Below, piece after piece: positions 1 through 64,000 of a DNA stretch of 64,000 nucleotides; position 1 is the first letter of the stretch, and every line of letters begins with the position of its first letter. A model generated the notes under the pieces. The model was not told the DNA's origin. It saw only the letters and a program-made list of their open reading frames with translations, and made no database searches. The position numbers and the translations under genes were made by a program. Source of the DNA: Planctomycetota bacterium (GTDB taxonomy: Bacteria > Planctomycetota > SZUA-567 > H5-PLA8); contig BTVV01000001.1 of the NCBI GenBank assembly GCA_045863855.1, positions 96,800 to 160,799 of the forward strand. Reading direction: 5' to 3'.

Positions 1-1293
1 GCGCCTGTTCCTGCTCCCGAACCCGTCTTGGATCCGCCGCCGCCCGCCCCCGCGCCTGCGCCGCCCGCGGTTGTCGATCCGAACACGTTGATCGGCACGG
101 CGCCCAAGCGCCCCGATCCGATAGCGCCCGCTCCGGTCGCGGAAGCGCCGCCGCCCGATCCGGCGCCCGAGCGCTTGATGGAGCACCGCAAGGCCATTCT
201 GGCGCGCGCGAAAGCGGGCGACCTCTCCGCGGTCGCGGCGATGGTCGAGCACCTGATGTGGGACGAGATGGGCACGTTCACGCAGGCCGAAATCCAGGCG
301 CTGCTGCCGTGGGGCCGGTCGACGGACCGAATCGGTTCGATGACCGCGCCGCAGCTTTACGCGATCCTGGCGGCGAACTGGGTCGTGCGTCAGCCGGAGT
401 ATCCTCCGGATAAGCTGAAGGAACTGCTGAGCGCGACGCGCCAGGCGCTGGCCGCGCATCCCATGGACCATCCGATCCTGCTGAGCGAAGCGGGCTGGCT
501 CTTCGGCGCGGCCGATCCGCCGGATCAGGAACGCAAAGAGCAGTGCATCCGCAAAGCGCTGGAGCTGCTGGAAGCCGAGCCGCTCGAGACGTTCACGCCC
601 TGGCAGCAAGCCGCGCGCGTCTACCAGCACGGCGTCTGTTTGTGTCCCGAGTACAACGCGATGGGCGACTGGTCGCGCGCGACGCGCTGGTTCGCCGACG
701 CCGCGCTGCGGGCCGGGAAAGTGGGCGACAGCGCTCTGCAAGGGCTGGCCTTGTACAACCACGCGCGCAGCCTGCAGCCCGACGTGAATCCGACGGGCGA
801 TTGGGGCCAGGCGATGGCGTTGTACGTCAAGTCGGCGCGCGCGTACGAATCCGCCGGAGATCCGGTTGCGCAAGCCTCCAGCCTGCGCCAGTACGCCTGG
901 TGCCTGCAGCCCGACCATAACCCCGGCGGCGACTGGTCGCGCGCGGCCGAGATTTACGCGGCCGCCGCGGCTTTGTACGAGAAGCTCAACCGGCCGGTGG
1001 ACCACGCGCTTTCGCTAAGCGACCAGGGCTACTGCCTGAGCCCGCAGCGCAATCCGCGCGGTAACTGGGAGCAGACGGCGAAGCTGTATACGCAGGCGGT
1101 GAGCCTCTACAGTTCGCGCGGGCGCAAGCTCGACATGGCCATCTGCCTGCACGAACAGGCGTACCATCTGGTCAAAGGGCAGAGCGAGAATCTGACGCCG
1201 GCGATTCAGGAACTTTTCAGGCGTTCGGCGGTGCTGCGCCGCGAAGCGGGCGACGAGGAAGGCGCCAAGGTCAGCGAGACCTGGCTGAAGTAG
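1..1293 (+). CDS. TPR-like repeat protein with Pro-rich linker (5'-partial)
   Basis: Frame is open from base 1 (APVPAPEPVLDPP...). Four tandem 44-aa helical repeats of the form LxPxxNxxG[DN]WxxA. Confidence 0.8.
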   Translation, partial: APVPAPEPVLDPPPPAPAPAPPAVVDPNTLIGTAPKRPDPIAPAPVAEAPPPDPAPERLMEHRKAILARAKAGDLSAVAAMVEHLMWDEMGTFTQAEIQALLPWGRSTDRIGSMTAPQLYAILAANWVVRQPEYPPDKLKELLSATRQALAAHPMDHPILLSEAGWLFGAADPPDQERKEQCIRKALELLEAEPLETFTPWQQAARVYQHGVCLCPEYNAMGDWSRATRWFADAALRAGKVGDSALQGLALYNHARSLQPDVNPTGDWGQAMALYVKSARAYESAGDPVAQASSLRQYAWCLQPDHNPGGDWSRAAEIYAAAAALYEKLNRPVDHALSLSDQGYCLSPQRNPRGNWEQTAKLYTQAVSLYSSRGRKLDMAICLHEQAYHLVKGQSENLTPAIQELFRRSAVLRREAGDEEGAKVSETWLK

Positions 1294-1392
1294 GCGCGTG
1301 GAGTTCGTTCGCGCGCACGCCGCGCGCCGGCATCGTCTATCCGTCCGCGCCAGTCCCAAGCCCGGCGAGGCCAGTCAGCGGCTACGCCGCGG

Positions 1393-1713
1393 CTATGAGG
1401 CCGCGGGGACGCAGATGTCCAGTTCCGGCTCGTGCCGAACCCACAGCCGCGAACCGTCCTCCAAGGCTTCCTGGCGCATGAAGCGGACCGGCAGATGCGC
1501 CGGACCCCTCACGTACAGAAAACGCTGCACCCGCTCGAAGCCCAGGACCGCCGCCCGCTCTTCGCTGACGACCTCCTGATCCTCGTTGAGCAGAAGCCTC
1601 GCAGGGCGTTGCGGCTCGTCCACGAAGCTGACGAGGCGCGTAACGTATGTCGCAGATTGGACCACGATGTCGCCCTCCCCCAGTTCCCCCGCCTTAAACA
1701 TACGCAATTGCAT
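1393..1713 (-). CDS. Hypothetical protein, 106 aa
   Basis: ATG preceded by a GAGGTG Shine-Dalgarno; protein-like composition; no recognised domain. Confidence 0.6.
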   Translation of the reverse strand: MQLRMFKAGELGEGDIVVQSATYVTRLVSFVDEPQRPARLLLNEDQEVVSEERAAVLGFERVQRFLYVRGPAHLPVRFMRQEALEDGSRLWVRHEPELDICVPAAS

Positions 1714-1996
1714 GGCCGAATTTCACCTCTCAAGAGTAAAGACGATGAAGAAATGCCACAATTCTCCAAGAATTCGCTCAAGTCCGGACTTGCACGCGTG
1801 AAAGCGCGCCTAGGCGCTGGAATTGATGCGTCAAAAAGTGTGATAAATTCGGACTGGAGGGTCAAATCGCGGTCGAGCGAACGCTCGATCGTTCAACACT
1901 GTGCAATTTTCGTCACATAGCAACGGGTTAATTCCGGAGGTCTGGACGTTTTTGGGTAAACGGAAGGCGCTCGAATGGAACGCGCCGGCGCGCGAT

Positions 1997-2839
1997 TCAG
2001 GGCTCGGTGGTCCAGTCGAGTTCGGTCTTCAGCTCGGTCTGCACAGCGTCGCCGCGCAGCGAACCGGTGACGGGCGCGGCGCCGCTGGGATAGCGCGCGG
2101 CGGCCAACGGCACGTGGCGGTCGGCGACGGCGAGTCCGCCGGTGGGATCGAAGCCGCGCCAGCCTCCGCCCGGCAGGAAGACCTCGGCCCAGGCGTGCAG
2201 GTAATACGGCCCCGGTTCGGGCACGGGGTGATACCCGCTGACGAAGCGGGCGGCGAGTCCCAGCGCGCGGCAGGCGTCGACGAAGAGCACCGCCTGATCG
2301 CGGCAGGAACCGGAGCCGCGTGCGAGGCATTCTTCGGGGGTGAACGGATAGCCGCTCTCGCGCAATTCGTAGCGCACGGTTCGGCGCAGGCGTTCGGCGA
2401 GGGCGGTGAGGAAGGGGATCGTCCGGTCATCGACGCCGGCGGCGATATCGCGCGCGAGGCGCTGTACGGCGTCGCTGCCTCCGGTGCGCAGTCGGTAGGG
2501 GGCGAGCAACGCCGATTGCGGGCCGCGGGAGGCGTCGAAGATGCGTTCGGCGTTCGCATCCAGCACGAAGTCGAAGGAATTGACGCGGAGGGTTTGCACC
2601 GACAACTTCGCTTCGATGCGCAGTTCCTCGACCGGTTCGTGAAACCAAACCCGCGTGACGTGGTTGCCTTCCTCGTCGAGCATCTCGGTGCGCATGCCGG
2701 GGGCGGGGGTGACGAGGAGTTCGTGGGCGAGGCAGCGGTGCGCGCCGTCGAGTCGCGGATTCAGGCGCAAATCGTGCGGCTCCAGCGCCACCGGCGCGGA
2801 GAAGGTGTAGTGCGTCAGATGCCGGATCTTAAAACGCAT
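1997..2839 (-). CDS. Transglutaminase-like family protein
   Basis: N-terminal IRHLTHYTF; catalytic triad motifs GSCRD (Cys), HAWAEV (His), FDPT (Asp). Confidence 0.93.
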   Translation of the reverse strand: MRFKIRHLTHYTFSAPVALEPHDLRLNPRLDGAHRCLAHELLVTPAPGMRTEMLDEEGNHVTRVWFHEPVEELRIEAKLSVQTLRVNSFDFVLDANAERIFDASRGPQSALLAPYRLRTGGSDAVQRLARDIAAGVDDRTIPFLTALAERLRRTVRYELRESGYPFTPEECLARGSGSCRDQAVLFVDACRALGLAARFVSGYHPVPEPGPYYLHAWAEVFLPGGGWRGFDPTGGLAVADRHVPLAAARYPSGAAPVTGSLRGDAVQTELKTELDWTTEP

Positions 2840-2843
2840 CTCG

Positions 2844-3581
2844 TCAGCTATCCGGCTTGCCTTCGGCGAGTCCGCGCAGCGCCGTATCCATCCAATCGCT
2901 GGGTAGTTTCTGGACCAATTCGCGCAAGCGATCCTGCCACCACGTATTGACGTCGCGCAAGTCGTGGCGCTCGTAGCGGTGTTCGTGCAGGACGCCGTTG
3001 GCGTAGAGGATCACGTCGAGCGGGAAATCCACGTCGGAGGCGCTGATGCGCGTGCTGTCGAAGGCCAGGCAGCCCACCTTCAGCGCGAGGCGCAGCGAAT
3101 CCTCGAAGCGCAGCGTACGGTCGAGCACGGGCTTGCCGTACCCGGTCGCGCCGATGATCGCATAAGGCGTTCCCGGCCCGATCTCGACCCAGTTGCCTTG
3201 CGGATAGACGAGGTAAAGCTTCGGTTCTTTATCTTGCGGGAACTGCCCGCCGATGAGGGCGGAGATGCTGAAGCTGAGCCCGCTTTCCTCCAGCGCGTGC
3301 TTGTCCTCGGCGGCGACGCGGCGGAGCTGTTCGGCGAAGGCGTTGACGGCCTTGAACGTGCGCGCAAAGGGTTCGGGCCGGTCTTCCATCAGTTCGGCGA
3401 AGTAGGTGAGCGTTTTGTCTCGCACCGAGCGCAGGCCGGAGGTCATCACGAACAACGAATAGCCTTCGCCGCGGTAAGTGGCGATCTTCCGCGCGGTCAG
3501 GCACTCGTTGCCGCTGATGATGCGCGTATCCGCCAGCCCCACGAGGCCTTCGCGAACGCGCATGCCGAGGCAGAACGTCAT
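2844..3581 (-). CDS. anbu: Anbu-like proteasome-type Ntn protease
   Basis: MTFCLG...LADTR start gives Thr1 and Asp17 with Lys31; LYLVYPQGNWVE and IGATGYGKPVLDR motifs; operon context; ATGA overlap with the alpha-E gene. Confidence 0.88.
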   Translation of the reverse strand: MTFCLGMRVREGLVGLADTRIISGNECLTARKIATYRGEGYSLFVMTSGLRSVRDKTLTYFAELMEDRPEPFARTFKAVNAFAEQLRRVAAEDKHALEESGLSFSISALIGGQFPQDKEPKLYLVYPQGNWVEIGPGTPYAIIGATGYGKPVLDRTLRFEDSLRLALKVGCLAFDSTRISASDVDFPLDVILYANGVLHEHRYERHDLRDVNTWWQDRLRELVQKLPSDWMDTALRGLAEGKPDS

Positions 3582-4570
3582 TGCTGGTAAGCTCCCTGGG
3601 ACGGACCGGGCAACGCGGGCACGAAGGTCCGGGCGGTGAAGAAGGTATCGTAGATGCCTTCGCCCACCAGATTAAGCCTTTTTTGCAGATCGTCGATGAA
3701 TTCGTGAAGCCCCTGGTCCACGATTTCCTCGACGCGCCGGAAGGCCAGATCGGAGCGGAGCTGTCCGAGGCGCTGCTCGGCGGTGTTGCAGAACGCGTTG
3801 GGCGGGGAGCCGGAGATGGCGTGCAGGGAGGCTTCGGCCTCGCCGAGGCAGAAAAAGACCGAGCGCGGGAACGAACGGTCGAGCAGCAGGTACTCGACAA
3901 CGCGCGCCGGCACGATGGCGTGGTGCTGCATGCGGAACATCTGCAGCGCGCTGGCCGAGCGGAGCACCGCGGCCCATTGCAGGTCGTCGGCCGGCGTGCC
4001 GACGTACTGCGGCGACGGGAGCAGCAGGTAGTACTTCACGTCCAGGATGCGCGAGGTTTTGTCGGCGCGTTCGAGCATGCGGCCGGTATGGATGAAATGC
4101 CAGCCTTCGCCGCGCGCGACGGTGGCGTCGAGGATGCCGGCGAGCTTGTGGCAATCGAGCATCACGTCGCGGTACAGGTCGTAGGAGAGTTCGCGGGGCG
4201 TTGCGGCGCTTTCGGAACTGCGGCGCAGGTTGAGGTACAGCTTGTTCAATTCTTCCCAGAATTCGCTGGATAAATTGCCGCGCACGCTGCGCGCGTTGTC
4301 GCGGGCCTGGCTGAGGCAGGAAAGGATCGAATTGGGATTCTGTTCGTCGAACGTCAGGAAGAACTGGACATGCGCCTGCGTGGGACCGGGGTAGCGTTCC
4401 TTGAAGGCCGCTTCGTCGCCGGTGGTGATGACGAGCGGTTCCCACTGCGGGCGTTCGGTGGGCAAGTCGAGCGTGAGGCTGTGATTGACCTGGATGAAGC
4501 GCGCGACATTCTCGGCGCGCTCCACCAGCCGGCTCATCCAGTACAACGCGTACGCGACGCGGCTCAGCAC
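3578..4570 (-). CDS. Alpha-E domain protein (DUF403-like)
   Basis: GTG start 2 nt after the upstream stop; LSRVAYALYWMSRLVERAEN and GRMLERADKTSRILDVKY (two ER motifs). Confidence 0.93.
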   Translation of the reverse strand: MLSRVAYALYWMSRLVERAENVARFIQVNHSLTLDLPTERPQWEPLVITTGDEAAFKERYPGPTQAHVQFFLTFDEQNPNSILSCLSQARDNARSVRGNLSSEFWEELNKLYLNLRRSSESAATPRELSYDLYRDVMLDCHKLAGILDATVARGEGWHFIHTGRMLERADKTSRILDVKYYLLLPSPQYVGTPADDLQWAAVLRSASALQMFRMQHHAIVPARVVEYLLLDRSFPRSVFFCLGEAEASLHAISGSPPNAFCNTAEQRLGQLRSDLAFRRVEEIVDQGLHEFIDDLQKRLNLVGEGIYDTFFTARTFVPALPGPSQGAYQQ

Positions 4571-4572
4571 GG

Positions 4573-6018
4573 CTACGCTTCCCCTTCTTGGGCCAGCACC
4601 CAGGTGTCCTTGCTGCCGCCGCCTTGCGAGCTGTTGACGACGAGGCTGCCGCGCTTCAAGGCGACCCGCGTCAGCCCGCCGGGCAGGACGTACGTCTCGC
4701 GTCCCTGCAGGATGAACGGACGCAGATCGACGTGCCGTCCTTCCAGGCGCCCGTCGACCAGCGCGGGCACGCGGGAAAGCGCCAGCGTGGGCTGCGCGAT
4801 GTAGTTGCGGGGCGAAGCTTCGATGCGCCGCGCGAACTCCTCGCGTTCGGACGCGCTGGCATGCGGCCCGATCAGCATCCCGTATCCGCCCGATTCGTTC
4901 GCCGTCTTGACCACCAGCTTGTCGAGGTTCTCCAGCACGTGCCGGCGCTGCTTTTCGATCCAGCAGAGGTACGTGGGCACGTTCGGCAGCAGCGGTTCTT
5001 CGGCCAGGTAGTAGCGGATCATGTCGGGCACGTAGGCGTAGACGACCTTGTCGTCGGCGACGCCCGTGCCCGGCGCGTTGGCCAGCGCGACGCGTCCGGC
5101 CAGGTACACTTCCATCAAGCCGGGCAGCCCCAGCACCGAATCCTTGCGGAAGCAGCGCGGATCGAGGAAATCGTCGTCGATGCGGCGGTAGATCACGTCC
5201 ACGCGCGAGAAGCCGCGGGTCGTGCGCATCCATACGCGCCCCTCGGCGATCACCAGATCCTGCCCTTCGACGAGTTCGACGCCCATCTGCTGCGCCAGGA
5301 ACGCGTGCTCGAAGTACGCGCTGTTCATCAGGCCCGGCGAGAGCACGACGACGACCGGCGAAGGGATGCCGTCGGGCGCCAGGTAGCGCAGCGATTCGAG
5401 CAGCCGCGCGGGGTAGTCGATGACGGGCCGCACGCGCGAGGCCGTGAAGACCTCGGGGAAGGTGCGCTTCATCACTTCGCGGTTTTCGAGCACGTACGAA
5501 ACGCCCGAGGGACAGCGCAGGTTGTCTTCCAGGACATACATCGTGCCGTCCGAGTCGCGGACCAGATCGGTCCCGGTGACGTGGTTCCAGATACCGCGCG
5601 GCGGATTGAGCCCCATGCACTGCGGCCGGAAACTTGCCGCGCTGGAGATCACGTCGCCGGGCACCACGCCGTCCTTGACGATGCGCTGCTCGTGGTAGAC
5701 GTCGTTGAGGAACAGGTTGAGCGCCTGGATGCGCTGCTGCAGGCCGCGCTCGAGCTTGGCCCATTCGAGCGCGTCCACGATGCGCGGAATCAGATCGAAC
5801 GGAAAGATGCGCTCGGTGCCCGAAGCGTCGCCGTAGACGCGAAAGGTGATGCCCATTTGGAGGAGGGTGCGCTCGGCGGCGGCCTGGCGGCGGCGGAGCT
5901 CGTCGAGGCCGATGGTTGCTATCTTTTGAGCAAGCAGCTCGGAACCGGCCCGCGGCTGCAGGCCGGCCTGGAACATCTCGTCGAAAAACGAGCCGACCTC
6001 GTACCCCGGAAACGACAT
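4573..6018 (-). CDS. Circularly permuted type 2 ATP-grasp protein
   Basis: [38 protein letters not shown] and [12 protein letters not shown] motifs; ATG at 6018. Confidence 0.95.
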
Positions 6019-6120
6019 AAGCTGCACCCCAAGCTGGTTCAGCGACCGTGCTTGGGCGAATCGCAACCCCCCGGCGCGCCTCGCGCGGCCGGCGGCAGCG
6101 ACTCCCCCCTAAGCTATGGT

Positions 6121-6137
6121 ATGCAAAGAGTGTGCCC
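6121..6137 (-). promoter_or_regulatory. Sigma-54 (-24/-12) promoter of the ATP-grasp/Anbu operon
   Basis: Minus strand GGGCAC-ACTCT-TTGCAT vs consensus TGGCAC-N5-TTGCW; exact GG-N10-GC spacing; about 100 nt upstream of the ATG. Confidence 0.75.
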
Positions 6138-6166
6138 ATACCAGCCGGGTATACGGAGGCAGCGCT

Positions 6167-6475
6167 TCAGCGGCAGACGCGGGAGTAGCTCGAAGCGGGG
6201 CGGGGCAGCCCGCGCATCGCGCCGCGCGTGGGGTTCAAGCGCACCGAGCCTTGCGGCATACGTTCGGCGGGCGCGACGCCGCGGCGCAGCAGCGCCCAGC
6301 AGACCACGACGATCCACGCCGCGATCACGCCGCCGTACAAGAGCGCGAGCGGCAGCCAACTCGTCCAGGCGTTCGGTTCGAGACCCGCCGTGCCCGGCAC
6401 CTCGCCGGCCATGTCGTTCGATGCGGCCAGCAGCGCAGCCGCCGCGAAGATCGATAGCTTCTTGAATGCGTACAT
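6167..6475 (-). CDS. Small membrane protein (signal-like N-terminus, one TM helix, basic tail)
   Basis: ATG after AAGGGTGGT; MYAFKKLSIFAAAALLAA and WLPLALLYGGVIAAWIVVVCWALLRR. Confidence 0.6.
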   Translation of the reverse strand: MYAFKKLSIFAAAALLAASNDMAGEVPGTAGLEPNAWTSWLPLALLYGGVIAAWIVVVCWALLRRGVAPAERMPQGSVRLNPTRGAMRGLPRPASSYSRVCR

Positions 6476-6560
6476 CGCAGCACCACCCTTCTGCTTTCTA
6501 GACGGGTGGGGCGGCACGTACTTCAGGAGTGCACCGGTTGAAACGGGTGCGCGGCTTAGC

Positions 6561-6721
6561 GCCACTCACAAAACCATCGTCGGTCGTCTGCTTGCGGCGG
6601 TGCTTCGCGGGACGGCATCAGGCTCAGGCGCCGGATGCTCGTCCCGATCCGGCTTCTTCGCCTTCTTGGTCCCGCTTGACCGGCGCGGCGCAGCCGCCTC
6701 GACGCTGTTTTTGTGAGCGGC
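6561..6721. mobile_element. MITE-like element B (about 161 bp)
   Basis: 22-bp terminal inverted repeats (6561-6582 / 6700-6721, 19/22 match); internal hairpin GGGACGGCATC...GATGCTCGTCCC; abuts the ATPase stop codon. Confidence 0.55.
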
Positions 6722-8239
6722 TTACTTCCGGCGTCCGCGTTCGCGGGGCGGGGAGGGCGGGCCGCCTTCGTCCATGCCTTCGAACATGCTCCCCAGCATG
6801 TCGCGGTAGCGCCCCAGTCCTTCGGTCTCGTCCTTAGCCAGCAGCCGCGACTGGTGCAGCCCTTCAAGGACGAACTCCAGCGCCGCCGGCAGTTCGACGC
6901 GCTCGTCGCCGATGGGTACGTGCTCCCGCGCCAGCGCTTCGAGGCCGTCGACGGACTTCAGCTTGGCCAGCGCCTCGGCGGTGGGCGCGCGGTCGGTCAG
7001 TTCGACGGCGTTGCCCTTGGCGAACCAGTTGATGACGGCCTTGTACGGCCCGAAGCTGGCGTCGTCCTTGTTCTGGCCGTAGGCGTCGGGCAGGTAGCGG
7101 TCGAAGACGTTCTTGAGCCCGCGGCCGACCAGATGCCGCGCGACGTTGGCCGCGCCTTCCTGCTCGCCTTCGTAAACCAGTTCGACCTTGCCCGTCACGG
7201 CGCTGATCGCCGGCTGGAAGTCGACGGGGCGCGCGCAGACGGACGTCTCGCCGTTGAGCAGCGCGCGGCGTTCGGCGTTGGAGATCACGTTCTCGAGCAG
7301 CGTGATCGGCAGCCGCGCGCTTACCCCGCTGCTCTGGTCGAGGAACTCGCTCTTGCGCGCCGCGAACGCGACTTCCTCGACGACTTCCTTCAGGTACGGC
7401 GGGACGAAGACGCGCACGTCGCCGCCGCGGGCGACCCACGCTTCCTGCGCGGTGATGGCGAGCGATTCCTCGAGCTTCGACGGGTAGTGCGTCAGGATCT
7501 GGCTGTCGATGCGGTCCTTCAGCGGCGTGATGATGCTGCCGCGGTTCGTGTAGTCCTCGGGGTTGGCCGTGTAGATCATCAGCACGTCCATCGGCAGGCG
7601 CACGGGGAAGCCGCGGATCTGGATGTCGCGTTCCTGCATGATGTTCAACAGGCCGACCTGGATGCGGCTGGGCAGGTCGGGGAGTTCGTTGATGCAGAAG
7701 ATGCCGCGGTTGGTGCGCGGGATGATGCCGTAGTGGATCACGTCCTCGCTGGCGTAATCGAGGCGCTTGGTGGCGGCCTTGATCGGATCGATGTCGCCGA
7801 TCAGGTCGGCGATGGTGACGTCGGGCGTGGCGAGCTTCTCGCGGTAGCGTTCGGCGCGGGTGAGCCAGTGGATCTCGGCGGCGTCGCTGTAGGCGGCCAG
7901 ATGCGCGCGCGCGCCGGTGGTGACGGGCGCGAGCGGGTCTTCGTTGAGCGGGAAGCCGGCGAGGACGGGGATCTCGGGGTCGAGCAGATCGGTGAGCTGC
8001 CGCGCGAGGCGCGTCTTGGCCTGCCCGCGCAGGCCCAGCAGGATGAAATCGTGATGCGAGAGGATCGCGTTAATGACCTGCGGGATGACCGTTTTCTCGT
8101 AGCCGACGATGCCGGGAAAGAGCGGCTCGCCGGATTTGAGCTTGGCGACGAGGTTGCGGCGCAGTTCGTCCTTGATCGAACAAGGCTTGTACCCGCTGCG
8201 CTTCAGTTCGCCGACGGTGGTGGGCTTGGGGACTCCCAT
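6722..8239 (-). CDS. AAA+ ATPase, Mg-chelatase/MoxR-related
   Basis: Walker A GLRGQAKT, Walker B IFCINE, TANPEDYTNRG and PLKDRI; ATG at 8239 after AAAGGA. Confidence 0.9.
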   Translation of the reverse strand: MGVPKPTTVGELKRSGYKPCSIKDELRRNLVAKLKSGEPLFPGIVGYEKTVIPQVINAILSHHDFILLGLRGQAKTRLARQLTDLLDPEIPVLAGFPLNEDPLAPVTTGARAHLAAYSDAAEIHWLTRAERYREKLATPDVTIADLIGDIDPIKAATKRLDYASEDVIHYGIIPRTNRGIFCINELPDLPSRIQVGLLNIMQERDIQIRGFPVRLPMDVLMIYTANPEDYTNRGSIITPLKDRIDSQILTHYPSKLEESLAITAQEAWVARGGDVRVFVPPYLKEVVEEVAFAARKSEFLDQSSGVSARLPITLLENVISNAERRALLNGETSVCARPVDFQPAISAVTGKVELVYEGEQEGAANVARHLVGRGLKNVFDRYLPDAYGQNKDDASFGPYKAVINWFAKGNAVELTDRAPTAEALAKLKSVDGLEALAREHVPIGDERVELPAALEFVLEGLHQSRLLAKDETEGLGRYRDMLGSMFEGMDEGGPPSPPRERGRRK

Positions 8240-8268
8240 GCGCGTCCTTTCGGTGCGGGCCCGGCCTA

Positions 8269-8541
8269 GCAGCCCGTTGAAAAAGGGTGCTGACCGCGTT
8301 GCGAGGAGCGTTTGAACTGGGCAAGGCGTCGCGCAGGGAGCCGCATCGAGACGATGCGGCGAGCGAAGCGCAACGACGCCCAGTTCAAATGCTCCCGCAA
8401 CCCTTCGGGCAGCCTCGTCTTGTGGCCCGGCTCCGCGTTGCGCTTCGGTCGTCGCATCTGCCTGATGCGCCTCCCTTCGCGCGCCTTGATCCGGACCACA
8501 AATCCAAGGCTGCGCGGTCGTACCCATTTTCAACGGGCTGC
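8269..8541. mobile_element. MITE A (273 bp) with TA flanks
   Basis: TIR GCAGCCCGTTGAAAA[A/T]GGGT (19/20 match); TA on both sides (8267-68 and 8542-43); two long internal hairpins; no transposase. Confidence 0.85.
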
Positions 8542-8610
8542 TAAACGCCGGGACGGCCGTGTATGTATGTACCGAGTGGGGCGGGGGATTCAAACGACGG
8601 CGGGATTCGC

Positions 8611-9846
8611 TTACTTTCCCGCGCCCGGCGTTTCGTATTCCGGTGCCTGCGTTTTTTCGGGCACGGGCGGAATATTCGGCGGCGCGGGCCGCTCTTCGAT
8701 CTTCGGCGGCGTGGGACGTTCGGGCGGCGGCGCGGGCACTTCGGGCGGACCGGGCAGCCGGGGCGACGGCTCGAGCGGCAGATCCGGCGCGCGCTCCTTC
8801 AGGCGTTCCGGATCGGGCACCAAGGCCAGGTGCACGTACTTCTCGAGCTTGAAGACATCCTTGCGCCCTTCGACCTGCGCGACCGCGTAGTCTTCGCCCA
8901 CCTGCCCGAAGCGCAGGCGGAAGACCGTCCCGTCGATGAGCGTGATCTTGGTGGTGGCCGCCGGCGGCTGGATGCCCAGCGCTTCGCGCGGCAGGTCGTC
9001 GGCGTAGCTCTTGGCGTTGAGCCACGCGGCGGTGGAGCAGATCGCGCGGACGGTGCCGTCGTTGGCGAGCGCCTCCTCGGGCTCGACGAGCTTCCACACC
9101 ATCTTCGGGCCTTCTTGCCGGGTCTCTTCGCCGCCCGCGCCGGTGCGCGGTTCGGGAGGTTTGGGGAACGAGTCGCCGGGGTTGAGCGGGCCTTTGCCTT
9201 CGACGAAGCGGCGCAGGCGGTAGGACTTGGCGCCCTGTTCGAGCACGATGTCGATCGCGTCGCCGGCTTTGAAGCGCAGCAGCGCGAGGTCGTACCAGTA
9301 TTCCTGCTTCAGCTCGCGGCGTTCGCCTTCCATCTTATGCCCGGCCAGCTCGTCGAAATTGGCGTCGACTTCCAGCACCTTGTCGTCGTCACCGCGCAGC
9401 ACGTAACAGCGTTCGAACTGCGGGGACTTGCCGACGACGAGCTTGGCGAGCGGTTCGGTGCCCGAGCCCATGACGACGACCTCGGTGCGGCGCTTGTCGT
9501 CGAGTTCGAAAAGTTCGTTTTCGCCCAAGCGCGGCTGCACGAAGGTGGCTTTCTTGATGCCCTCCAGCAGCTTCTCCACGCGCGTCCACTGCACGGCACG
9601 GTCGTCGTGGCTGGCGAGCACCCATTCCTTGTCGATCTTGCGGCGCAGCGCGACGGTGCGGCCCTGCTGCACCATCACAATCGCCTGCGCGTCGTCGATG
9701 CGGAAATCGGGGAAGAGCGGCTGGCCCGGATTCAGCTCCAGACCGCGGATGCCTTCCATGTTCGCGGTCGGATTGGGCATCAGGAGCCAGGCCGCGACAA
9801 GCACGGCCAGCGCGGCGCTCAGGACGATCGGCGTCTTCGGGTTCAT
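8611..9846 (-). CDS. DUF4340-like membrane-anchored protein (Gld-type ABC accessory)
   Basis: N-terminal TM; two related modules; Pro-rich tail; ATGA overlap with the GldG-like gene. Confidence 0.75.
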   Translation of the reverse strand: MNPKTPIVLSAALAVLVAAWLLMPNPTANMEGIRGLELNPGQPLFPDFRIDDAQAIVMVQQGRTVALRRKIDKEWVLASHDDRAVQWTRVEKLLEGIKKATFVQPRLGENELFELDDKRRTEVVVMGSGTEPLAKLVVGKSPQFERCYVLRGDDDKVLEVDANFDELAGHKMEGERRELKQEYWYDLALLRFKAGDAIDIVLEQGAKSYRLRRFVEGKGPLNPGDSFPKPPEPRTGAGGEETRQEGPKMVWKLVEPEEALANDGTVRAICSTAAWLNAKSYADDLPREALGIQPPAATTKITLIDGTVFRLRFGQVGEDYAVAQVEGRKDVFKLEKYVHLALVPDPERLKERAPDLPLEPSPRLPGPPEVPAPPPERPTPPKIEERPAPPNIPPVPEKTQAPEYETPGAGK

Positions 9847-11576
9847 GGGTTGAAGCTCGAGGGGCCCGTGGTTTCCGCGAAGGTCCGTTCGTAGCGCGTC
9901 TGCGTGCCGCGGCGCAGCGCGAAGCGCACCACGGCAAAAACCGCCAGCAGCAGCGGGACGCCGGCGATCAGGAGCGCCTTCAAGACATTGCGCTTGGTGT
10001 CCTCGCCCTTGCCGTCGAGTTTCACGATCATGCGCGTCTCGTAGCGCTTGCTGCGGAGCTGGCTCAGTTCGCCGCCGACGCTGAAGGCTTCGGCGAGGTT
10101 GTTCAGGATCATCGCGTTGGGCCGGAAGAAGCGGCTCACCTGCGGATCCTGCGCGAAGACGAGCTTGGCGTGGAAGCTGTTGACGCACGACCAGAGCATC
10201 AGCATGCCGGGCTTCTTTTCGATCTGGGCGGCCTGCTGGCTCTCGGGATCGGGCGGCGGCTTGACGCCTTCGTCGTCGCGCGGCCACGCGGGAGCGGGCT
10301 TGCCTTCCCACGGGAACGGGAAGCCGCCCTCCAGCTTGGCCCACAGCGGCAGCTTGGGGTCGAAGGTCTGGCGGTTGGCGAGCTTCTCGGGATCGGGGCG
10401 GTAGACCGGAGCCAGGTCCTCGCGCCAGGAATGTTCGCTGGACGTGGCCAGGATGTCGTAGGTGAGCCCCGCGTCGCGGGTTTTGCCTTCGTGGAGGATC
10501 AGTTCGGCCGGGAACGGCATCGCCAGCGGCGGGAGGAAGCGCAGGAAGACGTGATCCTGATTGAAGTTCTGCGGCAGGACCATCACGAAGGGCGGGAGCA
10601 CTTCTTCCTTCATGTGGCCGGTGAGGCTGTCGCGCGTGGCGAGGCGCACGTTCGAGGCGTCGCAGACGAACTGCTTCCCGAATTCCACGCCCAGGCCCTT
10701 GAAGTAATCCTCGAGCCCCGACGGGCTGTCTTCAAGCTGCCAGCGCAAATCGAGGTTCGCGTGCCAAGGCGCGCCGATGTACAGCACCTTGCCGCCTTGC
10801 GCGAGGTACTTCGTGACTTCGTAGCGCGCGCGCTCGGAAAGCGTGCGCGGATTGATCAGGATCAGCAGCGCCGTCCCTTCGGGGATGCTGCTGGTCTGCG
10901 TAAGGTCGATGTCGCGCACGTCGAACTTCTTGGCGTCTTCCTCGCCGCGCAGGATCCATTCCCAGCCGCCCACCGGCGCGCCGCCCTGCGTGGGCGTCCA
11001 GCCCTGAGTCAAGGCCGGCGGCGCGTGGATCGCCACGATCGGGCGCTTCTCGAGCGTCAGCTCCAGAATCTTGCTCGCCGCGAGGTACTCGATGTCGTCG
11101 GCGTGTTCGATCCACGGGATCAGCACCGACGGCTTGTTCGCGTACGTCACTTCCAGGCTGCTGAAGAGCGTGCTGTAGGTGGTCTTGTCCTTCGCGATCT
11201 CGGGCACGGTGACTTCGACGCCGGCCTGGACGAGCTTGCGCTGCGCCTTTTCGTCCTTCAGGGGATCGACGACGCGCAGCTCGATCTTGCCCTTCCCGAA
11301 GCTGCGGATCTCGTCGAGCTTGTCGAGGATGTCGCGGCGGCGCTGCTGGTACTGGTTCGGCCACGTCTCGCTGACGTAGTACGTGAGTTGCAGCGGCGCT
11401 TTGAGCTTGTCGAGGATGCTGCGGAACGGCGGCGTCAGACTGTAGCGCTGTTCGGCCGTCAGATCCACGCGCGCGAAGGCCCGTTCGGCCACCAGGTTGG
11501 CGAAGACGAGGATGCCCAGCGCGAGCAGGACGGAGAGCGCGGCGTAGAAATCGCGTTGGCTGCGGTCGATGGCCAT
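9843..11576 (-). CDS. GldG-like ABC transporter auxiliary component
   Basis: RVDLTAEQRYSLT motif, YLAQGGKVL, N- and C-terminal TM helices. Confidence 0.85.
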   Translation of the reverse strand: MAIDRSQRDFYAALSVLLALGILVFANLVAERAFARVDLTAEQRYSLTPPFRSILDKLKAPLQLTYYVSETWPNQYQQRRRDILDKLDEIRSFGKGKIELRVVDPLKDEKAQRKLVQAGVEVTVPEIAKDKTTYSTLFSSLEVTYANKPSVLIPWIEHADDIEYLAASKILELTLEKRPIVAIHAPPALTQGWTPTQGGAPVGGWEWILRGEEDAKKFDVRDIDLTQTSSIPEGTALLILINPRTLSERARYEVTKYLAQGGKVLYIGAPWHANLDLRWQLEDSPSGLEDYFKGLGVEFGKQFVCDASNVRLATRDSLTGHMKEEVLPPFVMVLPQNFNQDHVFLRFLPPLAMPFPAELILHEGKTRDAGLTYDILATSSEHSWREDLAPVYRPDPEKLANRQTFDPKLPLWAKLEGGFPFPWEGKPAPAWPRDDEGVKPPPDPESQQAAQIEKKPGMLMLWSCVNSFHAKLVFAQDPQVSRFFRPNAMILNNLAEAFSVGGELSQLRSKRYETRMIVKLDGKGEDTKRNVLKALLIAGVPLLLAVFAVVRFALRRGTQTRYERTFAETTGPSSFNP

Positions 11577-11656
11577 GGGCTAAAGGCCGATTCGCTACAC
11601 GTGAGCCCGGCCCACCGCGGCCGCGTCTCATGCTTCGCGCTTCGGAGCCTTCCCTC

Positions 11657-12412
11657 CTATCTGCGGCGTTCGATCACCAGGTGATTCAGGAACAGGAAGA
11701 ACCCGGTGACGGTGAGCGCGTAGACGATATCGCGGGTATCGACGACCCCGCGGGCGATGGAATCGTAGTGGTAGCTGACGCCGAAACGCTGCACGAACTC
11801 GGCCGTCCGCGGGCCCCATTCGCTGCTGAAATCGCGTATCCAGCTCACGAACGGCGGGAAGCCGATCAGGAAGAAGACGCCGTTGAGCGTCGCGCCGATC
11901 ACGAAGGCCACGATCTGGTCGCCCGTCAGGCTCGACGCGAACGCGCCCACCGAAAGGTACACCATGCCCAGCACCAGCGTGCCGAGGTAGCTCCCGATCA
12001 CCGGTCCCCAGTCCAGTCCCGGCTGATTCTCGGGCCGGAGGTACGTATCGAGGACGATGGGCAGGTGCAGCGTGAGCAGCATGGTGAGCGCGAGGAAGAG
12101 CAGCCCGGCCAGGAACTTGCCCAGCACCGCCTGCCACGTCCGCAGGGGAAAGGTGAGCAGCAGCTCCAGCGTGCCCAGCTTGCGGTCTTCGGACCACAGC
12201 CGCATCGAGATCGCCGGAACGAAGATCAGGAAGAAGATCGGAATCCAACTGAAGAATCCGCGCATGTCGGAGACGCCTTCGACGAAGAGCGCGAGGAAGA
12301 CGTAGAAGCTGCAGCTCAGGAGCAGGAAAAAGACGACGAAGACGTAGCCGATGGGCGTATTCAAGTACGCCGCCAGCTCGCGCCGCAGGATGTGGAAGAC
12401 GGGTGCGATCAT
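11657..12412 (-). CDS. GldF-like ABC-2 permease
   Basis: RRELAAYLNTPIGY, PAISMRLWSEDRKLGTLELLLT and HYDSIARGVVD; multiple TMs. Confidence 0.9.
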   Translation of the reverse strand: MIAPVFHILRRELAAYLNTPIGYVFVVFFLLLSCSFYVFLALFVEGVSDMRGFFSWIPIFFLIFVPAISMRLWSEDRKLGTLELLLTFPLRTWQAVLGKFLAGLLFLALTMLLTLHLPIVLDTYLRPENQPGLDWGPVIGSYLGTLVLGMVYLSVGAFASSLTGDQIVAFVIGATLNGVFFLIGFPPFVSWIRDFSSEWGPRTAEFVQRFGVSYHYDSIARGVVDTRDIVYALTVTGFFLFLNHLVIERRR

Positions 12413-12416
12413 CGGT

Positions 12417-13463
12417 TCAGCCTTGCGCCTTGGTTTGCGCGGGTTCGGCGGCGGAAGCGTCTTGCGCGTCGTCGTCGCGGGGCGCATGCCCGGTCGCCGC
12501 CAGAAACGCGTCTTCGAGGCTCATCCCTTCGCCGTGCAGATCCAGCAGCGGCCAGCCGTGCTCGCGCGCGGCGGCGAAAAAGGCCTCGCCCGCGGCGTTG
12601 ACTTCGCGCGCTTCGGGCCGCTGACCGCCGGCGCCGACGTGGAGCACGCATTCGACGAGGCCCTGGTCGGGCACCGCACGAACGGCGCTCTTGCGCCAGG
12701 CGCTGTTTCCTTCGAGCGCCTTCCGGACGTTCGACGCGTCCACGCCGCGCAGCCGCGCCACCAGCCGCCCGGGGCGCGCCGTCTGCGCCTTCAAGTCGGT
12801 GGGCGAACCGTCGGCGACGAGCCGCCCCTTGTTAATCACGATCGCGCGGGAACAGACCGCTTCCACTTCCTGCATGATGTGCGTGCTGAAGAAGACCGTC
12901 TTCGTCTGGCCGATGACCGCGATCAAGCGGCGGATCTCGACGATCTGGATCGGATCGAGCCCGCTCGTCGGTTCGTCGAGGATCAGCAAGTCGGGATCGT
13001 GCACTACGGCCTGTGCGATGCCGACGCGCTGGCGGTAGCCGCGGCTGAGCGTGCCGATCGGCGCCATGTACTTGGGCTTCAGCCCGCAGTGCTCGACGGC
13101 CCACTCGATCCGTTCCATGCGCCGTGCGCGCGCGTTCAGGCCGCGCATGCGGGCGACGAAATCGAGGAACTCGCGCACGCGCATCTCGGTGTACAGCGGC
13201 GCGTTTTCGGGCAGGTAGCCCAGCCGCCGGCGCACGCCCACGGGGTCGCGTTCGATCGAACAGCCCGCGACGGTGGCGGTGCCTTCGTCCGGCGTGAGGT
13301 AGCAGGTCAGGACCTTCATCAGCGTCGATTTGCCCGCGCCGTTGGCGCCCAGCAGCCCGACGATTTCGCCGCGGCGCACCTGGAAGGTCAACCCGTCCAC
13401 GGCGCGCAAGGGGCCGTAGGTTTTGGCCAAGCCTTGGACATCGACGAGCACTTCTGCGGCCAT
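12417..13463 (-). CDS. GldA-like ABC transporter ATP-binding protein
   Basis: GANGAGKST, LSRGYRQR, ILDEPTSGLDP, STH. Confidence 0.93.
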   Translation of the reverse strand: MAAEVLVDVQGLAKTYGPLRAVDGLTFQVRRGEIVGLLGANGAGKSTLMKVLTCYLTPDEGTATVAGCSIERDPVGVRRRLGYLPENAPLYTEMRVREFLDFVARMRGLNARARRMERIEWAVEHCGLKPKYMAPIGTLSRGYRQRVGIAQAVVHDPDLLILDEPTSGLDPIQIVEIRRLIAVIGQTKTVFFSTHIMQEVEAVCSRAIVINKGRLVADGSPTDLKAQTARPGRLVARLRGVDASNVRKALEGNSAWRKSAVRAVPDQGLVECVLHVGAGGQRPEAREVNAAGEAFFAAAREHGWPLLDLHGEGMSLEDAFLAATGHAPRDDDAQDASAAEPAQTKAQG

Positions 13464-13699
13464 GATAATTCCTGGTCGGACCAAGACTTAGATCGAAGTT
13501 GCAGGGGTGGCACCCTGATTAAGACGCCCAGTCTCCAGGCGCGCTTCGGAAATTCAAGTGGCGTTAAGACGCGAGACTCGGACAAACGCCTCCGGCGGCC
13601 TTCCGGAGCTCCGATTTGCGTTTTGCGGGGTGCGTAAGGCATATTGCCCTACTCGTCTTTGCGGAAGACGACGCCGAACTCGAATCCCTTGGGTGCTTT

Positions 13700-15166
13700 G
13701 TGCTCGAGAAGGACCTGGACCGGACGATCGATGCCGGGACGGTGGAGCGTGTCTCCACGCGTCTGCCGACGGTCTCGGGCGCCGCGCCCGATTCCTACCG
13801 CGCCATTGTCTATCTGGCCGGCCCGCTGGTGCTCAGCGCCACCGGCTACATGATGATGCAGTTCGTCGATTCGCTCTTCCTGGCCTGGCACAGCGAGGCC
13901 GCGGTCGCGGCGTCGGTGCCCGCCTCGATGACGAACTTCCTGGCCATGTCGCTTTTCATGGGCGTGTCCGGTTACGTCTCGACGTTTGTGGCGCAGTACA
14001 CCGGCGCAAAGCGGCCCGAGCGGGTCAGCGCGGCGGTCTGGCAGGGGCTTTACTTCGCGGTCCTGAGCGGGCTGGGCATCGCGATGCTCGCGCCCTTCGC
14101 CGAGCCGCTCTTCGCGTGGATGGGCCACGCGCCGGAGATCCGCGCGCTGGAGGCCGAATACTTCCGGATCGTCTGCTACGGCGCGCCGGTGGCGCTGTCG
14201 TGTAACGCGCTGGGCGGATTCTTCACCGGCCGCGGCGATACGCGCACGTTCATGCTGGTGCAGCTCGCGGCGGTGCTGCTCAACGCGTTCCTCGACTACG
14301 CGCTGATCTTCGGGGCGTGGGGCTTCCCCGCGTTGGGTATGGCCGGCGCGGCGTGGGCGACGGTGGCGGCTCAGGTTTTCATCGCGGCGGCGCTGGGCGC
14401 ACTCTTCCTGGCCCCCGCGCATCGCCGGGCATTCGCGACCTGGACGAGCCGCGGCTTCGACCGCGCGCTCTTCGCGCGGCTGGCGCGCTTTGGGCTGCCC
14501 AACGGCGCGCGCATCACGGTCGAGGTCTTCGCCTGGTCGATGTTCCTGACGTTTGTGGGCCGCGTAGGTCCGAGCGAACTGGCGGCGACGGGCATCGCCT
14601 GGCGCATCAACGGAATCGCGTTCTTTCCGCTGATCGGGCTCTCGACGGCGATCGCGACCCTGGTGGGACACGCGCAAGGCGCGGGCGAACCGCAGCGCGC
14701 GGTGAACGTGACGCGCCGCGGCCTGATCGTCGCCGAAGCCTGGATGCTCGCCTCGGCGCTGCTCTTCGTCTGCTGTCCCGAATGGCTCTTCGGGCACTTT
14801 CACGATCCGCGCACGGTTTCGGCCGAGCAGTTCGCGCCGATCCAGGCGCTGGGCGTGACGATATTGCGCTACGTGGCGCTGTACTGCGTCCTCGATGGCG
14901 TAACCATCGTGATGCTCGGCGCGCTGCAAGGCGCCGGCGACACGCGCTGGACGATGATCGCGGGCGCCATCATGAACGCCACCTTTTACCTGGCGCTGCT
15001 GATCATGGATACGCAGGGCGCCGGGGTGATCGCGTACTGGATCGCGGCGACGGCTTTCGTCATGCTGCAAGCGCTCGTCTGGCTCGCGCGCTTCGTTGGC
15101 GGAAAGTGGAAGGCCATGCGCGTGATCGAAACCGCGCCGCAGGAAGCCGCGCTGGTTTGCGAATGA
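13700..15166 (+). CDS. MATE family efflux transporter (start uncertain)
   Basis: About 12 TMs; GFFTGRGDTR, GFPALGMAGAAWAT, GALQGAGDT, RFVGGKWK. Confidence 0.9.
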   Translation: MLEKDLDRTIDAGTVERVSTRLPTVSGAAPDSYRAIVYLAGPLVLSATGYMMMQFVDSLFLAWHSEAAVAASVPASMTNFLAMSLFMGVSGYVSTFVAQYTGAKRPERVSAAVWQGLYFAVLSGLGIAMLAPFAEPLFAWMGHAPEIRALEAEYFRIVCYGAPVALSCNALGGFFTGRGDTRTFMLVQLAAVLLNAFLDYALIFGAWGFPALGMAGAAWATVAAQVFIAAALGALFLAPAHRRAFATWTSRGFDRALFARLARFGLPNGARITVEVFAWSMFLTFVGRVGPSELAATGIAWRINGIAFFPLIGLSTAIATLVGHAQGAGEPQRAVNVTRRGLIVAEAWMLASALLFVCCPEWLFGHFHDPRTVSAEQFAPIQALGVTILRYVALYCVLDGVTIVMLGALQGAGDTRWTMIAGAIMNATFYLALLIMDTQGAGVIAYWIAATAFVMLQALVWLARFVGGKWKAMRVIETAPQEAALVCE

Positions 15167-15184
15167 GCCGCAGCCGCGGCGCGC

Positions 15185-17989
15185 CTACTTCCCGCGCTTC
15201 GCTTCCAGTCCCTGCAGGTAGGTTTTGAGTTCGCTCAGTTCGTGCTGGTGCTCGCGGAAGTCCTTGTCGTTCCGGATCAGCTTGATGGCCGATTCGTAAT
15301 CGCCGGCCTTCACGAACGGTTCCGCCTGCTTCTTCAGCCGGTCGGTGATGTCCAGCAGCAGCCCGTATTTTTCGTTTGCGGCCTTGGCTTTCGCCAGGAG
15401 CTCTTGAGCGCCATTCGCGGCGGCCGTGTCCTTGTAGTCGCGCAGGATCTTGTTGCAGAGCACCACGGCGACCTGCAGCGCGTCGCCGCCCTGTTCCATC
15501 GCCTTCTGCGCGCGGTCCAGTTCGCGCGCGGCGGCTTCTTCGTTCGCCTGATTCTTGCCCGAGGCCCGCGCCGCCTCGATTTGCGCCATCGCGTTCTTGA
15601 TGTCGCTCACCTTCGGCGTGTCGGCCCACTTCGAGGCCAGATCGGTCAGCACTTTTTCCACCGCGTCGGCTGCGCCGGCGCCGAACTGCTTCAGCAGCCC
15701 CAACTGGCGTCCCATCTCGTCCTCGTCCTTCTTCCACGCGCTGTCCAAAAGCGAGCGTGCGGCGTCCACCTTCTGCCGGGCTTCGTCGAACTTGCTGCGG
15801 AACTTCGCGTCGATCTCCTGGCAGCGCCGGAACGCCTGCGACCACTGTTCCTTGCGCATCGCTTCGTCGAGATCCTGCAGCTTTGTCGCCAGAATCTGCT
15901 TCTCGCTGACATTTTCCGGGGCCAGTTCCACCGCCAGTTCGCGGTCGAAGCGGACCTCCACGTAGCGCCGCAGTCCCTCGCGCTTGGTGCTCAGATAAAC
16001 CGGGCTCGAAAAGTTGAGGTACAGTTGCGGGCGCTGCCCGATGTTGAAGGTGACGTCCGTGACGCCCTTTTCGCCGCGCGCGTCGGCCGCCTGCAAGCGC
16101 TCCTGCTTGCCGCCGACGCCCAGCTCCACTTCCCCCAGCGCCTGCGCGCCTTCCAGATAGAACGTCAGGCGCGGCTTCCCGGTGCTCCCCGGCTGCGGGT
16201 CGATGGCGAAGCGGACTTCCACGCCTCCCGCGCCGGGATTGGCCTGCACCAGATAGTTCGTCGGGCTCTGCAATTGGAAGTCGTACAGCCGTCCGCGGAA
16301 CGTGGCCTTGCCGCTCTCGTCGGTGATCTGCGGCTGAATCGCGCTCTCCAGGCCCGAGACGATCTTGTCGTCGGTGCTGGCCAGCGCCAGTTGGGCTTCC
16401 GTCAGCGAAGTGACGCCCGAGACCGAGGCGCTGAAGATGCCCGCGCCGCCTTCGAAGTTCACCGCGATTTGCCCGAAGCGCACCGATGGCGTGGCCGGCG
16501 CGCCCGCGCCTTCGGCCAGCTTGAAGTTCAGGTTGTCGAAGCTCGCTTTGCCTTCGCGCCCTTCGGTGAAGACGCTCAAGCGCACGCGGTCGGCCCACGG
16601 CGGCGGGCGGCGGATCGCGCTGCGTTCTTTCCACGGCTGATTGCCCACCAGCACCACCGCGGGCTCGGGCAGCTTGCGGTCGCCTTTCTCCCACTGCAGC
16701 CGCAGTCCCACCAGCCCGTCGCCGTCGTTCTTCAGCCAGCCGCTTACTTCGTAGCTCTTGGCCGGATCGACGGGGCACGTGTCCAGGGTCTCGGCGAAGC
16801 TTCGCGTCGAGGGCGACGTCGCGCCCGACTTGTGGATCACCAGGCCCTTCGCGATCTCCGGCTTGGGCTCCACCGGCGCTTGCGCTTCGGCGTCGACGGT
16901 GATCCGCACCACGCCCGGCTGGCCCGGCAGCGGCTTCCAGCCGATCGGGTTGCCCTGGTCGTCCACGTCCTTGCTGAAGTCGGCGTTCTCGAGCCGGATC
17001 TCGGCCACCGGCGGGCCGGACGGTGTGATCGGCGTGACGAGCGGATCGACCGGCGGCGGATCGTCCTTGGGCAGGAAGAACACCACCCCCGCCACGATCG
17101 CCAGGAAGATCGCCACCGCCACCGCGCCCAGCACGCCCTGCTTGGGCATCGCGCCGGGTTTCGACGGGCGCTCCGCGATCTGCTGCTCCAGCTTCTCGGG
17201 ATCCAGCACCACCGTCCCGAACAGTTCGTCCTCCGCCTGCGCCTTGCCCACGTTCTTGTATTCGAAGATCGTCTTGCCGATCTTGATCTGCATGCCCACC
17301 GAGAGCGGCGTCTTGACGATCTTCTCGAAGTCCGCCGCGCCGCGCGCCTTCGCGCGCGTCCCGTTCGTCGAACCCAGATCGCTGATCACGTACCCGATCG
17401 GTTCTTTCTTCACTTCGGCGTGGAAGCTGCTCGAGGCTTCGTCGGTGATCTTGATCGTGTTCGACGGTTTGCGCCCGATCGTCAGCGGGTCCAGGCCCAG
17501 TTCGTAGCGCTTCCCCTGGTCGGGGCCCTCGATCACCTCCAGCACGTACTTGGGCTTGTCGGTTTCCTGCCCCTTGGCGTGCTCTTCGGCGAACGCGCGC
17601 GCCTTGCCGGCCGCGTCCTGGTCCAGGTCCACCGTGCCTTCCAGGTCGATCTCGTCGTCCGGCACCGGCGGCGGCTTCGTCGTGTCGATCTTGCGCGCTT
17701 CGCCGGGCCCTTCGAAGCGGAACGTCGTCATTCCGATCCGCAGCACGTCGCCCGGGCAGAGCAGATCCGTCGCCACTTTTTCTTCGTTCAGCCGCGTCCC
17801 GTTCGTCGAACCCAGGTCCACTACGCGGAAGCGTTCGCCATTGCGCTCCACGCGGAAGTGGTTCCGCGAAGACTTTTTGTCGGTGATCTGGATCGTGTTG
17901 TTCGAAGAGCGCCCGATCGTCGTCACGTCGTCGGTCAGTTCGTGTACGCGTTCGGCATCGGTCTCGTCTTTGATGATCAGCTTGGCCAT
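15185..17989 (-). CDS. Membrane protein with two FHA domains, TM, CBM-like beta domain and helical C-terminus
   Basis: Two IGR...SxxH...DLGSTNGT FHA signatures; TM VLGAVAVAIFLAIVAGVVFFL; LENADF...GW CBM-like start. Confidence 0.88.
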   Translation of the reverse strand: MAKLIIKDETDAERVHELTDDVTTIGRSSNNTIQITDKKSSRNHFRVERNGERFRVVDLGSTNGTRLNEEKVATDLLCPGDVLRIGMTTFRFEGPGEARKIDTTKPPPVPDDEIDLEGTVDLDQDAAGKARAFAEEHAKGQETDKPKYVLEVIEGPDQGKRYELGLDPLTIGRKPSNTIKITDEASSSFHAEVKKEPIGYVISDLGSTNGTRAKARGAADFEKIVKTPLSVGMQIKIGKTIFEYKNVGKAQAEDELFGTVVLDPEKLEQQIAERPSKPGAMPKQGVLGAVAVAIFLAIVAGVVFFLPKDDPPPVDPLVTPITPSGPPVAEIRLENADFSKDVDDQGNPIGWKPLPGQPGVVRITVDAEAQAPVEPKPEIAKGLVIHKSGATSPSTRSFAETLDTCPVDPAKSYEVSGWLKNDGDGLVGLRLQWEKGDRKLPEPAVVLVGNQPWKERSAIRRPPPWADRVRLSVFTEGREGKASFDNLNFKLAEGAGAPATPSVRFGQIAVNFEGGAGIFSASVSGVTSLTEAQLALASTDDKIVSGLESAIQPQITDESGKATFRGRLYDFQLQSPTNYLVQANPGAGGVEVRFAIDPQPGSTGKPRLTFYLEGAQALGEVELGVGGKQERLQAADARGEKGVTDVTFNIGQRPQLYLNFSSPVYLSTKREGLRRYVEVRFDRELAVELAPENVSEKQILATKLQDLDEAMRKEQWSQAFRRCQEIDAKFRSKFDEARQKVDAARSLLDSAWKKDEDEMGRQLGLLKQFGAGAADAVEKVLTDLASKWADTPKVSDIKNAMAQIEAARASGKNQANEEAAARELDRAQKAMEQGGDALQVAVVLCNKILRDYKDTAAANGAQELLAKAKAANEKYGLLLDITDRLKKQAEPFVKAGDYESAIKLIRNDKDFREHQHELSELKTYLQGLEAKRGK

Positions 17990-18290
17990 GCGGGTATCAG
18001 CTCATCGAAGCAGGGGGGCCTATCCGACACGCCCCAATCTGCACCCGGATCGATCTCCAGGCGCGCATGCAACTTTCTTTAAGACACACACTTATAGCGT
18101 AGCCCAGCACACGTGCAACCAACCCTGCACGCGCGCCGATGCTTGGACGGGACAAGCCGCGTTTTCCTGCATGCACCTCGCCGAAAACGTCCGCGTTCGA
18201 TGCATTAATCTTTTAACTGTAAGGAGTTGGATCGATTGTATCAAAGCTTGGAAATAGCCCGCGCACAAACTGCACCGTGCTTTTCTTACC

Positions 18291-19049
18291 TTAATGGTCC
18301 GCTCGCGGCGGCGTAAAGCGCAGCGCCAGGAACGCCACCGCTCCACCCGCCAACCCGAAGATGCCCACCTGCGCCCAGCCCATCGTCGCGCCGCCGGGAA
18401 GCTGGCCTTCCAACTGCCCCACCGTGGCCGTTCCGGGGCTGACGCGCAGCAGCGCGTCCACCCACGTCCGCATCGTCGCGGCTTCGACGCTCGGATTGGC
18501 CGACCAGCCCATGTAGCCGGGCGGCGTCGAACGGAACAGTTCGGCCACCAGATACGCGCCCATCGGAGCGCCGACGGCCCAAAAAAGCGCCACCCCCGGA
18601 TACGCGCGCGGCCAGCACCCGGCCAGCAGCACCGCCAGCATCGCGCACAACCCCACGCTCGCGCTCGCCCGCATCAAGCCGCCCGCATCCACTGGCGTCA
18701 TGCGCGAAGCGATCAATAAAAAGTATGCGCACGCCGCGGCCTGCCAGCATCCCACGAAGCCCGCGCGGATCAGAAACGCGCGCCGTGTTTCGTTGGCGTG
18801 AGCCGCCTCGCCCCAAGCCGGCGCCAGCAGCAGCGCCAGCGCCACCGCCGTCCCCGCCAGCAGCCCCGGCAACGCAGCCGGTTGCAGCGCCGCGCCGCCC
18901 GGCAACCACGCGGGCGCGCCCAGCGCCGCGGCGCTCACCACCAGCGCCTGGCCCAAAGCCACCGCGCCCAGGCTCCACACCAGCCGCCGCGTGATCAGCG
19001 CGTTCCCGCGCGGCGGCGCCTGCTCCAGTTCGATCGCTTCCGCCGCCAT
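18291..19049 (-). CDS. Hypothetical polytopic membrane protein
   Basis: About 6 hydrophobic segments; start may be 19085 (TTG) or 19049 (ATG). Confidence 0.7.
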   Translation of the reverse strand: MAAEAIELEQAPPRGNALITRRLVWSLGAVALGQALVVSAAALGAPAWLPGGAALQPAALPGLLAGTAVALALLLAPAWGEAAHANETRRAFLIRAGFVGCWQAAACAYFLLIASRMTPVDAGGLMRASASVGLCAMLAVLLAGCWPRAYPGVALFWAVGAPMGAYLVAELFRSTPPGYMGWSANPSVEAATMRTWVDALLRVSPGTATVGQLEGQLPGGATMGWAQVGIFGLAGGAVAFLALRFTPPRADH

Positions 19050-19397
19050 CGTGGGCCGCCTCGATTGGTCCCGCTGCTCTGTCAACGTACCGGCATCCGG
19101 CGCGGTTTAGATCGTTTCAGCTTACGCGCTTTCCACGGCTTCTCCACGAGTCTCTTCACAGCCGCCGCTGCGCCGGCGAGGCCTCCCATGGTCTTACCCG
19201 TTCCGCACTCGATTCTTCCAAGCATGGAGAAACGGTGGAAAACCTGCCGCGCCCGCGCGTCCTTTTTATGGCCGCGTTTTTGACGCCGAAAAATTCTCGC
19301 GTCCTTTTTGCTGCGAAGGGCTTGGAGTCCTTGAGCGTGGCCGCCGCGACCGCTACGCTGGCGCTTGGCTTGGTCGCGTATTTCCAAGGAGCCTGCG

Positions 19398-20684
19398 TTG
19401 CGCATTCCGCGAGTCATCACGGTCATGAATCAGAAGGGCGGCGTCGGCAAGACCACGACGACGCTCAACGTCGGCGCTTCGCTGGCCCACTTGGGCAAGC
19501 GCGTTCTCTTGATCGACCTCGACCCGCAGGCCAACCTGACCCACGGCCTCTCCATGCTCGCGAAGGACCTCTCCGAATCCGTCTACGAGCTGCTGCTCAA
19601 TCCCCACGTCGTCGCCTCGAACCTGATCCAAAGCACGCCTTGGCCGGGGCTGGACATCGTGCCCAGCCACATCGACCTCTCGGGCGCGGAGATCGAACTG
19701 GTCCCGGTGATGGGCCGCGAGACGCGCCTGGCGCGCGCGCTGGCGCCGGTCCGCGACCGGTACGATTACGTCTTCATCGACTGCCTGCCCAGCCTCTCGC
19801 TGCTGACCGTCAACGCCATGGTCGCCGCGAACGAAGCGCTCGTACCGCTGCAAGCGCACCCCTTCGCGCTCGAAGGCTTGGGCAAACTTTTCGAAGTCGT
19901 CGGCATGCTCCGCGAAGCGCTCAACCCCGATCTGCGCGTCAGCGCCGTCCTCGTCACGCTCTTCGACAGCCGCACCAACGTGAACCGCGAGACGCTCAAG
20001 CGCCTGCAGGGCGATCCGCGCCTCGCGCCGCATCTGCTCGGCACGCTGGTCCGGAACAACATCAAGATCGCCGAGAGCCAGAAAGACGGCGTGCCGGTCC
20101 TCCACTACGACGCGGCGTGCGCCGGCGCGAAAGCCTATCTGCGCGTGGCCGAAGAACTCCTCGAGATGGAACGCAGCGGCTGTCTGGCCAGCGAGGCCGC
20201 CAAGCTGCTCGAAAAGCGCGAACGCGCCGAAGGCAAGCCCGCGCAGGGGGAAACGGCCGACGACGACGCGCCGGTGCGCGCCCGCGCCAAGCGCGCTCCG
20301 GCGGGCAAACCCGAGGCGCCAGCGGAAGAACCGGCCCCCGCGCCGGCCGAAGCGTCCGTCGCCGCGCAGGCCGGCCGCGCCATTCACGAAGCGCTGCACG
20401 CCGCCCCGCCGACCGCGCCCGAACCCGTCCCGGCGCCGCACGCCGAGGCCGAAGCTTCGAACCGCTTTCCGCACGCACCGGAAAGCGCCGCGCAACCCGA
20501 ATCGAGCGCGCTGTCCGGAGCCGATGGAGAAGCAGGGAAAGTTGTAGCGGAAAAAGAACCGAACGAGCCCGTCGCCGGGCCGCTCCGCGCGCCCGCCGAA
20601 CGCCTCGGCACGCGCAGTGACGCGTCGCTCCGGCCGCGCCTGCATGCGGTCCCCTACCACGGTACGCGCCCCGTCCGGAAGTAA
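19398..20684 (+). CDS. parA: ParA/Soj family ATPase with long Pro/Ala/Glu-rich C-terminal tail
   Basis: [28 protein letters not shown] start after AAGGAG. Confidence 0.9.
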
Positions 20685-20818
20685 ACCGGCCGCTCGGCAA
20701 GGGCCTTTCAATTTTTCAATCAACCCGTGTGCCGTCGGCACACCAGAGTTCGGATTCGTCATCGCCAAGAGCTGAAAGGCTCTTGCCGCTCAGCTTCGCC
20801 TGCGGGCGAAAGGCGCGC

Positions 20819-22009
20819 TTACTCGCCGCCGATCTTGTACAGGTGCGCGTCCCAGGGCTTGAACTCGTCCTTCAGGACGCCGTCCGCCACGTCCACCGTG
20901 CGGTCCTCGCCCAATACCTTCGCCTTAGCCGCGCCGCTCAGACCGGCGATCTTGAACGAGGCCGTCGTGGTTCCGTCGCGCATGCCCACCGCGAAGAGGT
21001 ACGTCGCGCCGCCGTGTCGCTTGACCATGCACTCGACGGGAACTTTCGCGTTCGAGGTCTCGACGCTCGCGCCGTCTTTCACGCTCGGGCTGTTCAGCAC
21101 CGGCGCCAGTTCGTGGATCTGTTTGTTGATCTTTGTGATCGCCGCGAGCATCTCCGCGTCGGCCAGCATCCCCGCCTCGACGAACTTCGGTTTGAACTGG
21201 TGGCTGAAGTAAATGAGCCCCTTCGCGCCGCGCACCAGCGCCATCCAGACTTCGCAGCGCACCTGATGCGGCGTCGCCTTCGCATCCGGGTTGCTGATAT
21301 GCGTGCATTCGATGCATGTCCAGACCGGCTTTTCGTCCTTCGACCACTCGCGCAAGCGCTTCACGCCGTCGGCGACGAACCAGAGTTTGCCCGCGACTTC
21401 CTTGTTTCCGTGGCAGGCCGGGTAAATATCGAAGCTGACCAAATCGCAGCCCTTCACGTACTCCGGATAGTCTTCGGGCTTGTTGGTGCGCACGCCGCGC
21501 CCGAACCAGTTGTCCCACGCCACGCCCTGGCCGAGGTTCAAGATCACCGGGCGGCTCGGGTCGCGCTCCTTGATCGCCTTGTAGTCTTCCACGATCTTTT
21601 CGGGCGCGATCGGCGGACCGTAGCCTTTGCCCGTGCCCAGCGACTGCGCGTTGTCCGGCTCGTCGCCGTGCATCCAGCCGACGATCGTCGGATCGTCCAG
21701 CCGCGTACGCGCCAGCTCGTTCTGATCGCAGATTACTTTCATCCCGTGCTTCTTGAGTTCGTCGAGCTGCTCGGCGGTCGGGCCTTTCCAGAGCCCCACG
21801 TACACGTTGATCCCCGCTTCTTTGTACTTAGGCGCGGCGGCCGGAGCTTGCAGCCAGACGCAGACCGGAAAGAAGGAGGGATCCGATGGCGGACCGTTCT
21901 TCCACGCGGCGTACGGATTACCGCCCTGTCCTTCTTCCGCGGACACGCCCAGACTTAAAGCCAGGCCCGTAAGCGCCAGCGCGAACAAGCCTGCGTTCAA
22001 CATCTGCAT
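20819..22009 (-). CDS. Secreted glycoside-hydrolase-like protein (clan GH-A-like)
   Basis: Signal peptide; WMHGDEPDN, SFDIYP, WTCIE, GAKGLIYF; SD AAGGAG. Confidence 0.7.
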   Translation of the reverse strand: MQMLNAGLFALALTGLALSLGVSAEEGQGGNPYAAWKNGPPSDPSFFPVCVWLQAPAAAPKYKEAGINVYVGLWKGPTAEQLDELKKHGMKVICDQNELARTRLDDPTIVGWMHGDEPDNAQSLGTGKGYGPPIAPEKIVEDYKAIKERDPSRPVILNLGQGVAWDNWFGRGVRTNKPEDYPEYVKGCDLVSFDIYPACHGNKEVAGKLWFVADGVKRLREWSKDEKPVWTCIECTHISNPDAKATPHQVRCEVWMALVRGAKGLIYFSHQFKPKFVEAGMLADAEMLAAITKINKQIHELAPVLNSPSVKDGASVETSNAKVPVECMVKRHGGATYLFAVGMRDGTTTASFKIAGLSGAAKAKVLGEDRTVDVADGVLKDEFKPWDAHLYKIGGE

Positions 22010-22474
22010 GGTGAAGCTCCTTAAATGAACGTTCGCACATCCTGCGTGAGTATTAGCAAAAACTCGGTTCGGTCCACGAGTTCGTACACCGCGACGCGGT
22101 GGTCATAGACTGCTAATATTCGGGCAAGCTGCGCGGTTTCAAGCGCCGCGGCCTTCCTTGCAGGCTTGACCGATAAGCCGCAGGCCTCTTCAAACACGTC
22201 TTCTGCGGAACATTTTTGCGCGCTCGTGCATTCCCCTAAACCACAAAGCGTATGTTGGTTCCCAGGTGCAGGACACTCTTGTGCGCAAGTGCAGCACGGT
22301 GAAAACGGTGCAACAAGGAAGCAGCATCTCGCAATCAACCGTAATCCACGGTAGATTAAAGGGTGTGACGCTCTGCCAAGGCTTTACAGCCGCGTGTGCG
22401 AGACGGGTTCACGGGGTGCACTCGCGGTTGAAGTAAGCTTTCGGAGCCCAGACGGACCTGAAAGGCCCGCCTGA

Positions 22475-23623
22475 ATGTCGACTACTTCGATGTCTCCCGC
22501 TCCGGCCTCTAAGATTCGCGGCCGGCGCAGGCAATTAGGTCCCTACGAGCTTCTTAAAAAGCTCGGCCAGGGCGCCATGGGCGCCGTGTACTTGGCGCGG
22601 CACGAGCAGACCGGGCAGAAGGTCGCGCTCAAAGTGCTGCCCCCCGACATGGCCGAAGACCACGAATTTCTCGAACGCTTTCGACGCGAAATGCGCGCGA
22701 TGGTCCGCTTGCGCCATCCCAACGTCGTCGCCGCTTACGACGTCGGCGAGGTCGACGGCTTTCATTACATTGCCATGGAGTTCGTCGACGGCGAAGACCT
22801 CGAAGACGGCTTCCGCCACTTCCCCAACAAGCGCTATCCGGCGACCGAGATCATCAAGATCGCGCGCAGCATCGCCCATGCACTGGCCGCGGCCAGCGAA
22901 CTCGGCATCGTCCACCGCGACATCAAGCCCGCGAACATCCTTAAGGACGAGAACGGACACTACAAGCTCACCGACTTGGGCCTCGCCGCCCGCGTTCTCG
23001 ACGACGAACGCGTGACGCAGACGGGTCTCGCCGTGGGCACGCCGTACTACATCTCGCCCGAACAGGCGCAGGGCTACGAGAACGTCGACGTCCGAGCCGA
23101 CATTTACAGCCTCGGGGCGACGCTGTACCACCTCGCCACCGGGCAGCTTCCGTTCCCCGACGAGAACGCGGTGGTCGTGATGACCCGGCACGTGCAGGAA
23201 GAACTGCGCCCGCCCAGCGAGCTGATCCCCGATCTGCCCAAGCCGATCTGCCGGCTGATCGTCAAGATGATGGCCAAGCGTCCCGCCGACCGGCACAAGG
23301 ACGCCAAGGAACTACTCGCCGATATCGAAGGCATCGCCAAGGGCGAAGTTCCGCACCTCAAGCGTGCGCGCGCCACCAAAGCCGGGACGTCGCTGAATCC
23401 CAGCATGCCGCCCGCGCCGGTCCCGCCGCCACCGGCAGTACCCGCGGCGCCGCGTGCGCCCGAATCGCGCACCGCCGGCGAATTGGGCGCCGCCAGCGGA
23501 GCCACGCCCAGCGGCCGCAAACGCAAACCCCAGCTCGCCCCTTGGAAATGGTACGCCTTCTGGGCCGGCCTCACCGTTTCCGCCATCCTGGTCGGTTTCG
23601 CCGTACGCGCGTTGATGCACTGA
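22475..23623 (+). CDS. Ser/Thr protein kinase with C-terminal TM
   Basis: LGQGAMG, VALK, HRDIKPAN, DLG, GTPYYISPEQ. Confidence 0.93.
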   Translation: MSTTSMSPAPASKIRGRRRQLGPYELLKKLGQGAMGAVYLARHEQTGQKVALKVLPPDMAEDHEFLERFRREMRAMVRLRHPNVVAAYDVGEVDGFHYIAMEFVDGEDLEDGFRHFPNKRYPATEIIKIARSIAHALAAASELGIVHRDIKPANILKDENGHYKLTDLGLAARVLDDERVTQTGLAVGTPYYISPEQAQGYENVDVRADIYSLGATLYHLATGQLPFPDENAVVVMTRHVQEELRPPSELIPDLPKPICRLIVKMMAKRPADRHKDAKELLADIEGIAKGEVPHLKRARATKAGTSLNPSMPPAPVPPPPAVPAAPRAPESRTAGELGAASGATPSGRKRKPQLAPWKWYAFWAGLTVSAILVGFAVRALMH

Positions 23624-23692
23624 CCGCCTTCCGCCGCTGAATCCCCCCGTCTCGGACTTGCCTCGCCGCGGGGATCGCGCGATTATGGACTT

Positions 23693-24286
23693 ATGGCCGA
23701 CGATGAAAAGCAGGGCCGTCCGATCCTGGCCACGATGGTGGGCTGCGCAGGGTTGCTGTTCATCCCGGTGCTGCTGCTGGGCGTGATCGGGTATTCCGGC
23801 TGGAGGCTCTGGGGTCCCCCAAGTGATTCCGGCGCTCCGAAGCCCCCCGCGTCCGGAACGGCCGGCAACGCAGGCCGCTTCAGCGCCGAAGAGGAAATCT
23901 ACGTCCGCGCCCTGATCGAGCGGTTGGGCATCGAAGACCCCGCGGCCAATCGCAAAGCCTGGAGCGACTTGCAGCCGTTTCACCGCCGCGACCGCGACCG
24001 CGTGCGGCAGTTGATGCTCGAAGCCCTCGCGCGCGCCACGAATCCGCTTTTGCTGCGTTCGCTCGTGTGGGGCCTGTGCCGCTACTACGACGAAGCCGGA
24101 CGCGCTGGCATGCTCCAGATCGCCGGGCAGCGCCGTAACCAGCCTCAAGTCATCGATGCCATGCGCTCGGGCATCGTCTCGCTGGCGGATTCGGACGCGG
24201 CGCTGGGCAACCAGATGCTCCAGCGCTTCGACCAGGCCGTCGGCCGCACCGGCGCGCAGCCGGCCGATCCCCGCGACGAGTACTGA
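23693..24286 (+). CDS. Hypothetical membrane-anchored helical protein
   Basis: N-terminal TM followed by HEAT-like helices; co-oriented with neighbours. Confidence 0.7.
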   Translation: MADDEKQGRPILATMVGCAGLLFIPVLLLGVIGYSGWRLWGPPSDSGAPKPPASGTAGNAGRFSAEEEIYVRALIERLGIEDPAANRKAWSDLQPFHRRDRDRVRQLMLEALARATNPLLLRSLVWGLCRYYDEAGRAGMLQIAGQRRNQPQVIDAMRSGIVSLADSDAALGNQMLQRFDQAVGRTGAQPADPRDEY

Positions 24287-24298
24287 TCGGGAACCCGC

Positions 24299-25108
24299 AT
24301 GCCCGGCCCCAACGACGCCAATCAGCGCTACCACGACCGCGTGGCTCCGCGTTACGACGAGATCTACCGCGGCCCGCGTTGGGACGCTTGGTACGAACTG
24401 TCCTGGGACGGCCTGAAACCCCACATCCCCTCCGACCTCCGCGCCCCCGTCGCCGATCTGGGCTGCGGCACCGGAAAGTACGGCCTGCGTCTGGCCAAAA
24501 GCGGCTACCACGTCACCTTCTCCGATCTCAGCCGCGAGATGCTCGAAGTCACGCTCCGCAAGGCTGCCGAGATCGGCGTCGAGACCGCCTGCGAGTTCAT
24601 TCAGGCCGACGTGGTCGATCTGCGCGAACTGCGCGAGAACCACTTTGCGCTCGCCATCGCCCAAGGCGACGTGCTCTCGTTCGCCACCTCGCCGCCCAAG
24701 GCGCTGCGCGAGATCCACCGCCTGCTCCGTCCCGGCGGCATCCTCGTCGCGTCCGTCGATCAGACCTACGCGGCGCTCGCACATTACGCCGAGAAGCTCG
24801 ACCTCGACGGCTTGCAGACGCTGATCCAGCGCGGCGATATGGAATGGCTGGCCCGCGAGAAGCACGAACGCTTTCCCGTGCACACCTTCAGCGCCGAAGA
24901 CCTCCAGCAGCTCCTCGCCAAATGCCGCTTCGAACTGCTGGACCTCTTCGGCAAGACCGTGCTGCCCTTCAAGGCGATGGACGAAGCCTTTGCCGACGAA
25001 GCCCGCGCGCGGCGCATTTTGGCGCTCGAGAAGAAGCTCTGCCGCAAGCCCTCGGCGCTGGGGCTCGCCAGCCACCTTCAGTTTGCCGCCCGCGCGCTGG
25101 AAAAATGA
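24299..25108 (+). CDS. Class I SAM-dependent methyltransferase
   Basis: VADLGCGTG, SDLSREML, LLRPGG. Confidence 0.9.
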   Translation: MPGPNDANQRYHDRVAPRYDEIYRGPRWDAWYELSWDGLKPHIPSDLRAPVADLGCGTGKYGLRLAKSGYHVTFSDLSREMLEVTLRKAAEIGVETACEFIQADVVDLRELRENHFALAIAQGDVLSFATSPPKALREIHRLLRPGGILVASVDQTYAALAHYAEKLDLDGLQTLIQRGDMEWLAREKHERFPVHTFSAEDLQQLLAKCRFELLDLFGKTVLPFKAMDEAFADEARARRILALEKKLCRKPSALGLASHLQFAARALEK

Positions 25109-25214
25109 GTGCCGATTTATGTCAGCGTGGTGAGCGTTGCTTGGAAGAGTTCACCAGAATACTACAAACATAAACCGAATAAAGCGGTCTAAACTGAAAG
25201 TATACCGACTATTT

Positions 25215-25340
25215 TTGTCACCAAGGGAATCACGGTGACAATAATTGACTATGTTGTTCCATCGAACAATCGCTAAACTACACCATGTGCAAGACTTACG
25301 TTAATGAGCGCGATTGGGATCGAGTGGCATGCAGGTTGTT
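25215..25340 (+). promoter_or_regulatory. Putative sigma-54-type promoter with upstream palindromes
   Basis: TTGTCACC-N11-GGTGACAA (25215-25241); TGTTC-N4-GAACA (25255-25268); TGGCAT-GCAGG-TTGTT (25325-25340, with GT instead of GC at -12). Confidence 0.45.
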
Positions 25341-25350
25341 ATTGACGAAC

Positions 25351-25640
25351 TGCGTAAGCGGACGGTTGAGCGTCCTGATCTTTGACAATAGATTCAGTCG
25401 GCCTTTCAGAAGTGCGCCCCCCACTGATTCTGCAGTTTACGGATCGGCTCTCAAACGGCGGGTCCGTCCTCGAAGTCTCTTCCGCAGTGTGGTAGTTCCC
25501 TCGGGTCTGCTGGCAACAGGCCCCGCTGGCTGAATCGATTGTCCGGTACCCGGCGAAGCCCGAGATTGTACCGGTTACGGTGCAATCCCGGGCTTCAGTC
25601 GTTTCAAGGCGGTCCTTCTTCGGAAGGACCGCCTTTTTTT
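25351..25640 (+). ncRNA. Putative structured non-coding RNA, family unrecognised
   Basis: boxB-like hairpin and boxA-like TGATCTTTGACAA; 19-bp helix 25384-25402/25525-25543; inner hairpins; hairpin 25555-25596; terminator. Confidence 0.6.
25606..25640 (+). terminator. Intrinsic terminator
   Basis: AAGGCGGTCCTTC-TTCG-GAAGGACCGCCTT followed by a T tract. Confidence 0.9.
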
Positions 25641-25642
25641 GT

Positions 25643-26842
25643 TTACCGTCCGCGCGGGCGTCGGCCTTTGCGGCCGACGCGCCCCAGACGGCTGTTCGAT
25701 CCCGCCGGCTTCATGCGGCCCGAGAGCGGGCGGCGCCGGGCCGGAGCGCTGCCGCCGGGCTTTGTCGTTCCGCCCGCCGCCGCGCCTTGCGCCTTCAGCG
25801 TGACGATCAGCCGGATCGACTCCAGCACCGCCTGCGCGTCGGGAAAGCGCTGGCTTGGATCTTTCGCCAGCAGCCGCACCACCAGCGCCGCCGTCTGCGG
25901 CGTCAGGTCGGGGCGCAGATGCAAAATTTCCGGCACGTCCTCGAAGAGGTGCATGCGCAGCGTCTGTTCGGGCGTCGCGGCCAGAAACGGCGGCCGGCCG
26001 GTGAGGAACTCGTAGAGCATGCAGCCCAGGCTGTACAGATCGCTGCGCGGATCGGGGCGTCCTTCGCCGGCGACGACTTCCGGCGCGGTGTAATCCGGCG
26101 TGCCCCAGAACTCCTGCCGCTCGCCCGGCGCGGCATCCGGGTCGAGCTGCTGCGGCACGGCGATGCCCAGGTCGGTCAGCTTCGCCGCGCCTTCGGGCGA
26201 GAGCAGCACGTTGTCGGGGTTCACGTCGCGGTGTACCAGACCCGCGCGATGCGCGGCGTCCAGCGCCGCGGCCACCTGCGCCGTCAGATGCAGCGCCGCG
26301 GCCTCGTCGAGCATCCCGCCGCTGCGCTCCAGATGCGCGCGCGCCGAACCGCCCGCCACCAGCTCCATGATCACGTAGTACAGCCCTTCCGTGCACGCCA
26401 CACGCAGCACCTGCACCAGATTGGGGTGCCGCAGCCGCACCGCCGCGCGCGACGACTCCAGGAAGCGCTCCAGGATCTCCGGCTGCGCCGCCAGATCGGG
26501 CGAGAGGATCTTCAGCGCGAAGAGCCGCCCGCTGGGCTGGTGCCGAGCTCGGAAGACCGATCCGGTCGAGCCTTCGCCCAGCGTGTCGAGGAGTTCGTAG
26601 CCGTCGAGGACCGAGATCGTGCGCAGCGGTTCGTTGGGGCCTTCGTGGAGGCTGCGTTCCAGCCCCGCCAGCGCCATCTGGCTCAGCAGGCCGCGTTCGA
26701 CCAGGAAGGCGCCGAAGCCGAACGCCGCTCCGCGCTTCTTCAGTTCGCCGTAAACCACCAGCGCCGCGGTGCCCTTGTCGGGGTCCAGCAGCCCGGAGCG
26801 CACGCCGGCCCGCAACAGGAGCGCCTCTTCTTCCAGGGCCAA
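25643..26842 (-). CDS. Ser/Thr protein kinase with N-terminal helical domain
   Basis: LGEGSTG, FALK, HRDVNPDN, DLG, GTPDYTAPE; N-terminal FGAFLVERGLL segment. Confidence 0.9.
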   Translation of the reverse strand: MALEEEALLLRAGVRSGLLDPDKGTAALVVYGELKKRGAAFGFGAFLVERGLLSQMALAGLERSLHEGPNEPLRTISVLDGYELLDTLGEGSTGSVFRARHQPSGRLFALKILSPDLAAQPEILERFLESSRAAVRLRHPNLVQVLRVACTEGLYYVIMELVAGGSARAHLERSGGMLDEAAALHLTAQVAAALDAAHRAGLVHRDVNPDNVLLSPEGAAKLTDLGIAVPQQLDPDAAPGERQEFWGTPDYTAPEVVAGEGRPDPRSDLYSLGCMLYEFLTGRPPFLAATPEQTLRMHLFEDVPEILHLRPDLTPQTAALVVRLLAKDPSQRFPDAQAVLESIRLIVTLKAQGAAAGGTTKPGGSAPARRRPLSGRMKPAGSNSRLGRVGRKGRRPRGR

Positions 26843-26922
26843 ATCCGCGCTCTCCGTACCGCCCCGCGAACTCGAACGGGTTGCCCGTCACCGCACGCAA
26901 GCACGCCCGCCGGACGGGAAAC

Positions 26923-28185
26923 TCACTCGTCCCAGCTCGGAACCTTGACCCCGCTGCGCAGCACCGTGCCCGGCGGGAGCAGCCGCATGGTGATGGTGCT
27001 CGTCAGCGAAACTTTTTTCTCTTCCTGCTTGGGCGGCTGGTTGTTCTCCTGCGGCACGACCGAGGACGCTTCCATGCGGATCGTGAACGTTTCGGTCTTC
27101 TCCAGTATCCGGCCGCTGGCCACCTGCACCGTCGCGGTGCCCGAACCTTCCAGCGCGTGCAGCAGCCGGTTGCGTTCGCGGAACGACTCGCTAAAGCGGC
27201 CCAGGTATTCCGAAGCGTTCGAATCGAACGCGCCGGCGAAGCGGTATTCCACCACCGCCACCCGGTTGTCGCCTTGCCCGCGGACTTCCCGCAGCCGGCC
27301 TTCCAGGCGCGCATCGAACTGCGTGGGGAGCAGGTTGGCCGCGTCGGGCTGTTCCAGCGGCACGATCACCGGGACGCGGAAAGCCCACGAATCGCCGGGC
27401 GCCACCGCGCGCGCCGAGAAGATCGGAAACAGGTAGTGCGGCGTGTCGTCGTGCAGGATGTGCGGCGTCGGAATCTTCTGCACCGCCTTGACCCGCAGCC
27501 GCGGGAAGATCTGCGTACCCTGCGTCGTCTCGAGCGTCACCGAGTCTTCGTCTTCTTTCGTCTTGATCCCGATGTGGATCCGGCCGTCCTCCAGCAGCAC
27601 CAGGTCTTCGCTGCGGTAGGCGATGCGGTTCTGATCGTCGAAGGCGTAGCAGCGCTGCTGGGCCACGAAATCGCTGTTGGGGCCCAGATTCAGAAGCGTA
27701 TCCGTATTGAGCAGGATCGAATCGACGACCTTCTTGTTCTCGTGGATCTCTTTGCGGCTGCGGTCCAGGTAGGTGCGGCGGATCGCGATCCGCGTCATGT
27801 TCTCGGGCGTGCGGTCCATCGCGGCGTAGGTGAGGTAAAAATCGCCCGTCTCGGTGAAGCGGTTCTCGCCGGCCTGGCTGCGCTCGACGCGGACTTCGTA
27901 GATGTGCACTTTGCCCACGGGCACCCGCGCGCGCAGCGTCACCGCGTCGCCCGATCCCGTCCGCCCTTCCCACGCGGGCATCCGCGGCGCTTCGCCTTTA
28001 GGCTCGGCGGGTTTTTCCGTCTCTCGCTTCTCGGCCTGCTCGCCCGGTTTCTGCTCCGGATCCTCGCGCAGCGCCGCGCCGGCGTCGTTCGATCCGCCCC
28101 GGCAGCCGGACAAGAACGGAGCCGCGCCACACGCCAGCAGCGCGCAAAGCATCCCCACCGTGCACAGGCCCATCCCACGATTCAT
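26923..28185 (-). CDS. Hypothetical lipoprotein
   Basis: SD GGGGAG; lipobox FLSGC; beta-rich body. Confidence 0.75.
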   Translation of the reverse strand: MNRGMGLCTVGMLCALLACGAAPFLSGCRGGSNDAGAALREDPEQKPGEQAEKRETEKPAEPKGEAPRMPAWEGRTGSGDAVTLRARVPVGKVHIYEVRVERSQAGENRFTETGDFYLTYAAMDRTPENMTRIAIRRTYLDRSRKEIHENKKVVDSILLNTDTLLNLGPNSDFVAQQRCYAFDDQNRIAYRSEDLVLLEDGRIHIGIKTKEDEDSVTLETTQGTQIFPRLRVKAVQKIPTPHILHDDTPHYLFPIFSARAVAPGDSWAFRVPVIVPLEQPDAANLLPTQFDARLEGRLREVRGQGDNRVAVVEYRFAGAFDSNASEYLGRFSESFRERNRLLHALEGSGTATVQVASGRILEKTETFTIRMEASSVVPQENNQPPKQEEKKVSLTSTITMRLLPPGTVLRSGVKVPSWDE

Positions 28186-28298
28186 GGCGCGACTCCCCTG
28201 GCTCGGAAAAGCCCAATGATTATAGGTGACGCCAGGGACCGTGGCAGCTTCCAAAACTTCTGGCTTCCTGGGGGCGTTCGGCGGGTGGAACGCTCCGG

Positions 28299-29810
28299 CT
28301 ACTTCCGCGCGTCCAGCCGCCGCAGCGAATCCCGCGCATCGGCCGTCTCGGGGGCCTCCACAGCCCCGGCCGCCTGCCGCTCCAGGATCGCGCGCGCCGC
28401 CGGCGAACCGATCCGCTCCAGCGCCTGCTGCGCCCGGATCGCGCGCAGCGACTCGTTCGAGATCGGAACCTCGGCGGCCGCGGCGGCCAGCAGTTCGTTG
28501 AGGCGCGTCTTCAGCTCCAGCGCCGGCTCCGCGGCCAAGGCGGCCTTGAATTCCCCAACGGCCGCCGCACCCCGTTCGCGCAAGTAGCTCATCGCGTTCG
28601 CGCGTACATCGAAGTCGTCGTGATCCAGCTCGGCGATCATCCGGCGGATCTTCACGGCATCGAGTTCGGGCTTCGCGGCGGGCCGCAGGCGCTCCGCCAG
28701 CAGCGCCGCGCCCGCTTCGCCCGCCCGCGTGAACGCAAGCACCGCGCGGTAGGCTTCGGGGGCGTCGTCCCCGGCCAGCGCCTGCCACGCCGCATCCAGC
28801 GCCGCCGCATCCGGCGCTTTCGCGGCCGCCGGCGCCTGCGTCTGCGCCAGATCCCACAAGGCCACGTCGTTATCGCGGCCCGCGCTGAGCAGGTAACGGC
28901 CGTCTTTGGAAAAGTCCACCGCGAGCACCAGATCCTGATGGTGCTTCAAGTAGCCCAGCGACGCACCGGTCCAGGCGTCCCACAATCCTACCGACTGATC
29001 CCAACTTCCGGTCGCGATGCGCCGACCGTCGGGCGAGACGGCGGCCCAACGCACGTGGTTGGTGTGCCCTTCGAGCGTCCCGCAGATTCGCCCGCTGGCG
29101 CGCTCGACCAGCAAGCCCACGTTTTCGCGCAACCCCAGGACCACCGTCCGCCCGTCCGGCGCGAACGCGCAGCCCCAGACCGTGCGGTTCTCGCCCAGCG
29201 CGATCGTCTTCACGCACGCAAAGTTCTGCAAACTCCAGAGCAGGAGCTGGCCGTCGCCCTGTCCTTTGGTCAACAGCACCGACGAGTCCGAGGCGAAGCA
29301 GACCGGTTCGCACGAGCCGTCCAGTTTGTGAGCGGAAATCGTGCCGTCGAGCGGCGTGAGCAGGACTTCATGCTCCGAACCCGTCGCCAGCCAGCGCCCG
29401 TCCGGAGCACAGGCCAGTTGGAAGACCGTGGCGGTGTGGTCCTTGATCTGCGCCTTCTGCGCCCCGCTGGCGGCATCCCAGAGAATTGCCGTCTTATCGT
29501 AGCTTCCGCTGATGAGCGTTTTGCCGTCGGGCGCAAGCGCCGCGGTGGCCACCTCGCCCGTATGTCCGGCGAAGCGCCGCACTTCCCGGCCGTCGGCCAC
29601 CGACCACAAGTACGCCAGTTTTTCGTTGTCCCCGCTGACGATGAACTGCCCGTCTTGCGAGAAGGCCGCGTCGAGCACCGGGCCCTGATGCTTAAAAATC
29701 CGCAGCGGTTTGATCGGCGGCGCTTCCGGCGGCGCTTCGGCATCCGCGCCCGCCGCCGTCCAAGCCAGCAGCGCCAGCATCCCCAACCATCCCTTAAGGT
29801 TGATCCGCAT
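28299..29810 (-). CDS. Secreted WD40-repeat protein with C-terminal HEAT-like domain
   Basis: Signal peptide; about 7 GH...WD repeats (e.g. SGSYDKTAILWD); C-terminal IAELDHDDFDVR. Confidence 0.9.
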   Translation of the reverse strand: MRINLKGWLGMLALLAWTAAGADAEAPPEAPPIKPLRIFKHQGPVLDAAFSQDGQFIVSGDNEKLAYLWSVADGREVRRFAGHTGEVATAALAPDGKTLISGSYDKTAILWDAASGAQKAQIKDHTATVFQLACAPDGRWLATGSEHEVLLTPLDGTISAHKLDGSCEPVCFASDSSVLLTKGQGDGQLLLWSLQNFACVKTIALGENRTVWGCAFAPDGRTVVLGLRENVGLLVERASGRICGTLEGHTNHVRWAAVSPDGRRIATGSWDQSVGLWDAWTGASLGYLKHHQDLVLAVDFSKDGRYLLSAGRDNDVALWDLAQTQAPAAAKAPDAAALDAAWQALAGDDAPEAYRAVLAFTRAGEAGAALLAERLRPAAKPELDAVKIRRMIAELDHDDFDVRANAMSYLRERGAAAVGEFKAALAAEPALELKTRLNELLAAAAAEVPISNESLRAIRAQQALERIGSPAARAILERQAAGAVEAPETADARDSLRRLDARK

Positions 29811-29917
29811 AAGTCGTCCTTTCAGGTCCGTAACGTTAGACGCTCCCGGCTTCCGCGGCAGGTACAGGAATCCAGACCCCTAAGCGGGCATGCCTGAGCC
29901 GTTGGTCTTTGTCGGAC

Positions 29918-30322
29918 CCGTCTCCCATACCCAGCGCTCGGTGGAAGGCGTGGACGGCGGACTGTTCGAGACCGTCGCACAAGCGCCCGTTCAAGGCGGC
30001 CTGGACGCCGCGTTGCGCATGCGGCCGGAAAGAGCGGCGCGCATGTAGAGAAGATCCAACAGCAAGAGCGCGAACGGATCGAACCGTTGCTGTCGGTGGT
30101 GGCGGTGCGCTTGCTGAGTGCGAAGGCGAAGAGCGCGGCCCGACGAGAAGAGCCGCTGCGGCCCGAAGACGCCGATCCTGGCGATCGCAAGCTTGGGCGG
30201 ATGGATTCCGCACGACAAGAAACCCGGCTGGCAAGTCCTCTGGCGCGGCTGGTCTTGCCGCCTGCCGCTCATGCAAGGCTACGAACTCGCGCTCGCACTT
30301 AAAAAGTGTGTGCCATGACGAG
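29918..30322 (+). pseudogene. Internally deleted IS4-family (IS50/Tn5-like) transposase remnant
   Basis: Fragments in different frames: LFETVAQAP, KSGAHVEKIQ...LLSVVAVRLL, IASLGGW...PGWQVLWRGW...GYELA; ends AAGTGTGTGCCATGACGAG. Confidence 0.75.
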
Positions 30323-30490
30323 TCCTATAAGGAGGGTGCTAGCAACGTCTGGAAGCCCGCTGCGGCGGGCTGAGGTTAATGGCATGAAGCCGAAAGCCCC
30401 CATGTGTGCTTCAACCTTTCCTTTCCCGCTTTCAGCCCCCGCCGGTTTCGCCGAACGGGTAGAATATAAAGACGGCTTGGCGGAGGCGGC

Positions 30491-31165
30491 ATGGCTCAGA
30501 CGTTGGTGGTCGGCGACATCCATGGGTGTGCGGACGAGTTCGAGGCGCTGCTCGAGCGGGCGGCGCTGGCGTCCGGGGACCGCGTGATCGCCGTTGGCGA
30601 TCTCTTTGCCCGCGGCCCGCGCCCCGAACGGGTCCTGGAACTGTTCCAGCGGCCGACCTACGAATTCACCATGGGGAATCACGACCGCCCCATCCTGGAC
30701 GCGCTCCGCGAAGGCGGCCGGACGAAGGATCTGAGTTCCGCGCAGGCTCAAGCGTTGGAACGCATGCGCGGCCAATCGGATCGACTTCTCGATTTGCTCG
30801 AAGGCGCACCGTATGCGATCCACGGCGCGACGGCCGTCGGCACGCGCTCGTGGGTGGTCGTGCACGCGGGGATTCATCCCAAACGCGGGGTGGCCGGCAC
30901 CAAGCCCAGAGAGTTCCTGCAGATTCGGCAGGTGGAAGACATGCCAGGGGAGCCCTTCTGGTGGGACGTGTACGCCGGTCCGGAGCTGGTGCTCTTTGGG
31001 CACACGCCGCGTGAAGACGTGATCCAGGCATTCAAGCAGGGCCGCCGTGTCGCGCTGGGGCTGGACACCGGCTGCGTCTACGGCGGCGATCTGACCGGAT
31101 ATCTGCCCGACGCCGACCGCTTCGTGACGGTCAAAGCGCGCAAGGCGTACTTCCGCAAAGGCTGA
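30491..31165 (+). CDS. Metallophosphoesterase (PPP/ApaH/PrpE-like)
   Basis: GDIHG, GDLFARG, GNHD, HAG, FGHTP, LDTGCVYGG. Confidence 0.93.
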   Translation: MAQTLVVGDIHGCADEFEALLERAALASGDRVIAVGDLFARGPRPERVLELFQRPTYEFTMGNHDRPILDALREGGRTKDLSSAQAQALERMRGQSDRLLDLLEGAPYAIHGATAVGTRSWVVVHAGIHPKRGVAGTKPREFLQIRQVEDMPGEPFWWDVYAGPELVLFGHTPREDVIQAFKQGRRVALGLDTGCVYGGDLTGYLPDADRFVTVKARKAYFRKG

Positions 31166-31225
31166 GTTGCGGATGCAGCGCGCCCGAATTCCTTTATGCT
31201 GCCGCTCTGGCCGCGAGGAACTCCG

Positions 31226-32050
31226 ATGAGCCTGACGTGTTTTACCAAGCTTCTGAAGCCGTGGTCCGTGGAGCAGTTGATCGCCTTCGCGAAGGAGACG
31301 GGGCTGGCCGGCTACGATCTGACCGTCCGCGACGGTTACGCGGTGACGCCGGATCGCATCGAGCGCGATTTGGGTCCGTATGTGAAACGTCTGAAGGACG
31401 CGAGTCTGAGCGTACCGCTGGTGACTTTCGGGGTTCGTGCGTACAAAGCCGATGAACCGATCGTCGAGCGCGCCTGGGCGGCGTGCGCGGAAGCCGGCGT
31501 ACCGGCGGTGAAGCTGGGCTATTGGACGTGGTCTCCGCAGGGGCCGCACTATTGGGACCAGGTGAAGACGATCAGGAAAGAGCTGGCCGGTTACGCGAAG
31601 CTGGCAGCGCGTTTCGGCGTCCAGGCGCTCTTTCATAACCACTCGGACCCTTATTACGGTCTGAACGCATCGGCGCTGATGCACCTGATTCAGGACCTGG
31701 ATCCGGCTCACGTGGGCGCCTACGTCGATCCGGCGCACCTGGCGCTGGACGGCGAACCGCTGGGGATGGCGATCGATATCCTGCGCGGGCGGATCGCGAT
31801 GGTGGCGGTGAAGAACAGCTTTTATCAACGCGAGCAGAAAGACGGCAAAGTGCGTTGGAACCGAGGGATGTGCGGGCTGCAGGAGGGGCTGGTCGATTGG
31901 CCGGAGGCGGTGCAGTTGTTCCGCGCGGCCGGGTATGCGGGACCGTTTAATCTGCATGCTGAATACGACGATCGGCACGAAGTCGAACAGGTGGTCGAGG
32001 CCTTGCGGGTGGACATCAAGCTGATGCGCCGAGCGACGGGAGAGGTATAG
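31226..32050 (+). CDS. Sugar phosphate isomerase/epimerase (xylose-isomerase-like TIM barrel)
   Basis: YDLTVRDG, HNHS, VDPAH, VAVKN, LHAEY. Confidence 0.85.
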   Translation: MSLTCFTKLLKPWSVEQLIAFAKETGLAGYDLTVRDGYAVTPDRIERDLGPYVKRLKDASLSVPLVTFGVRAYKADEPIVERAWAACAEAGVPAVKLGYWTWSPQGPHYWDQVKTIRKELAGYAKLAARFGVQALFHNHSDPYYGLNASALMHLIQDLDPAHVGAYVDPAHLALDGEPLGMAIDILRGRIAMVAVKNSFYQREQKDGKVRWNRGMCGLQEGLVDWPEAVQLFRAAGYAGPFNLHAEYDDRHEVEQVVEALRVDIKLMRRATGEV

Positions 32051-32242
32051 ACCACTCGTCAGAGCAAGAAACTGCGCTTGGTGCACTTTTTAGGGGTTAG
32101 TTGAAGTTCGTCGAGCGTCTCTAATAAGAAGGTAGGGGTTGGGAACGGAAAAAGTACAAATGCATCGAACAAAAGGGAGCCCTGGAACGGCTAATAGGCG
32201 AGTGGTATACTGCGCGGCCTGACGCCTCGGGGGAGGAAATCA

Positions 32243-32947
32243 ATGTTGAATCGATCAATGACGGCGGTGTGCGTGCTGGCAGCGCTGTTCGGCATGGGTC
32301 AGGCTTGGGCGCTGGGCGGCGCGGTGGGTTCCGGCGCGCAAGGCAGCGGCGGGAGTCGCGCCAACTTCAAACCGGGCAGCGACAAAACCTTTTCCTGGAA
32401 GCGGCTGACGTTCACGGACGCGCGGAAGCTCGAAAAGCCGATCTGCCTGTACATCTACGACAGCACGATGAAGCAGCGCAACAACACGGCGATGCAGATC
32501 GAAACGGATCTGCTTCCCAATCCCGTGGTGAAGGATGCGCTCAAAGATTTCACGATGGTGATGACGACGACGACCTCGCCGGGCTGGCCGGAACTGTTCA
32601 CGCAGCTTGCGGACAAGGGCGCGATGATCGCGGTGATGACGTGCGACGGTAAGACGTTCGTGAATTACTTTAACAAGGACCGTAAGGCGGACCCGCAGGT
32701 GTTTTCGATGGCGGCGCAGCAGGCGGTCGCTCAGAACGGACGCGCGGTGGGCATTGCCAAGGCCGACGCCGAGAAAGACAAGGCGGCAGCCGATGCGGCG
32801 GCCAAGCAGGAGCAGGTCGCGCAGGGCCCGGAAGAACCCAAGCCGCCCAAATTGATACCGGGTCTGGGCGGGCCTAACGAGAAAAAGACCGAAGAGGCTC
32901 GCAAGCCACCCGAGAAGAAGACCGGGGTGGTGGAGGAAGAAGAGTAG
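32243..32947 (+). CDS. Secreted hypothetical protein, possibly thioredoxin-like fold without CXXC
   Basis: SD GGAGG; signal peptide ending AWA; DARKLEKPICLYIY; charged tail. Confidence 0.75.
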   Translation: MLNRSMTAVCVLAALFGMGQAWALGGAVGSGAQGSGGSRANFKPGSDKTFSWKRLTFTDARKLEKPICLYIYDSTMKQRNNTAMQIETDLLPNPVVKDALKDFTMVMTTTTSPGWPELFTQLADKGAMIAVMTCDGKTFVNYFNKDRKADPQVFSMAAQQAVAQNGRAVGIAKADAEKDKAAADAAAKQEQVAQGPEEPKPPKLIPGLGGPNEKKTEEARKPPEKKTGVVEEEE

Positions 32948-32976
32948 CCGTAAGCCGCCTTTCGACCGGTTGTTTC

Positions 32977-33014
32977 AAGCGTCCCGGACCTTAGTGTCCG
33001 GGACGTTTTTGTTT
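32977..33014 (+). terminator. Intrinsic terminator
   Basis: AAGCGTCCCGGAC-CTTAGT-GTCCGGGACGTTT plus T tract. Confidence 0.8.
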
Positions 33015-33206
33015 CAGGCATGCCGGTCTGGGGCGTTTCTGTTTGCTCGGCGATTGCGAAATATTGCCCGTCGTGCTCTACTGATCTTCGTTTAAGCTTT
33101 AGTTTGAGTGCGTTGTATTCGATCGAGCACGCACGCGCGACCCCGGCACCAGGGACGGCATCCGACCGGATCGGTCGTACGCGGCGCCGGGAGCCTCACG
33201 CGCCCC

Positions 33207-34874
33207 ATGTCGCAGTGGCTTAACAAATTCAGCCGCAAGCTGCCTGAAGGGCTGCGCAAGTATTTCGGTGGGCCCACCGAAGACGAACGGCTGGCCGCGT
33301 TGCTGCCCGAACAGGACCCGCGGATCGTGTTGATCCCGCTGGGCGAAGGCGATTGGCTGTGCCCCTATTGCGCGGCGCGGCTGCTGTTGCCGGATTGGGA
33401 CGGCGACGCGCGCAAAATCATCCAACAGCCCGAAGTGCGCGCGCACATGAAAACGTGCTCGCTGGCGTCGCGCGAGGCCGAGCCCAAGATGCGGCCGTGG
33501 GACGAACTGCGTCGCACGATCGTGATCATGCGCATGCAGAAGATGGACGTGTACAAGGTCTGCAACGCCGACGGCCAGTGGCTGTGCCCGTATTGCCTGG
33601 ATGTGACCGACGCGCTGCTGAAGAACTGGGACGACACGCCCGCTCCGTTCGACTGGTTCCTGCCGCAAGCCTTGAAGCACCTGGACCAATGCGCGACGTA
33701 CAACCGCGCGCCGCTTTCGCCGCATCGGATCGAGGTCGTGCGCGGGGCGCTGGGGCAGAAGGACATCCGGGCGGGGTTGCGCACGCGCGTGGCGGCGGAC
33801 CCGATCTTCCGGGTCTGCGACGACCACGGGAACTGGATCGACCCGTTCAGCGAGCGGGCCATCGACGAGATCAATCTGGTGCGCGTGCCGTGGGGTCCGG
33901 CGATTCAGGACGCCATCGTCGAATACCTGCTCAGCCCCGAATGCCCGGGCGCGAAGGTCAATTGGGAGACCCGCAAGACGGTTGAGAGCCTGCATCGCGC
34001 GGCGGGGCGCATTTCGGCGGAACGTTCGACGCAGCACATCAAGGAACGCACGGCGACGCAGGAGCTGGAACTGGACATCCTGCGCCACCAAGTGATCGAC
34101 TTGAACGTGACGGCCGGACAGGTGGAAGAAATTCAACGCGACCTGGAAGGCGCGCGCGAGGCGCAGCGGCAGATGCTGCCCAAGTCGCCGCCGACGATAC
34201 CCGGCTACGAGATCGCCTGGAAGTACGACCCGTGCGCGGTGCTGGGCGGCGACTTCTTCTCTTTCTACGAGATCGGCGGCGGACGCTGGGGCTTCCTGAT
34301 CGCCGACGTCTCCGGACACGGCGTCGAAGCGGCGATGATCATGTCGATGGCGATGAAGAGTTTTTCGCTGCGCGCGACGGGGCAGCCTTCGCCGGCCGAG
34401 GTGCTCAAGGCGGTCAACCGCGACGTTTCGCAAGATATGGCGCAGGGGAAATTCATCACCGCGTGCTATCTGGTCCTCGATCCGCAGACGGGGCAGCTCA
34501 GTTACGCTCGCGCCGGGCACAATCCGGTGCTGCTGACCGATCTCGAAAAGGGCACCATCCGTTCGCTCGAAGGCAAAGGCATCCCGCTGAACGTGGGTCG
34601 GCCGGAGATCTTCGACCGCCAGATCCAGGAAGAGACGCTGGTGATGCCGCCGGGCACGATGCTGCTTTTTTATACCGATGGGATTCCCGAAGCCGCCAAC
34701 CCGCAGAAGGAGCAGTTCGGGAATCGCCGGCTGAGTCAGACGTTGATCCAGGCCGTCGGCGAGAGCACCGCCGGGACGCTCGAGTTGCTCATGCAGGCCG
34801 TCAAGCAGCACGTCGGGAGCGCGCCGATGGAAGACGACCTGACGTTGCTGGGCGTGACGCGGCAGGCGCTCTAG
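33207..34874 (+). CDS. PP2C/SpoIIE-family phosphatase with N-terminal Zn-finger-like repeats
   Basis: GGDFF, IADVSGHG, RAGH, YTDG, EDDLT; N-terminal WLCPYC twice. Confidence 0.92.
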   Translation: MSQWLNKFSRKLPEGLRKYFGGPTEDERLAALLPEQDPRIVLIPLGEGDWLCPYCAARLLLPDWDGDARKIIQQPEVRAHMKTCSLASREAEPKMRPWDELRRTIVIMRMQKMDVYKVCNADGQWLCPYCLDVTDALLKNWDDTPAPFDWFLPQALKHLDQCATYNRAPLSPHRIEVVRGALGQKDIRAGLRTRVAADPIFRVCDDHGNWIDPFSERAIDEINLVRVPWGPAIQDAIVEYLLSPECPGAKVNWETRKTVESLHRAAGRISAERSTQHIKERTATQELELDILRHQVIDLNVTAGQVEEIQRDLEGAREAQRQMLPKSPPTIPGYEIAWKYDPCAVLGGDFFSFYEIGGGRWGFLIADVSGHGVEAAMIMSMAMKSFSLRATGQPSPAEVLKAVNRDVSQDMAQGKFITACYLVLDPQTGQLSYARAGHNPVLLTDLEKGTIRSLEGKGIPLNVGRPEIFDRQIQEETLVMPPGTMLLFYTDGIPEAANPQKEQFGNRRLSQTLIQAVGESTAGTLELLMQAVKQHVGSAPMEDDLTLLGVTRQAL

Positions 34875-35107
34875 GCGGTCGTAGGATATCCTTGGCGACC
34901 GACGGCAAGCGGCAAACGGCACGATTCCAACAAACGGCAAAACAACGCAACGGCAGTGCGGCCATACGGCTATATCTTGGCGGGAGGGGGCGTCCGCCGC
35001 TCCACTTCCGTTCCCTCATTGGCACTTTCCTTCCATGTCTCGAAAGATTTGGCGGATATCGGCCTTCGCGTGCAGAACGCGGTGCGGGACGCTAGACTTT
35101 CCGAACC

Positions 35108-35848
35108 ATGTCTTCGCCTGCATCAGCTCCGGCCGGTCCGCTGCTCGCTTTGGAAACTTCCGGGCGGACGGTGGGCGCGGCGCTTTGGCACGCCGGCGGC
35201 TTGATCTCGGCGCGCGGCGACGATACGGGCGCGCGGCACGGCGCGGCGCTGGTTCCGTTGATGCGCGCGCTGCTCGACGAAGCGAAGCTTCAGCCGCCGG
35301 ACTTGGGCGCGGTGGCCGTCTCGCTGGGGCCGGGTTCGTGGACGGGCTTGCGCATCGGATTGGCGGCTGCGAAGGCGCTGGCTTGGGGCGCGGGGAAGCC
35401 GCTGGTGGGCGTGCCGAGTCTGGAAGCGCTGGCGTGGGCGGCGTTTCGGCAATCGGGCGCGTTGCGGGTGATGGCGTTGCGGCATGCGTATTCTGAAGGG
35501 ATGTACGCGGCGCTTTTCGAAGTGACTTCCGCCGGTCCCAGACGGTTGCTGGAGGAGCGCGTGACGCGGCCGGCGGAGTGGGCCGAGGCGGTGGCGGCGC
35601 TGGGCGGAGAACCGCCGCACGTTTGCGGGGATGCAGCGTGCTTCACGGCGCTGGATGCCGCGGGCGTGTGCGCGGGTTGGCCGGTGCTGAGCGGGCTGGC
35701 CGAAGTGCCGCCCGCGCTGCTGGCCGAACGGGCTTGGGCGCTGGCGACGGCCGGGACGTGCTGGCGCACTCCGGCCGAGGTTCACGCCGCCGCTCCGTTG
35801 TATTTGCGCGCCAGCGATCCCGAACTGCGGCTGCAGCGCGGGCCCTGA
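35108..35848 (+). CDS. tsaB: tRNA t6A biosynthesis protein TsaB
   Basis: LLALETS, GPGSWTGLRIG, VPSLEALA, PLYLR. Confidence 0.9.
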   Translation: MSSPASAPAGPLLALETSGRTVGAALWHAGGLISARGDDTGARHGAALVPLMRALLDEAKLQPPDLGAVAVSLGPGSWTGLRIGLAAAKALAWGAGKPLVGVPSLEALAWAAFRQSGALRVMALRHAYSEGMYAALFEVTSAGPRRLLEERVTRPAEWAEAVAALGGEPPHVCGDAACFTALDAAGVCAGWPVLSGLAEVPPALLAERAWALATAGTCWRTPAEVHAAAPLYLRASDPELRLQRGP

Positions 35849-35888
35849 CCTGCACTTGCTGCGCGTTTGAAAGCGGACGGAAACCCCC

Positions 35889-37676
35889 TTGAGCGACCCC
35901 GCCGCTTCGCCGGAACCTCCCGCCGCACCTCCGCGCAGCCTCGCCGACCGCGTCGTCTCGGCCACGCTGGCCATCGCCGTGGCGCACGGACTGGCCAAGC
36001 TGCTGGGGATCGTGCAATGGAGCGTGATCGGGCACTACTACGGGATCAAGACGCTCACCACCGACGCCTTCGTGCTGGCCTTCGAAGGGATCGTCTGGAC
36101 CGTCTTCCTGATCGGTGAAGAGTCGGTCGGCCCCGCGTTTCTGCCGGTCTTCACGAACGCCAAGGATAAAGACGGCGAAGAGAAAGCCTGGCGCTTCACC
36201 AGCACGCTGCTGAATGCCCAACTGGTCCTGCTGCTGCTTGCGGTCGGCGCGCTGATGTACTGGCCGCACGACGCGATCCGCGTGCTGACGCTGGGCGAGG
36301 AGATCGGGGCCAGCGCCGAACGCGCGGAGCTGGCGGCGCACTTCCTGGTCTGGATGGCGCCGAGCCTCTTCGGACTCTCGGTGGGCAGCCTGACCTACAT
36401 GCTGTTGAACGGGTACAAGCGATTCTTCTGGCCGGCCTTTGCCGACGCGGCGCTGAAGGGCGCGCTGGTGGCGGGGCTGATCGCGGGCCGCGCGCTGGGC
36501 TTGGAGGCGGAAGCGCTGATCGTGGGCGTGCTGGCGGCGGGGGTGACGAAGCTGGCCGTGCACGTATTGGCGCTGGGGCCGAAGTTCAAGGGCTACCGCC
36601 CGATCCTGGATTTTTCGGACCCTCACGTGCGCCGGTTTGCGGTGCTGGTGGCGCCGCTGATCGTGGGCATCGTCTTCGCGAAAGTGCGCGACTACTTCAA
36701 CAATTTCTACGTGCTGAGCCAGTTGGGGGTGGGCCTATTGGGGCTCAACAGCTTCGGGAAGAAGATATTCAATGCGCTGGGCTGGCTGGTGCCCTATCCG
36801 CTTTCCATCGCCATGTTCCCGTTTCTGTGCGATCTGGTGGCGAAGGACGACAAGGACGCGCTGGGCGCCTTTCTGACGCGCGCCAGCCGGATGCTGCTGC
36901 TGGTCTTCATGCCGCTCGCGGCGGCGCTGACGACGCTCAGCGTGCCGCTCGCGCAGGTGCTCTTTCAGAGCGGCAAAGTGGACGCCGCCGCCGCCGCTCA
37001 GGCCGGCATGGTGAACGCGGTGTACTGCCTGGTGCTGCCGTTCTATGCGCTCGAATTTATCTTCATGCAGGCGTATTTCGCCGCGCACCGCACGATCTCG
37101 GTCTCGATCATCGGGATCGTTTTTTCGTCCCTCTCGATGTCCATCAGCTACCTGGGCGTGGTGACATACGGGCTGACCGGCTTCGACGCGGTGTTGCTGG
37201 TGGCCGGAGGTTTTACGGCGTCGCGCGCGCTCAAGACGCTGGTGCTCGCAGCGGTGCTGCGCTGGAAGGGCCTGCCGCTCTTTCCGTGGGCTTCGACGGT
37301 TTCGTTTCTATTCCGCGCTGCGATTCTAACGGCGGCCTGCGGGCTGGCCTGCCTGGCCGCGCGCGAGGCGCTGGAGCGCGTGATGCCTTCGCCTGCGGCG
37401 CCCGTCACCGAGGCCGAAGCCGAGGAAGAAACCAAAACCGAAGCTTGGAAGTCGCCTGAGCCCGCCAAGGCCGAAGCGGCCGAGGCCCAGCCGCCGGCAT
37501 CCGGGGGCGGGATGCGCGGGAAACTGCGCGCCTTGCCCAAGCTGGCCGTGCCGGGCCTGGCGGCGTTGATCGTCTTCCTGATCGGCTGCAAGCTGCTGCG
37601 TTTCGAAGAGTTCGACGAGATGATCGAGTTCGCGAAGGCAAAGCTGAAGAAGCGCCGCGAGAAGGGCAAGACGTAA
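35889..37676 (+). CDS. murJ: Lipid II flippase MurJ/MviN family
   Basis: TDAFVLAF, PAFLPVF, multiple TMs, LAQVLFQSG. Confidence 0.8.
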   Translation: MSDPAASPEPPAAPPRSLADRVVSATLAIAVAHGLAKLLGIVQWSVIGHYYGIKTLTTDAFVLAFEGIVWTVFLIGEESVGPAFLPVFTNAKDKDGEEKAWRFTSTLLNAQLVLLLLAVGALMYWPHDAIRVLTLGEEIGASAERAELAAHFLVWMAPSLFGLSVGSLTYMLLNGYKRFFWPAFADAALKGALVAGLIAGRALGLEAEALIVGVLAAGVTKLAVHVLALGPKFKGYRPILDFSDPHVRRFAVLVAPLIVGIVFAKVRDYFNNFYVLSQLGVGLLGLNSFGKKIFNALGWLVPYPLSIAMFPFLCDLVAKDDKDALGAFLTRASRMLLLVFMPLAAALTTLSVPLAQVLFQSGKVDAAAAAQAGMVNAVYCLVLPFYALEFIFMQAYFAAHRTISVSIIGIVFSSLSMSISYLGVVTYGLTGFDAVLLVAGGFTASRALKTLVLAAVLRWKGLPLFPWASTVSFLFRAAILTAACGLACLAAREALERVMPSPAAPVTEAEAEEETKTEAWKSPEPAKAEAAEAQPPASGGGMRGKLRALPKLAVPGLAALIVFLIGCKLLRFEEFDEMIEFAKAKLKKRREKGKT

Positions 37677-37689
37677 GGGCTTAAATCGC

Positions 37690-40600
37690 CTACTTGCCGA
37701 CGGCCACCGCCGCGCCCATGGCGTGGACTTCCACGCCCGCATCCATGCGCCAGGCGCTCAGTTCGGCGACTCCTCCGGTTTGCGCGTTTCGTCTAGCCAG
37801 CCCGAGGCGCAGCACACCGCCGGTGGGCGGCTTGTCCAGGCCCAGGTCTTCCCAAGGAATCGCGATCTCCAGCGACCAGCCGTCGGAGCGTTCGCGCGCT
37901 TTGACGCGCGCATGTCCGCGCCACGCGGCGTCTTCGCCGCTGGCGTCCCAGAGGTGGCCGGCCGGATCGACGCGGTAGCGCTTCGGCGCGTCCTCGGCAT
38001 TGGCCGCAAGACCGATCTCGAACCATTCGCCGTCGTGGAGCGCCTCGTCGCCGTCGTCGGCGGCCAGAACTTTGGCCGCTCGGTGGCGCGCATAATCCGA
38101 TTCGGGGCATTCGACGCCGACGATCAAATGCGTCGGCGTATGTCGAAGCTTCACATCGCTGAGGGCTTCGGCGGGGCTGGCATCGGCGCGGACGAGCCCG
38201 GCGATCTGCGGCGCACCGCGCCACGTCTTCTCGTCCAGCACACCGTCGAGCTGTAGGCCTTCCTCGCCGCGCGGCGGGATCAGGGCCACGGGCAGCGGGA
38301 GCGTGAAGTCGCGCGCCGGCGCGGCGCCGTTCAGGCGCAGGCGTACGATCCCGCCGCCCGCGAGCGGCAATTCTTTCAGCGGCGCGGAGAGCACGATGGT
38401 GAACGGAATCGGTTCGGGGCGGGTTCCCACGGGGGCCATTCGTTCGGGCGCCAGCGGCGTGCGCAGATCGATACGCCAAGGCTTGGGGACTTCGGGGACG
38501 ACCTGCGGCGCGCCGGCGAGCCCCATGCCTTCGGGTACCAGACGCAGTTCGTGGCGCACGCGGAGGAAGCCTTCGTCGAGGACGATCTCGGTTTGCCCGG
38601 CGTCGCGTTCGAGCCGCCAGCGCAGTTCCTTCGTGCGCACCGGGAACAATTGTTCGAAAGACGCGTGGCTCTTGAAGGCATGGGCCGCGGCGCGCTGGCC
38701 GCTGAGTACGTCGGTGAGCACGATTCGGTATTCGCCGGGCGGTTCGTTGAGGCCGAGCTTGAGTTCGCCCTTCCATTCGCCGGCGTCGAGATGCAGATCG
38801 CGCGCGTAATGCGGGAGGCGCTGGCCGTCGGGCGCGAAGACTTCAAGCCGTACGACGTGCCGCGCAGGCCGCTCCGACCCTTGGGCTCCGTCGCTCGTGG
38901 TTTGGAGCCGGACTTCGAGGCGGAACGCGCCGCGCGCGTCGATGCGGCGCACGCGCGCGAGGAGTTCCTGGACCCGGTAGGGCAACGCGGCCAGCAGCGC
39001 CGCTCGATCCGGCGAGGCCGCGATGTCACAGGTGTGCTGCAACCCCAAATAAACACCTCGGCGCAAGTCGTACCAGTGGCGGCGGCCTTGGACACTGAGG
39101 CGCACGAGCGGTTTGCCTTCGGCCGGTCCAAGCAGTCCGAAGACGGCCGCGTCGCCGTCGCGCCATTGAGCGGCTTTAAGGGCCGGGGGCGCTACGCCGA
39201 GTTCGCGGACGGCCGCGGCGGACGGCGCGCCCAAGGATGCCTCCAGCAGATCGCCCACGATCTTGCGCAGCGCGTTTCCGCCGCCGGGAGGGACGGCGTA
39301 ATCCTGCACCGACAAGTTGAGGTACATCAGGCGTCCCAAGCCGTGGCGCTTGCTGAGCATCGCCGCCGCTCCGCCGTGCGCGCGCGCGAAACTCCAGGCG
39401 CCGGAAGCGCGGACGCCGGGCTCGACGGCGCGCAGATCGGGATCTTCGGGGATGCGCGGCTGGGCGCTGACCGGATCGAGCCACTGCAAGCGGGCGTCCT
39501 CGGCGGAGCCGACGAGCCGGCCGTTCAGTTCGTAGGACCAGTAGTCCACGCGCTGCACACCGAAGGCGCGGTCGAGCGCGCCGGCGGGGCCGTCGTGCGG
39601 CGGGAGCGGTCGGCGCTTGCCGTACGCATCGAAGAGGCCGCACTGCGCGTCGGCGAGCACGATGCCTCCGGCATGCGCGAATTCCAGCAGCGCTTCGGCC
39701 GTCTCGTCGCCGATGCAAAGGACTTTGGGCAGGATCAGGAGCTTGGCGGTGAGTTTGCCGGCGGCCAAGTCCTCTTCGCGAACGAAGCTGGGCGCGTAGC
39801 CCAAGTCACGCAGAATCGTCCACCATGCTTCCAGCGCGCGCGCTCCGCTGTTGCGCGCGGCGTCTTGCGCAGCGCGATCGCGCCATTCGGAACCGTCGAG
39901 GGCGCTATCGAGCATGCCATGTACGGCCAGCGAGCGCGGCGCGTACAGAATGGCGATGTCATCGCGTTGGCGCGGCCAGTCGCGGGCCAGCGCAGCGAGT
40001 CCCGCATTGAGGAGGCCCAGTTCGTCGCGCAGTGCGGGCTGTTCGCCGTGGCCGCGCAGAACCAATCCGTGGCCGCCTTCGAGCCACGCCGTCCAGAGCG
40101 CGCGCGCGGGGCGTGCGCCACCGGCATCGAGGGGCGTCCAGATGCGCGCGTTCGGCGCGAGGTCTTCGAGCAGCGCGGCTTGAACGCCAGCGCGTTGGGG
40201 CAGGAACCAATCCAGCGCATCGGACAGCGCGGCGTAGTCGAGCCCGCCCCAGGCCGAAGGTGCGCCCATGCCGGTCGCGCCGACGGGCATTCCCGGCGCG
40301 AGGCGCTGCGCTTCGGCGCGGTACTCTTTGAGCAAGCGGGCGAAGAGGAATCCGTCGAATGCGCGCCGGTCGGCCCAGGCGGTGAAGTTCTCACCGCCGG
40401 GGGCTTTCAATTCGCTGGGCTTCAGTTCGAAGTACGGCCGCCCGTCGCGGCGCGGGAGGCGCGCGTCGGGATCTCCGGCTTCCAGCCACGCCATGCGCTG
40501 CGCGAAGCGCGGCTGCGCGGCGGCCTGAGCGGCGGAGGTGTCCGGTGCGTCCACTTCGGCCCACGCGGAGAAGCGCGTCTCCCAGGCCGCGTTGAGCGAT

Positions 40601-41430
40601 TCGAGATTGGGGTAGCGGCGCTGGAGCCAGGCCTGAAAGACGGCGCGCTCGGAACCGGCCAGCGGGGCGTCGGCTTGGAGCGCGAGCGCATCGCCCAGCG
40701 AGAAAGCGCTCGGACCGTCGGCCAGCGCGGCGTCGATTCCCGCGGCCATGGCGCGGCGCATGGCTTCCAACGCATCGGGCGCAAGGCGATCGGGCGCGCT
40801 TAACGGGTGCTCGGCGGAGGAAAGAATTTCGGCGACGCGCGCGCGGGGCGAAGGGGCGGGCATTGGGGCGGGCAGTCCCGCTCCGCCCGCGAGCAAGCCG
40901 GCTTCGGGAAAAGCTTCGAGTTGCGCGGCCCACGCGGCGTCGAGCGGCTTGGCCGAGGGTGCGAGCCAGAAGGCGTAGTCCTGCGCTTCGGCGGCGCCCA
41001 GCAGCGTGAAGGACGCTTCGGCCACCGGCTGCCAGGCGGGCGGTTCGCGATCGGGTCCGAGGTCGGCTCCGCAGAGGGCCACGATGCGCTGGCGCGCGCC
41101 AAACTCGCCCGTCACGTTCAACGCGAAGCGAACGCGTCGCGAAGTGTCTTCGGGCGGCGCGATCTCGACGGCGCTGGCCACGCGGCCCGCGGCATCGACC
41201 CACAGCAAGCGCAAACGGTAGCCCGGCCACGCGCCTTCGAGCACACCCTTCAGCGCATCGCCGCCACTAACGCGGTCGCCGTCGAGTTTCAAAGCCAACG
41301 CGGGCAAGGGAGGGGCGGGCGCATCGAGCGCGGGTGCGGGCGGTTCGGCGGTTGGCGCGGGCATGGCGGCCGTGCGCGAGCGGCAACCGCTTGCGGCGGC
41401 CAGCAGGGTCAGCAGCAGCCCGGCGGCCAT
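37690..41430 (-). CDS. Large lipoprotein: GH42-like barrel, trimerisation-like domain, Ig-like domain, CBM9-like C-terminus
   Basis: Lipobox AASGC; FQAWLQRRYPNLESLNAAWET; IAILY; LDGVLDEKTW...WSLEIAIPW. Start uncertain. Confidence 0.75.
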   Translation of the reverse strand: MAAGLLLTLLAAASGCRSRTAAMPAPTAEPPAPALDAPAPPLPALALKLDGDRVSGGDALKGVLEGAWPGYRLRLLWVDAAGRVASAVEIAPPEDTSRRVRFALNVTGEFGARQRIVALCGADLGPDREPPAWQPVAEASFTLLGAAEAQDYAFWLAPSAKPLDAAWAAQLEAFPEAGLLAGGAGLPAPMPAPSPRARVAEILSSAEHPLSAPDRLAPDALEAMRRAMAAGIDAALADGPSAFSLGDALALQADAPLAGSERAVFQAWLQRRYPNLESLNAAWETRFSAWAEVDAPDTSAAQAAAQPRFAQRMAWLEAGDPDARLPRRDGRPYFELKPSELKAPGGENFTAWADRRAFDGFLFARLLKEYRAEAQRLAPGMPVGATGMGAPSAWGGLDYAALSDALDWFLPQRAGVQAALLEDLAPNARIWTPLDAGGARPARALWTAWLEGGHGLVLRGHGEQPALRDELGLLNAGLAALARDWPRQRDDIAILYAPRSLAVHGMLDSALDGSEWRDRAAQDAARNSGARALEAWWTILRDLGYAPSFVREEDLAAGKLTAKLLILPKVLCIGDETAEALLEFAHAGGIVLADAQCGLFDAYGKRRPLPPHDGPAGALDRAFGVQRVDYWSYELNGRLVGSAEDARLQWLDPVSAQPRIPEDPDLRAVEPGVRASGAWSFARAHGGAAAMLSKRHGLGRLMYLNLSVQDYAVPPGGGNALRKIVGDLLEASLGAPSAAAVRELGVAPPALKAAQWRDGDAAVFGLLGPAEGKPLVRLSVQGRRHWYDLRRGVYLGLQHTCDIAASPDRAALLAALPYRVQELLARVRRIDARGAFRLEVRLQTTSDGAQGSERPARHVVRLEVFAPDGQRLPHYARDLHLDAGEWKGELKLGLNEPPGEYRIVLTDVLSGQRAAAHAFKSHASFEQLFPVRTKELRWRLERDAGQTEIVLDEGFLRVRHELRLVPEGMGLAGAPQVVPEVPKPWRIDLRTPLAPERMAPVGTRPEPIPFTIVLSAPLKELPLAGGGIVRLRLNGAAPARDFTLPLPVALIPPRGEEGLQLDGVLDEKTWRGAPQIAGLVRADASPAEALSDVKLRHTPTHLIVGVECPESDYARHRAAKVLAADDGDEALHDGEWFEIGLAANAEDAPKRYRVDPAGHLWDASGEDAAWRGHARVKARERSDGWSLEIAIPWEDLGLDKPPTGGVLRLGLARRNAQTGGVAELSAWRMDAGVEVHAMGAAVAVGK

Positions 41431-41815
41431 CGCGCCGAGCGGCTTATTCAAACGCTGGGGAGTCGGTGAATCCTTCGCGCACCCCCCCGGACGCGCGTTG
41501 GGTAACATGTGCACGTATGGTACGTACGAACCGAGCGAATTCCACGCAGGGTTTGGGTTTAGCCGGTCAGAATCGGGAATCTCGGCGGCGGTTTTAGCTA
41601 ACGTAAGCCTAATCGGCTGCTCAGAACCCGATGTTTTCCCAAACGCAAAGCCCAACGGACGGGCCTCCCCCCACGGAAGTCCAATCGGCCCGGAGCTGGG
41701 ACCCGGCACCGTATCCTTGTTTGTCCTGGGGGTTTACATACAATCGAAGCGTCCGCAGGGTCACGCGCACGCGTGAACATGCGGGATTCCCCCCTATAAA
41801 GGATTCGGCGCTTCG

Positions 41816-42982
41816 ATGAGCACTCCCTTAGCGTTTGCCCAAGAGATCGAGCCTGAGATCGTCGAAATCCGGCGCGACTTCCACCGCCATCCTGAAGTGG
41901 CGTTCGAAGAAGTGCGCACCAGCGGCAAGGTCGCGGCGTACTGCGAACAACTGGGCCTCAAGGTGTTGCGCGGCGCGGCGAAGACGGGGGTGATCGCGGA
42001 ATTGAACGCCGACCGGCCGGGTCCGATCTTGGGCCTGCGCGCGGATATGGATGCGCTGCCGATCCACGAAGAGAACGAGATCGAATACCGCAGCACCTTG
42101 AACGGCAAAGGGCATATGTGCGGGCATGACGCGCACACGGCGATGCTGATGGGCGCCGCGAAGCTCTTGGGCAAGTACAAAGACCGGATTCACGGCCGCG
42201 TGCGCTTTTTCTTTCAGCCGGCGGAAGAGATTCCGCAAGGCGGCGCGAAGAAGCTGATCGAGGAAGGGCATCTGGACGGCGTCGCGGAGATGTTCGGGCT
42301 GCACGTCAATCCGTTGCTGCCCACCGGCGTGCTGGGATTGAAGGACGGCGCGACGATGGCGAGCATGGACCGCTTCGAGTTGCTGGTCGAAGGCGTCGGC
42401 GGTCACGGCGCGATGCCGCACCAGACGCACGATCCGATCGTGACGGCGGCCGAGATTGTCCTGGCGCTGCAGACGATCGTCGCGCGCCGGATGGACCCGC
42501 TGGAGCCGGGCGTGGTGACGGTGGGCAAGATCGAGGCGGGGGAAGCGTTCAACGTGATTCCGCCGCGCTGCAAGCTGGTGGGGACCTGCCGCAGCCTTTC
42601 GAAGGACGTATGGCAGAAGATTCCCGAGTGGATCGAGACGATCGCGACGGGCATCGCGCGCGCACACGGGTTGGACGCGAAGCTGGAGTACACGCGCGGC
42701 ACGCCGGTCTTGAACAACACCGCTCCGGCGGTGGACGAGATGGGTGCGGCGTTCCGGAAGCTGGGCGGGCGCGATACGCGAATCCGGGCCACCATGGGCG
42801 GCGAGGACTTCGCGTACTATTTGGAGAAAGTGCCGGGCTGCTTCGGATTCCTCGGAGCCGGTGACGGCACGCCCGCGACGGGCTATTGCTGGCACCATCC
42901 GAAGTACAACATCGACGAGCGCGCGCTGGCCTGGGGCAGTGCGCTGTTCGTGCAATTGGTGCTGGACCGGGCGGGGAAGTAA
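41816..42982 (+). CDS. M20D family amidohydrolase
   Basis: RRDFHRHPE, LRADMDALP, HMCGHDAH, FQPAEE, GGEDF. Confidence 0.95.
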   Translation: MSTPLAFAQEIEPEIVEIRRDFHRHPEVAFEEVRTSGKVAAYCEQLGLKVLRGAAKTGVIAELNADRPGPILGLRADMDALPIHEENEIEYRSTLNGKGHMCGHDAHTAMLMGAAKLLGKYKDRIHGRVRFFFQPAEEIPQGGAKKLIEEGHLDGVAEMFGLHVNPLLPTGVLGLKDGATMASMDRFELLVEGVGGHGAMPHQTHDPIVTAAEIVLALQTIVARRMDPLEPGVVTVGKIEAGEAFNVIPPRCKLVGTCRSLSKDVWQKIPEWIETIATGIARAHGLDAKLEYTRGTPVLNNTAPAVDEMGAAFRKLGGRDTRIRATMGGEDFAYYLEKVPGCFGFLGAGDGTPATGYCWHHPKYNIDERALAWGSALFVQLVLDRAGK

Positions 42983-42985
42983 GGT

Positions 42986-45900
42986 CTAGCGCTCGCCTTC
43001 CAACAGCTTGATCTTCACCGCCACGTCGCCGGCAATCACGGGCAGCGGGACGTTGAGCATCGCGTCCGGCCCGCGGGGAGCGGCGGCGGGCAGTTCGACG
43101 ACGGTCGTCCCTTCGAGCCGGCCTTCGCGCGTGTTCCAGAATTCCACCTTGTACGTTCCGCGCCGCAAGCTCGGGACCAGCAGGTTGGCTCCGCGGGCGA
43201 GGGGGATGCCTTCGGTCCGGTGCGGCACGAGCGGATGGTAGATCCACACGTATGCGCGGCGGTCTGAGCGCAGCGCGCGGGCGAGCAGCGGCTGGTTGTG
43301 GCTCTGAATCGGCAGCAGCTCCGGTTCGAGCGGCGATTCGCCGGCCGCGGCGCGGAGATCCTCGCCTTTCAGGTATTCGGCCAGCGCGCGGTACTCGCCG
43401 TAACGGTCGTCGAAGTGCAGATGCAGCCACCACCAGTAGCCGGTGGCTCCGGCGAGCGGCTGGACCAAGCTGCCCCACAGTCCCGTGTGCAGATCGGCGT
43501 CGAGTTGCGCGCGCGAGTTGTGTTCGACGAGGCGGCCCTTCTCCCACTTCACGCCCAGCCAGTGGCGGCCCTGTTCTTCGACCAGGACCGGTTTGTTGTG
43601 CTGCTTCATGCCGCCGCGAAAGACCCCGCCGCCCCACTGATTGCCGGCCCAGAATTCGGCCAGCGCCGCCGAGGCGTCGTTTTTGCCTTCGGCCAGTTCG
43701 TCGAAGGCCGAGTACGCGTTGCTGGCGGCGACGTCGATCTCGGGCAGCCCCAGCACGCCGTACCCTCGAACCGGGTGGCTGAAGTGCGTCGCGACGAGAT
43801 GCTTGTTCGGATCGACGCTTTTCAAATAGCGGGCCATGCCCGAGTGCCAGCTTTCCATCTGCGGCGCCGGGCGGTCGGGCTGGCCTTCGTGGACCATGCC
43901 GAGGCTGATGCGGTATTCGTCGGTGAATTCCAGTTCGCTGAACAGGTCCCACGTCAAGACCGCGGAACTGTGCCCCCAGCGGGCGGCGACGTAGCGCAGG
44001 TAATTGAGGTGGAAGATTTTCGCGTCGGCTTTCGAAAAGAATTCGGCGGGCGATTCGAGCGGTCCGCCGAAGCGCGTACTGTACGGATTGTGCGCCCACT
44101 CGGTGTCGATGGCGTGCGAGAACTGGCCGTGGTTATTCAGGCATAAACTCACGCGCACGCCGGCGCGTTCGCAGGCGTCGAGGACGTGGTCCATGCGCCA
44201 CGCGTTGAGCAGATTGTACTTGCCCAAGCCCTGGTAGCCCGGCCAATCGCGCCGCCACTGCAGCGCGCCCCACCACGAACACATCCAGATGCGCGTCCAG
44301 TTGATCCCCGCGTCCTGAAACTTGGCGAGGTATTCGTCGTATTGGTACGTCCCGCGTCCTTCGATGCGCGGGATGATCTGGCCTTCCCATTTGGGATCTT
44401 TGTACGGCAGCCGGTTGTCGCTGGGGCTGCGCAGACACGGGCCCAGCGCATAGTAGAAGCTGCCGTCGTCGAAGCGGAAGTGGCGCCGGTCGGCGTCGGT
44501 TCGGACGAAGCCGCGCCAGCCTTCGCTCTTTCCGCGCACCGTGAAAGCTTCGTGCCCGAGATCCAGGACGGCGGCGACTTCCCCGGGCTTCCATTTCAGG
44601 CGTTCGACGCGCCGCCGTCCTCCGCCGTCACGGTTTTCGTATTCGTAATGCCAGTCGTCGGGATTCCGGGGCATGGCCCGGTAGGGGTGGCCATCGTGGG
44701 TGAAGCGCCAATCGCGCACCCAGTCCTGGCTCGAGACCAGCCAGGCTCCGCCTTCGCGGAGTTCGAAGCGCACGCCATGCACGCCCGGTTCCAGCGCGCG
44801 GTAGCGCACGGTCCAGTGTTCGTCGCCGACCGGTTCGACCCGTTCGTGCCCGGTCGCTTTATCTTCGCTGCGCCGGCAGTCCTGATCGAAGAAGGCCGGC
44901 ACGGCCACGGTCTGCCCCGAGGGCGTGGCGATGTACGCTTGCAGGTCGGCCTCGCGCGGATCGAAGGGATTGGCGTAGCTCTTGTCTAGGTTCAGCTTGA
45001 CGGTCCAGACCTCGCCGATGCGCAGCTCTTTTTGCGGCGCGTCCCGCAGCGTGAGCGCCGGCGGACGAACGATCTCCGCGCGGTCGAAGCGCACGGCGCG
45101 GACCGCCAAGATGCGCACGTCCACCGGCTTATCGGCATGCGTCGTGTACACATGGATGCCGATCTCGCGGATCCGCCCGCGGCTGTACCCTGTCCACGGT
45201 TTGGCGTGTTCGATTCCACGCAATTCCTGGGCGTTACGCTCGGTCAAGTCGAGCACGCAGGTGCTCGTGTCGCCGGGGCGCAGCAGGCCCGGGAGCAAGG
45301 TCTGATACCAGAGTTCGTCGCGGTCGCGCAGATGCACGCCCGCGCGCAGGTCGGCGGGCGCATCCGGCGGCAGGGCGACCTCGAAGAGCAGGGCGTCGGC
45401 CGCGTGAAAGTGATCGGGCGCCGGGCCATCCCAAGCGGCGGCGGGAAACAGCAGGGGCTTCAAGACCGAGACGGAGCCTTCGCGTCCGGGCGCCACGGCG
45501 CGCAGGGCTTCGCCGTTCGCGGCGGCCTCCGGTTCGACGCGCGTGCTCGATCCGGCTTCGGCGCGCCAGCGCCCGCCCATCGCTTCGGCCACGGGATCGT
45601 TGAGCGGAACCTGCGAGATGGTCTGCGGCGCGCGAGCGAGCGGATGCAGCGCGTGGAGCGCCAGTTCGTGGTGCGCCAGTGGCGGCCAGGTGCGCGCGGC
45701 CGCGGCCAGCCGCGCGTGCAGCAACGGTGCGGCCGTGGCGTTCAGGCGTACCGAGACCAGACAGCCGTCGACGGCCCGGGCGCGTCCCCAGCGCGCCAGC
45801 GCGTAGCGCGCGGCACGCAGGCAGAACGATTGCCCGTCCGGCGTATCGAAGAGCGCGCCCGGACCCGCGAGCGGACCGCCGCAGGCCCGGTTGAGCGGAT

Positions 45901-47155
45901 GGGCCTGCCAGTTGAAGACCCCTTGCCGCGCGAAGAATTCCCCGTCGAGCAGGATCAGCGGTTTACGCTCGCCGCGTTTCGCGGCTTCGGCCAGCCGCGC
46001 ATCCATGCGCAACGCCAGTTCGAAGTCGGGCCGCAGCGCGCCGCCGAAGCGGCCCCAAGCCGCGTTCCAGAACGGGACCGGCCGCCAGCCTTCCGCCGCT
46101 TCAGGGGCGGGCGCGACGGTCCAGCCTTCCGGATCGCCCGGCGAAAACCGCCACGCTTCCGGTGCGCCGGCCCAGAGCCGCTCGGCGGTAGGGTCGAGTA
46201 CGCTTCGCAGCGGTGCGGCAAGCGGTACGTCCCAGCGGCTTTCCAGCGCGCGCTCGGCCGGCGGCGGAGCCGAATGCCAGGCCAGCCCCGCAACGGGCAC
46301 ATTCCAAGTTCGGTCGCCCGATCGAATGGTCAGCGCGCCGTTGGCGGGCAGACGCGGCAGGTACGCACGGAAGTACGGCGCGCCAACCGGGGCCAAGCGC
46401 CAAGCGGAGCCGTCGGGCACGGCGCTGAAGCGCTGATCGAAGAACGCCAGCGCTTCGAAGTCCGCTCCGGCGGCGCGGACGTCCCCGGAGCCTTCGAACG
46501 CGTAAGGGTCCGCCGGGCAGGGCTCCAGCCGAAACGCGAGCGTCGCGGCGGCGGCGATGCCGGATGGCGCCGGTTCGAGGCGGACGTCGAGTACGCGGGT
46601 TTCGGGAACGTCCACGGTCATTTCGCGGACGATCAGGCGCGGTTCGCGCAATTCCACTTCGACGGGGCGGTCGAAATCTCCTTCGGCGCGCAGTTCGAGG
46701 CTAACGACTTCGGCGGCGGCCAGGGTATCCCACGGGCGGCCGTGTCCGATCGGCGCCAGATCGCCCGCGTCCAGCCGGACGATCAACGTGCTGGGATCGC
46801 CGGCATGCGGCGCGACCGGCGCGATCGTCGCCGCGTATACGCCGCCCGAGCGGCTCTCGACGATCCAGCGCAAGCGGACGGCGATGCGCGGGGATCGCCG
46901 CACCCGCGCCTTTAGCGAGAGGCTCGCCACGGAACGCAGATCCCACGGCTGTTCGCGCCGCCGCTTCAGGCTGCGCGTGCGCGATGCCTCCGGGCCGAGT
47001 TTCCAGACTTCGCCGGAGAAGGCCGATTCCAGTTCGCGCGCGGAGGGGAGGTCTTCGGCGCCGCCTTGGGGCGTCGCGGACTCGGAGGCCCACGCCGCGG
47101 CCGAGCAGAGCCATACGGCCGTGCCCAACCAAAGCAAGGAACGCCGGGAACCCAT
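42986..47155 (-). CDS. Large secreted DUF5060/GH5-like protein with internal duplication
   Basis: Signal peptide; NPFDP...PAFFDQ; HFRFDDG; RYVAARWG...WDLFSE; KPVLVEE. Confidence 0.8.
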   Translation of the reverse strand: MGSRRSLLWLGTAVWLCSAAAWASESATPQGGAEDLPSARELESAFSGEVWKLGPEASRTRSLKRRREQPWDLRSVASLSLKARVRRSPRIAVRLRWIVESRSGGVYAATIAPVAPHAGDPSTLIVRLDAGDLAPIGHGRPWDTLAAAEVVSLELRAEGDFDRPVEVELREPRLIVREMTVDVPETRVLDVRLEPAPSGIAAAATLAFRLEPCPADPYAFEGSGDVRAAGADFEALAFFDQRFSAVPDGSAWRLAPVGAPYFRAYLPRLPANGALTIRSGDRTWNVPVAGLAWHSAPPPAERALESRWDVPLAAPLRSVLDPTAERLWAGAPEAWRFSPGDPEGWTVAPAPEAAEGWRPVPFWNAAWGRFGGALRPDFELALRMDARLAEAAKRGERKPLILLDGEFFARQGVFNWQAHPLNRACGGPLAGPGALFDTPDGQSFCLRAARYALARWGRARAVDGCLVSVRLNATAAPLLHARLAAAARTWPPLAHHELALHALHPLARAPQTISQVPLNDPVAEAMGGRWRAEAGSSTRVEPEAAANGEALRAVAPGREGSVSVLKPLLFPAAAWDGPAPDHFHAADALLFEVALPPDAPADLRAGVHLRDRDELWYQTLLPGLLRPGDTSTCVLDLTERNAQELRGIEHAKPWTGYSRGRIREIGIHVYTTHADKPVDVRILAVRAVRFDRAEIVRPPALTLRDAPQKELRIGEVWTVKLNLDKSYANPFDPREADLQAYIATPSGQTVAVPAFFDQDCRRSEDKATGHERVEPVGDEHWTVRYRALEPGVHGVRFELREGGAWLVSSQDWVRDWRFTHDGHPYRAMPRNPDDWHYEYENRDGGGRRRVERLKWKPGEVAAVLDLGHEAFTVRGKSEGWRGFVRTDADRRHFRFDDGSFYYALGPCLRSPSDNRLPYKDPKWEGQIIPRIEGRGTYQYDEYLAKFQDAGINWTRIWMCSWWGALQWRRDWPGYQGLGKYNLLNAWRMDHVLDACERAGVRVSLCLNNHGQFSHAIDTEWAHNPYSTRFGGPLESPAEFFSKADAKIFHLNYLRYVAARWGHSSAVLTWDLFSELEFTDEYRISLGMVHEGQPDRPAPQMESWHSGMARYLKSVDPNKHLVATHFSHPVRGYGVLGLPEIDVAASNAYSAFDELAEGKNDASAALAEFWAGNQWGGGVFRGGMKQHNKPVLVEEQGRHWLGVKWEKGRLVEHNSRAQLDADLHTGLWGSLVQPLAGATGYWWWLHLHFDDRYGEYRALAEYLKGEDLRAAAGESPLEPELLPIQSHNQPLLARALRSDRRAYVWIYHPLVPHRTEGIPLARGANLLVPSLRRGTYKVEFWNTREGRLEGTTVVELPAAAPRGPDAMLNVPLPVIAGDVAVKIKLLEGER

Positions 47156-47306
47156 GGAACAGAATCTTCGTCGCAAGCGCACGTCTCCGGAGCGCACGCC
47201 ATTCATTATGCCAGCCCTTTGCCGGGGCGATAGCGAGCGCACAAGTGCTTATCCTATTAAGACGTTGCATGGCTTTGTTTCGTTTCCGAAAGATCTCCGT
47301 TGCATT

Positions 47307-47333
47307 TGTAACTGTTACATGTTAATTGTTACA
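47307..47333. promoter_or_regulatory. Tandem palindromic operator-like site
   Basis: TGTAAC-T-GTTACA directly followed by TGTTAATTGTTACA in an AT-rich divergent spacer. Confidence 0.6.
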
Positions 47334-47384
47334 GATCGAAGGCAAGATTGAGGTCGAACTCGATACCCTTGGAGGAGCGCAGCC

Positions 47385-48611
47385 ATGGCCACGGCACTCG
47401 AAGCGTACGTCTCCCAGCGTCGGCAGGGCGGGCTGGATGTGCCCACCACCGTCGAACTGCTACGGCGCTATGCCTACCTCGAGCGCGCCGCGATTCCGGC
47501 GCTGGCCGGCTGGTTCCTCGCCGCGCCGAAGTACGAGGACAAGATCAAACTGGGTTATTTGGTATGGGGCCATGCCGAACGCGCCGACACGATGCGCAAG
47601 CGCCTGAAAGAACTGCGCGGCGGGCATCGCGATGCGAGTCTCGAACCGGCCTTGCAGCGTGTGGGCGCGGCGCTGGCGCATGCGCCGGACGAGCACGCGT
47701 TCGTCGCGGGCCTGGAAGCGTTGACGAAGCACCTCGCCGAAGCGTACCGCACGCACCTGACCGTAAGCGACGCCGCGGCCAACGCCATGGAACGGCGCAT
47801 CCTGCGCACCGCGCTGAGCGAGTTGGAGTCCGACCGCGTTTGGCTCGCCGAGTACGTCGCGCATCTAGACGAAGTGCGCGGCGCTCAAGCACGGCGCTGG
47901 GTCGACCACTTGGAAGGCCTGCTGGCGATGGCGGGCGGGGTCAGCGGCATGGAGCGCCGCGCGCTGGAAGCGCCCGCGCGTCCCGACGCGGCGCTCTTCG
48001 AGCGTCCGCAAACGCTCGTCTTCGATCACCGCATCCAGCGCGGGGAATTCGAAAGCTTCTCGAAACGCCTGGAATTGGGCTTCGAAGTCACGCGCGTCGC
48101 CGAACTGGAAATCTTCTTTAACGAGTTTTACGCCGCGGCGCTGCTGGCGAGCATTCTCTTCGATGCCTGGAACGCCGACGCGCCGTGGGAGTTCTTCCAC
48201 GATATGGCGCACCACTTCTGGGACGAGGTGCGGCATGCCGAGTTCGGCTTGATCCGCTTGCGCGAGTTGGGCGTCGAGCCCAAGCGCGTGAACTTGGTGC
48301 TCTTCGACCAGGCGCAATCGATGCCTTTCCTGCACCGGCTCTGCTTCCTGACGCTCGACCTGGAAGTCTTCTACATGCCGCGCAAGCAACCGCGCGTGAA
48401 GCGTTACGGCGAGGCCGGCGACTACCGCACGCAGATCTTTGCCGATGTGGACTGGTCCGACGAAGGCAACCACGTGCGCTACGGGAAGAAGTGGGTCACC
48501 CATTTCCTTGAGGACGACGGGCGAGAGATCGCCGACTTGCAGGCCGAGATTAAAGAGCACCTGAAGCCGCTGTACGCGAATTTGCCCGCGGGGCAGATGT
48601 CGCCCTTCTAA
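47385..48611 (+). CDS. Ferritin-like/DUF455-type diiron protein, two helical domains
   Basis: SD GGAGG; FWDEVRH and SDEGNHVRYG ExxH motifs. Confidence 0.75.
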   Translation: MATALEAYVSQRRQGGLDVPTTVELLRRYAYLERAAIPALAGWFLAAPKYEDKIKLGYLVWGHAERADTMRKRLKELRGGHRDASLEPALQRVGAALAHAPDEHAFVAGLEALTKHLAEAYRTHLTVSDAAANAMERRILRTALSELESDRVWLAEYVAHLDEVRGAQARRWVDHLEGLLAMAGGVSGMERRALEAPARPDAALFERPQTLVFDHRIQRGEFESFSKRLELGFEVTRVAELEIFFNEFYAAALLASILFDAWNADAPWEFFHDMAHHFWDEVRHAEFGLIRLRELGVEPKRVNLVLFDQAQSMPFLHRLCFLTLDLEVFYMPRKQPRVKRYGEAGDYRTQIFADVDWSDEGNHVRYGKKWVTHFLEDDGREIADLQAEIKEHLKPLYANLPAGQMSPF

Positions 48612-48635
48612 GCGCGGCACCGCATGCAGGGCGCA

Positions 48636-49070
48636 TCAGGAGCGCTCGCACGAACCGTCCTCGCACTCGGCGTTCGCACGCCCATTCAGCAGGGTCTCCA
48701 GCGTCTGCTGCTTCGACCAGCCTAACCAGTGCGAAAGGCGATGGCGGTGCGAGGAGAGAAACTTGAAGGCCGCGCGAGCCAGCGGGCGCAGTTCCGGCTC
48801 CGCCAGCCGCGCGGACCATTCGCGGTACTCTTTAAGCGCGTAAAGGCACATCAGCCAGGCGGCATCGCCGCGGTAGACGCCGCCCTCATCGCTTACGGCA
48901 ATCAACTCTTCGGGTTCGCCGCATGCCAGCGTCGGGAAGCGCTGCTGCGCTTCGAGCGATTCGGCGGCGAGCAGTTCGAGTTCGATGAACTGCGGCTGCC
49001 GTTTGAGCCAGTTCTTGCAGCGGCGGCAGACGCCGCAACGGTAATCGTAGAGGACGGTGAGCTTGCGCAT
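48636..49070 (-). CDS. DCC1/DUF393 thiol-disulfide oxidoreductase family
   Basis: VLYDYRCGVC; SD AGGAGG. Confidence 0.88.
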   Translation of the reverse strand: MRKLTVLYDYRCGVCRRCKNWLKRQPQFIELELLAAESLEAQQRFPTLACGEPEELIAVSDEGGVYRGDAAWLMCLYALKEYREWSARLAEPELRPLARAAFKFLSSHRHRLSHWLGWSKQQTLETLLNGRANAECEDGSCERS

Positions 49071-49229
49071 GGCGAGTCCTCCTGTAACGGTGCGGTTCGA
49101 TGCCCGTTGCGGAGAGGGCTTCGCTTCGTTCGGCGGAACCGCTCGCCAGCTCGATCCGCCGCCATCCGCTCGGCCCTCCCCGCGCCCGCCGCACGGAAAC
49201 GCTCCGCGCGCGCGGGCTGCCTGCTCGGC

Positions 49230-49640
49230 CTATTCGAGCCATGAACTCACGGCCACCTGACCGCTTGGAGCAACCGGCGGCGGCTGCCGGTGCAACAGTC
49301 CGCGCCGGCGCATCCGGGCGAAGACGAACATGTTGAAGAAGTGCATCACGCCCAGAACCAGGAGCACCAAGCCGATCTTGGTGCTGAAGAACTCCACGGC
49401 TTGCTGCAGGTCGTTGGGCTTGTCGCCGTACTTCAACGCCAGCGTCACGTAGCCGATGTTGATCAGATAGAATCCGACGACGAGCAGATGATTGACCGAA
49501 TCGGCCAGCGCCTCGTTGCCCAGAAAGCTGTCGACCAGGAATACGCGCCCGCTTTTATGCAGCGTGTGCGCGACCCAGATCGTGACGCCGAGGCTGACCG
49601 CCAGATAAAATCCGTACGCCCAGACCGTGTAGTTGACCAT
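49230..49640 (-). CDS. Three-TM hypothetical membrane protein
   Basis: SD AAGGAGGT; GRVFLVD...LADSVNHLLVVGFYL. Confidence 0.85.
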   Translation of the reverse strand: MVNYTVWAYGFYLAVSLGVTIWVAHTLHKSGRVFLVDSFLGNEALADSVNHLLVVGFYLINIGYVTLALKYGDKPNDLQQAVEFFSTKIGLVLLVLGVMHFFNMFVFARMRRRGLLHRQPPPVAPSGQVAVSSWLE

Positions 49641-49693
49641 GCCCCACCTCCTTTGGGTTTCCGGGACGCCGGTCCGGCGCCCTTATTTCTTGT

Positions 49694-49713
49694 ATTTCTG
49701 TCTATTCAGAAAT
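49694..49713. promoter_or_regulatory. Palindromic operator-like site
   Basis: ATTTCTG-N6-CAGAAAT upstream of the 49640 gene. Confidence 0.55.
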
Positions 49714-49802
49714 TACCGCATGCACCAGGAGAAGGCAAGGGAAATGTGCGCGGCCGGGCCGCTTCCGATTGCCGCCTCGCGCGCTGGGCTTAGGCTGAAG
49801 CC

Positions 49803-51191
49803 ATGCCGCCGAACCTGCTTTTCGTCACCTCCGACCACCAGCGTGCCGACAGCATCGGGATGCTCCAGGCCGGCCTCGAAGTCACGCCGCGGGCGAACGC
49901 GTTCGCCCGGGAGGCGGTGCGATTCGAGCGCGCGTACAGCACCTGTCCGCTCTGCGTGCCCGCGCGCACGGCGCTGGCCACGGGGCTGTATCCGACGCGC
50001 AACGGCATGGTGACCAACGACTGGAGCGGCGCGAGCGCCGGACCCCATACGCCGCTGCATCAGGTCCTGGCCGAAGCCGGTTACGCCGTCGCGCATGTAG
50101 GGATGCAGCACATTCGCGTGAATCCGCCGCTGGACGCCCGCGTGCGCTTCGAGCCGTACCTGGATCATAAGGACTACGAACGCCATCTGAAAGACCGCGG
50201 GTTGCGCGCATGGCCGCCCGATGACCTGGCCGGCTTCAGCAAGGAGCTGAGCGAACGCCAGGGCGAAGCGCGCGTAGCCGCGTCGTACTCGCACGTACGC
50301 ACGGCTCCGTCGCCGAACGCGAACGAAGACTTCAAGGACGTCTGGTTTGCCGGCCGTGCGCGGGAGGCGCTGCGTAGGCTGGCGGAAGGATCGCGGCCAT
50401 TCGCGTTGTTCGTCAACTTCTGGGCGCCGCATCCGCCGCTGTGGGTGCCGCGCGACCGCTTCGGCCTGTTTCCGCCGGAGCGAATCGATCTTCCGGCAGA
50501 CGTGGGCCTTGTCCCCCGCGGCGAACCGGCCAATCGCCGGCGGGGCGTAGCCGCTCAGTTGGGCGCGGGCGTATCGATGGCCCAATGGCGCGCCGTCTGG
50601 AGCGCGCACCTGGCCCTTACGCATCTGGCCGACGAGCAATTCGGGCGGCTGCTCGATACATTGAACGATTCGGGGCGCGGCGGCGAAACGGCGGTCGTGT
50701 ACCAATCCGACCACGGCGACCATTTGGGCCAGCGGGCGATGTATCAGAAGATGGAATGCTACGATCCGTCGATTCGCACGCCGTTGCTGATGCGCCTGCC
50801 GGGCGTCGCGGCGTGCCGCATCGCGGATCCGGTCAGCCACCTGCACGTGGTTCCGACGCTGCTCGATGTTCTAGGGCTCGAACCGCCGGGTGCGCTGGAT
50901 GCCCCAAGTCTGCTGCCGGACTGCCGCGCCGGCGCGCTGCGCGATCCGCAGCCGGTTTTCGCGCTCTACGCCGGCAATTCCATGCGCGGCGACCAGCGCC
51001 GGATGATCGTCCACGGCGGCTGGAAGTACGTCTACGACCCCGATGCCGAGCCCGAACTTTTCGATCTGGCGGCCGATCCGCTGGAGCAACGCAATCGGGC
51101 CAGCGAACCGGCTCTGACCGATCGGCAAGGCGACCTGCACGCGCGGTTGGCGGCGTGGCATTCGGAACGCGGGGATACGATAAATTTTTAA
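49803..51191 (+). CDS. Cys-type sulfatase (no signal peptide)
   Basis: SDHQRAD, CVPARTALATG (CxPxR), SDHGD, PELFDL. Confidence 0.93.
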   Translation: MPPNLLFVTSDHQRADSIGMLQAGLEVTPRANAFAREAVRFERAYSTCPLCVPARTALATGLYPTRNGMVTNDWSGASAGPHTPLHQVLAEAGYAVAHVGMQHIRVNPPLDARVRFEPYLDHKDYERHLKDRGLRAWPPDDLAGFSKELSERQGEARVAASYSHVRTAPSPNANEDFKDVWFAGRAREALRRLAEGSRPFALFVNFWAPHPPLWVPRDRFGLFPPERIDLPADVGLVPRGEPANRRRGVAAQLGAGVSMAQWRAVWSAHLALTHLADEQFGRLLDTLNDSGRGGETAVVYQSDHGDHLGQRAMYQKMECYDPSIRTPLLMRLPGVAACRIADPVSHLHVVPTLLDVLGLEPPGALDAPSLLPDCRAGALRDPQPVFALYAGNSMRGDQRRMIVHGGWKYVYDPDAEPELFDLAADPLEQRNRASEPALTDRQGDLHARLAAWHSERGDTINF

Positions 51192-51266
51192 GGCGGGGTT
51201 CACTTTTGTAGCGCTGGGAATGCGCACCAGGGCGTCCTACATGCAGCCTTCGCGAGTGAACCGATT

Positions 51267-52034
51267 ATGCGCCTCTGGATTTGGGCAACGTTAAGTATCT
51301 GCGCTTATGCAATAGGCGCGGAAGGAACGGCGCCGCCTACGCATCGCGTTCTGGTCGAGCTGTTTTCGTCCCAAGGTTGCAGTTCCTGTCCGCTCGCCGA
51401 GAAAATGCTTGGCGATTTGGGCGCGCGTGCGGACGTCGGCGCGAAGACCGTACTGCTGGCTTGGCATGTCGATTACTGGGATCGCTTGGGTTGGCCCGAC
51501 CGCTTTGCCAATAAAGCGCACACCGCTCGGCAGGAAGCCTACCGGCAGGCTTGGCGCTCGCGAAGCCTGATGACGCCTCAGTTCGTCGTAGCCGGCCGGC
51601 CGGCCTCGCGGCTGGTGCCGGAGATCACCGCCGAGGCCGCTCGCCCGGCGAGTCTCTCGATCGCCCTCACCGTGAAGTTGCTTAAGGACGGCCGCGTCGA
51701 AACCACGGTGGGCCTTAAGAAGCTCCACCCCGATCTGGCCTTGCCGCCGCACGTGATGGCTCGTGTGCTGCTCTTTGCAACGCGTGTTAAGACGGTCTGC
51801 AAGGCCGGTGAAAACGCGGGCAAGACGCTCGAAGAATTTTTTCCTGTTTTGAATTCTTTTTCTTCTCAAAGGGCAGACGAACTAACGCTGAAAAATGTTA
51901 CGGTGTATGCAACCGTGCCTGAAGGTGTAAAGCCAGCCGAGTTAGGCGTGGCGGTGCTGGTGGAAGATCCTCAAGGCATGGCCACGATCGAATGTACGAG
52001 TAGCCCCGTAGCCATGGAAAGTGGGGGTAAGTGA
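51267..52034 (+). CDS. DUF1223 thioredoxin-like secreted protein
   Basis: VELFSSQGCSSCP, HVDYWDRLGW, TPQFVV. Confidence 0.88.
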   Translation: MRLWIWATLSICAYAIGAEGTAPPTHRVLVELFSSQGCSSCPLAEKMLGDLGARADVGAKTVLLAWHVDYWDRLGWPDRFANKAHTARQEAYRQAWRSRSLMTPQFVVAGRPASRLVPEITAEAARPASLSIALTVKLLKDGRVETTVGLKKLHPDLALPPHVMARVLLFATRVKTVCKAGENAGKTLEEFFPVLNSFSSQRADELTLKNVTVYATVPEGVKPAELGVAVLVEDPQGMATIECTSSPVAMESGGK

Positions 52035-52267
52035 AGGGTTCGGTCTAAGAATCGGGCGCGGTGCTTTGAAGTAGCTTTAAGAGCATGGCTGGCCCGGTGA
52101 ATACGCGGGAATCGCACGGGCTGCGGTCCGGTGGGTTCCTGCCTTACGGCGCCTCGCTGCGGCGGCGCCGGGTTGCGGCGGTGCGCTGGAGCGTCCCGTC
52201 ATCGGCCCGGCGCCGCTTTTTTGTTGGCTTTCAGCACACGGGACGGGCGGATGCTGTATTCGAAGCG

Positions 52268-53764
52268 TTAGTCGTTCCCTACCGGCAATTCCACGAAGAA
52301 GACCGTTCCTGACTGGCCAGTCTCGAATCGAATCGCTCCCGAATGCTCTTCGGCGATCTGCTTGGCGATGGCCAGTCCCAGTCCGCCGCCGCCGGGCTTG
52401 GTGCTGACGAAGACTTCGAAGACCCGCTCTCGGACCTGCTCAGGGATTCCGGGGCCGGTGTCGGCAACTTCTAACATGGCCCGTCGCACTTGAGCATCCC
52501 AGCGTGTACGCACCGTGACGGTTCCGTTGCGGACGATGGCTTGCATCGCGTTGAGCACCAGATTGACGAGCAACTGGCGGATTTTGTTGGCATCGAGCGG
52601 CAGGTCGGCGGGGAGTGCGGGGTCGGCTTCAAGCTTGGCGCCGACTTTGGCGTGTTCGAGCTGGCGGTGCAGGAAATCGAGCGTCTCGGCGCAGAGCTTG
52701 TTGAGGTCGGTGGGCGCGCGCTGAGCCGGGCGGGGCCGGGCGAAGGTGAGCAGTTCTTCGACGGCCAGTTCGAGGCGGTCGATTTCACTGAGCACGATGG
52801 CGTACGCCTTGCGCGTGGCCTCGTCGGCTTGAGGCTGGCGGTCGGCGAGGACTTGGACGGTGATGCGCATGCTCGTCAGGGGGTTGCGGATCTCGTGGGC
52901 GACGGAGGCGGCCAGGCGGCCGGTGGACGCCAAGCGTTCGCTCTTGAGCAGTTCTTCCTGGCTGCGGCGCAGACTCTCGACCATGGTTTGAAACGCGGCG
53001 GCCAGTTCGGCGATTTCGGCGGGGCCGCGTTCGCGTCCGGAGTCGAGGGATTCGCTCAGCCCGCCGCTGGCCAGGCGTCCGGCGGTGACGGCGAGTCTGC
53101 GGACCGGACGGGTGATCCAGCGCGCCATGACCCATCCCAGCAGCGCCGCGAGCGCCACGCCCAGCGCACCTAAGCCGGCGATGCGCGCAAGCGCGCGGTT
53201 CTGGGCTTCCTCGACGCGAGCAAGCGGGTAGAGCACGAAGTAGCCCGGGCGGACCGTACGGCTCGGTTCGAGCGGCATCAACCGCGAGGCGTAATGGATC
53301 AGGTAAACCTGTCCGGCCAGCGGCACCTGGGTAGTGTGCAGCCGCGAGGTTGTGGCCGGATCGGACAAGCCGGGAAAGTATTTGGGTTCACGCACTGCCG
53401 AGCGCAGATCGCTGAGTAATTTGGCGTGTTCGGGGCGGCCCAGGTCGAGCGTCGTGACGGGCGGCTCGGGGTCCACTTGGACGACAATCTCGAGTCCGTC
53501 CCCTGTTTCGCCGGGTCCAACGGCACGATCTCGAAGCTCGCGCAGAAAAGCTTCGTAGGGTGGGGTCGGGTAATAAGCCACTACGGCCAGCACAAAGCGC
53601 TGCTGTTGCTCGACCCGCGCGCGCACGTCCTCAAGGATCTCGCGCGCCACAACCCACCCCAGCAGGCTCAGGAGCAAGCTAAAGAGAGCGACAAAGGGGA
53701 GCGTGATCTGCGTGGCTAGGCGCAGACCGAACCGAGCGGTTGGAACCGGCGGGTGATCGGCCAG
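52268..53764 (-). CDS. Sensor histidine kinase (2 TM, HAMP, HisKA, HATPase); probable CTG start
   Basis: AHEIRNPL, NLVLNAMQA, DTGPGI, GLGLAI. Confidence 0.9.
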   Translation of the reverse strand: MADHPPVPTARFGLRLATQITLPFVALFSLLLSLLGWVVAREILEDVRARVEQQQRFVLAVVAYYPTPPYEAFLRELRDRAVGPGETGDGLEIVVQVDPEPPVTTLDLGRPEHAKLLSDLRSAVREPKYFPGLSDPATTSRLHTTQVPLAGQVYLIHYASRLMPLEPSRTVRPGYFVLYPLARVEEAQNRALARIAGLGALGVALAALLGWVMARWITRPVRRLAVTAGRLASGGLSESLDSGRERGPAEIAELAAAFQTMVESLRRSQEELLKSERLASTGRLAASVAHEIRNPLTSMRITVQVLADRQPQADEATRKAYAIVLSEIDRLELAVEELLTFARPRPAQRAPTDLNKLCAETLDFLHRQLEHAKVGAKLEADPALPADLPLDANKIRQLLVNLVLNAMQAIVRNGTVTVRTRWDAQVRRAMLEVADTGPGIPEQVRERVFEVFVSTKPGGGGLGLAIAKQIAEEHSGAIRFETGQSGTVFFVELPVGND

Positions 53765-54109
53765 CGGCGTGACGCTCCGAGCAAGAGTGGCGTAAAAAGC
53801 TATTTTAGCACAAAGGCCGCGTCGCTCCCGTTGAATATGGGAGGTCGGAGCAGGGGTTTCGATAACACGCGAGAACCTGGAATCGGCGTGCGAGTTAATG
53901 CGTAAGCTATTTGACTTCAATGGGTTAAGGGGATGATTAAAGGCCTGGTGGGTCAAATTTTCATTGACTTTGCACGTGCAAACGGTAAGGTCGTTGCGCC
54001 AACTTAGGAAACGACTCAGATTTATCCCCGCGCGGCAATCGGCCACGTTGAGGGAGGTCCACATTGCCGGTGGGATCTGAGTTTAGGATCGAAAGGGAGG
54101 GAATGTATC

Positions 54110-54301
54110 ATGCGTAAGGTTTGGATGACGTTGGTCGTGGCGATGCTGTGCGGTTTGGGCGCGGTGGGCTGCAGCAAGCCGGCCGAAAAGACGGCACCCG
54201 CCAAGACCGAAGCGAAGACCGAGGCCAAGACGGGCGAGGCGGCGAAGACGGAGCCGGCCAAGACCGAAGCCGCCAAGACCGAAGCCGCTAAGAGCGAGTA
54301 A
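54110..54301 (+). CDS. Small lipoprotein with AKTE repeats
   Basis: SD GGGAGG; lipobox AVGC; low-complexity KTEA repeats; own terminator. Confidence 0.8.
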   Translation: MRKVWMTLVVAMLCGLGAVGCSKPAEKTAPAKTEAKTEAKTGEAAKTEPAKTEAAKTEAAKSE

Positions 54302-54328
54302 CGCTCGGCAGGCTTTGATGTTGCAAGC

Positions 54329-54367
54329 AGGGAGGAAGCCCTCCAAGGGCTTCCTCCCTCTTTTTTT
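54329..54367 (+). terminator. Intrinsic terminator
   Basis: AGGGAGGAAGCCCT-CCA-AGGGCTTCCTCCCT, then C and T7. Confidence 0.9.
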
Positions 54368-54488
54368 GTGCGCTTACCCCATTATGATGCTTTCGAGGCG
54401 TCTTAATTTCGAGTTCGTTCGGACGCGCTTCGAACTTGAAGTGCCGTAAGCCGTTAGCGAGCACCGTGGGGAGCACGCAGGCCGGTTC

Positions 54489-57400
54489 ATGTCCAGCGCA
54501 ACCACTTCGGCAGCCCCCTGCGACGAACCTGAAGCGACGGGTCCGGCGGAAGCCGCGCCGTCGTTAAAATCGCGAGCTTGGCAGATGCTGGTGCGGTTGG
54601 GCGGGCGGCTGGCGGAACTGTGGAGTCCGCTCAGCGGCTGGTACCTCGCCGCGCTGGCGGCGTGCGGTATGGCTGGCGTCAACGGCCTGCTGTTGGGCTA
54701 CCGCGTCGTCGAGCATTCGACGATCGGAAAGTTCATTCAGAGCGATGACATCCCCCTGCTGCATTTCGTGGAGACGCATTACGCGAAGCTGTATTGGACG
54801 CAGGCCGGTTGCGCGGGCTTCCTGCTGCTGGCGTTGCTGGCGGGTTACCGCACGGTGCGCAGCGCGTGGACGGGGTGGGCGTGGGCGGGACTGACCTTCT
54901 TCGGCGCGGGATTGGCTTCCTACGCTCAGCGTTTCGTGAAGCCCGAAAGCGGCCCGGTGACACTGCATGCGCCGAATGCGCTGGATTGGCTTTGGGTGGC
55001 GGCGCTGGGAGTTGCGGCGAGTTGCGGCGCGACAGCGCTGGCGCGAAGGCTGCGCGGAGTGGCTCAGCCGGAACCGGCGGTGCTCGCGCGCGGGCGTTGG
55101 ATTCCGGCTCGCGTGGCGGTGCTGTACCTGTTGGGCTGCATCGCGGTGCTGACGTATGCGCTCATGGATCATTTGAGCTTCTGGTCCAGCGCGAAGAACG
55201 GCGGCTACAATTACCGGCAGTTCTTCGAACCCGGCGAGCTGGGCTACGCCAATCTGGTCCTGTATTCGACCTCCTGGCTTTTCGCGTCGCTGGCGGCCCT
55301 GAGCGCCGCGGCGGGCGTGGCACTTTTTTGGTTCGCCGAACAGCTTCTGCGTGAGCCCGACGGGAGCGAAGGGCTGCGCGCGGCGCTGCTGGGCACGGTC
55401 TGGTCCGGTGCGACGATGCTGCCGTGGCTGGCCAAGATGCTGCCCGAAATTCGCGGCGAAGGCGCGTGGATTCTCCCGGTCGGACTGTGCGGCGCGACCT
55501 TCGCGGCGGTGGTGCCGCTATTGGCGGTCAGCTTGGTGACGCTGCGGCTGGACTTGGACGGCGCGGCGGCCGAGCATCCGGCTTCGAAGGTGCGCGCGGC
55601 GGGCGGCGACCGGGCGCTGGCGGCTTTCGTGCTCTTTCCTTTCTATCCTCTTATAAGGATGGCGCGCCCGCCCCGGACATGGCGGCCGTGGGCGTCGCTG
55701 GTGGCGCTCTTGCTTGTCTGCGGTCTGGCGGTGGCGGGCTTGACGTGGGGCATCGATTGGGCCGACCGCAACTACGATCTGGACGATTGGCGCAAGATGC
55801 TCAAGTCGGGACTCTTTCCGTGCCTGCGCGTGCTGGCGGCGCTTGCTTGCGCCGCTTGGGTTTACTTGGCGTTCAGGCGGCTGGTGGAACCTTGGTTCCG
55901 CGCCGAGCCGGACGAACCGGCGGCGAAGTGGCCGAATCGCATTCGCTATGCCGCGGTGGCACTGGCGTGCGCGGGCATTCTGGGCGCCTCGTGGCCGTTC
56001 TGGGGCTGGCAACGCGTCCCGCAGAATGTCTTCGCGCGGCTCGCGGAGTTCAGCAAGCGCCACGAATTCGAACTGGGCTTCCTGCACTGGATGGGCGATT
56101 TCGACGGCGACGGGTACGCGGCGTGGCTGAACGGCGCCGACCTGGACGAACGCAATCCCGCCGTGCAGGCCGGCGGGTTGTTCAAGCCGGTGGCCGTGCC
56201 GCTGATTCCGGACGTGATTGAGGTGGTGGAGCCCGAGAAGTCGGTGCGCTTTCCCAGCGTGGTGGTGCTGTGGCTGGAAGGCGTCGCGCCGCGGCTGCTG
56301 AGTTGTTACGGTCAGCGCAAACTTCCCGAAGGCGTCTCGGCGACGCCGCACATGGATGCGCTGGCTGCCGACGGTACGCGCTTCGCGCACGCGCGCTGCG
56401 TGTACCCCAGCACCTGGGACGGCTGGTACATGACGCAGGCCGGGCGCTTCTTGCGCGTGCTGGAAATGGACAACTCGAAACCCTTCGGCGAGACCTACGC
56501 GCGGCACAACAATCTGCTCAAGATCTTTAAACTCGCCGGCGTCACGCGCTACGCCCACGCGGATACGGTTCCGTTCGTGGATCTCTTCGTGCCCGAGCGC
56601 TACCGCGAGGAAAACTTCGAGAAGGATCTGAATTCGGAGCCGGATTCGAAGCTGGAGATCACCCGGGGCGACAAGCGCACGGACCGGCTGGTGCGGTTCA
56701 TCGAGTCGCTGGAGCCGGGCGAGAAATTCTTCCTGTGCGAACACATGACGGACACGCACTTTCCGTGGAAGCGCACGAGCCTGAAGCGCGCGCAGGAATT
56801 GGGCTTTCCGGACGGCCTGGAGTTTTGCGAGGCCGACGCGATCGTGGACGGCGTGAAGAACGACAAGTTCGCACGGCATTGCCAGACGGTCACACGCATG
56901 GACGGTCAGATCGGGCGGATCGTGAAGGCCCTGAAGGACCGCGGACTGTACGACGAGACACTGATCCTGATCGTCAGCGATCACGGCTGCCAGTGGTTCG
57001 AACACGAACACATGTATTACGTGAGCCACCTCTACGAGCAATGCCTGCGGATCCCGATGATCCTGAAAGTGCCCGGGATGCCGCGCGGCTTGGTCTGCGA
57101 GACGCCGGTTCTGCAGACCGATATCATCCCGACGATGCTGGAACTGGCCGGGATGCGCATCGCCCCGCCGGCGAAGCCGCTGGACGGGTTGAGCCTCGTT
57201 CCGTTCCTGCGCGGCGTTTCGGAGGTGGATGAGGCGCCGTATCGCAAACGCAACCTGATCCTGACGACGCATTACGATACGCTGGGTGTGGTTCGAGCGT
57301 TTCGCGACAAATTGATCTTCGACCGCCCTACGGGCACGTACTGCATCTTCGACATCGAGTCCGATCCCATGGAGAAGCACAACCTCGTGGACACACGACC

Positions 57401-57509
57401 GGAATTGAAAGACGAGTTGCTGGAGCTTTTGCGCGAGATGCAAAAGAAGCATCCCGAGTTCCTGGGCGGCATCGCCGATCCGCCGGGCGTGCTGGCGGCG
57501 CATCCATGA
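54489..57509 (+). CDS. Polytopic membrane protein with C-terminal alkaline-phosphatase-superfamily (LtaS/sulfatase-like) domain
   Basis: About 11 TMs; LWLEG, YPSTW, DTHFP, VSDHG. Confidence 0.85.
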   Translation: MSSATTSAAPCDEPEATGPAEAAPSLKSRAWQMLVRLGGRLAELWSPLSGWYLAALAACGMAGVNGLLLGYRVVEHSTIGKFIQSDDIPLLHFVETHYAKLYWTQAGCAGFLLLALLAGYRTVRSAWTGWAWAGLTFFGAGLASYAQRFVKPESGPVTLHAPNALDWLWVAALGVAASCGATALARRLRGVAQPEPAVLARGRWIPARVAVLYLLGCIAVLTYALMDHLSFWSSAKNGGYNYRQFFEPGELGYANLVLYSTSWLFASLAALSAAAGVALFWFAEQLLREPDGSEGLRAALLGTVWSGATMLPWLAKMLPEIRGEGAWILPVGLCGATFAAVVPLLAVSLVTLRLDLDGAAAEHPASKVRAAGGDRALAAFVLFPFYPLIRMARPPRTWRPWASLVALLLVCGLAVAGLTWGIDWADRNYDLDDWRKMLKSGLFPCLRVLAALACAAWVYLAFRRLVEPWFRAEPDEPAAKWPNRIRYAAVALACAGILGASWPFWGWQRVPQNVFARLAEFSKRHEFELGFLHWMGDFDGDGYAAWLNGADLDERNPAVQAGGLFKPVAVPLIPDVIEVVEPEKSVRFPSVVVLWLEGVAPRLLSCYGQRKLPEGVSATPHMDALAADGTRFAHARCVYPSTWDGWYMTQAGRFLRVLEMDNSKPFGETYARHNNLLKIFKLAGVTRYAHADTVPFVDLFVPERYREENFEKDLNSEPDSKLEITRGDKRTDRLVRFIESLEPGEKFFLCEHMTDTHFPWKRTSLKRAQELGFPDGLEFCEADAIVDGVKNDKFARHCQTVTRMDGQIGRIVKALKDRGLYDETLILIVSDHGCQWFEHEHMYYVSHLYEQCLRIPMILKVPGMPRGLVCETPVLQTDIIPTMLELAGMRIAPPAKPLDGLSLVPFLRGVSEVDEAPYRKRNLILTTHYDTLGVVRAFRDKLIFDRPTGTYCIFDIESDPMEKHNLVDTRPELKDELLELLREMQKKHPEFLGGIADPPGVLAAHP

Positions 57510-58711
57510 GCGCGCCTGCCGAACTGACCGTCAAGCCGCGCCACTACAAACCCCTGCTGGCCGGACACCCGTGGGTATTCGCGGAAGCCGTCGAGAAGGT
57601 GAAGGGGGAGCCGAAGCCCGGCGACGAAGTGCGCGTGCGCGACGAACGCGGAGCGGTGCTGGGGCGCGGGTATTACTCGCCCGGAAGCGCGATCGCCGTA
57701 CGCCTGCTCACGCGCAAAGACGAATCCTGCGACGCGGGTTTGCTGCGGCGCCGTTTGGCCGACGCGCTGGCGCTGCGGCGCGAGACGCTGGGCTTCGACG
57801 GTTCGGAGCAGGCTCCGCGCACCGCCTACCGGCTGGTGCACGCCGAAGGCGACTGGCTGGGCGGGCTGGTGGTCGATCTTTACGGCGACGTGGCCTGCAT
57901 GCAGATTCATACTGCGGGGATGGACCGCCGGCGCGAAGCGCTGCTCGCGGCGCTGCAGGAACTCGCCGGCGCCACCACGATCCTGGACCGCAGCGACGCG
58001 CGGATGCGCGAGCTGGAAGGCCTGAACGCGCCGCGCGAAGAGCCGATGCGCGGGCACGCGCCGGAAGGGCCGGTCGAAGTGCGCAGCCACGGCGCGCGGC
58101 TGGCGGTGGACTTCGAGAGCGGCCAGAAGACGGGGCTTTTTCTCGACCAGCTCGACCATCAGGCCTGGCTGGCGCGGCACGCGCGCGGGCGCGCGATGCT
58201 GGATGTCTTCAGCTACAGCGGCGGCTTCGCCGTGCAGGCCGCGCGCGCGGGCGCGAAGAGCGTCGCGCTGCTGGAGCGCAGCGCCGCCGCGCTGGACGCG
58301 GCCCGCGAGAACCTGGAGCGCAACGCGATCGCCGACGCGGAACTGATCGAGGCCGAGTGGCAGGAAGGCTTCGCGCATCTGAAATCCGAGAACCGGCGCT
58401 TCGATCTGGTGGTGCTGGATCCGCCCAAGTTCGCGCGCACGAAAGCCGATGTGCCGCAGGCGCTGGAAGGCTACCGGCGGCTCAACGGCGCCGCCGCGGA
58501 GCTGCTGAATCCCGGCGCGCTGCTTTACACGTGTTCGTGTTCGGGGAACGTGAGCGAGCTCGAATTCGAGCGCGCCGTCGCGGGAGGGCTGGCGGGCTCG
58601 GGCCGCCGCGCGCAGGTGCTCGAACGGCGCGGCCATGCGCCCGATCATCCCGTTCCGCCCGGCTTCGAACAGGGCCGCTACTTGCAGGGGCTGCTGGTGC
58701 GAGTCCTTTAG
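57506..58711 (+). CDS. rlmI: RlmI-family rRNA methyltransferase
   Basis: GHPWVF PUA domain, GQKTGLFLDQ, LDVFSYSGGF, LDPPKF, TCSCS. Confidence 0.85.
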   Translation: MSAPAELTVKPRHYKPLLAGHPWVFAEAVEKVKGEPKPGDEVRVRDERGAVLGRGYYSPGSAIAVRLLTRKDESCDAGLLRRRLADALALRRETLGFDGSEQAPRTAYRLVHAEGDWLGGLVVDLYGDVACMQIHTAGMDRRREALLAALQELAGATTILDRSDARMRELEGLNAPREEPMRGHAPEGPVEVRSHGARLAVDFESGQKTGLFLDQLDHQAWLARHARGRAMLDVFSYSGGFAVQAARAGAKSVALLERSAAALDAARENLERNAIADAELIEAEWQEGFAHLKSENRRFDLVVLDPPKFARTKADVPQALEGYRRLNGAAAELLNPGALLYTCSCSGNVSELEFERAVAGGLAGSGRRAQVLERRGHAPDHPVPPGFEQGRYLQGLLVRVL

Positions 58712-58741
58712 CATCCGGAGCCGGCGCGCCAGAGGGGTCCG

Positions 58742-60682
58742 ATGGCATCGAGCGAGATCTGGAAAGAACTGCTCGACCGCGAAGCGGCGCTGGGCACCGA
58801 AGCGACGGTGCGGATGACCTTCAAGCCGCGCACGGCGCCGACGGAAATCGCCGACGAGACGCCGCTGCCGGCGACGGTGATCTCGGGCGAACCGGCGACG
58901 CGGATCGGGAGCGTGGCGCCGACCCTGCGCTCGAACGCACCGATCGCATCGGCCGGTTCCGCTCCGGTACCGCCGGATTACCGGGTGCTGGCGCCGCTGG
59001 GCGAAGGCGGCATGGGGATCGTCTTCCGCGCCATGCAGCCGGCGCTGGGCCGCGAGATCGCACTGAAGGTCGCCAAGCAGCAGGAACCGCACGCGCGCGC
59101 TTCCTTCGTAAGCGAAGCGCGCGTCACGGGGCGGCTCGAACACGCCAACATCGTTCCACTGCATGCGCTGGGGACGCTGCCCGACGGCGCGCCCTGCATC
59201 GCGCTGAAGCTGGTGCAGGGAACCACCTGGCGCAAACTGATTCAAGCGCGCAGCGGTCCGGGGCCGCAGCTTAAAGAGCATCTGCGCATCCTGCAAAGCG
59301 TGGGGAACGCGCTGGCGTTTGCGCACCAGCAAGGCGTGCTGCATCGCGACCTGAAACCGGACAACGTGATGGTGGCGGAGTTCGGGCAGGTCTTCGTGAT
59401 GGACTGGGGCCTCGCCGCGCGGTTGCCGAACGCGAGCGCCGAGCTGGCTTATCTGCCGGAAGCGTCGGCGCTGCGCGGGCCGGCCGGGACGCCCGCGTAC
59501 ATGGCCCCGGAACTCGCGCGCGGCGACGGCGCGGCCTCCGATGCCCGGACGGACGTGTATCTGCTGGGCGCGTGTCTGCACGAGGCCTTGACCGGCCGCC
59601 CGCGCCACGCCGGAGCGACGATCACCGAGATTCTTTCCGCGGCGGACCGTTCGGAGCCTTTCGCGTATCCGCCCGAAGTGCCCACCGAACTGGCGGCGTT
59701 GTGCAATCGAGCGTGCGCGCGCGAACCGGCCGCGCGCTTCGCCGACACGCTCGATTTCCTGAAGGCGCTGGAGACGTATCTGGAGCATGAGCAGGCCGAA
59801 CGGCTCGCCGCGAAAGGCGCGCGGCTGCTGGGGGATCTCGAGGCGCTGCTTTTGCAAGAAGCGCCGCCTGAAGAGATCGAAGAGCGTGCGCGAACGGTTC
59901 AGCGCCTGTATGCGCAGGGCCACTTTGCGTTTCAGCATGCGAAGGAATTGTGGCCGGAGTCCAACGCCGCGCGTAGCGGCGCGCGGAAGCTGACGGCCGC
60001 GATGCTGGAGCACGCGCTGCGCGGCGAGGATCTAGCGCTGGCGCGGCGGCTGAGCGAAGAAGAAGGAGCCGAAGCGTTTCGAGCGCGCATCGCGGAACTG
60101 GCCGAACGGATCGCGGCGCGCGAGCGCGAGATGGAGCGCCTGCGCGAAACCGCGGCGCGGCACGACTGGAAGCATGTCGCCCGTCCGCTGGGGACCGTCC
60201 TGATCGCCGGAGCTTGCTGCGGTGCGTTCGGGACGCTGACCAGCGCCGCGCTGCGCACGGCCGGGCGTGCGTGGTCTTCGCCGCTGATCCTGATGAGCGT
60301 CTGGATGCTCGCGCTGCTTGTCACCGGCGGCCTTGCGCTGAAGCTCTTGCGCGGGCGCAAAGTCAGCTTCAGCGCGGTGAGCGAACAGCTTGCGGGTACG
60401 TGGCTGGCCGTAGGCGTCGCGTGCCTGGGCGTGGAACTGCTGAACTGGCGCATGGTTCATCCGCCGTTCAAGCTCCTGCCGGTGACGGCGCTCTTCCTCG
60501 GCGTCGGCGTCGCGACACTCGCATTTCAAACCCACCGCGCGCTGCTGGGTGTGGCGGCGGCGTTTCTGGGCACCAGCTACCTGATGACGGTCTGGCCGGA
60601 ATACGGGCGCGAACTGCTGGGCGTGACGTTGTGTCTCGCGCTGGGCGCTTTGGGTTTGTTCCTGCGGCGCGTGAAGGCCTGA
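58742..60682 (+). CDS. Ser/Thr protein kinase with C-terminal multi-TM domain
   Basis: LGEGGMG, IALK, HRDLKPDN, DWG, GTPAYMAPE; about 6 TMs. Confidence 0.92.
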   Translation: MASSEIWKELLDREAALGTEATVRMTFKPRTAPTEIADETPLPATVISGEPATRIGSVAPTLRSNAPIASAGSAPVPPDYRVLAPLGEGGMGIVFRAMQPALGREIALKVAKQQEPHARASFVSEARVTGRLEHANIVPLHALGTLPDGAPCIALKLVQGTTWRKLIQARSGPGPQLKEHLRILQSVGNALAFAHQQGVLHRDLKPDNVMVAEFGQVFVMDWGLAARLPNASAELAYLPEASALRGPAGTPAYMAPELARGDGAASDARTDVYLLGACLHEALTGRPRHAGATITEILSAADRSEPFAYPPEVPTELAALCNRACAREPAARFADTLDFLKALETYLEHEQAERLAAKGARLLGDLEALLLQEAPPEEIEERARTVQRLYAQGHFAFQHAKELWPESNAARSGARKLTAAMLEHALRGEDLALARRLSEEEGAEAFRARIAELAERIAAREREMERLRETAARHDWKHVARPLGTVLIAGACCGAFGTLTSAALRTAGRAWSSPLILMSVWMLALLVTGGLALKLLRGRKVSFSAVSEQLAGTWLAVGVACLGVELLNWRMVHPPFKLLPVTALFLGVGVATLAFQTHRALLGVAAAFLGTSYLMTVWPEYGRELLGVTLCLALGALGLFLRRVKA

Positions 60683-60689
60683 AGCGCGT

Positions 60690-62435
60690 TTAGCGCGGAT
60701 CCACGGCCGATTCGAGCGGCACGCCCTCGCTTTGCAGGCGGTACATGCGCGCGTACCAGCCGCCTTGGGCAAGCAGTTCGTCGTGGCTGCCGCGTTCCCG
60801 GACCAGGCCGCGGTCGATCACCAGGAGCTGATCGCAGCCGCGCACGAGCGAGAGCCGGTGGCTGACGATCACGGTGGTGCGCCCTTGCATCAGGCGTTCG
60901 AGCGCCGCCTGGATCAACGCTTCGCTTTCGGGTTCGACGCTGGCGGTGGCTTCGTCGAGGAGCAGGATGCGCGGGTTGGCGAGGAACGCGCGGGCGATGC
61001 AAAGGCGCTGCTTCTGCCCGCCGCTGAGCTTTACGCCGCGTTCGCCCACCAGCGTGTCGTAGCCCTGCGGGAGGCGTTCGACGAATTCGTGCGCGTTGGC
61101 TTCGCGCGCCGCGTCGATCATGTCCGCTTCGCTCGCGCCCAACCGGCCGAATAAAATATTCTCCCGAATCGAGGCATTAAAAAGGAAGGGCTCCTGGGTC
61201 ACGATGGCGCAGTGCCGCCGGAAGCCGGATTGAGCGAGCGTGCGCAGGTCGTGCCCGTCGATGCCGACCGTGCCGGCCTGCGGATCGTAGAATCGCAGGA
61301 TCAAGTTAAGCACAGTGGACTTGCCGGCGCCGCTGGGCCCGACGACGCCCGCGGTGTGCCCGGGTTCGACAACGAAGCTGACGTCTTCCAGCGCGGTACG
61401 CTCGGGCGTGTAAGCGAAGCGGACATGCTCGAAAGAAACGCGCCCCTGAACGGACTCGAGCGCCTTCGCGCCGGGCGCATCCTGGACGATTTCGGGCGCG
61501 TCGAGGATCTCGAAGACGCGCGCCCCTGAAGCCGCGGCGCGCTGAAGCATTTCGTTGGTTTGCGCCAAGGTCTGGACGGGGCTGAAGAGCTGCCACCAGT
61601 ATCCGCGCAGCGCGATGAGACCGCCGATGGTGAATTCGCCCTGCATCACGTAGTACGCGCCGGCGCCGATCATCGCCACATTGCTCAAGAAGCCGACGGA
61701 CATGACGCCGGGAAAGTACGCGGCGCGCGCCTTCACGCCGCGCAAGCTCTCGGCATAGAACGCGGCGTTGCGCGCTTCGAAGCGCGCGGCTTCGTGGGGC
61801 TCCCGCGCGAAGGCCTTGATCACGCCGACGCCCATCAGATGCTCTTGGAGGACCGAAGAGAGATCGCCGAGCTTGTCGCGCACCGAGCGGTACAGGCCTT
61901 TCACGCGCCGGTTGAAGAACCAGACCATCAGCGCCACCAGACCCAGCGGGATCAACGAGACGATGCCGACCTTCCAGTTGAGCCACAGGATCACACCCGC
62001 CACGCCGGCGAAGCTCAGCGCGTTGCTGACGATCGTATCGACGCCGTTGATCACGACTTCTTGGAGCACATCGACGTCGCCGATAGCACGCGCCTGCATG
62101 TCTCCGCTGCGGTGTTCGTGGTGGTACGCCAGCGATTGGCGCAGCAGCTTGGCGTGCACGCGCTCCCGCAGGTCGTGAACGAAGCGCTGCCCCGCTCGGC
62201 CCAAGAGCCAAGTTCGCGCGATCGATAAGCCCGCGCCGACGAGGTAGACGGCGAGCATCAGCGCGAGCGCCGGGAGCAGCATGTCGTGCTTACCTTCGAT
62301 CAGCACGTCGTCGACGATGTACTTCCAGACGAGCGGATGAAAGAGCTGGCAGGGGGTGGCGAGCAAAAGGCAGGCGAAGCCCGCCGCGAGCGGGGCGCGA
62401 TAGGGACGCAAAAGCCCGAGGATGCGCACGAACAC
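60690..62435 (-). CDS. ABC exporter, fused permease/ATP-binding protein
   Basis: GPSGAGKST, LSGGQKQR, LLDEAT; N-terminal TM domain. Confidence 0.95.
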   Translation of the reverse strand: MFVRILGLLRPYRAPLAAGFACLLLATPCQLFHPLVWKYIVDDVLIEGKHDMLLPALALMLAVYLVGAGLSIARTWLLGRAGQRFVHDLRERVHAKLLRQSLAYHHEHRSGDMQARAIGDVDVLQEVVINGVDTIVSNALSFAGVAGVILWLNWKVGIVSLIPLGLVALMVWFFNRRVKGLYRSVRDKLGDLSSVLQEHLMGVGVIKAFAREPHEAARFEARNAAFYAESLRGVKARAAYFPGVMSVGFLSNVAMIGAGAYYVMQGEFTIGGLIALRGYWWQLFSPVQTLAQTNEMLQRAAASGARVFEILDAPEIVQDAPGAKALESVQGRVSFEHVRFAYTPERTALEDVSFVVEPGHTAGVVGPSGAGKSTVLNLILRFYDPQAGTVGIDGHDLRTLAQSGFRRHCAIVTQEPFLFNASIRENILFGRLGASEADMIDAAREANAHEFVERLPQGYDTLVGERGVKLSGGQKQRLCIARAFLANPRILLLDEATASVEPESEALIQAALERLMQGRTTVIVSHRLSLVRGCDQLLVIDRGLVRERGSHDELLAQGGWYARMYRLQSEGVPLESAVDPR

Positions 62436-62568
62436 GCCGCGATTCTCCGCTGCCGGACGCAGGGAATCTTAACCGGCGGCGCGCAGCGGAGCGCGGACAG
62501 GTTTCGAAAAATCAGGCCCACTGTACGCATCGCGAAGCGGGATTAGAAAAGTTACGGAACGCTCGTCT

Positions 62569-63999
62569 TTACGGCAGCGCCACCGCCTGCTCGGCGGCAT
62601 ACTCGAAATCGACGCGTATCACGCGCCGGTTGTAGGTGTCGTTGAGGTACAGGTGCTGTTCGCTGAAACCCGCGCCGCTGGGCCAGGCGAGCGGAATATC
62701 GGGCGTCGTGAGGGCGGGTTTGCCGGCTTTGCCTTCGGGCGTGTGCGGATTTACGTACTGGGCGTCGAAATTTCCGTACGAGCCGATCTCGGCGATGGTG
62801 TTTCCGGCGTTGTCGAACAGGAGCACATTTGCCGCGAATGCGCTGGGCATGGCCAGCCGGCCGTAGCGGTCGACGTCGAAGCGCGGAACGCGGCAGACAC
62901 AGCAGGACGAATTGCCTCCGGGCCCGGGGCCGCTGACGGGACCTAGGCCGGAGTAGATTTGCTGGGCGTTTTCGACGGCCATTTTGCCTTCCAATTCCAG
63001 CTTCGGCGCGGCGGGCATTTTGCTCTCGCTGTCTTTGATGCCCAGCACCGCGCCGCCTTCGGGGCCGAACTTCACGACGCTGCTGTACCAGCGCGTGGCG
63101 ACCTGATCGCCGGTGAGAAATCCCGGCGGCTTGAAGCCCGCGGGCTTCACGTCAAGCCCCAGGTAGATGTTGCCTTTCAGGTCCACGCGAATTCCGCCGC
63201 CCGCGCTGGTGATGGGGCCGAGCACCGAAGTGCGCAAATCCTCGGGATACCCTTTTAGCGATTCGGGCTTGGTGGCGGGGAACTTCCCTTCCAGATACTT
63301 TCCTTTAAGCGCTTTGCCGTCGCCGCCGAAGCCGCCGACGGCGTAGAGCGTCCAGTCGTACATGAAGGAGATGTACACTTCCCCGTTGGGCCCGCAGCCG
63401 AGCCCCTTCTCGCAATTTCCGACTCCGTAGCGGCTGTAAATTTGCGGACTGATGACGTGCGTCCCGTGCTTGTACGGAGCGGGCTCAAGGTCTCGGGTGA
63501 AGCGTTCGAGGGGTCCGCTGAAGCTTTCTCCGGTGCGGATGTAGAGCAAACCGTCGTAACCCACGGAAAGATCGACGCCGGCGAGGGGTTTGTTCTGTTT
63601 GTTCTTGAGGATGCCGCCTTGGCCGGTTTTCCCGTCGTAACGCCAGATTAAATTCCCGCCGTCGGCGACGTAAAGTTCGTCGCGCGCATAATCCACGGCC
63701 AGTCGATTCCAGTCGATCTGGCCTTCGGCGCGGCGCTTGAAGGCGGTTTCGACCGGCGCCAGCGCGGCGCCCTGGTCTTCGAGTGCCAGGAGTCCTTCGG
63801 GCAACCCGGCGATCCAGACCACCGTTTTGCCGCCGCTGACGGTGATGGCCATGCGCGGCGAAACCTTGTTGGGGAACTTGTCGTAGAGCGCGGCGGGCTT
63901 GGCTCCGGGCGCGAAGTTCTCGAACTTTTCCACCGCCAGCGCATGCGTATTCCAGCCGTTGCAGACCATGCGCAGCACGTAGAACGCGCCGCTGTTGGG
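62569..63999 (-). CDS. Beta-propeller/NHL-like hypothetical protein (5'-partial)
   Basis: Frame open to the window end; LAVD...LYVADG, VDLKGNIY, LYLNDTYNRRV; Cys cluster SCCVCR. Confidence 0.7.
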   Translation of the reverse strand, partial: PNSGAFYVLRMVCNGWNTHALAVEKFENFAPGAKPAALYDKFPNKVSPRMAITVSGGKTVVWIAGLPEGLLALEDQGAALAPVETAFKRRAEGQIDWNRLAVDYARDELYVADGGNLIWRYDGKTGQGGILKNKQNKPLAGVDLSVGYDGLLYIRTGESFSGPLERFTRDLEPAPYKHGTHVISPQIYSRYGVGNCEKGLGCGPNGEVYISFMYDWTLYAVGGFGGDGKALKGKYLEGKFPATKPESLKGYPEDLRTSVLGPITSAGGGIRVDLKGNIYLGLDVKPAGFKPPGFLTGDQVATRWYSSVVKFGPEGGAVLGIKDSESKMPAAPKLELEGKMAVENAQQIYSGLGPVSGPGPGGNSSCCVCRVPRFDVDRYGRLAMPSAFAANVLLFDNAGNTIAEIGSYGNFDAQYVNPHTPEGKAGKPALTTPDIPLAWPSGAGFSEQHLYLNDTYNRRVIRVDFEYAAEQAVALP

Positions 64000-64000
64000 G

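Follow-up and report, generated by a model that had tools for sequence, protein, structure and literature searches.

The question raised by this locus is what a boxA of the rRNA-leader type serves in an intergenic region where no rRNA follows. In the literature examined, boxA is described from pre-rRNA, a few mRNA leaders, and CRISPR arrays (PMC5725501, PMC13753749). In the window (the whole 64,000-nt stretch of DNA that was analysed, from the Planctomycetota genome G000), the original prediction had placed a stand-alone, possibly Nus-bound and RNase III-processed small RNA at positions 25351–25640. The core of that reading stood: the element is a stand-alone structured ncRNA, it is conserved and represented in RNA-seq data, and its boxA equals the rrn core. 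The RNase III product gained no support, the 5′ hairpin is probably more than a boxB, and the UUCG terminator was confined to two of six copies. The element, here called the boxA RNA, is almost certainly a real structured RNA. It represents an expressed family of structured sRNAs that had not been catalogued before and whose parts are unusual in combination.

Structure of the locus

The intergenic gap, previously put at about 530 bp, measured 534 bp (25109–25642). It is flanked upstream by a gene for a SAM-dependent methyltransferase (24299–25108, + strand; PF13649, E = 1.4e-20) and downstream by a convergent gene for a Ser/Thr protein kinase (25643–26842, − strand; PF00069, E = 2.2e-48), both of which lie outside the RNA. 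Every predicted helix was found on the + strand where it had been placed. The hairpin at 25360–25375 leads straight into TGATCTTTGACAA (25376–25388). The closing helix P1 (25384–25402 with 25525–25543) is paired at 18 of 19 positions, with one A.G mismatch and two G-U pairs, and its inner 11–12 bp form the conserved part. The hairpins at 25439–25467 and 25503–25523 have 10 of 11 and 7 of 7 pairs. At the 3′ side, 18 of 19 pairs form in the hairpin at 25555–25596 and 13 of 13 in the hairpin at 25606–25635, which carries a UUCG loop and a U tract. Freedom from rRNA, tRNA, or CRISPR cargo was borne out as well: there was no Rfam match, a tRNA search of the window returned none, and a terminator follows within 250 nt.

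An 82-aa ORF (25285–25533) overlaps both the RNA and its putative sigma-54 promoter. It showed no coding conservation, since the frame is intact only in the near-identical copy of genome G002 and is shifted or stopped in four of the five other copies, and it had no Pfam match. The folding energy of the whole 290 nt gave z = −5.56, but the opposite strand also reached −4.80. When both 3′ hairpins were omitted, z for the remaining core was −1.37 in the window copy and ranged from −0.85 to −3.49 across six copies. Folding energy by itself is not decisive. Because fold energy and a motif alone are weak evidence, the case is carried by conservation and covariation.

Conservation and covariation of the helices

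Homologues were collected from five Planctomycetota genomes (including G000, G001, G002, and G012) and one metagenome contig, giving a total of six copies from about four independent lineages. Core identity to the G000 copy was 98, 80, 64, 62, and 63% in the five other copies, and flank identity in the four distant ones was 42–58%. Compensatory changes back both the closing helix and the central hairpin.

In motif-anchored tables, 54 of 55 cells of P1 were paired, with both-side changes at 5 of 11 pairs; the G012 copy lacks the 3′ strand of P1 at a contig end. As the registers had been picked by best pairing, controls were run with G002 dropped as a near-copy. In register, 43 of 44 P1 cells were paired, compared with 4–20 of 44 when the strands were slid. 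A null model taking the best of 18 registers gave a probability of 0.008 for 10 or more of 11 pairs. Strands of P1 swapped between genomes still paired at 6–11 of 11 positions; because G-U pairs keep swapped strands pairing, the covariation of P1 is softened. The central hairpin (25439–25467) combines a variable stem with an invariant CUCAA loop (25450–25456). Here 56 of 60 cells were paired, both-side changes occurred at 8 of 10 pairs, and the sliding control with G002 dropped gave 47 of 50 in register versus 16–26 of 50. When a strand from genus g1 was combined with one from another copy, only 2–5 of 10 positions paired. In a plain MAFFT alignment the named structure was 95.8% paired; of 500 shuffles, 1 attained this value, a figure that should not be taken as a probability.

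The hairpin at 25503–25523 (GGGUCUG-CUGGCAA-CAGGCCC) is nearly invariant and is a candidate protein-recognition site. All 42 cells were paired, with two one-side changes, and the 13 central bases were the same in all six copies. In an alternative register it forms a GCAA tetraloop with a CUG bulge. The motif of this GCAA hairpin occurs at seven other sites in the genome, none of them evidently a hairpin by eye.

Invariant bases are found in boxA, in the two loops of a putative kissing contact, and in the GCAA hairpin. The two linkers (25403–25438 and 25468–25502) are the least conserved part of the RNA. They contain 64–66% C+U and are pyrimidine-rich in all copies, a composition that would suit a base-pairing sRNA in which both linkers pair with ribosome-binding sites of mRNAs, independently of Hfq. 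A precedent exists in Pxr, a sigma-54-transcribed and processed sRNA (PMC5568312). However, seeds are usually among the most conserved segments of an sRNA (PMC5568312), and no Hfq was found in any of 17 family genomes, so that we regard mRNA pairing as unlikely. With invariant bases in loops and one hairpin, and linkers that drift, recognition of shape or by a protein fits better than a seed.

The 5′ hairpin and a putative loop-loop contact

The 5′ hairpin (25360–25375) occupies the boxB position, and all 30 cells were paired, with one change from A-U to G-U. The original prediction of a boxB held insofar as a hairpin precedes boxA, but the hairpin is unlike the sequence preceding boxA in the rrn operons of the relatives. 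Its 6-nt loop GUUGAG (25365–25370) is complementary to the central loop, which consists of CUCAA plus C, U, or AC. Loop-loop pairing was found in 33 of 36 cells, or in 35 of 36 if a single bulged A is permitted. Of the six pairs, five do not vary; the remaining one occurs as G-C, G-U, or A-U, with one both-side change. The rough chance of such complementarity was 0.005 at the loop position and 0.1 anywhere in the RNA. From these pairing tables, the two loops probably form a kissing contact. Since its loop pairs with the central loop, the 5′ hairpin probably contributes to the structure of the RNA rather than serving solely as a boxB. Together, the predicted folds and the covarying helices suggest a multibranched shape. 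An HDV-like ribozyme cleaving at 25365 was also considered and was rejected because the bases flanking the central loop pair together, as judged by eye.

boxA and its relation to the rRNA operons

The boxA (25376–25388, + strand), a putative NusB-S10 loading site, overlaps with its 3′ end the outer part of P1. Its core TCTTTGACAA is invariant in all six copies. Comparison with the organisms' own rrn leaders, as had been proposed, showed an identical core: TCTTTGACAA is the boxA core of the 16S leader and the 23S spacer in G001 and G002 and of the 16S leader in G000. The two bases preceding the core differ (GA or GT versus GC). With up to one mismatch, the 10-mer core occurs once in the window versus 1.26 expected. 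The window boxA is close to the Bacillus subtilis consensus, which was shown to bind NusB (PMC13753749). Genes for NusB and for RNase III were present in all five genomes searched, and Rho in all 17. As a separate observation, G012 (contig C39, 138961–141653) has two tandem full-length rho-like genes. We consider boxA likely to be functional.

Fold predictions pair the 3′ end of boxA with the tail of the RNA, and the GUC partner is invariant in alignment A5. Because of this pairing, the site would suit use during transcription only. Why an RNA of only about 250 nt that carries a terminator should require antitermination is not obvious. An invariant, rrn-identical boxA on a short RNA that lacks any cargo might point to a NusB-S10 decoy, an induced RNA that titrates Nus factors and thereby tunes rRNA synthesis. 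However, the predicted pairing would cover the 3′ part of boxA in the complete RNA, each RNA offers one site, and the rest of the conserved fold would be left unexplained; this alternative is very doubtful.

Two further observations concern boxA and the rRNA operons of these organisms. In G000, a repeated intergenic family, 77–91% alike and present in at least seven places, has no Rfam match, and four or more of its copies contain an rrn-type boxA of their own (contigs C129, ~470–770; C118, ~8680–9050 and ~12820–12980; C257, ~1410–1565; C133, ~85–255; C186, ~7495–7625; C261; and C5). In two of its copies, boxA is followed by apparent fragments of group II introns and of IS66, as read by eye. 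The 16S–23S spacer contains tRNA-Ile, tRNA-Ala, and a third tRNA, with a CAT anticodon and called as Met, in three of three genomes (L141, L142, L143).

Predicted promoter and activator site

A sigma-54-type −24/−12 promoter, TGGCA-N6-TTGT, is located at 25325–25339 on the + strand, with a predicted start of transcription near 25351–25352. We take this sequence to fit the sigma-54 consensus, although its −12 element is TTGT rather than the TTGC of the consensus; TTGT is also found at eight other sites in the genome. The promoter motif lies 19–20 nt 5′ of the first hairpin in all six copies and has 13 matches in the 6.9-Mb genome. Genes for one RpoN-box protein and for 14 GAFTGA proteins are present in this genome. 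Further upstream, the inverted repeat TTGTCAC-N13-GTGACAA (25215–25241, + strand) probably serves as the activating site to which a sigma-54 enhancer-binding protein binds. A TGACAA half-site is found 88–90 nt upstream of the sigma-54-type site in six of six copies, and the full palindrome only in G000 and G002. In a promoter scan, bases of the activator site could also be read as a weak sigma-70 site (9/12), a reading that depends on a half-site restricted to G000 and G002.

Of 401 genomes of the phylum, 10 have a sigma-54 motif with boxA behind it, and in five of these it is the boxA RNA; the reversed control gave none. Six other sites with this combination (in five genomes of the phylum) were unrelated to the boxA RNA, and four activator-plus-sigma-54 sites in G006, G010, and G014 precede protein genes. 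The arrangement makes it likely that a sigma-54 promoter drives the boxA RNA. This conserved promoter and the activator site were absent from the first account of the locus.

The same TGACAA half-site and a sigma-54-like site, 88 nt apart, also occur in G000 (contig C63, 7837–7938, − strand) and in G002 (contig C2, 450431–450532, + strand), where the pair precedes a cluster read from its translations as pilT-pilB-like. The activator is possibly common to the boxA RNA and this cluster. A PilR-like identity of the activator-site protein would be a guess, for which a search gave no support. On contig C100 of G000 (~2660–2860), a GTCAC/GTGACAA palindrome and a sigma-54-type site stand before the gene of a secreted repeat protein. 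The pilT-pilB-like cluster and this gene, two loci in all, offer a lead on a possible regulon. Elsewhere, a sigma-54-type motif lies ~110 nt before the boxA of the G010 rrn leader (L143), upstream of the rRNA operon, and a sigma-54-type motif plus boxA (L089; G178, contig C637, 7607–7661) directly precedes a short ORF that is cas2-like by eye.

Transcripts, ends, and processing

The element is represented in RNA-seq contigs from three studies, which match only ~25365–25554, with 99%+ identity. Twenty RNA runs from 10 studies contained 10–15% of the words of a 1.2-kb query, and four of these runs were examined by contig. Three runs from different studies each yielded one near-exact contig, covering 25370–25554, 25365–25552, and 25365–25545, respectively. 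In the fourth run, from a related strain, contig X1 begins at 25373 and reaches the kinase gene, and further flanking segments were covered too. These contigs indicate presence only, without strand, start, end, or level, and flanking genes that are uncovered need not be silent. One contig has 13 foreign letters before 25365, which we take to be adapter. The 5′ ends of the contigs (25365–25373) are 13–22 nt downstream of the predicted start, and the contigs of the three studies end at 25545–25554, just 5′ of the long 3′ hairpin; because contigs show presence only, these ends are a weak hint.

No sign was found of the 120–160-nt product that RNase III had been proposed to excise: the contigs hold boxA and both strands of P1, although contigs cannot exclude such a species. 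The predicted cUUCGg terminator with its U tract (25606–25640, + strand) is present in the window, but it is a second intrinsic terminator that occurs in only two of the six copies, those of the sister genomes G000 and G002. The conserved 3′ element is the long hairpin at 25555–25596, which, with a short U-rich tail, spans 25555–25604 on the + strand. It has a constant A.C mismatch and is found in all six copies (in G012, on a second contig), and it is probably the terminator or the 3′ domain of the family.

Phylogenetic range

By BLAST, the boxA RNA was found in 5 of 61 relatives, G000 included, and a covariance model identified the same five among 62 genomes. The metagenome copy, which was outside the training set and lies behind another upstream gene, scored 106.8 bits. 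When 20 genomes of the order were searched less stringently, further matches appeared only at E = 0.13 or worse; of these seven weak model matches (E = 0.13–0.94), six were inspected and lacked the features of the RNA. Phage and plasmid records gave no match, and a metagenome scan with the 5′ hairpin plus boxA returned nothing. Motif matches in viral sequences (two), in a genome collection (two of six), and in metagenomes (one of two) comprised the 19–22-nt hairpin only and were rejected. The range is therefore narrow and covers one uncultured subclade of a Planctomycetota family, in which 5 of 17 genomes have the RNA. In a kinase tree the five carriers fall within one well-supported group of seven, and in the remaining two members, the fragmented assemblies G004 and G009, the RNA was not found.

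The methyltransferase gene adjoins the RNA in five of six copies, and the kinase gene in all six (in L110, the contig holds the 3′ end of the kinase gene only). This constant neighbour, together with the course of contig X1, would be expected if the element acted in cis on the convergent kinase gene, as antisense RNA or terminator platform. A related possibility is the remnant of an rRNA operon that has lost its rRNA, as boxA and a helix closing the ends resemble the wrapper of pre-rRNA (PMC10250234). However, the RNA is absent beside the kinase gene in 10 other family genomes that keep it, and similarity to an rrn leader, spacer, or rRNA beyond boxA was limited to matches of 10–21 nt at E = 0.095 or worse. 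Beside the methyltransferase gene, it was likewise not found in 12 other genomes, one of which ends at a contig edge. The interior is under structural selection of its own, which would not be expected of a relic, and we consider both forms of this explanation highly improbable.

Comparison with known RNA families

In accordance with the original prediction, no known RNA was recognized by Rfam: at a cutoff of E = 5, positions 20000–31000 of the window gave four matches, none of which came near the threshold, and Rfam 15 gave no match at E up to 0.5 at nine loci, including four homolog loci. We found no earlier description in Rfam or the literature; subscription papers and supplementary RNA catalogues, which lay outside the search, could hold one. 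The earlier failure to match 5S, 6S, SRP RNA, tmRNA, or RNase P RNA by eye was upheld family by family, with no match at the element. SRP RNA (RF00169), tmRNA (RF00023), and RNase P RNA (RF00010) were above threshold elsewhere in G000, and a 16S gene is also located elsewhere. Neither 5S nor 23S was found in G000, and RF00001 gave no match there. Ordinary 5S was present in three of five genomes searched, including the two closest carriers G001 and G002, where it is canonical. A divergent 5S or an rRNA-operon relic was rejected on the basis of these ordinary 5S genes in carriers and the lack of rrn similarity beyond boxA.

Further candidates were tried and rejected. Bacterial Y RNA is accompanied in its genome by a Ro60/Rsr gene, which is usually its neighbour; here, TROVE matches were partial, covered only 49 residues, and were found in two of five carriers and on other contigs. 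A CsrB/Rsm-type sponge would have many GGA motifs and a co-occurring CsrA; it was discarded with two GGA in 25352–25545 and CsrA in two of five carriers. For a guide RNA to 16S or 23S rRNA, the complement of the invariant hairpin in the 16S of the lineage is only 7 nt long, and the best duplexes lie at different places in G001 and G002. An anticodon mimic of tRNA-Ala was excluded by the loop of the genome's tRNA-Ala(GGC), which differs from CUGGCAA.

The element matched neither the 6S model (RF00013) nor a profile of 15 6S RNAs of the same class, and this profile found no match anywhere in G000 (best E = 0.8). Rfam 6S was detected in 0 of 17 genomes of the family (f1) versus 33 of 62 of the class, and two sister families mostly have it. 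Nor was 6S found in other planctomycetes, as reported in one study (PMC5673643). An RNA polymerase-binding RNA might therefore be sought in place of the missing 6S, and the boxA RNA resembles 6S RNA in size, in its closed ends, and in apparent abundance, being found in many metatranscriptomes. In contrast, 6S RNA is a rod with a central bubble, whereas the predicted fold here is branched and asymmetric, and the 6S genes of the class have another promoter type. Moreover, only 5 of the 17 family genomes carry the boxA RNA, though all 17 are without 6S. Replacement of 6S is thus quite unlikely.

Proposed mechanism

We tentatively describe the boxA RNA as a signal-induced, Nus-assisted, compactly folded RNA of ~190–250 nt, with a function that we infer. 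An enhancer-binding protein at the GTGACAA site would activate sigma-54 RNA polymerase, with a start near 25351. NusB-S10 would load on boxA and shield the untranslated, CU-rich transcript from Rho, and might also help the distant ends of the RNA to meet, as on pre-rRNA. P1 would then close and bury part of boxA, and the two invariant loops would kiss. The long 3′ hairpin would end transcription, so that a stable RNA of ~190–250 nt builds up. This RNA may act in trans, binding a protein through the invariant GCAA hairpin and the compact fold.

By analogy, a role as protein decoy or scaffold is the function we put forward, short of calling it probable. The drifting linkers, the lack of Hfq, and the occurrence of CsrA in only two of five carriers favour a decoy or scaffold over mRNA pairing, replacement of 6S, a Nus decoy, and a cis element or relic. 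A more novel reading is a small RNA that resembles a miniature pre-rRNA (loaded at boxA, chaperoned by Nus factors, closed at its ends, and folded by a loop-loop contact), with sigma-54-dependent induction and the transcription machinery itself as its target; it would either titrate NusB-S10 and so tune ribosome synthesis or bind RNA polymerase in a lineage that lacks 6S RNA. We see little likelihood of this. The family stands at six copies from one uncultured subclade. Nevertheless, a short self-terminated boxA RNA could serve to test Nus factors as general RNA-folding chaperones, apart from long-distance antitermination, and it is a candidate regulatory RNA in a lineage without detectable 6S or Hfq.

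Relation to known boxA and sigma-54 systems

The boxA RNA shares with the signals of rrn leaders and spacers a small 5′ hairpin, a boxA, and a helix that joins distant ends. It differs in several respects: P1 has 11–19 bp, compared with the 25–40 bp reported for enterobacterial pre-16S (PMC10250234), no rRNA or tRNA lies inside, the promoter is of the sigma-54 type, and the hairpin loop pairs internally. With the non-rRNA boxA sites of the suhB leader, other mRNA leaders, and CRISPR arrays it has in common a boxA outside the ribosomal operons (PMC5725501, PMC13753749). However, those sites control a downstream gene or a long array, whereas here boxA is within a short self-terminated RNA. Non-coding RNAs were, as its authors state, outside the scope of a genome-wide search for boxA sites beyond rRNA (PMC5725501).

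In genetic organization the boxA RNA resembles sigma-54-dependent sRNAs, which are likewise intergenic, with a −24/−12 promoter, an upstream activator site, a narrow lineage, and possible long and short forms. GlmY/GlmZ, CrcZ, and Qrr are transcribed by sigma-54 RNA polymerase. The boxA RNA had no Rfam match to any of these or to Pxr, and we know of no boxA or loop-loop contact in Pxr, GlmY/GlmZ, CrcZ, or Qrr. In its proposed protein-binding role, the boxA RNA would resemble other sigma-54-driven decoy sRNAs.
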